From sequence record KM389307.1: DNA of 5,624 bases. One strand, given 5' to 3'. Source of the stretch: Escherichia phage Phi06_2974 B. The notes under the pieces are model-generated. The model saw only the letters and a program-made list of their open reading frames with translations. It did not search any database and had not been told where the DNA came from. The position numbers and the translations under genes were made by a program. Positions 1 to 5,624 of the stretch are shown piece by piece. The number at the start of each line of letters is the position of its first letter. Positions within the stretch are counted from its first letter, which is position 1.

Positions 1-80
1 TCTGATGCGCCGCGCGATAAATGCGCCCATTTCCGTGAGATAAATGGCACCGCTGCGGCGTTTCAATATTTGAAAAAGAA

Positions 81-662
81 TTACAATCCTACCGCGTCAT
101 CCTTCCTCTGACTATCTACCGGAAAATACCGGTAGAGCGTCGATAACCCCACCCCGTAGATAATGGCCAGTTGCTGGCGGGTATGCCCCTTAGCCAATAG
201 CCGCCCAATCTGTTCTCGCTCATGAGGCTTTAATGCGTTGGGCCTTCCACCTATGCGTCCCTGTGCTCTGGCTGCTGCTAACCCGGCCAATGTTCGTTCG
301 ACGATCAACTCACGTTCCATTTCCGCCAGTGCCGACATCACATGGAAAAAGAAACGCCCCATGGCAGTGCTGGTATCAATACTGTCTGTTAAAGAGCGGA
401 AGTGGGCACCGCGTTCATGTAACTCTGATATCAGTGCGATCAGGTTCTTAACGCTGCGCCCCAGCCTGTCCAGTTTCCACACGACCAGGGTGTCTCCGCT
501 ATTAACGCACTTTAAAGCGCGTTTCAGACCGGGGCGGCTGGCAACTTTTCCGCTCATACGGTCTTCAAAAATGCGGTCACAGTTTGCGCTTATGAGTGCA
601 TTACGCTGTAAATCGCTGTTCTGGTCGATTGTTGATACGCGGATATAACCAATGACGGCCAT
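81..662 (-). CDS. Serine recombinase, DNA invertase of the Hin/Gin/Cin/Pin (Din) family, 193 aa
   Basis: Translation from the ATG at 662-660 begins [23 protein letters not shown]... with the catalytic-serine motif (YIRVST), the conserved [15 protein letters not shown] and [32 protein letters not shown] blocks, and a C-terminal HTH region (LSTLYRYF). A strong SD (GAGGAGGAG, plus 668-676) sits 5 nt upstream. The ORF-track start at 731 is a TTG and would read through the crossover site; I reject that extension. Confidence 0.9.
575..640. promoter_or_regulatory. Predicted Fis-dependent recombinational enhancer (sis-like) inside the 5' end of the invertase gene
   Basis: In Hin/Gin/Cin systems the enhancer lies within the first ~150 bp of the invertase coding sequence, with two Fis sites about 48 bp apart. 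Here, in coding orientation, GTATCAACAATCGAC (plus ~624-638) and AAGCGCAAACTGTGA (plus ~578-592) occupy the equivalent positions, about 46 bp apart and about 105 bp from the left crossover centre. Assignment is by positional and sequence analogy to my recollection of the hin enhancer. Confidence 0.45.
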
Positions 663-689
663 CAATTCTCCTCCTCTATGTCGCGGTGG

Positions 690-720
690 GAGGATTTTTA
701 CAGATTTCGCTATGTGTAAC
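690..720 (-). promoter_or_regulatory. Possible weak sigma70 promoter for the invertase, adjacent to the left crossover site
   Basis: On the minus strand, GTTACA (-35-like) then a 15-nt spacer then TGtAAAAAT (extended -10-like) lie upstream of the invertase SD. Match to consensus is poor and spacing suboptimal. Confidence 0.2.
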
Positions 721-724
721 CGCT

Positions 725-750
725 TTTCCAAAAACCTTGGTTTGGGAGAA
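725..750. repeat. Left crossover site (hix/gix-like, 26 bp): TTTCCAAAAACC-TT-GGTTTGGGAGAA
   Basis: Two 12-bp half-sites ending in AAACC flank a TT core at 737-738. Positions 731-751 are a perfect 21-bp inverted repeat of 2559-2579. Half-sites resemble the Din-family consensus as I recall it (hix TTATCAAAAACC / TTCTTGAAAACC). Confidence 0.8.
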
Positions 751-1089
751 GCGGCTAAAAGGAATGTAGGGACAGGGGCGAATCAGATACCTGATATGGG
801 TAGCTTCACGCTTTCTGTTTCAGGTACTGGATATCAAAAATTACCATCAGGTTTTATTCTTCAGTGGGGCTCAATCGGCGCTCCAGGCATTGCACAGGAT
901 GTAGTAACCCATTTCCCGATTGCATTTCCAAACAGATGTCTGCGTGTTTTGGTCTCACAAGACTACACACCAGATAGCGGGGCTGTTGGTTATATTGCCT
1001 GTGCAGGTTTTAGTCCCGACCCGGTTAAATTTATATCCAGAGCCAGTACTCCTGGCCTCGGCGCTTCATTTTTAGCGTTAGGCTGTTAA
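751..1089 (+). CDS. Silent alternative tail-fiber C-terminal cassette (Hv'), no start codon of its own in this orientation
   Basis: The frame is open through the left crossover site, where it encodes F-S-K-N-L-G-L-G-E (724-750), matching F-L-Q-N-L-G-L-G-E in H. The variable-specific part runs 751-1089 with TAA at 1087-1089. It is followed 21 bp later by an SD and a tfa-like gene, mirroring the active H-tfa arrangement. Confidence 0.65.
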
Positions 1090-1110
1090 TTTAGCTATAT
1101 GGAGTGAAAA

Positions 1111-1551
1111 ATGAATTACATATATTCCGCGACTACAAACTCTTTCTATCCGCTGGAGATGAAAGAGGATTACACTCAAGCTGACTCATGGCCAGATGAT
1201 GCTGTTGAAGTTGATGAGCAAGTGTATATTGAGTTTTCCGGATTACCGCCGAAAGGAAAAATCCGTATCGCTGGAGAAAATGGTTTTCCTGCATGGTCTG
1301 AAATTCCACCACCAACACATGAGGAACAGATTGCTGCAGCCGAACTGGAAAAGCAGCAACTGATTAATCAGGCCAACGATTATATGAACAGTAAACAATG
1401 GGCTGGTAAAGCGGCTATTGGTCGTCTGAAAGGTGAGGAACTGGCGCAATATAATTTGTGGCTGGATTATCTGGACGCACTGGAGCTGGTCGATACTTCC
1501 GGTGCGCCAGATATTGAATGGCCTACGCCTCCGGCAGTTCAGGCCAGATGA
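1111..1551 (+). CDS. Tail fiber assembly protein (Tfa/gpG/U-like chaperone), alternative copy paired with the silent cassette
   Basis: ATG at 1111 preceded by GGAG (1101-1104). The 146-aa product has an acidic N-terminal half and the C-terminal motif APDIEWPTPP characteristic of Tfa chaperones. Position immediately downstream of a tail-fiber C-terminal cassette. Confidence 0.8.
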   Translation: MNYIYSATTNSFYPLEMKEDYTQADSWPDDAVEVDEQVYIEFSGLPPKGKIRIAGENGFPAWSEIPPPTHEEQIAAAELEKQQLINQANDYMNSKQWAGKAAIGRLKGEELAQYNLWLDYLDALELVDTSGAPDIEWPTPPAVQAR

Positions 1552-2116
1552 CATCCGGCGCGGTGCTGGTATCTGTTGCCGTCACCGCGTCAATGTAATC
1601 CAGCACAGCGTTAAGCCGGGTTGTTTCTGCCTGCGTCAGTTTCCGCCCGGCCTGTAATTTCAGCTGAATCAGACTAATGGAAGCCATTGCTGCATCAATC
1701 AGTGACTGGCGCTGTGCTTCTGCCGCTTCTACTGCGGCACTGTGTTGTGCCTCAGTATCTGTCACCCATTTCTCACCATCCCATTTATCATATGGCGTTA
1801 ACGGTGAAAGCGTGACATAACCGTTTTTGATGGCACCGATATAATCCACTGTAACAGCTGCGCCATTTTCGATTGAGTAAACAGTCTCATTGCGATGGTC
1901 CTCTTCATGGCTCCATCCCTTACCTGTAAATACAGCCACTTTTCCCGGAATGTTTTCGCCAGGGTCAATACCAGTGGAACAGGCGGGCATACTTACACCA
2001 GTATTAATATATTCATCAGACCAGCCCGTATATTCATACGTTACTGCATCATAATAAAAACAACGCATATCACCCGGCACTGTAGCCAGTCCATTTTCAT
2101 CAAAAACAGGTTTCAT
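1523..2116 (-). CDS. Tail fiber assembly protein (Tfa/gpG-like chaperone), copy expressed with the current H
   Basis: ATG (plus 2114-2116) overlaps the H stop as TAATG. The 197-aa product ends ...TAPDVIWPELPEA with the conserved Tfa C-terminal WP motif. Immediately downstream of H, as G follows H in P2. Confidence 0.85.
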   Translation of the reverse strand: MKPVFDENGLATVPGDMRCFYYDAVTYEYTGWSDEYINTGVSMPACSTGIDPGENIPGKVAVFTGKGWSHEEDHRNETVYSIENGAAVTVDYIGAIKNGYVTLSPLTPYDKWDGEKWVTDTEAQHSAAVEAAEAQRQSLIDAAMASISLIQLKLQAGRKLTQAETTRLNAVLDYIDAVTATDTSTAPDVIWPELPEA

Positions 2117-3060
2117 TATTTAGCCCTCACCAGAAAGTTAAATGCAATGTTACGTGGTCTGACGGCAATAAAATTAACACCATCTCCTACTGAGTTACTG
2201 GTGTACTGAAATCGAGAGAAACCTGGTTGGTGTGCTGATATTCCATCGTAATCAGCAATCGCATGGCCGGACCCTTCTGGATAATTACCGCCAAATTGCG
2301 ATAAAGCTGTTGCTGCCTGCCAGCTTAATAATGCTCGCCCACTGTCCGCCCCTCGCCCATCATCCCAGATACGAATGAAATCACCGCGGGCTTCAGGTAA
2401 TACCAGCGAAGGAAACACTTTTGCCAGCACAGGGTAATCAGAGGCAGAAAATTTCGCCCCGTTGAACTTCAAAAACACCATACTGGACCAGCTATCGATT
2501 ACAGTATTTGGCATTGCAGCGGACGGCCAGAAGAACGGAACGCCAATAGCTGGAGCACCTTCTCCCAAACCAAGGTTTTGAAGAAAGGCTGCCTTATCGG
2601 GAATATCCGCACCGTTCTGGTCTTTGGCCAGTTTCTCCGCCAGCTTGTTCAGCACTGTGGTCGCAAAGTTCGGATCGTTGCCAAGGGCATCAGCCAGCTC
2701 TTTCAGCGTATCCAGTGTTTCTGGGGCTGTACCTGCAAGCGCAGCAATCGCCCTCGCCACAAATTCTGTCGTCACCAGCTTTTTGCTGTTGTCATTAGCT
2801 GCAGGCGTGGGGGCTGTTGGCGTACCCGTGAATGTTGGGCTGGCCTTCGTCGCATACTGGGTATGCGGGTCGGCCGCTGCGATGTGTTTCGCGAGATCTG
2901 AACCGCCTTTTTCAACCTGCTGTTTCAGGTATGAAGTACGGCTGGCCAGCTGTTTAGCCTGACGGTTAGAAATTCCATCAGGCCCACCCAGTACGGGGTC
3001 GGAGACCTCAATCTGGTAGATGCCGTCTTCCCACTGCGGGGTTTCGGGTAGATTTGCCAT
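2116..3060 (-). CDS. Tail fiber protein (P2 gpH-like), 314 aa: constant N-terminal part plus currently joined variable C-terminus
   Basis: ATG at 3058-3060 with GGGAG about 9 nt upstream. Contains a Pro/Thr-rich linker (PTFTGTPTAPTPAA) and the motif LDTLKELADALGNDPNFATTVLNKLA, which matches the ALGNDPNFATT block I recall in P2 H and related fibres. Sits after baseplate genes J and I and before tfa. The stop overlaps the tfa start. Confidence 0.9.
   Translation of the reverse strand: MANLPETPQWEDGIYQIEVSDPVLGGPDGISNRQAKQLASRTSYLKQQVEKGGSDLAKHIAAADPHTQYATKASPTFTGTPTAPTPAANDNSKKLVTTEFVARAIAALAGTAPETLDTLKELADALGNDPNFATTVLNKLAEKLAKDQNGADIPDKAAFLQNLGLGEGAPAIGVPFFWPSAAMPNTVIDSWSSMVFLKFNGAKFSASDYPVLAKVFPSLVLPEARGDFIRIWDDGRGADSGRALLSWQAATALSQFGGNYPEGSGHAIADYDGISAHQPGFSRFQYTSNSVGDGVNFIAVRPRNIAFNFLVRAK
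2560..2585. repeat. Right crossover site (hix/gix-like, 26 bp): TTCTCCCAAACC-AA-GGTTTTGAAGAA, inside the H coding sequence
   Basis: Inverted copy of the left site with an AA core at 2572-2573 on the plus strand. On the minus strand it encodes residues F159-E167 (FLQNLGLGE) of H. Confidence 0.8.
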
Positions 3061-3062
3061 AA

Positions 3063-3641
3063 TTAACTGCTCCCGTGGTTATAGCTGCCGTCATAGTTGA
3101 CGGTGTTGTTGTAGCGAATGGCGGCAGACTGATACTCCAGGCTCGCCAGATGGCAGCGGGCCGGAGCAAAGGCAGCGAGCGTCTGGCGTAACAGAGCCGC
3201 CTGATCGTTAGTGATGGGCTGTTGAAGGATGACGCGATAGACCGCCCAGGCTTCCGCATCGCCGTGGACAAAAAGCCCGTTATAAGTGTGTTTGCCGTCG
3301 TATCCGATCTGGCCAGTGCCTTCAATCAGATCCACTTCGCCGAAGCCGAAACGGCGGATAATTTCCCGGATTGACCACGGCGTCCCTTTGTAGCGGTGCA
3401 ACTCGATAGCGGATTTGATAAGCGTGCGACGTACATCGTCTGACTCCGCCAGTTCCCAGCCGTCACCGAACAGCGAGAACTGTTCGCCCAGCCATGGCAG
3501 CGCAGAGCTGTCGACAATATCGACGAGGTAGACCATCAACACGCTCAGGTCGATGCTGTCCAGTCTTCCGGCCAGATTGCCCAGTGCCCTGAAGCTGATA
3601 TCACCCTCAAGTGCTGGCGGGAGTTTTAGCGTCTCAGCCAT
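3063..3641 (-). CDS. Tail/baseplate protein (P2 gpI-like), 192 aa
   Basis: Sits between the J-like and H-like genes as in P2. The likely true start is the ATG at 3639-3641 (GGGAG 6 nt upstream), overlapping the J stop by 8 nt; the ORF-track start at 3647 is a TTG two codons upstream. The P2 gpI call rests on gene order and approximate size. Confidence 0.8.
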   Translation of the reverse strand: MAETLKLPPALEGDISFRALGNLAGRLDSIDLSVLMVYLVDIVDSSALPWLGEQFSLFGDGWELAESDDVRRTLIKSAIELHRYKGTPWSIREIIRRFGFGEVDLIEGTGQIGYDGKHTYNGLFVHGDAEAWAVYRVILQQPITNDQAALLRQTLAAFAPARCHLASLEYQSAAIRYNNTVNYDGSYNHGSS

Positions 3642-4737
3642 CGACAACTCCCGTGATAGTTACGTTGATGGCGGTACAGTTAGCCCACTCATTCTCTGCA
3701 AGAACAACAAGTTCAAGGCCGGGTAGTTCAACCTGGTAAACACCGCTGACAGTCAACACGGCGTTAATTTGTCCGGGGACGATATCCACACCCAGCTTGG
3801 TTCTTCGGGCTGCAACCCAGTTCTGGATGGCGTTGTTTGCCTCGTCTTTTACCGAGTTTGCATCCTGATTGCGGTAGATGGTGATCTGGGCATCTATGGT
3901 GTAATCCACCTGCACGGGCGTTTTAGCCCGGACGGTATCAGTGAGCGGCCTGACTTTTTCGTCTGAGCAGAAGCTCTCTACCAGCGTGAGGATGCTGTCG
4001 TCCGGCAGGCCGGTACTGAGCAGTGGATACAGCTCTACGGTGCCCGGAACCGGGGAGAGCACGGCGACGTCAACGATGTTGGGATGGGCCTGCATGGCAT
4101 GAAAGCGGTATGCCATACGGCTTCCGGCATTTGTGAAAGACTCCGGGGCCAGTTTGATACGTTCCCGAAGTCTGTCATTGTCTTCCTGCTCTGAACCGCC
4201 AGAGCTGGCTGCCAGATTGGTTACCTGCAGGTCGACGTTATCAATCTCATCGAGCAACTGACTGACCTGCGCAGGTTGCCAGTCGTTGCCAGCGGCTCCT
4301 GGTTCGGTACAGGTGGCCGTGGCATTGACCAGCAGCAATCCGGCTTTCAGTACCACGTCCGTATCGGTGGCAAAAATAATGCTGTCGGAAGCGCTGACAC
4401 GGGTACCTGCCGGGATCAGCACATCAATGGCCAGTTCCTCATCCACGGAGAACTGGAGCGTGGTGGTAGCAGGCTGCGCGGCAAGGCGGTACACACCAAC
4501 CAGTTCACCGAGGTAGTCAATCATCGGCTCACGGGCAAAGGCGACCAGATTCTGTTTGGCCGCTTCCTGCGCCGCCACCCTGACCAGCATTTCACGGTAT
4601 GCCCACAGGTCAATCAGCAGGCGCTCAGCCTGAGCGGGGTACAGCGTTTTGCCGGTTGCAGCTTCGTACTGTGCAATCATTTCTGCCGTGATTTTGTCGG
4701 CATCACGTTCAATAAAGTCGGGTTCTGTCAGCGCCAT
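3634..4737 (-). CDS. Baseplate assembly protein J (P2 gpJ-like), 367 aa
   Basis: Long ORF with ATG at 4735-4737. Overlaps the W stop by 10 nt and the I start by 8 nt. Position between W and I matches the P2 V-W-J-I-H-G order. Family assigned by synteny and size. Confidence 0.85.
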   Translation of the reverse strand: MALTEPDFIERDADKITAEMIAQYEAATGKTLYPAQAERLLIDLWAYREMLVRVAAQEAAKQNLVAFAREPMIDYLGELVGVYRLAAQPATTTLQFSVDEELAIDVLIPAGTRVSASDSIIFATDTDVVLKAGLLLVNATATCTEPGAAGNDWQPAQVSQLLDEIDNVDLQVTNLAASSGGSEQEDNDRLRERIKLAPESFTNAGSRMAYRFHAMQAHPNIVDVAVLSPVPGTVELYPLLSTGLPDDSILTLVESFCSDEKVRPLTDTVRAKTPVQVDYTIDAQITIYRNQDANSVKDEANNAIQNWVAARRTKLGVDIVPGQINAVLTVSGVYQVELPGLELVVLAENEWANCTAINVTITGVVDG

Positions 4738-5075
4738 AGCAGCTCCTGAGTCCGGGTCTGTCCTTCAGAGCCTTTCCAGCTCACCCGGAGCGTAAGATGT
4801 TCGCCGTCGACGGCGGGTTTAACCGACATCAGCTGGCAGCGAGGCTCCCAGCGGCGGATGGCATCGACGGATTCGCGCACCACATGCGGGATAGCCCGGT
4901 CGATGGGCCAGTCGATATAAAGATGCAGATTGCTGCCGAACTCCGGGCGATGCGGGTCGCTGCCGCGAGGAGTTCGCAGGATGATTTGAATGGCCTGCCA
5001 GATATCATCCAGCCCCCGGACGATTTCGCCGGGGGCCTGCAGTGCCGGTTGCCAGAATACTGAGGTTGTTTTCAT
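4728..5075 (-). CDS. Baseplate assembly protein W (P2 gpW / T4 gp25-like), 115 aa
   Basis: Small protein of the size and position expected for gpW. ATG at 5073-5075. Lies between V and J. Confidence 0.8.
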   Translation of the reverse strand: MKTTSVFWQPALQAPGEIVRGLDDIWQAIQIILRTPRGSDPHRPEFGSNLHLYIDWPIDRAIPHVVRESVDAIRRWEPRCQLMSVKPAVDGEHLTLRVSWKGSEGQTRTQELLWR

Positions 5076-5076
5076 G

Positions 5077-5121
5077 GGGGCAGTATTGCCCCTGTGCGGG
5101 AACGCCGATATTAAAGGCGTT
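5077..5121 (-). other. Two short inverted repeats in the V-W intergenic region
   Basis: GGGGCA(gtat)TGCCCC at 5077-5092, directly abutting the W start codon, and AACGCC(n9)GGCGTT at 5101-5121. Neither is followed by a U-run on the mRNA strand, so they are not obvious intrinsic terminators. Confidence 0.3.
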
Positions 5122-5129
5122 TAAGAAGG

Positions 5130-5624
5130 TCAGTGGGAATGGTGATTGGAGTTCTGGCCGTCAGACAGCATGCTGCCTGTGGAGTGGGCATTGCCGTTGA
5201 TTTCAAGGTTACCGTTCACCGTGGTGGTATCAGCGGTCAAATCAATGGTTTTCCCCTTCAGGCTGATACCTACCGCAACCTCGATCACCACATGCTCGAT
5301 ACCTCCTTTGACCGTCAGCGTATGGGTCGCGCGGTTATAGCTGAACTCTGCGCCATCCGCGTATTTCGTGCCCCGGACGTTTTTGTCGCTGAACGGCGGT
5401 TTATCGACTTCTGAGTACACCGCGCCCAGAATGACACCATCCTCGCCGTTGGCATCGAGCAGCACCTCAACCTGCTCCCCCACGTCAGGGAGCCAGTAAT
5501 CCTTGTTATCCTGGGTATTGCGCTGTAGCACGTTAAGCCAGTTAGTGCGCAGGTTATCGCACTCAGGCAAACGAACGCGGGCCTGAACCTTGTCGGCATC
5601 GACGGCGCTGACCGTACCGACCTG
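5130..5624 (-). CDS. Baseplate spike protein V (P2 gpV-like); 5' end lies beyond the window edge
   Basis: The frame is open to the window edge (upstream residues QVGTVSAVDADKVQARVR continue into LPECDNLRTNWLNVLQ...). The P/DVGEQV motif, Gly-rich beta region and C-terminal HSTGSMLSDG resemble P2 gpV as I recall it. The ORF-track start at 5570 is an internal TTG. Confidence 0.85.
   Translation of the reverse strand, partial: QVGTVSAVDADKVQARVRLPECDNLRTNWLNVLQRNTQDNKDYWLPDVGEQVEVLLDANGEDGVILGAVYSEVDKPPFSDKNVRGTKYADGAEFSYNRATHTLTVKGGIEHVVIEVAVGISLKGKTIDLTADTTTVNGNLEINGNAHSTGSMLSDGQNSNHHSH

Follow-up and report, generated by a model that had tools for sequence, protein, structure and literature searches.

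A G-segment-type tail-fibre inversion switch at the terminus of a probable BcepMu-like transposable prophage of enterobacteria

The window analysed here (the whole stretch of 5,624 nucleotides) carries tail genes on the minus strand, and an earlier note had listed the baseplate genes as V, W, J and I in the order in which we found them. The gpV-like baseplate spike (5130-5624; Pfam Phage_base_V, E 2e-7) has its N-terminus cut by the window end and is 170 aa long in relatives. It is followed by a gpW/gp25-like baseplate wedge (4728-5075, 115 aa; GPW_gp25, E 7e-11), a gpJ-like baseplate protein (3634-4737, 367 aa; Baseplate_J, E 4e-68), and a gpI-like baseplate/tail protein (3063-3641; Tail_P2_I, E 4e-25). 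The last is called as 192 aa in relatives, and an exact-protein look-up with the 194-aa gpI reading frame returned no match because gene callers begin two codons later. Next comes the tail-fibre gene H/S (2116-3060, minus strand), which in the current phase encodes 314 aa and matches PHROG 3100 'tail fiber protein' (E 3.5e-116). It consists of a constant part (2574-3060) and a variable part, Sv (2116-2571).

The variable part belongs to an invertible segment of 1833 bp (739-2571) with two convergent cassettes, each made of a fibre C-terminus and a chaperone. In the expressed cassette, Sv is followed by the chaperone gene tfa (1523-2116, minus strand, 197 aa; Pfam Caudo_TAP, E 1e-27; PHROG 105). 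The silent cassette lies on the plus strand and contains the alternative fibre C-terminus Sv' (739-1089, 116 aa; Gp53-like_C, Pfam PF21882, E 3.8e-15) and its paired chaperone gene tfa' (1111-1551, 146 aa; Caudo_TAP, E 7e-38; PHROG 188). The 3' ends of tfa and tfa' overlap convergently by 29 bp. This anatomy could be read directly from the window, and so could the fusions. When the segment was flipped computationally, Sv' joined the 163-codon constant part in frame, giving a fibre of 279 aa instead of 314 aa. The annotation of the tips is unrelated between the phases, with Gp53-like_C in Sv' versus no Pfam match in Sv. The phases may differ in receptor or host range. In annotation, a silent cassette of this kind is routinely called as a stand-alone gene.

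The description of the chaperones as matched to their fibre tips was borne out, as each pair moves as a unit in unrelated phages (Sv with tfa in H29-H33, Sv' with tfa' in H34). Homology to the cassettes of other prophages begins at the crossover site or within about 10 nt of it. The fibre-tip cassettes share 98-99% identity with those of unrelated E. coli prophages, and therefore cassette exchange clearly happens. The window is a useful natural example of the circulation of receptor-binding modules, and bears on host-range prediction and on annotation.

The segment is bounded by two inverted 26-bp crossover sites, each with imperfect 12-bp half-sites and a 2-bp core. The invertase-proximal site (725-750) reads TTTCCAAAAACC TT GGTTTGGGAGAA with the core TT at 737-738, and the fibre-proximal site (2560-2585) reads TTCTCCCAAACC AA GGTTTTGAAGAA with the core AA at 2572-2573. 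The cores agree when the sites are read as inverted repeats. The fibre-proximal site sits within the codons for LQNLGLGE. The core sequence AAACCWWGGTTT occurs exactly twice in the window, versus 0.06 copies expected from shuffled sequences. The top inverted repeat of a repeat finder (731-756 and 2554-2579, 26 nt, 92%) lies 6 nt inward of the sites proposed earlier, because the outer half-sites are unlike each other and the identity runs on inside the segment. The earlier coordinates are nevertheless the functionally correct ones, as each position has its counterpart in the annotated G-segment boundaries of the Mu record, in the annotated cixL of the P1 record, and in the 26-mer upstream of hin in a Salmonella hin-fljB locus. 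This last 26-mer, which we took as hixL, aligns column for column with 725-750. Moreover, the spacer of about 62 bp between 725-750 and the invertase ATG is nearly identical in length to the spacing at hin. The remaining inverted repeats (I2-I13, 71-87% complementary) were set aside as chance or as homologous chaperone C-termini (I4, 1461-1478 and 1587-1604).

The invertase gene (81-662, minus strand) is intact and encodes a serine DNA invertase of the Hin subgroup with 193 aa. A Pfam Resolvase domain covers residues 3-136 (E 2.6e-46) and HTH_7 covers residues 139-181 (E 1.6e-14), and PHROG 125 'DNA invertase' matches at E 1e-85. The motifs YIRVST, with Ser10, and LDRLGRS are conserved. NCBIfam holds no specific model for either the invertase or the tail fibre. 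A resolvase-type enzyme had been named as an outcome that would speak against a switch, but the best match among solved structures in the PDB is Mu Gin (E 5e-80), versus 1e-29 for gamma-delta resolvase, placing the protein in the invertase family. The impression that the enzyme is closer to Hin than to Gin was also right: amino acid identity is 83-84% to Hin, 68% to Gin, 66% to Fels-2 Fin, and 65% to Cin. Among the searches made, it is the closest phage-borne relative of Hin. A recent transfer between hin and the window gene was considered and rejected, as their nucleotide identity is just 75%. In a promoter and terminator scan of 1-3200, promoter-like matches were fewer than in shuffled sequences, and neither the surroundings of the invertase gene nor the junction of the two chaperone genes gave anything informative.

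A putative Fis-dependent recombinational enhancer lies in the 5' end of the invertase gene (575-638, minus strand). It contains candidate Fis 15-mers (G-N13-C) at 624-638 and 575-589. The Fis sites of the Hin enhancer are about 48 bp apart, and by our own count the starts of the two candidates are 49 nt apart, so that their exact placement is uncertain. Between them are ATTTA and TAATG tracts, which are described in PMC3798978. The region aligns codon for codon with the 5' region of hin and is strongly conserved, including both tracts, and in the P1 record the corresponding stretch (cin nt 19-90) carries the annotation of the cin enhancer. These alignments show homology of both the crossover sites and the enhancer region to those of known systems, and by analogy the window switch would depend on Fis. 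All elements of the switch named in the earlier note, namely the invertase, the two sites, and the two cassettes of fibre tip and chaperone, are present. Together with the Din-family invertase, they make up a complete tail-fibre inversion switch of the G-segment type.

Both states of this switch occur in nature, in different isolates. Two E. coli lysogens (L004 and L005), whose invertase proteins are both identical to that of the window, have flanks that are 99.97-100% identical and in the same orientation, while the 1845-bp segment between them is 98.4% identical but inverted. The breakpoints are inside the 21-bp part shared by the sites, with no change to the outer half-sites. A whole-block reversal with breakpoints in the sites is the signature of conservative site-specific inversion. 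Opposite orientations among relatives could also have arisen without the invertase, if co-resident prophages had recombined homologously or one had replaced a cassette of the other. Such an origin would fit the high identity of the variable cassettes to those of unrelated prophages, a non-canonical rearrangement at the site in one relative (L003), and a preprint reporting 'translocation' between such prophages, but it is very unlikely, given that in L004 versus L005 the block is simply reversed between unchanged outer half-sites. Furthermore, full-length proteins of 279 aa that are 94-95% identical to the predicted flipped fibre are annotated in E. coli and Enterobacter, and at their loci (L014-L018) the silent cassette of the window (96-97.5% identical) is in the expressed slot.

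Several short-read contigs end at window positions 749-753, two of them at 751, which is the first base where the two orientations would diverge. These breaks speak against the idea that the switch is a fossil, that is, that the prophage or at least its inversion system is inactive in the source strain and the segment is frozen in its present orientation. A frozen segment would account for the single orientation, the same as in the window, of all three public Logan contigs that carry the exact 314-aa fibre and are identical or nearly identical to the window, and it has a possible parallel in SfMu, which has been discussed as possibly non-inverting through a 1-bp change in its site (PMC4406740). 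However, the invertase reading frame is intact and an identical protein is present at many independent insertion sites, the two crossover sites are likewise intact and their cores match, the enhancer region has been conserved, and both orientations are found among near-identical prophages. We therefore consider a fossil switch unlikely. The switch is probably active, and the source strain would be expected to invert it. When both orientations were sought at one insertion site, three relatives with a common flank (L006, L008, L009) all had the same orientation, and P0101 was found in one contig only. A synthetic query across the flipped junction retrieved no record spanning that junction from complete E. 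coli genomes; all matches started at the crossover site, and thus they reflect the sharing of cassettes rather than this very prophage in flipped form.

No gene lies between the invertase gene and the end of the element. The prophage terminus with its terminal repeat (3-45) begins with TG (5'-TGATGCGCC...), bases 1-2 are host flank, and the gene ends 78 bp from the TG end. A motif of the GATAAATG type occurs twice in the terminal repeat, at positions 13 and 35 counted from the end. In about 20 loci, the same element end is joined to flanking DNA that is unrelated from locus to locus. The opposite end of one relative prophage reads TGAT..., again with this motif at positions 13 and 35. This relative is inserted in nrfA with a 6-bp target duplication (CGTAAT), and removal of the prophage and one CGTAAT copy in silico restored nrfA at 194/194. 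In the full-length relatives L001/L013 and KP12, where the parts that can be aligned to the window show 91-99% identity, we found genes for a DDE transposase, a MuB-like ATPase, and Mor as well as head genes of the Mu gp29/F/G type, but no integrase. The transposase of such a relative is 68-69% identical to those of BcepMu and phiE255, and 93-99% identical to those of the enterobacterial KP12, PhiKM, and Phi06_2974 B. L007 and L004, relatives with 100% and 99.9% identity, were read just up to the tail genes. The window itself carries neither transposase nor head genes and includes only 2 bases of host flank, and we therefore infer its Mu-like backbone from its relatives. Taken over the window end and the relatives, the TG...CA ends, repeated terminal motifs, varied insertion sites, and short target duplication are those of a Mu-like element, and this transposable-phage context is seen directly in the relatives.

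The earlier note had instead placed the switch on a P2-like (Peduoviridae) phage in a Fels-2/Fin arrangement, with the order V-W-J-I-H-tfa as the marker of the backbone. The V-W-J-I-H tail module is indeed P2-like, as in BcepMu, with P2-named Pfam and NCBIfam matches (Tail_P2_I in the window; Phage_P2_GpU, tail X, and gpD upstream in L007). The order does not discriminate between backbones, because BcepMu carries it too, annotated with P2 names. Fels-2 does carry H-G-G'-H'-invertase, sharing both this cassette logic and the P2-type tail module with the window, but it is a true P2-like integrative phage with a GA/TC core, its Fin is the 66% relative noted above, and its invertase is internal and followed by the sheath gene FI, while the window gene adjoins a genome end. 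Neither the relatives nor the window's own terminus showed the features of Peduoviridae, such as a P2-type capsid and terminase module, a tyrosine integrase, site-specific integration, and a tail-fibre region inside the genome, and with a TG-initiated end beside the invertase, its many unrelated flanks, and full-length relatives that are BcepMu-like transposable prophages, a P2-like backbone is most improbable.

The window is most probably (with a probability of about 0.88) the terminal 5.6 kb of an enterobacterial BcepMu-like, Mu-type transposable prophage that ends in a G-segment-type host-range switch working as follows. Late transcription would run through V-W-J-I and onward into the tail-fibre gene, whose first 163 codons lie outside the invertible segment. 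The Hin-subgroup invertase encoded beside the genome end would bind both inverted 26-bp sites, and by analogy with Hin, Gin, and Cin the sites would be synapsed on the Fis-bound enhancer within the 5' coding region of the invertase. The enzyme would then cleave the AA/TT core, turn one half-complex by 180 degrees, and religate. With Sv, the constant part would give the 314-aa fibre, made with the 197-aa chaperone; with Sv', it would give the 279-aa fibre, which would have a Gp53-like tip and be made together with the 146-aa chaperone. The cassette pointing away from the fibre gene would have no start of its own and would be silent. The mechanism of such a switch is already textbook knowledge and opens no new question, and therefore the value of the result is mainly corrective and contextual. 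The prophage is now identified as BcepMu-like, and the enterobacterial branch, unlike BcepMu itself, ends in a Mu-style host-range switch.

The layout of the window is that of Mu. Both are transposable phages with 26-bp sites of the same architecture, and in both the order is S, the G segment (convergent Sv-U and U'-Sv'), the invertase gene outside the segment, and the genome end. The Mu enhancer is placed inside the invertase gene, like the cin enhancer of P1. Mu differs from the window in its more distant invertase, in its GA/TC core (AA/TT here), and in its G segment of about 3 kb versus 1.8 kb; the fibre of the window is much shorter, com/mom do not follow its invertase, and its backbone is BcepMu-like and not that of Muvirus. 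Salmonella Hin is the nearest invertase and has the same AA/TT core with an alignable site, spacing, and enhancer region. However, hin is part of the DNA that Hin inverts, and its inversion reorients a promoter for fljBA, whereas the invertase gene of the window lies beyond the segment and a flip exchanges tail-fibre coding cassettes. The C segment of P1 swaps cassettes by the same logic, cixL shares the TT core, and the enhancer is annotated at the matching place within cin, but P1 is a plasmid prophage, its backbone is different, and its Cin is 65% identical. BcepMu has the tail module D-V-W-J-I-H in the same order, but it has one long fibre gene of 785 aa followed by an acyltransferase, and neither an invertase nor an invertible segment. 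KP12 matches the window both in its invertase (98%) and in its layout.

The Hin-subgroup module (site, spacer of about 62 bp, and invertase gene with its enhancer region) is found on the end of a promiscuous transposable phage across many Enterobacterales genera. The module was seen at the phage end in at least seven of them, from Pantoea and Erwinia to Mixta, with 94-98% protein identity. We put forward, as a speculative and rather doubtful proposal, that this phage lineage may be the source of the Salmonella hin/hixL module. A second such proposal is that the invertase works in trans as well, at the conserved 'NLGLGE' sites of other prophages in the same cell, P2-like and lambdoid ones among them. 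If so, a trans-acting invertase would move fibre-tip cassettes between prophages or rearrange the chromosome. As a side observation, the rearrangement at the crossover site in L003 is non-canonical, and together with a preprint on ST131 it hints at invertase action in trans.

The feature is a Mu-style G-type switch, a very well-known kind, with an invertase of the Hin subgroup on a BcepMu-like transposable prophage. Genes were mapped from a six-frame ORF listing together with Pfam and PHROG scans of the window. A 193-aa invertase with Resolvase and HTH_7 domains is encoded on the minus strand at the left end (81-662). On the same strand, from right to left, are a gpV-like spike gene that is truncated by the window end (5130 to beyond 5624), gpW/gp25 (4728-5075), Baseplate_J (3634-4737), Tail_P2_I (3063-3641), a tail-fibre gene of 314 aa (2116-3060), and a Caudo_TAP chaperone of 197 aa (1523-2116). 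The plus strand carries a second Caudo_TAP chaperone of 146 aa (1111-1551) and a Gp53-like_C fibre tip (739-1089), which forms the last 116 codons of the ORF 5' of this chaperone. That ORF (652-1089, plus strand) is the silent cassette read in from outside the segment, and its ATG overlaps the invertase start. In RefSeq relatives it is annotated as a gene of its own, encoding a "gp53-like domain-containing protein"; the label is probably an artefact of annotating the silent phase. The two convergent chaperone genes overlap by 29 bp (1523-1551), and thus no space is left for a terminator. An 18-nt inverted repeat (I4 in the window-wide repeat listing, 1461-1478/1587-1604) comes from the homologous coding sequences of the chaperone C-termini (WLDYLDAL and VLDYIDAV).

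The crossover sites lie at 725-750 (invertase-proximal, TTTCCAAAAACC TT GGTTTGGGAGAA) and 2560-2585 (fibre-proximal, TTCTCCCAAACC AA GGTTTTGAAGAA). Both 26-mers have the canonical layout of a 12-bp half-site, a 2-bp core, and a 12-bp half-site, and there are exactly two copies of the 12-nt site centre AAACCWWGGTTT in the window (0.06 expected). They match position for position the G-segment boundaries in the Mu record, cixL in the P1 record, both Fels-2 sites, and the 26-mer TTCTTGAAAACCAAGGTTTTTGATAA (presumed to be hixL) upstream of hin at a genuine hin-fljB locus. The AA/TT core is common to the window sites, the hin-proximal site, and cixL, whereas Mu and Fels-2 have GA/TC. The top inverted repeat of the window (731-756/2554-2579, 26 nt, 92% complementarity) is shifted by 6 nt relative to these sites, which sit further out, because sequence identity covers the inner half-sites plus a few coding bases while the outer half-sites differ. 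The layout and the alignments thus bear out the crossover coordinates proposed in the earlier note. Exchange at the cores would invert 739-2571 (1833 bp). The constant part of the fibre (2574-3060 plus the core) makes exactly 163 codons and base 739 is a codon start of the alternative tip, and therefore the flipped gene would be in frame and encode a 279-aa fibre. The crossover site is itself coding sequence for the conserved ...NLGLGE motif in both phases. With the invertase, two sites, and two tip and chaperone cassettes all present, and a flip that stays in frame, the proposed G-segment-type switch holds.

Both phases were found among relatives. Identical copies of the window's invertase protein are on record in many contigs. 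Between the loci L004 (E. coli UMEA 3052-1) and L005, the flanks are in the same orientation and 99.97-100% identical, while a 1845-bp segment is in the opposite orientation (98.4% identical) with its breakpoints within the sites; the inner sequences exchange places and the outer half-sites are unmoved. A database search also returned eight full-length proteins from E. coli and Enterobacter of exactly 279 aa that are 94-95% identical to the predicted flipped fibre. The loci encoding these proteins (L014-L018) have a counterpart of the window's silent cassette (723-1804) with 96-97.5% identity. It is inverted relative to the flanks and thus occupies the expressed slot, adjoining the same baseplate genes and invertase. 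Moreover, four short-read contigs that carry the invertase (L009-L012) end at window positions 749-753, two of them at 751, the last base before the continuations of the two orientations diverge; the perfect repeat is only 21 nt. These ends suggest mixed orientations, or two prophage copies per genome, in those sequenced cultures. Contigs ending at the site come from SRR958552, SRR29636669, and ERR1592483, and a prophage identical to the window is present in SRR547791, SRR548036, and SRR548037. The exact window sequence is recorded in the present orientation only (L007, 100% over 5622 nt; L104; L105). The switch mechanism is inferred from strong homology and from the natural occurrence of both phases, and Fis dependence, inversion in the window's own strain, and an effect on host range are predicted.

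Among solved structures, the invertase matched Mu Gin best (two structures, E = 5e-80 and 5e-79), with gamma-delta resolvase at 1e-29. By global protein identity, it is 83-84% identical to Hin of S. diarizonae (downstream flagellin gene confirmed), 68% to Gin, 66% to Fels-2 Fin, 65% to Cin, and 98% to the invertase of Klebsiella phage KP12. Against a second Hin sequence, the identity was 86%. Hin itself is 63-66% identical to Gin, Fin, and Cin. At the nucleotide level, the invertase gene is 75% identical to hin and 66-69% to the others. The suggestion that it is closer to Hin than to Gin was therefore correct, while the proposed likeness to Fin has no sequence support at 66% identity. Hin and the phage invertase form one subgroup (83-84%), separate from Gin, Cin, and Fin (63-68%). 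Hin and phage genes share the site-to-ATG spacing, and the spacer can be partly aligned (window 560-760, hin locus L039 3893-4123). The sequences hint that the Salmonella hin module and the phage-end module may have a common origin, but with 75% nucleotide identity any transfer is not recent.

The stretch that runs from the crossover site to nt 90 of the invertase gene aligns almost gaplessly with the hin upstream region. It contains two G-N13-C 15-mers (624-638 and 575-589) with ATTTA and TAATG tracts between them. In the invertasome model, helix B of Hin contacts these tracts (PMC3798978), and in the P1 record the cin enhancer is annotated at cin nt 19-90, the same region as the 15-mers. Hence, the 5' region of the invertase gene likely contains a putative Fis-dependent enhancer.

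The earlier note had read the backbone as P2-like and the arrangement as reminiscent of Fels-2, and neither reading is supported. Of complete genomes, E. coli AREA_C483 matches most closely (96.7% identity, with 84% of the window aligned), and there the switch module is at the end of a 35.6-kb prophage that encodes a DDE transposase, an ExeA/MuB-like ATPase, a Mor activator, DUF935 (Mu gp29 portal), Mu F- and G-like head genes, and an SLT endolysin. This prophage interrupts nrfA. When it is removed with one copy of CGTAAT, 194/194 positions are identical to the intact nrfA of other E. coli (5411 genomes with query coverage of 80% or more), and CGTAAT is thus a 6-bp target-site duplication. The transposase of this prophage shares 68-69% identity with those of BcepMu and phiE255 and 93-99% with those of the enterobacterial phages PhiKM (classified as a Bcepmuvirus), KP12, which has the same layout, and Phi06_2974 B. 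The P2 names on the tail genes reflect real homology, but BcepMu has the same D-V-W-J-I-H module, also annotated with P2 names, and thus gene order cannot tell the two backbones apart. BcepMu differs in having no invertase and a single fibre gene (785 aa) with an acyltransferase after it.

The prophage terminus begins at window base 3 (TGATGCGCC...). About 20 loci from several genera have unrelated flanks beyond the same phage end. The first 2 nt of the window therefore lie outside the phage, whose last gene is the invertase. Read inward, both prophage ends (the other end read in a relative) start with TGAT and share GATAAATG-type motifs, one at position 13 and one at position 35. Window 3-45 is a TG-initiated terminal repeat, in a stretch (1-80) left without comment before. 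Mu has fibre, invertible segment, invertase, and genome end in the same order as the window, whereas the Fels-2 invertase is internal, with the sheath gene after it. Invertases with 94-98% protein identity occur in Intestinirhabdus, Pantoea, Limnobaculum, Pseudocitrobacter, Mixta, Erwinia, Symbiopectobacterium, and Buttiauxella (L019-L025, L041, L090-L092), and most of these loci also have the identical phage end, indicating a very broad spread of the end module. A 90% match in a "Vagococcus sp." assembly appears to be contamination.

For each variable cassette (739-1089 and 2116-2571), counterparts with 98-99% identity exist in unrelated E. coli prophages, e.g., those of H10407 and E2348/69. 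The homology begins at the crossover site or within about 10 nt of it, indicating modular horizontal exchange at the NLGLGE motif. In other phages every tip is accompanied by its adjoining chaperone, in agreement with the matched chaperones proposed earlier. Relatives of the prophage carry other tips, e.g., Collar and Gly_rich_2. A preprint on ST131 E. coli described inversions and a "translocation" that change homologous fibre genes in prophages resembling P88, BP-4795, and phiE255, and an invertase is present in two of these prophages (10.1101/2022.05.07.487787); thus, this prophage type and its fibre rearrangements had already been noticed. Another locus (L003 9830-10660, GCA_964040895.1) matches window 3-755, which spans the phage end, the invertase, and the proximal site, with 100% identity. 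Past the site it joins a 179-aa truncated fibre gene from a different prophage, one that encodes a 399-aa Baseplate_J and Phage_Wedge1. Only about 64 bp away is a second, degenerate site, and the arrangement resembles the outcome of a deletion or of an inter-prophage rearrangement at the crossover sites.

Follow-up and report, generated by a model that had tools for sequence, protein, structure and literature searches.

A probable recombinational enhancer of the Hin/Gin/Cin type within the coding sequence of a Hin-like invertase beside a prophage tail-fibre switch

We identified a region at positions 567–644 of the window (core at 575–637) that very probably represents the recombinational enhancer of a DNA inversion switch of the Hin/Gin/Cin type and that lies within codons 9–32 of the invertase gene itself. 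The window denotes here the whole stretch of 5,624 nucleotides from Escherichia phage Phi06_2974 B (Genbank accession number KM389307.1) that was analysed. The reading rests on sequence comparison and is supported by computational tests of a Fis-bound enhancer inside the invertase gene, all of which gave the predicted outcome; binding of Fis, and a dependence of inversion on Fis or on growth phase, would be expected by analogy with the characterised members of the family. Enhancers of this kind have been described for the Hin, Gin, Cin and Pin systems, the same DNA being both protein code and regulatory element. The present case adds a member that resembles Hin to an unusual degree in both invertase and enhancer and yet has a Gin-like layout, in which the invertase gene is not part of the invertible segment. 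The coordinates of the features are given in Table 1.

Table 1. Features of the inversion switch and its putative enhancer, in window coordinates.
Feature	Position	Strand	Basis and remarks
Putative proximal Fis core, centre 630	623..637		GGTCGATTGTTGATA on the plus strand; gene nt 26–40, codons V9–Q14
Putative distal Fis core, centre 582	575..589		GCGCAAACTGTGACC on the gene strand; gene nt 74–88, codons S25–R30
Inter-site spacer with AT-rich minor-groove elements	599..613		TAATG 599–603, ATTTA 609–613, gene strand
A-tract flank of the distal Fis site	567..572		ATTTTT on the gene strand, codons I31–F32; outside 575–640
DNA invertase gene, Hin-like small serine recombinase, 193 aa	81..662	-	ORF and translation, Pfam
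Crossover site L, hix/gix-like, 26 bp	725..750		Core dinucleotide 737–738; inverted repeat with site R
Crossover site R, 26 bp, within the tail-fibre gene	2560..2585		Core dinucleotide 2572–2573; direct sequence reading
Invertible segment, about 1.8 kb: two alternative tail-fibre C-termini and two assembly chaperones	738..2572		ORFs, Pfam
Tail-fibre gene, constant N-terminal part	2573..3060	-	Reads across site R into the facing C-terminus
Silent fibre C-terminus, Gp53-like_C	738–1089	+	ORF and Pfam
Caudo_TAP chaperone	1111–1551	+	ORF and Pfam
Caudo_TAP chaperone	1523–2116	-	ORF and Pfam
Fibre C-terminal ORF part in the segment	2116–2572	-	ORF

The 5.6-kb window corresponds to that end of a P2-like prophage where the tail and baseplate genes lie, with homologs of the baseplate proteins V, W, J and I encoded on the minus strand (Pfam Phage_base_V, GPW_gp25, Baseplate_J and Tail_P2_I). 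The nearest phage record was that of Klebsiella phage KP12, with 92–95% nucleotide identity to the window, in which the invertase gene is named just 'DNA-invertase' and enhancer annotation is absent. The closest relatives of the window were prophages of Enterobacterales. Members of this order carry fis, and its presence in the host of the window was assumed from these relatives.

The invertase gene ends with a stop codon at 81–83 and starts with the ATG at 662, so that nucleotide n of the gene lies at window position 663-n. A mechanical list of open reading frames placed the start at a TTG at 731, which was rejected as an artefact, since the ATG at 662 is preceded by GGAGG and aligns with all homologs. 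The predicted polypeptide contains an N-terminal resolvase domain (PF00239, 2.6e-46) and a C-terminal HTH_7 domain (PF02796, 1.6e-14), has Ser10 and R43, and at 193 amino acids compares with about 190 amino acids typical of the DNA-invertase subclass. Its amino acid identity was 83% to Hin, 66% to Gin and 65% to Cin. In Hin, K47, R48 and K51 of helix B lie on the enhancer spacer and Q151, R154 and L155 are contacted by the β-hairpin arm of Fis, these six residues being conserved specifically in Fis/enhancer-dependent invertases (McLean et al., 2013; PMC3798978). In the class as a whole, positions 48 and 51 of the helix-B patch may be K or R. All six were found in the window's invertase; an outgroup recombinase from Coriobacteriaceae (L079) has S47, D51, M151, L154 and Y155 at the enhancer- and Fis-contact positions.

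An inverted repeat of 26 nt (731–756 and 2554–2579, 92% complementary) was read against hixL to delimit the two 26-bp crossover sites, whose core dinucleotides, TT and AA, are complementary. The reverse complement of site L reads TTCTCCCAAACC AA GGTTTTTGGAAA, compared with TTCTTGAAAACC AA GGTTTTTGATAA in hixL, and the site is located 75 bp upstream of the invertase ATG. The peptide NLGLGE is encoded at both crossover sites, which allows the constant N-terminal part of the fibre to be read in frame into either C-terminus, according to the orientation of 738–2572. The tail-fibre ORF (2116–3060, minus strand) reads ...QNLGLGEGAPA..., and the silent alternative is in frame. A plus-strand ORF starting at 652 and running through crossover site L was dismissed as an artefact at that length, its frame being meaningful only from 738, as the silent fibre C-terminus. 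With an intact invertase, two sites and two C-termini with chaperones the layout is complete, and the switch is of the classic G/C/P-segment host-range type. Site L lies 107.5 bp from the centre of the proximal Fis core, compared with 106.5 bp in Hin, and this crossover-to-enhancer distance was 106.5–108.5 bp in 24 of the 27 loci in which the site pattern matched.

The invertible cassette itself is widespread: of 5426 complete E. coli genomes, 2658 contain it at 90–97% nucleotide identity, and the homology stops at the crossover sites. Loci L004–L007, which are close relatives of the window, have the invertase and the constant fibre part in common with it and carry different cassettes, homology breaking at 744–751 and 2555–2562. 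Horizontal exchange of cassettes thus uses the crossover sites as module boundaries. In Morganella morganii (L021, CP173058), two invertase genes of this family were found about 2 kb apart in opposite orientation (321–872 and 3001–3558), each with its own enhancer-like 5' region, which suggests a more complex, multi-invertase or shufflon-like arrangement.

The enhancer of hin is a 65-bp element with a 15-bp Fis core at each end and 47 bp between the core centres, and its spacer includes two AT-rich stretches, ATTTA and TAATG, that are contacted by helix B of Hin (McLean et al., 2013; PMC3798978). For the window, the Fis cores were placed by alignment in register with hin and with the annotated enhancer of P1 cin. 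Homologous loci (80) were fetched from reference genomes, and two loci served as hin references, namely an authentic hin-fljB-fljA locus of S. enterica subsp. diarizonae (L024) and a locus from a metagenome scan encoding canonical Hin of 190 amino acids (L118). A preliminary description of this DNA had proposed two Fis-like sites with a centre spacing of about 46 bp within 575–640. The two sites were recovered in the hin/cin register, whereas the spacing had to be revised to 48 bp, with a core interval of 63 bp. It had also been right in assigning STIDQN and ISANCD to this interval, which corresponds to gene nt 23–88 and codons 8–30, and the sites do occupy the same gene-internal position as the Hin enhancer, being in register with both hin and the annotated cin enhancer, with no indels in codons 9–32 in 118 homologs and the two sites in fixed helical phase.

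A stable Fis site is marked by an A/T-rich, compressible centre between Y-R steps at +/-3-4, together with G at -7 and/or C at +7; penalties attach to A at -4, to Y at -3 and to a purine at -8, and A-tracts in the flanks stabilise the complexes (Hancock et al., 2013, 2016; PMC3711457, PMC4784862). The proximal core of the window has G at -7, both Y-R steps and A/T at four of the five central positions. It is without C at +7 and has a nominally unfavourable C at +8, and both features are common to Hin, in which the counterpart of this core is GGTCAATTGTTGACA. The distal core, with GTGCAAATTGTGACC as its counterpart in hin, is a full match to GNNYRN5YRNNC. Its centre is A/T at three of five positions and thus includes two G/C pairs, one more than in Hin. 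This extra pair, a change from AAT to AAC, has its counterpart in site F27 (AACTT), which binds Fis indistinguishably from an optimal site (Hancock et al., 2013, 2016). Gene nt 23–88 showed 82% nucleotide identity to hin, compared with 74.5% for the remaining gene, and an 18-nt block, CGATTTACAGCGTAATGC, a further block, TGTGACCGCATTTTTGA, and the ATTTA and TAATG elements of the spacer were identical between the window and hin.

A third sequence resembling the Fis consensus, GAAGACCGTATGAGC, was observed at 552–566 (gene nt 97–111), 23 bp past the distal site; it has G at -7 as well as C at +7. Its position, centred at nt 104, coincides with a conserved peak of the rule score described below in all three clades of the family and is the top site in Mu gin. 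In the window this third site is probably weak on account of its G/C-rich centre.

The consensus GNNYRN5YRNNC matched the window 28 times against 25.2 matches expected, that is, without enrichment over chance, and much of the Fis-likeness of the two cores resides at non-synonymous positions set by the amino acids; codon choice was therefore tested with codon-level null models. According to a rule score based on our own weighting of the qualitative rules in PMC4784862 and PMC3711457, and not on a curated Fis matrix, the two-site sum of the window fell in the top 3% of synonymous recodings, with the validated enhancers of Hin, Gin and Cin at 0.7–4% in the same test. With features scored unweighted as present or absent, the share of synonymous recodings in which both Fis feature sets survived was just 1.2% under uniform codon choice and 2.1% under family codon usage. 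The proximal feature set was kept in 97 of 118 family members, with 8.9 expected, and the distal set in 72 of 118, with 16.3 expected. All 66 unique homolog rows kept the proximal G at -7 and both Y-R steps, and 52 of them had A/T at four of the five central positions; one distal feature was missing in 12–24 of the 66. The enhancer haplotype of the window is the majority haplotype in its own clade.

Synonymous variation was analysed in a codon alignment of 124 unique homologs, in which each pairwise comparison was normalised for codon degeneracy and for the synonymous divergence of that pair, the homologs being phylogenetically related and not independent. The observed-to-expected ratio (O/E) for codons 9–30 was 0.76, a value as low as which was obtained in none of 20,000 column permutations, and decreased to 0.63 in the Hin-like clade; it was 0.93 for codons 3–8 and 1.05 for codons 34–180. 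Constraint was uneven within the element. The proximal core had a ratio of 0.51 and codons 31–32, which form the ATTTTT flank, one of about 0.35 (0.08–0.11 in the Hin-like clade). The distal core had a ratio of 0.69 in the Hin-like clade and 0.95, almost no constraint, in more distant clades. Synonymous sites were constrained in the very interval of the preliminary description, 575–640, with the constrained stretch running slightly past 575 to the A-tract.

Individual codons were close to fixed across the family. Ser10 was encoded by TCA in 116 of 118 homologs, with a TCA share of 14% elsewhere in the same genes, and Thr11 by ACA in 114 of 118 (97%, compared with 23% elsewhere in the same genes). 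The same comparison gave 81% versus 19% for Leu18 TTA, 92% versus 33% for Ala26 GCA, 86% versus 9% for Cys28 TGT, 94% versus 50% for Ile31 ATT and 95% versus 57% for Phe32 TTT. At codon 25, AGC (63) and AGT (26) were the sole serine codons among the commonest listed, and these supply the G at -7 of the distal core. The fixed third positions coincide with the Y-R steps and with the A/T centre. At the midpoint of the distal core, Asn27 varies freely between AAT and AAC, as the result for F27 predicts. The ratio for codons 9–30, the codon fixation and a recoding null of 1–2% together support the earlier proposal that this DNA serves as protein code and as a cis-acting element.

It could be argued that the Fis-like matches are a by-product of the conservation of the protein, that is, of RVSTxDQN and the residues that follow, and that the DNA has no cis-acting role here. 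The G at -7, the C at +7 and several of the Y-R positions do fall at non-synonymous codon positions, the distal rule score had a mean of 4.4 under recoding compared with 6.0 observed, and the consensus lacked enrichment in the window as described above. However, codon choice as judged by O/E, codon fixation and the recoding null far exceeds the demands of the protein, constraint is also seen in the spacer (Leu18 TTA) and the ATTTTT flank, neither of which belongs to the catalytic motif, and other serine and threonine codons are used in outgroup recombinases that share this motif. We consider this explanation very unlikely. In 14 outgroup small serine recombinases without the basic helix-B patch, Ser10 was encoded by TCG (5), TCC (5), AGC (2) and TCA (2) and Thr11 mostly by ACC, a control that is small and probably confounded by G+C content. 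No more than these 14 true outgroup sequences were recovered: a metagenome scan that started from the Coriobacteriaceae outgroup yielded mainly genes of the Hin-like type by way of the shared AMGRFFFH motif, and a scan of viral contigs returned mostly a sister clade of invertases.

This sister clade (L168–L235, from viral contigs) has the N-terminus MLIGYARVSTGDQNL, is 65–69% identical to the window's invertase and keeps K47, R48 and R51. At the position of the proximal site (gene nt 25–42) its members have a G/C-rich centre, GTCTCTACAGGGGATCAA, and mixed serine and threonine codons. The proximal Fis site is thus not conserved in register in the sister clade, the enhancer of which, if there is one, would have to be organised differently. 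In loci from Xenorhabdus and Photorhabdus (L031–L064), the proximal core is intact and many sequences at gene nt 74–88 are without G at -7, C at +7 or the Y-R step at -4/-3, for example AATATCAACTGTGAGTT; this lineage may have a shifted or weak distal site.

A true homolog of the Hin enhancer might also have been inherited and now be idle, either because the switch is inactive or because the invertase is independent of Fis, and Fis-independent mutants of Hin, Gin and Cin are indeed known (PMC3798978). Against this, the invertase ORF, both crossover sites with their matching core dinucleotides and both fibre frames are intact, the invertase segment spanning the known hyperactivating, Fis-independence positions is identical to that of wild-type Hin, the Fis-contact residues are kept and the window has the majority haplotype of its clade, which leaves an idle element highly improbable. 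That the synonymous constraint reflects another overlapping function, such as 5' mRNA structure, a translation ramp or an antisense element, is extremely unlikely: although codon usage is often atypical towards the 5' end of a gene, where this region lies, and an antisense ORF exists mechanically at 238–648 on the plus strand, the codons nearest the start (3–8) are unconstrained and codons 10–13 and 31–32 are constrained, RNAalifold returned an open chain for nt 7–108 of 35 diverse homologs (0 kcal, covariation absent), an Rfam search gave zero matches and no sigma-70 consensus was found on either strand of 1–1200.

The mechanism proposed for a recombinational enhancer at this position combines components verified in the window with the action known from the Hin system. 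Two Fis dimers would bind the cores, bending the DNA into an S shape, and invertase dimers bound at sites L and R would loop onto the Fis-enhancer platform in supercoiled DNA, at a supercoil branch; HU would probably assist in forming the loop to site L, which is short at about 100 bp. The β-hairpin arms of Fis are predicted to contact Q151, R154 and L155 of the invertase, while the basic helix-B patch of K47, R48 and K51 would rest on the ATTTA and TAATG elements of the spacer. These contacts with Fis and the spacer would trigger remodelling of the dimers into the active tetramer, in which one subunit rotation of 180 degrees would invert 738–2572, thereby exchanging the tail-fibre C-terminus and its chaperone and, with them, the host range. 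The bases of the putative enhancer also encode the region of the catalytic Ser10, so that codon choice there would be constrained by both functions.

An enhancer within the invertase gene marks a cis-acting element of a kind that gene callers never report, and predicts that tail-fibre switching in the prophage depends on Fis and hence on growth phase and supercoiling. The switch would then be broken silently if the invertase gene were recoded or codon-optimised. The family-wide codon analysis provides a clean in-silico demonstration of dual coding, in which constraint is far stronger at the proximal Fis site and in the A-tract flank than at the centre of the distal site. The understanding of how such inversion systems work is unchanged.

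Among the known systems, the hin enhancer of Salmonella enterica resembles that of the window in its position in the gene (nt 26–88), in a centre spacing of 48 bp when placed in the same register and in the proximal-site quirk of A at +7. The two differ in the distal centre (AACTG in the window, AATTG in hin) and at proximal position -3 (G in the window, A in hin). They also differ in layout: in Salmonella, gene and enhancer lie inside the invertible segment and a promoter is flipped, whereas in the window both lie outside and tail-fibre C-termini are exchanged. In an alignment of window 81–750 with 2914–3570 of the diarizonae locus (L024), the hix-to-ATG and hix-to-enhancer distances agreed within 1 bp.

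The enhancer of cin is annotated in public records (P1 cin nt 19–90, worded as 'enhancer of Cin-mediated C-segment inversion', and P7 nt 19–86) and covers the same codons as that of the window. The cin genes of P1 and P7 likewise serve a tail-fibre host-range switch from outside the segment. Cin is 65% identical to the window's invertase in amino acid sequence, with 72–73% nucleotide identity over the enhancer, and the distal centre in cin is GGATG. The 3' end of cin, and not the 5' end, abuts cixL, which places the cin enhancer about 500 bp from the nearest crossover site. The enhancer of Mu gin (sis) is similar to that of the window in being located in the 5' coding region, with a crossover site just upstream of the ATG (67 bp in Mu, 75 bp in the window) and a switch acting on the tail fibre. 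The proximal core of Mu gin, GGTCATTTGTTGATA, is nearly the same as that of the window; its distal core has a centre richer in G/C, the rule score in gin is highest at the third Fis-like site, with its centre at nt 104, and Gin shares 66% of its amino acids with the window's invertase.

Fin of Fels-2, a P2-like prophage of Salmonella, is also an invertase beside an invertible tail-fibre segment, and is reported to be able to substitute for Hin (Kutsukake et al., 2006, as cited in PMC3535392). Set beside the window here by its published description, Fin is 62% identical to Hin according to PMC3535392, compared with 83% for the window's invertase. We suggest only tentatively, as a possibility that is rather doubtful, that fibre switches of P2-like prophages with a Hin-like invertase outside the segment were the source of the domesticated flagellar switch of Salmonella. 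If so, hixL, hin and the enhancer would have been taken over as one intact module, with changes confined to the cargo and the second crossover site. The derivation of the flagellar switch from a prophage fibre switch is an old idea, and the closeness of the window to Hin, combined with a Gin-like layout, is compatible with it.

Follow-up and report, generated by a model that had tools for sequence, protein, structure and literature searches.

A Hin-like DNA invertase and its invertible tail-fiber segment at the end of a BcepMu-like prophage

The 5,624-nucleotide stretch of Escherichia phage Phi06_2974 B that we analyzed (KM389307.1; the window) encodes an intact small serine DNA invertase of the Hin/Gin/Cin/Pin (Din) family, placed in its Hin sub-branch, beside a pair of crossover sites that enclose alternative tail-fiber sequences (Table 1). 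We regard it as very probable that this enzyme acts in cis on the 1.8-kb tail-fiber segment and that the two together form the host-range switch of a BcepMu-like prophage. The window holds the gene, both sites, and an alternative fiber that is in frame, and both orientations of such a segment occur in natural isolates with an identical invertase. The protein is an uncharacterised new member of a thoroughly known family, found with a tail-fiber switch of the G-segment type in a Mu-like prophage.

Table 1. Positions of the invertase module and of its neighbors in the window.
Feature	Coordinates	Strand	Remarks
End of the BcepMu-like transposable prophage, ~78 bp	3..80		minus-strand read ends ...GGCGCATCA at nt 3
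Transposase-site-like motif	33-47		CCGTGAGATAAATGG; inverted copy at the other prophage end in the related element L015
Hin-like serine DNA invertase gene	81..662	minus	193 aa; ATG at 662, stop codon at 81-83
Putative recombinational enhancer	575..644	minus	nt 19-88 of the invertase gene, within its 5' end
Leader of the invertase gene, presumed to include the promoter	663..724	minus	read from sequence; contains the Shine-Dalgarno sequence
Crossover site A	725..750		TTTCCAAAAACC TT GGTTTGGGAGAA; central dinucleotide 737-738
Invertible segment	738..2572		1,835 bp, site center to site center
Silent alternative tail-fiber C terminus	738..1089	plus	gp53-like C-terminal domain (Pfam Gp53-like_C, E 6.8e-15)
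Alternative tail-fiber assembly chaperone, silent orientation	1111..1551	plus	146 aa; Caudo_TAP, E 7.4e-38; PHROG 188
Tail-fiber assembly chaperone, current orientation	1523..2116	minus	197 aa; Caudo_TAP, E 1.2e-27; PHROG 105
Variable C-terminal fiber part, current orientation	2116..2572	minus	within ORF 2116-3060
Crossover site B	2560..2585		TTCTCCCAAACC AA GGTTTTGAAGAA; inside the fiber gene, encodes ...QNLGLGE...
Constant N-terminal fiber part	2573..3060	minus	~162 aa; outside the segment

The invertase gene and its product

The open reading frame obtained mechanically for the invertase spans positions 81-731 and begins at a TTG. We placed the start at the ATG at 662 from an alignment to Hin, Gin, Cin, Pin, and Fin, and a Shine-Dalgarno sequence, GAGGAGGAG, lies 5' of this codon at positions 668-676. 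ORF callers give wrong starts both for this gene and for the silent fiber fragment of the segment. A preliminary description of this DNA had assigned a Hin-like invertase to the interval from 81 to 750; that interval is correct and covers the gene with its leader as well as site A of the crossover pair. A scan of positions 1-3200 with the sigma-70 consensus returned no match 5' of the invertase, and the total number of matches was lower than in shuffled sequences.

The protein contains a Resolvase domain (PF00239, E value of 2.6e-46) and, at residues 139-181, an HTH_7 domain (PF02796, E value of 1.6e-14); these two domains, together with 83-85% identity to Hin, bear out the designation "Hin-like". 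It also matches PHROG 125, "DNA invertase", with an E value of 1.4e-85, and the structure of the Hin DNA-binding domain (1HCR) matches its C-terminal part with an E value of 1.8e-17. As in the Din subfamily, a catalytic domain of the Ser10 type at the N terminus is followed by a C-terminal HTH of ~50 aa, and the total of 193 aa is close to the ~190 expected. In an NCBIfam scan, the Hin- and Din-specific models matched neither this protein nor true Hin, and the hits that were obtained came from distant serine-recombinase models far under their cut-offs; NCBIfam is thus no test of membership in this case. In public records, the protein is labeled "recombinase family protein" or, wrongly, "DNA-invertase Hin".

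The invertase shares with Hin the catalytic residues Y6, R8, S10, D65, R66, and R69 as well as the regulatory residues M101 and H107. Residues K47, R48, K51, R154, and L155, which Hin needs for activation by Fis and the enhancer according to an eLife study (PMC3798978), are likewise those of Hin. The same is true of the GRP motif that contacts the minor groove (G139-R140-P141) and of the recognition helix, STLYRYFP. R142 of the GRPR DNA-binding motif of Hin is replaced by Asn; Gin has Pro at this position, which varies within the family.

A putative recombinational enhancer lies within the 5' end of the gene. This region is identical to the same stretch of hin at 56 of 70 nt (80%), and it includes two Fis-site-like 15-mers, at 624-638 and 575-589, each of which agrees with its hin counterpart at 13 of 15 positions and which keep the same spacing. 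The distance from the enhancer to the site center is 106.5 bp in the window and 103.5 bp in hin. The hin enhancer itself consists of two Fis sites within the coding region (PMC3798978), and the P7 record marks the cin enhancer at the corresponding place in its gene, nt 19-86. These similarities suggest that Fis may bind the 575-644 region, although, since the region is coding, protein conservation may account for part of its conservation.

Crossover sites and the tail-fiber segment

Sites A and B are in inverted orientation and measure 26 bp each, written 12 + 2 + 12. Their segment-side half-sites are identical and their central dinucleotides are compatible, so that the window contains the pair of inverted 26-bp sites with matching central dinucleotides that characterizes Din systems. 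The half-sites of both fit the family consensus TTCTCCTAAACC, which was computed from six systems, and the core is AA/TT. The strongest inverted repeat of the window pairs 731-756 with 2554-2579 (26 nt, 92% complementary). In addition, AAACCNNGGTTT occurs twice in the window against an expectation of 0.19, two matches being reached in 3 of 200 shuffles.

The preliminary description had further proposed hix-like sites, and site A with its inverted partner B answers to that description: against sites taken from actual records, those of the window agree with hixL at 20-21 of 26 positions, and the fix sites of Fels-2 agree with hixL at 18-19 of 26. Agreement with the pix sites of e14 extends to 21-23 of 26 positions, and the sites of the e14 P segment share the inner half-site and core, TTCTCCCAAACC AA, exactly with the window. 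The e14 inverted repeats quoted in PMC12529663 recur in the window at 15/16 and 16/16 positions.

The fiber gene of the current orientation, ORF 2116-3060 on the minus strand, encodes a 314-aa protein that matches PHROG 3100, "tail fiber protein", with an E value of 3.5e-116, and its constant and variable parts meet at codon ~163. When positions 738-2572 were flipped in silico, the constant 162 codons were joined in frame to the opposite tip, yielding a 279-aa fiber with the gp53-like C terminus; a related E. coli locus, L002, expresses the counterpart fiber, of 281 aa. In the window, the gp53-like C terminus is promoterless and would be expressed only after inversion. The layout is that of a Mu-type switch, in which the segment encloses two alternative 3' fiber parts, each with its chaperone, and leaves the constant 5' part outside.

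Both orientations are found in nature. The E. coli assemblies L002 and L003 both encode the identical invertase and have flanks that are 100% identical around a 1,845-bp middle that is inverted in one relative to the other and is 98.4% identical. The breakpoints fall inside the sites, where the alignments overlap. The window segment aligns to this pair at 94% identity over part of its length only, so that the natural pair represents a sister segment, and it is on this sister segment that actual inversion is observed. The constant fiber part is 99.6-100% identical in L002, L003, L005, and L006, regardless of the variable segment attached to it. A further relative, L001, has lost nearly the whole segment; 55 bp remain between its sites, and its fiber is truncated. 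Invertase-mediated recombination between two prophages was considered as the origin of this arrangement and rejected, as a deletion inside the segment, joined to a different tail module, is simpler.

The position of the module within the element fits a Mu-type phage. In ten loci, the common sequence stops at nt 3 of the window and is followed by several different host sequences; one insertion truncates nrfA, and another lies in a Salmonella pdu operon. This shared end places the invertase 78 bp from the end of the phage, as gin lies near the right end of Mu, and the element thus has the two features expected of this type, a transposable phage and an invertase near the phage end. L015, a related complete element, encodes a DDE transposase, a MuB-like ATPase, Mor, and a DUF935 portal, and its early and late regions are divergent; we take elements of this type to belong to the BcepMu-like family. 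Downstream, the minus strand carries baseplate genes I, J, W, and V, which are of the P2 type.

No record identical to the window was found among complete E. coli genomes and phage records, where the best matches were strain AREA_C483, with 96.7% identity over 84% of the window, and Klebsiella phage KP12, with 92%. One locus, L005, which was assembled from run SRR547791, matches window positions 3-5624 at 100% identity and occupies a different insertion site. At 90% identity, the protein cluster that includes the invertase has members from Citrobacter, Enterobacter, Cronobacter, and Salmonella. A copy with 98% identity comes from Salmonella, in which hix sites can be present in the same cell.

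We propose the following mechanism for the switch. Invertase dimers would bind the inverted 26-bp sites A (725-750) and B (2560-2585), and the site-bound dimers would assemble into an invertasome together with Fis on the enhancer inside the 5' portion of the invertase's own gene. Cleavage at the central AA/TT via Ser10, followed by rotation and religation, would then invert the 1.8-kb segment. As a result, the constant 162 fiber codons would be joined to one of two C-terminal receptor-binding parts, each of which would bring its own assembly chaperone. We infer the biochemistry of these steps, as well as the dependence of the switch on Fis and the enhancer. The cis substrate fully explains the presence of the gene.

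Possible action on other segments and alternative readings

The invertase is diffusible and its DNA-recognition elements are those of Hin; thus, it could probably flip other complete Din-type segments present in the cell. These would probably include e14-type P segments in E. coli, which is not known to have a hin/hix flagellar switch, and the H segment in Salmonella carriers. Judging from the identity and site comparisons, cross-reactivity with both hix-type and pix-type segments is likely. We see such action in trans as a plausible side effect of the cis function. A stronger claim would be that it is a significant function in itself, which drives host phase-variable loci or the switches of other prophages and alters flagellar phase or phage susceptibility, and this we consider unlikely.

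The case for such a function draws on the recognition helix and Fis-contact residues identical to those of Hin, on window sites that are as close to hix as the fix sites of Fels-2 are, on the inner half-site and core shared with the e14 pix sites, and on the 98%-identical copies in Salmonella. There are also precedents. According to PMC3535392 and PMC4122451, both citing Kutsukake 2006, the H segment can be inverted by Fin of Fels-2 when Hin is absent, and the action of Fin on the Salmonella flagellar switch, which the preliminary description had named, is documented to that extent. Similarly, PinQ of prophage Qin flips the e14 P segment, which lies in another prophage, with a phage-resistance phenotype (PMC12529663), and the e14-type P segment has been tied to resistance to phage T2 in a 2025 paper.

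E. coli genomes offer candidate substrates and further enzymes. A search of 5,426 complete E. coli genomes found the invertase, with nucleotide identity of at least 91%, in 24 records, and 13 of these 24 hold two to six Din-type invertase genes, where other invertase genes and sites in carrier genomes are given as counts of places per record. A 50-nt probe across site B detected site-B-like sequence in 2,052 of the 5,426 genomes, in up to nine places per genome, and several representative E. coli chromosomes hold more than one site-bearing locus. Yet the targets that were found are all of one kind. Across species-representative genomes of all species, the exact 20-mer TTCTCCCAAACCAAGGTTTT occurs in 14 stretches, 12 in Enterobacterales and two in unrelated MAGs; those that can be interpreted are found with tail-fiber or invertase genes, and none of the stretches was placed at a host phase-variable locus or next to a host gene such as flagellin. 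Overall, the further compatible sites open to inspection in the E. coli genomes and the species representatives are all at prophage tail-fiber loci, none of them at a host locus.

Even at these loci, a contribution in trans would often be redundant, since co-resident segments usually come with their own invertase, as does the site-bearing locus of O157 Sp1, which has its own pinE. The mechanism sets another limit. Under Fis/enhancer control, the exclusive outcome is intramolecular inversion between two sites that form an inverted pair on the same supercoiled molecule (PMC3798978); unpaired sites would therefore be poor targets, and the requirement for an enhancer and the right topology restricts action to complete segments in cis. 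Finally, the gene already has a complete substrate beside it, which accounts for it fully. If action in trans is real, it adds to the evidence from Fin and PinQ for a cross-talking network of resident invertases, and the gain of a prophage could change the flagellar phase switching of Salmonella or the anti-phage defenses that E. coli derives from tail fibers. The hypothesis extends published behavior and would not surprise a specialist.

It is very improbable that the module is a decaying relic in which the invertase or its sites are dead and the segment is frozen. Many tail-fiber switches of E. coli prophages are cryptic, the relative L001 is without nearly all of its segment, and the sigma-70 scan detected no promoter for the invertase. 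Against this, the ORF is intact and every catalytic residue is kept, both sites are intact with matching cores, and both fiber alternatives are in frame, each with a chaperone. The exact protein, which comes from E. coli, is unchanged on at least 24 contigs with several insertion sites, and KP12, a deposited phage record, encodes an invertase that is 97.9% identical. Opposite orientations between identical flanks in L002 and L003 also point away from a frozen segment.

The idea that the protein acts as a resolvase, or as a recombinase associated with a transposon or prophage, and resolves cointegrates or excises DNA can be set aside as having next to no probability: it shares a superfamily with the gamma-delta and Tn3 resolvases and its gene lies at the end of a transposable element, but its closest solved structure is that of Gin (E value of 5e-80), with those resolvases far behind (1e-29 to 1e-24), Hin is 83-85% identical, the two simple 26-bp sites are inverted rather than direct and have no accessory res subsites, the enhancer-like region is conserved with hin, and a DDE transposase, the enzyme with which Mu-type phages transpose without needing a resolvase, is encoded by the complete relative L015. 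The host-range switch acting in cis remains the reading that we prefer, and as things stand, the main value of the analysis is the correct annotation of a textbook switch of this kind.

Relation to Hin and to other known invertases

For comparison with Hin, we used a real hin locus (L009), in which fljB and fljA adjoin the gene, and calculated identities from global alignments. The window invertase is 83% identical to this Hin, 67% to Gin of D108, 67% to PinE of e14, 66% to Fin of Fels-2, and 64% to Cin of P7; the identities of the latter four to Hin are 67%, 65%, 63%, and 62%, respectively. The window invertase is thus much nearer to Hin than the classical members are. In a large protein collection, its identity to the NCBI clusters named "flagellar phase variation DNA invertase Hin" is 84-85%. 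By these sequence identities of 83-85%, it is the closest phage-borne relative of Hin among those compared. In agreement with this, a rough neighbor-joining tree, built without bootstrap, groups Salmonella Hin with the prophage invertases of the window lineage, apart from Gin, Cin, Pin, and Fin.

At the nucleotide level, similarity to hin is 75% and covers the coding region only; a comparison of the hin locus with the window showed no similarity outside it. There is thus no evidence that other parts of the module have been retained in the H segment. It is conceivable, and we suggest it only tentatively, that the lineage represents the nearest phage relative of Hin and acts as a mobile, promiscuous flipper of resident Din-type segments, such as the e14-type P segment and the H segment of Salmonella, with the corollary that hin/hix would descend from a tail-fiber module of this sort. 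If the enzyme is promiscuous in this way, acquiring the prophage would alter the phage susceptibility of the host or its rate of flagellar switching. With its unusually high identity to Hin, the protein lends itself well to studies on the origin of the Salmonella flagellar switch.

The two systems nonetheless differ in their organization. Hin is in the same length register as the window invertase, and its sites have the same AA/TT core, but its C-terminal tail is different. The hin gene sits inside its own invertible segment of ~1 kb, whereas the window invertase gene lies outside its 1.8-kb segment. Hin's segment carries the fljBA promoter and belongs to a flagellar locus; the window segment, in contrast, carries the coding sequence of tail-fiber tips in a prophage context. 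A gene inside the segment and next to fljB, as expected of Hin proper, is not what the window shows, its neighbors being tail-fiber and baseplate genes. With such neighbors, and with the invertase outside the segment, the enzyme is "Hin-like" and not Hin.

Among prophage systems, the P segment of e14 has a similar size, ~1.8 kb, and follows the same logic of paired stf and tfa genes. PinE differs in its recognition helix, STLYKRFP instead of STLYRYFP, and e14, which is integrated at icd, is a defective element of the lambdoid kind, whereas the window prophage is a transposable phage. Fin of Fels-2 and PinQ of Qin are, like the window invertase, prophage-encoded Din-type enzymes next to tail-fiber genes, and PinQ has been reported to be only 38% identical to PinE (PMC12529663).

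Gin and the G segment of Mu and D108 share the layout of the window, that is, a constant fiber part, a site, opposed variable parts with their chaperones, a second site, and an invertase outside the segment. The enhancer of Gin lies within the 5' end of the invertase gene, as we propose for the window. The gix core, however, is GA/TC, compared with AA/TT in the window, and in Mu com and mom lie between gin and the phage end, whereas here the end is reached 78 bp past the invertase stop codon. The phage as a whole also differs from Mu: it is BcepMu-like, its early and late regions diverge, and its baseplate is of the P2 type.

Prophage end and insertion sites

The start of the window (1-80) is the extreme end of a transposable, BcepMu-like prophage. 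Comparison of loci L001-L008, L016, L018 and L015 places the element terminus at window nt 3, where the minus strand reads ...GGCGCATCA, and past this terminus the host DNA varies, with several distinct sequences among ten loci. Just inside the terminus lies the motif CCGTGAGATAAATGG. Since window nt 1-2 match the flank of none of the loci fetched, the source strain represents yet another insertion site. Host operons are interrupted by prophages of this family: in strain AREA_C483 nrfA is truncated (L018, 7663-8376), and a Salmonella assembly has the element inside its pdu microcompartment operon (L016, 718-10680).

Features of the prophage end, of site A and of the chaperone overlap in the window, and crossover sites of the related locus L001
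Feature	Position (nt)	Strand	Remark
Motif CCGTGAGATAAATGG	33-47		Inverted copy at opposite prophage end
Invertase ORF, TTG-731 start	81-731	-	Extends across its own crossover site
Plus-strand ORF	652-1089	+	Starts inside the invertase gene
18-nt inverted repeat	1461-1478 and 1587-1604		83% complementary; on both sides of the chaperone overlap
L001 inverted crossover sites	9832-9857 and 9913-9938		Only 55 bp left between them

Overlapping reading frames

The called extents of two ORFs around crossover site A, one on each strand, are artefacts of ORF calling. Of the plus-strand ORF, only 738-1089 is possible fibre coding sequence after inversion. The same overlap is present in the RefSeq annotation of AREA_C483 (L018, 6592-7011 versus 7001-7582). 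Elsewhere in the window, the genes for the two tail-fibre chaperones converge and share 29 nt at their 3' ends (1523-1551), and the inverted repeat around this overlap probably represents the conserved C-termini of both chaperones, encoded on opposite strands.

Other carriers of the invertase and its sites

In locus L001 (9400-10000) the invertase gene, site A and the prophage terminus match window 3-755 at 100%, and this stretch adjoins a different baseplate module. Its fibre is truncated to 179 aa, and the locus appears to have arisen from the invertible segment by deletion. In L001 the outer half-site, TTCTCACATACC, is identical to one in Fels-2, the prophage that carries Fin. In Erwinia sp. 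Eh17-17 (L024), the invertase is 95% identical and site A is identical. Two MAGs, one from Saprospiraceae and one from Bacillota (L030 and L032), each contain a single exact copy of the 20-nt site sequence, with no invertase inside the stretch examined around it; these two copies may reflect contamination or chance.

The related full element, L015 (NZ_CP132021.1), is a 40.5-kb record of E. coli JCH8249 labelled as a plasmid, and its content is a whole Mu-like prophage with flanking host genes (carbamate kinase, amidohydrolase and DUF1116). The JCH8249 chromosome (NZ_CP132020.1) has an invertase copy near 5,155,019-5,155,600, 78 bp from the end of the record. The "plasmid" and the chromosomal copy may be an assembly artefact or, alternatively, a replicative or duplicated copy.

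Relationship to Hin

In a neighbour-joining tree of invertases that includes proteins P0028, P0037, P0020 and P0019, constructed by that method only and unbootstrapped, Salmonella Hin clusters with invertases from prophages of Escherichia, Citrobacter, Enterobacter and Pantoea. Gin, Cin, Pin and Fin fall separately from this Hin group. This grouping hints that Hin, the flagellar switch enzyme, was derived from this lineage of prophage invertases.

Follow-up and report, generated by a model that had tools for sequence, protein, structure and literature searches.

A 29-bp overlap of convergent tail-fibre chaperone genes, flanked by hairpins in coding sequence, at the centre of an e14-type invertible segment

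The window, i.e. the whole stretch of 5,624 nucleotides analysed from Escherichia phage Phi06_2974 B (KM389307.1), contains an intact Gin/Pin-type invertible tail-fibre (host-range) segment of a P2-like prophage with two chaperone genes, tfa and tfa′, at its centre. A Gin/Pin/Cin-family serine DNA invertase (Pfam Resolvase, E 2.6e-46; HTH_7, E 1.6e-14) with 65–67% identity to Gin, Cin and PinE is encoded at 81–662 on the minus strand, 3′ of the currently expressed fibre-chaperone unit, whose strand it shares. The crossover sites of 26 bp each, as read from the window sequence, are located at 725–750 (TTTCCAAAAACC-TT-GGTTTGGGAGAA) and 2560–2585 (TTCTCCCAAACC-AA-GGTTTTGAAGAA), the latter inside the fibre ORF; they are mutually inverted and overlap the inverted repeat I1 (731–756/2554–2579, 92% complementary). 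These elements bear out the inversion switch proposed in a first-pass annotation of the sequence. Secondary crossover sites at the tfa/tfa′ junction were ruled out, the window containing a single repeat pair of that kind, and an Rfam scan of the window gave no relevant match. The tail fibre gene (2116–3060, minus strand), assigned from the ORF calls, its placement relative to homologues of P2 I, J and W and the annotation of relatives as tail fibre or hypothetical protein, is composed of a constant part Sc (3060–2574) and a variable part Sv (2572–2116) within the invertible segment, and its stop codon shares one nucleotide with the start codon of tfa (TAATG). Its silent counterpart Sv′, an alternative C-terminal fibre module (739–1089, plus strand; Gp53-like_C, E 6.8e-15), possesses neither a promoter nor a start codon of its own. 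As calculated from ORF coordinates and repeat symmetry, Sv′ comes into frame with Sc once the segment is inverted: a minus-strand codon beginning at x = 0 mod 3 is transferred to 3310 − x = 1 mod 3, and the plus-strand ORF 652–1089 is read in this frame.

Each fibre module is followed by its own chaperone gene; these genes are distantly paralogous and arranged tail to tail. The gene tfa (1523–2116, minus strand, 197 aa), present in the expressed orientation, is of a short-tail type ending WPELP+EA, and the silent tfa′ (1111–1551, plus strand, 146 aa) of a long-tail type ending WPTPP+AVQAR. That both encode tail-fibre assembly chaperones is substantiated by their matches to Caudo_TAP (PF02413), which score 97.0 bits for tfa (E 1.2e-27) and 130.1 bits for tfa′ (E 7.4e-38) at a curated cut-off of 22.1 and extend to residues 196 of 197 and 141 of 146, respectively. 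The invertase would flip the segment of about 1.84 kb and thereby join the 5′ constant part of the fibre gene to one of the two 3′ modules; related contigs contain this segment type in either orientation (12 versus 9). Transcription is then expected to be limited to the chaperone copy joined to the constant part, which allows an overlap free of polymerase collision. The earlier description of the genes as converging units does not hold in this respect, as they are not transcribed simultaneously; convergent transcription is not an issue because the silent copy lacks a promoter as well as the 5′ part of the fibre gene.

The overlap of 29 bp, both stop codons counted, extends from the tfa stop (TAG, 1525–1523) to the tfa′ stop (TGA, 1549–1551), and reading of the sequence together with the ORF list confirmed both the reported coordinates (1523–1551) and the reported C-terminal residues. 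On the plus strand TGG (1519–1521) CCT ACG CCT CCG GCA GTT CAG GCC AGA TGA (1549–1551) reads W-P-T-P-P-A-V-Q-A-R-stop, and on the minus strand GAT (1555–1553) GTC ATC TGG (1546–1544) CCT GAA CTG CCG GAG GCG TAG (1525–1523) reads D-V-I-W-P-E-L-P-E-A-stop. The W-P-x-x-P motifs of both proteins are encoded by one 28-bp stretch (1519–1546), in agreement with the earlier statement that the same roughly 30 bp specify both C-terminal motifs. This stretch has the dyad skeleton TGGCC (1519–1523)-N7-CCGG (1531–1534)-N7-GGCCA (1542–1546) with its centre at 1532.5, where the invariant last proline codons (CCG 1531–1533 on the plus and CCG 1534–1532 on the minus strand) overlap in the palindrome CCGG. The hexamers TGGCCT (1519–1524) and AGGCCA (1541–1546), previously described as inverted brackets of the motif, are present and represent nothing more than each gene's Trp-Pro codons. 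Alignment with known chaperones, which the first-pass annotation had suggested, identified W/F-P-x-x-P as a family-wide C-terminal signature shared by Mu U/U′, e14 TfaP/TfaE, HK97 Tfa, lambda Tfa (WPAVPVME) and P2 G (WPEMPQ); P138 and P141 are invariant in the alignment of the Mu, e14, HK97 and window proteins.

The same 3′ overlap, whose occurrence in the switches of other prophages had been left for checking, is widespread among relatives. In a survey of convergent Tfa pairs anchored on adjoining Gin/Pin-like recombinases, exactly 29 bp were found in 27 of the 39 pairs, with at least 17 different combinations of C-terminal peptides. A pattern search of IMG/VR with the skeleton (16 specified bases) yielded at least 120 matching contigs; among the matches listed, 119 of 120 are located inside Tfa ORFs and 96 of the 100 pairs found by the skeleton overlap by 29 bp. 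Earlier in-frame stops in related elements, named in the first-pass annotation as an argument against the overlap, do not undermine it: both stops are retained, and the rare overlaps of 14, 17 or 20 bp, which arise from earlier stops, keep the CCGG register. The annotation of the e14 element of E. coli K-12 contains the overlap in tfaP (1208132–1208545) and tfaE (1208517–1209119), as do PGAP-annotated E. coli prophages and phage 500465-2 in identical form. TGGCCTA and CCGG are invariant across 23 distinct junctions, and conservation in the region peaks in the overlap, with an entropy of 0.54 and 11 of 29 positions invariant, compared with 0.73–0.75 in the adjoining and 0.85–1.2 in more distant sequence. 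Over a larger range, phages of E. coli, Klebsiella and Salmonella with differing flanks share the central block 1288–1804 at 93–95% identity. The window carries the e14-type features TGGCCTA-N5-CCGG-N7-GGCCA, an overlap of 29 bp and partners ending WPxxP+5 aa and WPxxP+2 aa. The overlap is inherited and due neither to chance nor to error; its layout is common, already included in the K-12 reference annotation, and the locus is an ordinary member of its class of switches. The anatomy of the window combined with the inheritance of the overlap is a conclusion in which we place high confidence. A literature search, including a 2025 NAR paper on inversion of the e14 P segment, retrieved no paper that discusses either the overlap or terminators within such segments, and a search of PDB sequences using the 197-aa Tfa as query returned no match.

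The constancy of the overlap can be rationalised at the codon level. Past W-P-x-x-P each gene reads a few antisense codons of its partner until it meets a stop made of the partner's conserved codons. The tfa stop TAG is complementary to C[CT A] within the partner's Pro-Thr/Ile/Met, and the tfa′ stop T(G/A)A to T(C/T)A in the partner's (Val/Ile)-x preceding Trp. Consistently, the long-tail gene has only T, I or M directly after W-P, all of them encoded by codons beginning with A, because the TAG of the partner requires an A. Since the stops are built from conserved codons of the partner, the extra residues AVQAR and EA are presumably by-products, and the 29 bp a frozen, dually constrained inherited state. 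The notion that 29 bp is the sole register permitting two W-P-x-x-P motifs was rejected by inspection, since the fixed bases could also be combined at different offsets; the constancy hence reflects common descent together with the double constraint. The overlap itself may have originated by a fold-back duplication or by a central deletion of a palindrome at CCGG.

The closest known counterpart is the P segment of e14 (pinE–stfE–tfaE/tfaP–stfP), whose gene order, 29-bp overlap and junction DNA are the same as in the window. The C-terminal peptides …APDIEWPTPPAVQAR and …APDVIWPELPEA are identical, the end of tfa′ corresponding to TfaP and that of tfa to TfaE. Differences concern the surroundings: e14 is a decayed lambdoid element with stfE reduced to a pseudogene in K-12, whereas the switch of the window, with an intact fibre gene, belongs to a P2-like tail module that is complete (V-W-J-I homologues); the tfa′ product deviates from TfaP in its N-terminal part (48% identity to TfaP), and the flanks resemble Pantoea prophages, unlike those of e14. 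The G segment of Mu and the C segment of P1 (S–U/U′–S′, Gin/Cin) follow the same logic, with an invertase 65–66% identical to that of the window, inverted crossover sites within the fibre gene and a convergent pair of Caudo_TAP chaperones ending W/F-P-x-x-P. However, U and U′ do not overlap, both stopping one residue past the last proline, and are separated by a 28-bp spacer with the hairpin AAGGCCCG-NNNN-CGGGCCTT and a T run on one side; the 48 nt before the tryptophan codon show no excess folding. We take the Mu spacer hairpin to be a probable terminator, judging from its sequence; the terminators of Mu late transcripts were reportedly treated in a paper of 1994. Pairs with spacers of 24–41 bp contain a perfect GC hairpin in 8 of 8 cases, followed in most by a T run, and its presence in every such spacer gives a hairpin near the stops the appearance of a requirement. 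This spacer class uses precisely the device of bidirectional intrinsic terminators between convergent bacterial genes, in which one palindrome serves both directions. In contrast, the window has no intergenic spacer and, instead of a single palindrome, two separate hairpins within coding sequence that are not followed by U tracts. The earlier remark that the overlap leaves no room for a terminator is, accordingly, literally true and informative, given the 24–41-bp spacer terminators of Mu, P1 and others, but it overlooked compensating hairpins in the flanking coding sequence. Single chaperone genes with neither switch nor convergent partner, yet of the same family and with the same end motif, occur in HK97, lambda (tfa) and P2 (G). 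HK97 Tfa shares its C-terminal half with the tfa product, including an identical C-terminus, and although its switch is missing, HK97 has kept a tfa′ relic of about 26 codons with the 29-bp overlap and a hairpin 3′ of tfa corresponding to the left hairpin of the window. Lambda and P2 have downstream hairpins or a terminator of their own; a tfa′ relic was looked for 3′ of P2 G and is absent.

The two hairpins of the window, L and R, are each located 6–15 nt beyond the stop of one gene and within the codons of the other. Hairpin L (1474–1508, outer pairs reaching 1469–1513) forms on minus-strand RNA, starting 15 nt past the tfa stop, inside the tfa′ codons for …LDALELVDTSGAPD; it folds with −15.9 kcal/mol within a 50-nt stretch, relatives reaching as much as −24.5, compared with about −9 for controls. 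Hairpin R (1557–1591) forms on plus-strand RNA, starting 6 nt past the tfa′ stop, inside the tfa codons for …DAVTATDTSTAP, and amounts to −23.8 kcal/mol (z −4.1), a value to be compared with −12 after synonymous recoding (p<0.005). In other lineages the helices homologous to R are paired in 98% of cells with compensatory changes in 4 of 11 pairs; for L, 87% of cells are paired and compensatory changes occur in 4 of 14 pairs. Slid controls reach 30–59%, a comparison in which the helices are favoured, being defined on the same sequences. The 50 nt 3′ of each stop fold with −16 to −25 kcal/mol compared with about −9 in antisense gene-body controls. Folding of the 48 nt before the tryptophan codon gives a z of −2.96 for the overlap class (n=43) and −0.19 for the spacer class (n=22), and relative to synonymous recoding the values are −2.27, with 70% of sequences at p≤0.05, and −0.25, with 9%. 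The difference persists after clustering at <80% identity (36 overlap versus 16 spacer clusters, Mann-Whitney p 6e-5), but the contrast is not phylogenetically independent, as both classes represent different lineages, and an individually significant hairpin is found in only about half of the overlap-class clusters. The hairpins exist, are created by codon choice, which adds about 7 kcal/mol of stability over synonymous recoding in the overlap class only, are maintained by compensatory changes and are missing from the spacer class.

Canonical intrinsic terminators they are not, since a U tract is lacking behind both hairpins of the window (flanks AATGTAATCC and AGATAATCC, also given as AAUGUAAUCC and AGAUAAUCC); some relatives have a UUU(U) or U7 run at this position. 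A scan of the window for intrinsic (Rho-independent) terminator patterns detected weak matches at chance level only, and entries for tfaP and tfaE are absent from the supplements of a Term-seq compilation. The location within coding sequence and the missing U tracts make termination itself doubtful. We rather envisage a weak stop or pause or, once Rho has ended transcription in the untranslated antisense region, a shield that guards late mRNA against exonucleases at its 3′ end. While the spacer hairpin terminator would mark the 3′ end in Mu and P1, the two hairpins, one per side, appear to take over in the overlap class, and such a pair would work with the segment in either orientation. Based on the sequence comparisons, the chance that the hairpins act as 3′-end elements replacing the lost intergenic terminator is estimated at slightly less than even. 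The elaborated version, in which a bidirectional terminator of Mu/P1 type was replaced by two hairpins written in synonymous codons, each providing the other gene with an orientation-independent 3′-end element, be it terminator or stabiliser, and in which the overlap arose by fold-back duplication or central deletion at CCGG, is offered more tentatively still. As a comprehensive explanation, an e14-type switch with an inherited overlap and with hairpins taking over the 3′-end role would account best for the data and is, on balance, somewhat favoured.

The most serious competitor, although we consider it rather unlikely, is neutral compaction: a deletion would have taken the spacer and its terminator, the two-frame constraint frozen the overlap, and the hairpins would lack a function, being either remnants of an ancestral palindrome or consequences of composition and codon usage in this lineage. 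Such a history fits well with the variable tails past W-P-x-x-P, which are set by the codons of the partner, with the missing U tracts and with the non-significance of half of the clusters, and the assignment of the two classes to different lineages also suits it. It does not readily account for the stability gained over synonymous recoding in the overlap class alone, for the different stems with compensatory double changes that lineages have at the same place, for the retention in HK97 of precisely the hairpin-bearing remnant, nor for the hairpin in every spacer of the other class. An outright artefact of annotation or sequencing, with one gene ending earlier, is refuted: across independent genomes and many distinct sequences the relative placement of both stops is the same, and the Pfam match continues into the final residues.

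Folding of the hairpins is seen for the sense strand as well (z −2.3), so that a role at the DNA level or in the sense mRNA may apply. The dyad and its flanking palindromes might then form a cruciform, bind a protein, act as a secondary site of recombination or be a hot spot at which phages exchange half-cassettes. The 3′ regions of both genes indeed form an in-register imperfect palindrome, in which repeat I4 (1461–1478/1587–1604) and the skeleton share the centre 1532.5, and folding on both strands as well as the near-identity of block 1288–1804 across phages of three host genera would be in line with such an element. We nevertheless regard it as improbable: the dyad is unlike the 26-bp crossover sites, of which the window holds no further copy, invariant G-U pairs on the read-through strand become A-C mismatches on the other strand, and the conservation is explained by the double coding of the motif and the conserved C-terminal domain through which Tfa proteins trimerise (PMC9608196). 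More improbable still is an antisense control, in which RNA from a promoter in the silent copy would cross the overlap and anneal to the mRNA of the expressed chaperone at its 3′ end. Two promoter-like matches within the junction, at 1426–1455 on the plus strand (CTGAAA-18-TATAAT, 10/12) and at 1493–1466 on the minus strand, compare with 0.5 expected; they are consensus matches only, the TATAAT falls within codons of the conserved QYNLW motif, and no such control would be needed in the spacer class.

A modestly new point is the comparative one that a single type of switch centre is built according to two designs, spacer plus terminator or overlap plus embedded hairpins. The contrast between them offers a clean natural case of an RNA-structure constraint on coding sequence beside a double-coding stretch. 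In the engineering of tail fibre/chaperone cassettes, recoding of the last 20 tfa codons could disturb the 3′ end of the partner. Gene callers tend to penalise long convergent overlaps, and it is relevant for them that the long overlap found here is genuine. Finally, relics such as the tfa′ stub of HK97 may be read as traces of lost switches.

The window covers the tail module of a P2-like prophage, with homologues of gpV, W, J and I, and carries a complete inversion switch of the Gin/Pin type. The switch consists of a serine invertase gene (81–662, minus strand), whose product contains Resolvase and HTH_7 domains and is 65–67% identical to Gin, Cin and PinE, of two 26-bp crossover sites (725–750 and 2560–2585; inverted repeat I1), of the constant part of the tail-fibre gene (ORF coordinates 3060–2574, minus strand), of the expressed variable part with the chaperone gene tfa (2572–1523, minus strand) and, on the plus strand, of the silent variable module Sv′ (739–1089), which encodes a gp53-like C domain (Gp53-like_C), followed by the silent chaperone gene tfa′ (1111–1551). 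According to the ORF coordinates and the repeat symmetry (p ↔ 3310 − p), Sv′ is in frame with the constant part after inversion, and among related contigs the same segment type is found in both orientations (12 versus 9). The silent Sv′–tfa′ pair lacks both a promoter and its own start, so that the chaperone genes are alternatives and, contrary to what the term "converging units" of the first-pass annotation might suggest, are not transcribed simultaneously. For the expressed tail-fibre protein (2116–3060, minus strand, 314 aa), Pfam yields nothing at E ≤ 0.01, unlike for the silent alternative fibre C-terminus with its Gp53-like_C match. The stop codon of the fibre gene shares one base with the start codon of tfa (TAATG), an arrangement suggestive of translational coupling.

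Both chaperone genes code for Caudo_TAP tail-fibre assembly proteins (PF02413; E 7e-38 for tfa′ and 1e-27 for tfa), in agreement with their initial assignment, and the domain extends to within 5 residues of the tfa′ end and 1 residue of the tfa end. The tfa′ product (146 aa; 1111–1551, plus strand) terminates with W(1519–1521)-P-T-P-P-A-V-Q-A-R before TGA (1549–1551), that of tfa (197 aa; 1523–2116, minus strand) with D-V-I-W(1546–1544)-P-E-L-P-E-A before TAG (1525–1523). These are the peptides originally read, and the claimed 29-bp tail-to-tail overlap (1523–1551) is reproduced base for base by sequence and ORF list. The hexamers TGGCCT (1519–1524) and AGGCCA (1541–1546), also pointed out at that stage, are present and correspond to the Trp-Pro codons of the two genes. 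The dyad TGGCC-N7-CCGG-N7-GGCCA (1519–1523, 1531–1534 and 1542–1546; centre 1532.5) accommodates the W-P-x-x-P motifs of both proteins on 28 bp; the codon for the last Pro is CCG in both genes, and the two CCG codons share the palindrome CCGG. A second inverted repeat (1461–1478/1587–1604), encoding LDYLDA and LDYIDA, has the same centre, so that the two paralogues together make up a single imperfect, in-register palindrome at their 3′ ends. Complementation of C[CT A]CG, which codes for Pro-Thr of tfa′, yields the tfa stop TAG, and complementation of G[TC A]TC, which codes for Val-Ile ahead of the tfa Trp, yields the tfa′ stop TGA; the residues following the last Pro, AVQAR in tfa′ and EA in tfa, result from reading conserved codons of the partner in antisense.

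This dual-coding overlap is inherited. The element e14 of E. coli K-12 is annotated identically (tfaP 1208132–1208545, tfaE 1208517–1209119, 29-bp overlap, same terminal peptides), as are PGAP-annotated E. coli prophages and phage 500465-2. The segment is matched by 2,728 E. coli records and, judged by similarity, the overlap is present in thousands of genomes. In a survey of 160 loci around Gin/Pin-like recombinases (one-genome-per-species contigs and IMG/VR; Tfa ORFs called with an iterated HMM), an overlap of exactly 29 bp is found in 27 of the 39 adjacent, convergently oriented Tfa pairs, and these 27 comprise at least 17 distinct terminal-peptide combinations, e.g. WPIQPEELAI with WPAPPAE or VWPIPPALLGG with ITLPTKPGV. 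The overlap thus recurs in homologous switches, and neither of the two objections envisaged in the first-pass annotation, an error in the sequence or a stop that comes earlier in related elements, is borne out. In one surveyed pair (L090) the overlap measures 14 bp with the CCGG register unchanged, and each protein has a single residue after the last Pro. The skeleton TGGCCTA-N5-CCGG-N7-GGCCA matches at least 120 IMG/VR contigs; among the matches listed, 119 of 120 lie within Tfa ORFs, and in the 100 with both partners present (66 with a recombinase within the fetched DNA) the overlap measures 29 bp in 96, 20 bp in 3 and 17 bp in 1. The rare shorter overlaps, of 17 bp (L287) and 20 bp (L169, L269 and L282), have earlier stops in the same CCGG register, and in L169 the skeleton matches both strands. 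Since other registers fit the fixed bases, the constancy of the 29 bp reflects descent and double constraint rather than necessity. Nowhere in the junction is conservation higher than in the overlap (mean column entropy 0.54, 11 of 29 columns invariant; 0.73–0.75 in the adjacent 30 nt and 0.85–1.2 farther out), and the residue after W-P in the long-tail gene (the tfa′ type) is always T, I or M in the surveyed pairs because the partner's TAG requires it. A 90%-identical enterobacterial-type invertase with a 29-bp-overlap Tfa pair on contig NZ_JBQPOM010000054.1, whose label, Vagococcus sp. WN89Y, places it in a Gram-positive genus, is probably due to assembly contamination or misassignment.

The locus belongs to the Gin/Pin switches of the e14 P-segment type, displaying all testable defining features, and not to the Mu/P1 spacer type. 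In Mu (U 32975–33502, U′ 33531–34064) and P1 (U′ 33785–34318, U 34347–34874) a 28-bp spacer replaces the overlap, and the proteins of the spacer class end one to three residues past the last Pro, like lambda Tfa (WPAVPVME) and P2 G (WPEMPQ). All 8 surveyed pairs with 24–41-bp spacers contain a perfect GC hairpin there, mostly with a T run (AAGGCCCGATAGCGGGCCTT in Mu, AAAGCCCGCTATGCGGGCTTTTT in a Pantoea locus), and the Mu hairpin is scored as a terminator by pattern scan. Because spacer-class pairs carry this hairpin, the early comment that no space for a terminator remains between the overlapping genes captures a real difference between the two switch classes; however, the overlap class has coding-embedded hairpins instead.

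On both strands, folding of the 186-nt junction region is more stable than that of shuffled sequences (z −3.9 and −4.4) owing to two local hairpins. Hairpin R (1557–1591, plus-strand RNA) starts 6 nt past the tfa′ stop (−23.8 kcal/mol in 50 nt, z −4.1) and hairpin L (1474–1508, minus-strand RNA) 15 nt past the tfa stop (−15.9 kcal/mol; −18 to −24.5 kcal/mol in relatives), compared to about −9 kcal/mol (z about −0.3) for antisense gene-body controls. Each lies within the partner's codons for the ...A-V-x-A-x-D-x-S-T-A-P-D stretch ahead of W, and such hairpins are confined to the overlap class: the 48 nt ahead of W reach −17.7 kcal/mol (z −2.96, 43 distinct sequences), whereas those of the spacer class reach −9.2 kcal/mol (z −0.19, 22 distinct sequences). 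Compared with synonymously recoded versions, the overlap class gains 7 kcal/mol in stability (z −2.27, p ≤ 0.05 in 70% of sequences) and the spacer class shows no excess stability (z −0.25, p ≤ 0.05 in 9%), so that codon choice and not protein sequence accounts for the hairpins. With 120 extra loci added and clustering at <80% identity, the values are z −1.87 for 36 overlap-class clusters, half of which are not individually significant (50% significant), and z −0.14 for 16 spacer-class clusters (6% significant; Mann–Whitney p 6e-5). The stems vary by lineage at the same place (GCCGTCGA/TCGACGGC, GCGGTGGA/TCCACCGC, GCGGCAGA/TCTGCCGC). In homologues of hairpin R 98% of cells pair, with double changes in 4 of 11 pairs (9-sequence alignment; slid controls 36–59%), and for hairpin L 87%, with double changes in 4 of 14 pairs (12 sequences; slid controls 30–47%), figures that derive from mutually related sequences which also served to define the helices. 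In both helices, a G-U pair is invariant on the read-through strand.

No U tract is seen after hairpin R or L in the window, and the two are therefore not canonical terminators. In the related contig L091 (about 4250–4310), the stop of the short-tail gene (the tfa type) is followed by a hairpin and a seven-T run, the antisense of the partner's Lys-Lys codons, i.e. by a canonical-looking intrinsic terminator wholly inside the partner's coding sequence. The junction region also contains two sigma-70-like promoter matches (0.5 expected), CTGAAA-18-TATAAT (1426–1455, plus strand, 10/12), with its TATAAT within the codons of the conserved QYNLW motif, and TCGACC-16-GATAAT (1493–1466, minus strand); an RNA initiated at the plus-strand candidate would cross the overlap and run antisense into the expressed tfa.

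We propose hairpins R and L as putative 3′-end elements. The expressed fibre-chaperone transcript would run past its stop into the untranslated antisense of the silent copy and, without a 3′ element, read on towards the invertase gene, which follows downstream on this strand. A hairpin just past the stop might define or protect the transcript 3′ end, either as a weak terminator or as a barrier to 3′ exonucleases following Rho-dependent termination; with one on each side of the overlap, this role would be exerted in both orientations, and the pair might do the same job as the single bidirectional spacer hairpin of Mu and P1. A single independent hint comes from HK97 (L005), which, unlike the window, has no inversion switch. 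There, only the last ca. 26 codons of a convergent tfa′ are kept downstream of tfa (2501–2581, QLDALELVDTSGAPDIEWPTPPAVQAR up to the stop; also in L247), next to sib/att; the remnant comprises the 29-bp overlap and hairpin L, at whose outer edge the similarity to the window stops. Either a former switch left this relic behind, or a 3′ element has been retained. As to the origin of the overlap, the perfect CCGG register invites speculation about a fold-back duplication or a central palindrome deletion.

The window is mosaic, with breakpoints at both crossover sites. Its flanks (3–801 and 2558–5624; recombinase and tail module) are 91–96% identical to Pantoea stewartii (L008) and the IMG/VR contigs L088–L097, and the segment interior (724–2576) shares 96.8% identity with a prophage of E. 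coli (L002), which suggests exchange of the whole cassette between prophages at or near the crossover sites. At the protein level, the conserved central block (1288–1804) represents the C-terminal trimerisation domain of each chaperone; in Tfa proteins this domain is conserved and the N-terminal fibre-binding domain variable (PMC9608196).

The reference annotation of K-12 already contains the overlap, as do thousands of genomes judged by similarity, so that as originally described it is not new; literature searches found no published comment on the overlap or the hairpins. The contrast between two switch designs, together with the coding-embedded hairpins of the overlap class, may constitute a small new point.

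Follow-up and report, generated by a model that had tools for sequence, protein, structure and literature searches.

A probable Din-family tail-fibre inversion switch, with its crossover site in frame within the fibre gene, in a Mu-like prophage of Escherichia coli

The exchange of tail-fibre tips by inversion of a DNA segment is a mechanism that has been textbook knowledge since Mu, P1 and the e14 element of E. coli. In e14, the repeats of the P segment are TTGGTTTGGGAGAAGG and its complement, and the 1797-bp segment has been found experimentally to invert, thereby generating chimeric fibre genes (PMC12529663). One of the chimeric proteins, StfE2, is reported to block the adsorption of phage T2 after inversion of the P segment (PMC12529663). 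In the related Hin system, the recombinational enhancer contains the sequences ATTTA and TAATG, which represent the two A/T tracts located between the Fis sites (PMC3798978), and religation after a single rotation requires that the cores of the two recombining sites match (PMC4513852).

The stretch of DNA analysed here comprises 5,624 nucleotides of Escherichia phage Phi06_2974 B (KM389307.1) and is referred to below as the window. The initial annotation of the window proposed that a recombinase crossover site is embedded in the coding sequence of a tail-fibre gene, such that the C-terminal part of the fibre can be swapped in frame. Support for this proposal comes from the adjacent invertase, the convergent cassettes, the codon phase shared with the sites of P7/P1, D108/Mu, and e14, and the fibre isoforms found in relatives. 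We estimate, with a probability of roughly 0.9, that the two sites described below are the recombination sites of a Din-family (Hin/Gin/Cin/Pin-type) tail-fibre inversion switch in a Mu-like prophage, and we consider the switch to be real and very likely functional. The predicted features of the locus, in window coordinates, are:

81..662, minus strand: serine DNA invertase of 193 aa, with Pfam matches to Resolvase (E = 2.6e-46) and HTH_7 (E = 1.6e-14)
574..641, minus strand: putative Fis recombinational enhancer within the invertase gene, at its 5′ end; homologue of the cin enhancer that is annotated in P7
663..724, no strand assigned: spacer from the invertase start to the left site, ~95% conserved across genera, carrying the ribosome-binding site of the invertase (GGAGGAG)
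725..750: invertase-proximal inversion site of 26 bp, reading TTTCCAAAAACC-TT-GGTTTGGGAGAA, with its core at 737-738
736..1089, plus strand: alternative fibre tip, unfused in the present state, whose C-terminal domain is gp53-like (Pfam)
739..2571: invertible segment of 1833 bp between the cores, containing two convergent cassettes, each composed of a fibre tip and a tail-fibre assembly gene
1111..1551, plus strand: tail-fibre assembly chaperone of the alternative tip, 146 aa, Caudo_TAP (Pfam)
1523..2116, minus strand: tail-fibre assembly chaperone of the active tip, 197 aa, Caudo_TAP (Pfam)
2116..2574, minus strand: variable C-terminal part of the active fibre (residues 163-314), e14 StfE-like
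2560..2585: fibre-proximal inversion site of 26 bp, the minus strand of which reads TTCTTCAAAACC-TT-GGTTTGGGAGAA, with its core at 2572-2573
2575..3060, minus strand: constant N-terminus of the fibre (residues 1-162), outside the invertible segment

The arrangement of these features is that of a G segment, with a constant N-terminus outside, two opposed C-terminal parts inside, and a site located in frame at the junction. A baseplate operon with the order V-W-J-I-H ends with the fibre gene; its I, J, W, and V genes also lie on the minus strand. No Pfam family was found for the constant N-terminal 162 residues, and the C-terminal part of the active fibre gave a weak match to a tail-collar domain and shares 39% identity with the variable region of StfE from e14. 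The alternative tip at 736..1089 has no fibre N-terminus of its own. The stop codon of the fibre gene and the start of the 197-aa chaperone gene overlap (TAATG); in the inverted state, the 146-aa chaperone would start 21 nt downstream of a 279-aa fibre, after GGAG.

The sites at 725-750 and 2560-2585 are mutually inverted, and each consists of two 12-bp half-sites that flank a TT core. According to the initial annotation, the inner half-sites are identical (TTCTCCCAAACC), whilst the outer half-sites differ (TTTCCAAAAACC versus TTCTTCAAAACC), and a perfect identity of 21 bp extends over the core and the inner halves. The half-site comparison was reproduced by script, and the 21-bp identity was recovered, in inverted orientation, at 731-751 and 2559-2579; a repeat finder lengthens it to 26 nt at 92%. 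By our own arithmetic, a perfect 21-bp inverted repeat is expected by chance ~4e-6 times in 5.6 kb. The palindromic centre, AAACCNNGGTTT, occurs exactly twice in the window, both times at the sites, compared with 0.19 occurrences expected from shuffled sequences, and no third site was detected in the window when up to one mismatch was allowed. A shufflon or Min-type multiple-inversion system was rejected, because the window has only two sites.

Both sites retain the invariant AAACC-NN-GGTTT centre together with matched cores. A half-site consensus, TTCTCCCAAACC, was derived from site pairs linked to an invertase (24 distinct half-sites), and the three different half-sites of the window agree with it at 12, 10, and 8 of 12 positions. 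The cores were equal within every invertase-linked site pair that we compared, being either TT/TT or TC/TC. The outer half-site of 725..750 is unchanged in the related prophages of other genera included in the comparison.

The fibre-proximal site lies inside the fibre gene, where it codes for F-L-Q-N-L-G-L-G-E. As had been proposed, the core occupies codon positions 2-3 of a leucine codon in the active gene (minus strand, 2116..3060, 314 aa), in which Leu163 is encoded by CTT at 2574-2572 and the core is at 2573-2572. The same is true of the silent cassette (plus-strand ORF, 652..1089), where Leu29 is encoded by CTT at 736-738 and the core is at 737-738. When the region 738..2572 was inverted in silico, the reading frame continued without interruption and gave a fibre of 279 aa instead of 314 aa, as anticipated, and the peptide N-L-G-L-G-E was common to both variants. 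A comparison of the junctions with Mu/P1-type sites revealed the same codon phase in D108/Mu and in P7/P1, as well as in e14 StfP (ENLGLGE). Since the shared N-L-G-L-G-E stretch is read in the same codon phase, the constant N-terminus joins either tip in frame. Constant residues 1-162 thus join one of two tips, either the StfE-like tip (314 aa, the present state) or the gp53-like tip (279 aa); the junction of the constant part with the gp53-like tip in the inverted state would be marked by CTTTCTTCAAAACCTTGGTTTGGGAGAAGCGGC.

The initial annotation further argued that a frameshift or a premature stop upon inversion would mean that the true exchange point lies elsewhere. Neither a frameshift nor a stop was observed. 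However, the test can say little about where the exchange takes place, since both copies share one sequence and one frame over the 21 bp, and a crossover anywhere within that stretch leads to the same protein. Accordingly, the 279-aa product was unchanged when the breakpoints were shifted by 1 bp in either direction. The core was placed at its presumptive position by the dyad symmetry of the site and by homology to P7 cix; the crossover dinucleotides annotated in P7 are exactly the central dinucleotides of the equivalent sites that we located by pattern.

The invertase gene adjoins the left site, 63 bp from the repeat; it is not part of the segment and points away from it. Its product is 64% identical to Cin of P7, 66% identical to Gin of D108, and 67% identical to PinE of e14, and it matches the Gin crystal structures at E = 5e-80. 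The ORF is intact and all columns that are invariant in Cin, Gin, and PinE are kept, including R8, S10, D65, R66, and R69. The DNA-binding domain is closest to that of Hin, with a score of 70.6 bits versus 41.1 bits for Gin over the same stretch, and by our own count on the alignment it shares ~69% identity with Hin (34/49 aligned residues). A promoter scan detected no consensus sigma-70 promoter near the invertase start or the sites, and inspection of 663-760 by eye yielded only a poor -35-like sequence (TTGGAA) in the outer half-site and no acceptable -10; autoregulation of the invertase is not proposed.

The record for P7 annotates the enhancer at nucleotides 19-86 of cin. As in Hin, ~100 bp separate the centre of the left site from the near edge of the putative counterpart of this enhancer in the window, 574..641, which includes both ATTTA and TAATG. 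We also compared codon usage among 13 invertase genes with mutual identities of <95%. The fraction of identical amino acids encoded by the same codon was 0.54 in codons 8-30 versus 0.42 in codons 31-180, and it peaked at 0.70 in 10-codon windows within codons 1-35 of the gene. Such raised synonymous conservation in the 5′ part of the invertase gene is consistent with an additional constraint at the level of the DNA. Candidate Fis cores (15-mers bounded by G and C) in the putative enhancer are 49-51 bp apart. In Hin, the spacing of the Fis cores is 48 bp; the candidates obtained with the G..C rule are 49 or 51 bp apart, which is why no Fis sites are defined here.

The mechanism suggested by homology to Hin and Gin is as follows. 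Dimers of the 193-aa serine invertase would bind to each of the 26-bp sites, and the invertase-bound sites would assemble with the Fis-bound enhancer in the 5′ end of the invertase gene. Both strands would then be cut at the central TT/AA dinucleotide via Ser10, followed by a 180-degree rotation and religation. As both cores are TT and have the same relative orientation, the overhangs would pair and the 1.8-kb segment would be inverted. Since inversion swaps the tip, the host range is probably swapped too, and the phage population would carry two receptor specificities, a form of host-range bet-hedging. The expectation that the two orientations have different host ranges is drawn solely from their differing tip domains (gp53-like versus StfE/collar-like).

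To what extent is switching reflected in sequence collections? The exact 314-aa fibre is found on three short-read assemblies (runs SRR547791, SRR548037, and SRR548036), all with the orientation of the window. Neither the predicted 279-aa fusion nor the reciprocal 180-aa ORF has an exact match in a collection of 15 billion proteins. Metagenome and viral contigs gave zero matches to the inverted junction and zero matches to a pattern covering either orientation, which is uninformative because the allele itself is absent there. A megablast search of complete E. coli genomes with the inverted junction returned no spanning record, whilst the native junction was spanned by 8; this says little, because this H allele is rare in E. 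coli. Proteins of 279 aa that are 94-95% identical over their full length to the predicted fusion are, in turn, present in E. coli and Enterobacter. In the loci that encode them (L006-L010), the invertase and the constant part are found in one orientation and the block corresponding to 723-1804 of the window (97% identical) in the other. The silent cassette is fused there to the same constant region at the site, and the blocks meet across a 29-bp overlap that corresponds to the site.

Ten relatives were also inverted in silico at their inferred cores, and eight of the predicted proteins were looked up by exact sequence. The predicted inverted protein was found exactly in public collections for 5 of the 8 relatives; the exact look-up gave no match for the other 3. 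The matches comprise a 328-aa fibre predicted for L007, present on 13 contigs; a 283-aa fibre predicted for L016 of Pantoea stewartii, present in another strain, DC283; and fibres of 385 aa (L037, Lonsdalea), 307 aa (L002, phage KP12), and 273 aa (L001), each with an exact match on record. L001 is of particular relevance, as both of its sites are identical to those of the window. When its region was inverted in silico and compared with E. coli genomes, collinear prophages were recovered at 90-92% identity and 73-82% coverage; the identical allele was not found in that search. The L001 isoforms are the nearest that sequence databases can come to demonstrating inversion at these sites, albeit not for the allele of the window.

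These observations bear on the possibility that the locus is a frozen relic, in which Din-type sites and an invertase persist, but the switch no longer works and the fibre is fixed at 314 aa. The allele is on record in a single orientation, no consensus promoter was found upstream of the invertase, and decay of exactly this kind has taken place in relatives: the fibre-proximal site is mutated in L014 and L022 (GG changed to CA or CG), and the segment has been lost in L015. However, the three concordant contigs are weak evidence, because assemblies report only the majority orientation. Furthermore, the invertase ORF of the window is intact with all family-invariant residues, both sites keep their AAACC-NN-GGTTT centre and matched cores, and L001, with identical sites, is known in both states at the exact protein level. 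We therefore regard a relic as unlikely and favour a working inversion switch.

The constant part of the fibre was also scanned against one genome per species. The same fibre head was found in Intestinirhabdus, Erwinia, Pantoea, Mixta, Limnobaculum, Pseudocitrobacter, Pectobacterium, Lonsdalea, and others. Where a Din-like site was present in the fibre ORF, the core was at codon positions 2-3 of a leucine codon in 28 of 28 loci, and the junction peptide conformed to x-(N/Y)-L-G-(L/F/I)-x-x, NLGLGE being the commonest form.

An alternative reading is that the 21-bp repeat is just a conserved coding motif (NLGLGE), and that the cassettes were assembled by ordinary homologous recombination. NLGLxE together with site-like DNA occurs in fibre genes that have no detected invertase nearby (L019, L021, L049, L066, L081, and L083). 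In addition, parts of the region 1-3100 match 2669 of 5426 complete E. coli genomes and, among the matches listed, most run from 724-734 to 2576-2586; that is, the blocks of cassette homology in hundreds of E. coli genomes end at the sites. The motif therefore also serves as a junction for horizontal exchange. A coding motif would not, however, account for a dyad-symmetric 26-bp element that matches the experimentally defined cix, gix, and e14 sites, for the inverted orientation of the two copies with an invertase 63 bp away, for a second copy that heads an ORF without a fibre N-terminus, or for the exact reciprocal isoforms in relatives. Moreover, a repeat of 21 bp is too short for efficient RecA-dependent inversion. 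We consider this explanation to be highly improbable, and site-specific inversion by the adjacent invertase remains the preferred reading.

The ORF at 652..1089 (145 aa) deserves separate mention. It is composed of a 29-residue leader derived from outside the segment and the gp53-like tip, and its make-up is the same as that of e14 StfE2. One could therefore speculate that it is expressed and protects the host by superinfection exclusion, in which case the switch would toggle the fibre tip and an exclusion protein together, and the window would be in the defence-on state. Inspection of the sequence revealed no evident ribosome-binding site for this ORF, and we think that such a role is unlikely.

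Within a Mu-like transposable prophage, the locus is 80 bp away from the terminus. Homology between prophages at different chromosomal places stops at position 2-3 of the window, and the adjacent sequence in the assembly containing the window is that of E. coli relA (100% identity). In E. coli AREA_C483, nrfA is interrupted by the prophage, the ends of which are 5′-TG...CA-3′ with a target duplication of 5 or 6 bp (GTAAT or CGTAAT), and inverted GAGATAAATG motifs are found at both ends. The prophage also encodes a DDE transposase, a MuB-like ATPase, and Mor. Based on the ends, the target duplication, the transposase, MuB-like, and Mor genes, and the chromosomal flanks, we conclude that the element is a Mu-like transposable phage of E. 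coli in which, as in Mu, the fibre switch and the invertase are found at one end of the genome. The early (transposase) region diverges from the late region, an organisation reminiscent of BcepMu-like phages.

For practical purposes, annotation should treat the locus as an invertible tail-fibre segment that encodes two alternative fibres (314 and 279 aa), and no gene of its own should be assigned to the gp53-like ORF. Host-range predictions for this prophage should weigh both tips, and it should be borne in mind that assemblies of such loci may present either orientation. The conserved in-frame NLGLxE junction is a point at which fibre tips can be swapped, be it naturally or by engineering. 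Beyond correct annotation, the importance of the locus is small.

How does the locus compare with the systems described to date? Among the closest is the P segment of e14, which has the same gene order, namely jayE (J), ymfQ (I), stfP, tfaP, tfaE (minus strand), stfE (minus strand), and pinE (NC_000913.3). The site embedded in the e14 fibre gene reads CTCTCGAAAACC-TT-GGTTTGGGAGAA and codes for ENLGLGE, so that the inner half-site, the TT core, and the NLGLGE junction are as in the window. The 16-bp e14 repeat, TTGGTTTGGGAGAAGG, is matched in full by the right site of the window and at 15/16 positions by the left site. Both segments contain the same pair of tip types (gp53-like and StfE-like) and are of similar size (1.8 kb), although the tips themselves are divergent, with identities of 27% (gp53-like) and 39% (StfE-like). 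The state of the window is opposite to that of e14 in MG1655, as it is the StfE-like tip that is fused to the constant part here. Furthermore, e14 is a decayed cryptic prophage in which stfE is annotated as a pseudogene, whereas the window belongs to a transposable phage with an intact tail module and invertase.

Mu and D108 are likewise transposable phages with an invertible fibre segment and an invertase at the genome end, and their invertase gene, like that of the window, is external to the segment and reads away from it. They also share the combination of a constant Sc part with alternative Sv and Sv′ parts, each with its own chaperone (U/U′). The S site of D108 reads TTATCCAAAACG-TC-GGTTTACAGGAA and codes for I-Q-N-V-G-L-Q-E (QNVGLQE), with the core at positions 2-3 of GTC. 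The constant part of D108 just upstream of the site is homologous to that of the window (LAKDQNGADIPDKAAF), and so is the junction region of Mu/D108 (protein stretch compared, LAKDQNGADIPDKAAFLQNLGLGE). In contrast, the core is TC in Mu/D108 and TT in the window, and the fibres of 314 or 279 aa are shorter than the ~500 aa of Mu/D108. Unlike Mu/D108, the window lacks com/mom genes in the interval from the invertase to the phage end, and the genome organisation differs.

P1 and P7 share with the window the 26-bp sites and a TT core at positions 2-3 of CTT (P7 S, QYLGLRE), as well as a constant Sc part and alternative Sv parts with chaperones; the enhancer of P7 is annotated in the 5′ part of the invertase gene. 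Unlike the invertase gene of the window, however, P1/P7 cin reads towards the segment, with cixL overlapping the 3′ end of cin, and the P1/P7 segment measures 4 kb, compared with 1.8 kb. Hin, which governs flagellar phase variation in Salmonella, resembles the window in its 26-bp sites and in having an enhancer ~100 bp from the site inside the invertase gene (PMC3798978), which in the window is putative. Yet Hin lies inside its own segment and flips a promoter without recoding a protein, whereas the switch of the window recodes the fibre. The locus is thus a previously undescribed Din-invertase fibre switch, which combines a Hin-like invertase with an e14-like P segment in an intact transposable prophage.

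Two stretches of the window, 723-1804 and 1288-2579, are mosaic homology blocks. The half-cassettes, each of which comprises an inversion site, a fibre tip, and a chaperone, are separately common to other prophages and phages, and parts of the cassette region are contained in 2669 of 5426 complete E. coli genomes. Each block has one end at an inversion site, whilst the other lies within the conserved C-terminal part of a chaperone gene. In addition to their role in inversion, the sites thus serve as junctions for the horizontal swapping of fibre tips. The features considered here are as follows.

Features of the window
16-23 and 39-46: two copies of the motif GATAAATG (window 1-80)
652-1089, + strand: ORF of 145 aa, whose start lies opposite the invertase start codon
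663-724: spacer of 62 bp that separates the invertase start from the left site
1461-1478 / 1587-1604: 18-bp inverted repeat (83%) in the convergent tail-fibre assembly genes

The 3′ ends of the two convergent tail-fibre assembly genes share 29 bp (1523-1551), and there is no terminator between them. The inverted repeat in these genes is due to the conserved C-terminal motif of the chaperones (LDYLDA / LDYIDA).

In some related loci the switch has decayed. The locus from Candidatus Erwinia dacicola lacks the entire invertible segment; it retains one hybrid site (6476-6501), composed of both outer half-sites, and its fibre is shortened to 171 aa. In Intestinirhabdus alba and Pseudocitrobacter cyperus (L014 and L022), the fibre-proximal site (about 6476) is mutated from GG to CA or CG, adjoining the core.

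The element itself is a Mu-like transposable phage. Position 3 of the window is the prophage terminus, reading 5′-TGATGCG..., and the genes into which relatives are inserted differ (nrfA in E. coli AREA_C483, relA in the assembly containing this window, and others). The AREA_C483 element has TG..CA ends, is flanked by a 5-6 bp target duplication, and encodes a DDE transposase, a MuB-like ATPase, and Mor. We base the assignment upon these varied insertion genes, ends, duplication, and proteins. The early and late regions of the Mu-like element are divergent. One related prophage, in which the fibre segment is arranged the other way (E. coli JCH8249, NZ_CP132021.1, match H181), was deposited as its own replicon-sized record of 40,540 bp; this record may represent phage DNA in excised or circular form, or else an assembly product.

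Across E. coli, Pantoea, Erwinia, and Limnobaculum, the spacer shows ~95% conservation. No consensus promoter was found in it, and it may house the promoter of the invertase gene or some other regulatory element.

The ORF at 652-1089 crosses the left site in frame and then runs into the gp53-like tip. We saw no evident ribosome-binding site for it, and in one relative, L007, the ATG at 652 is replaced by ATT. Its equivalent in L001, a related prophage locus with identical sites, is annotated as a gene in RefSeq. The ORF has the same make-up as StfE2, the chimeric protein of prophage e14, which reportedly blocks T2 adsorption (PMC12529663).
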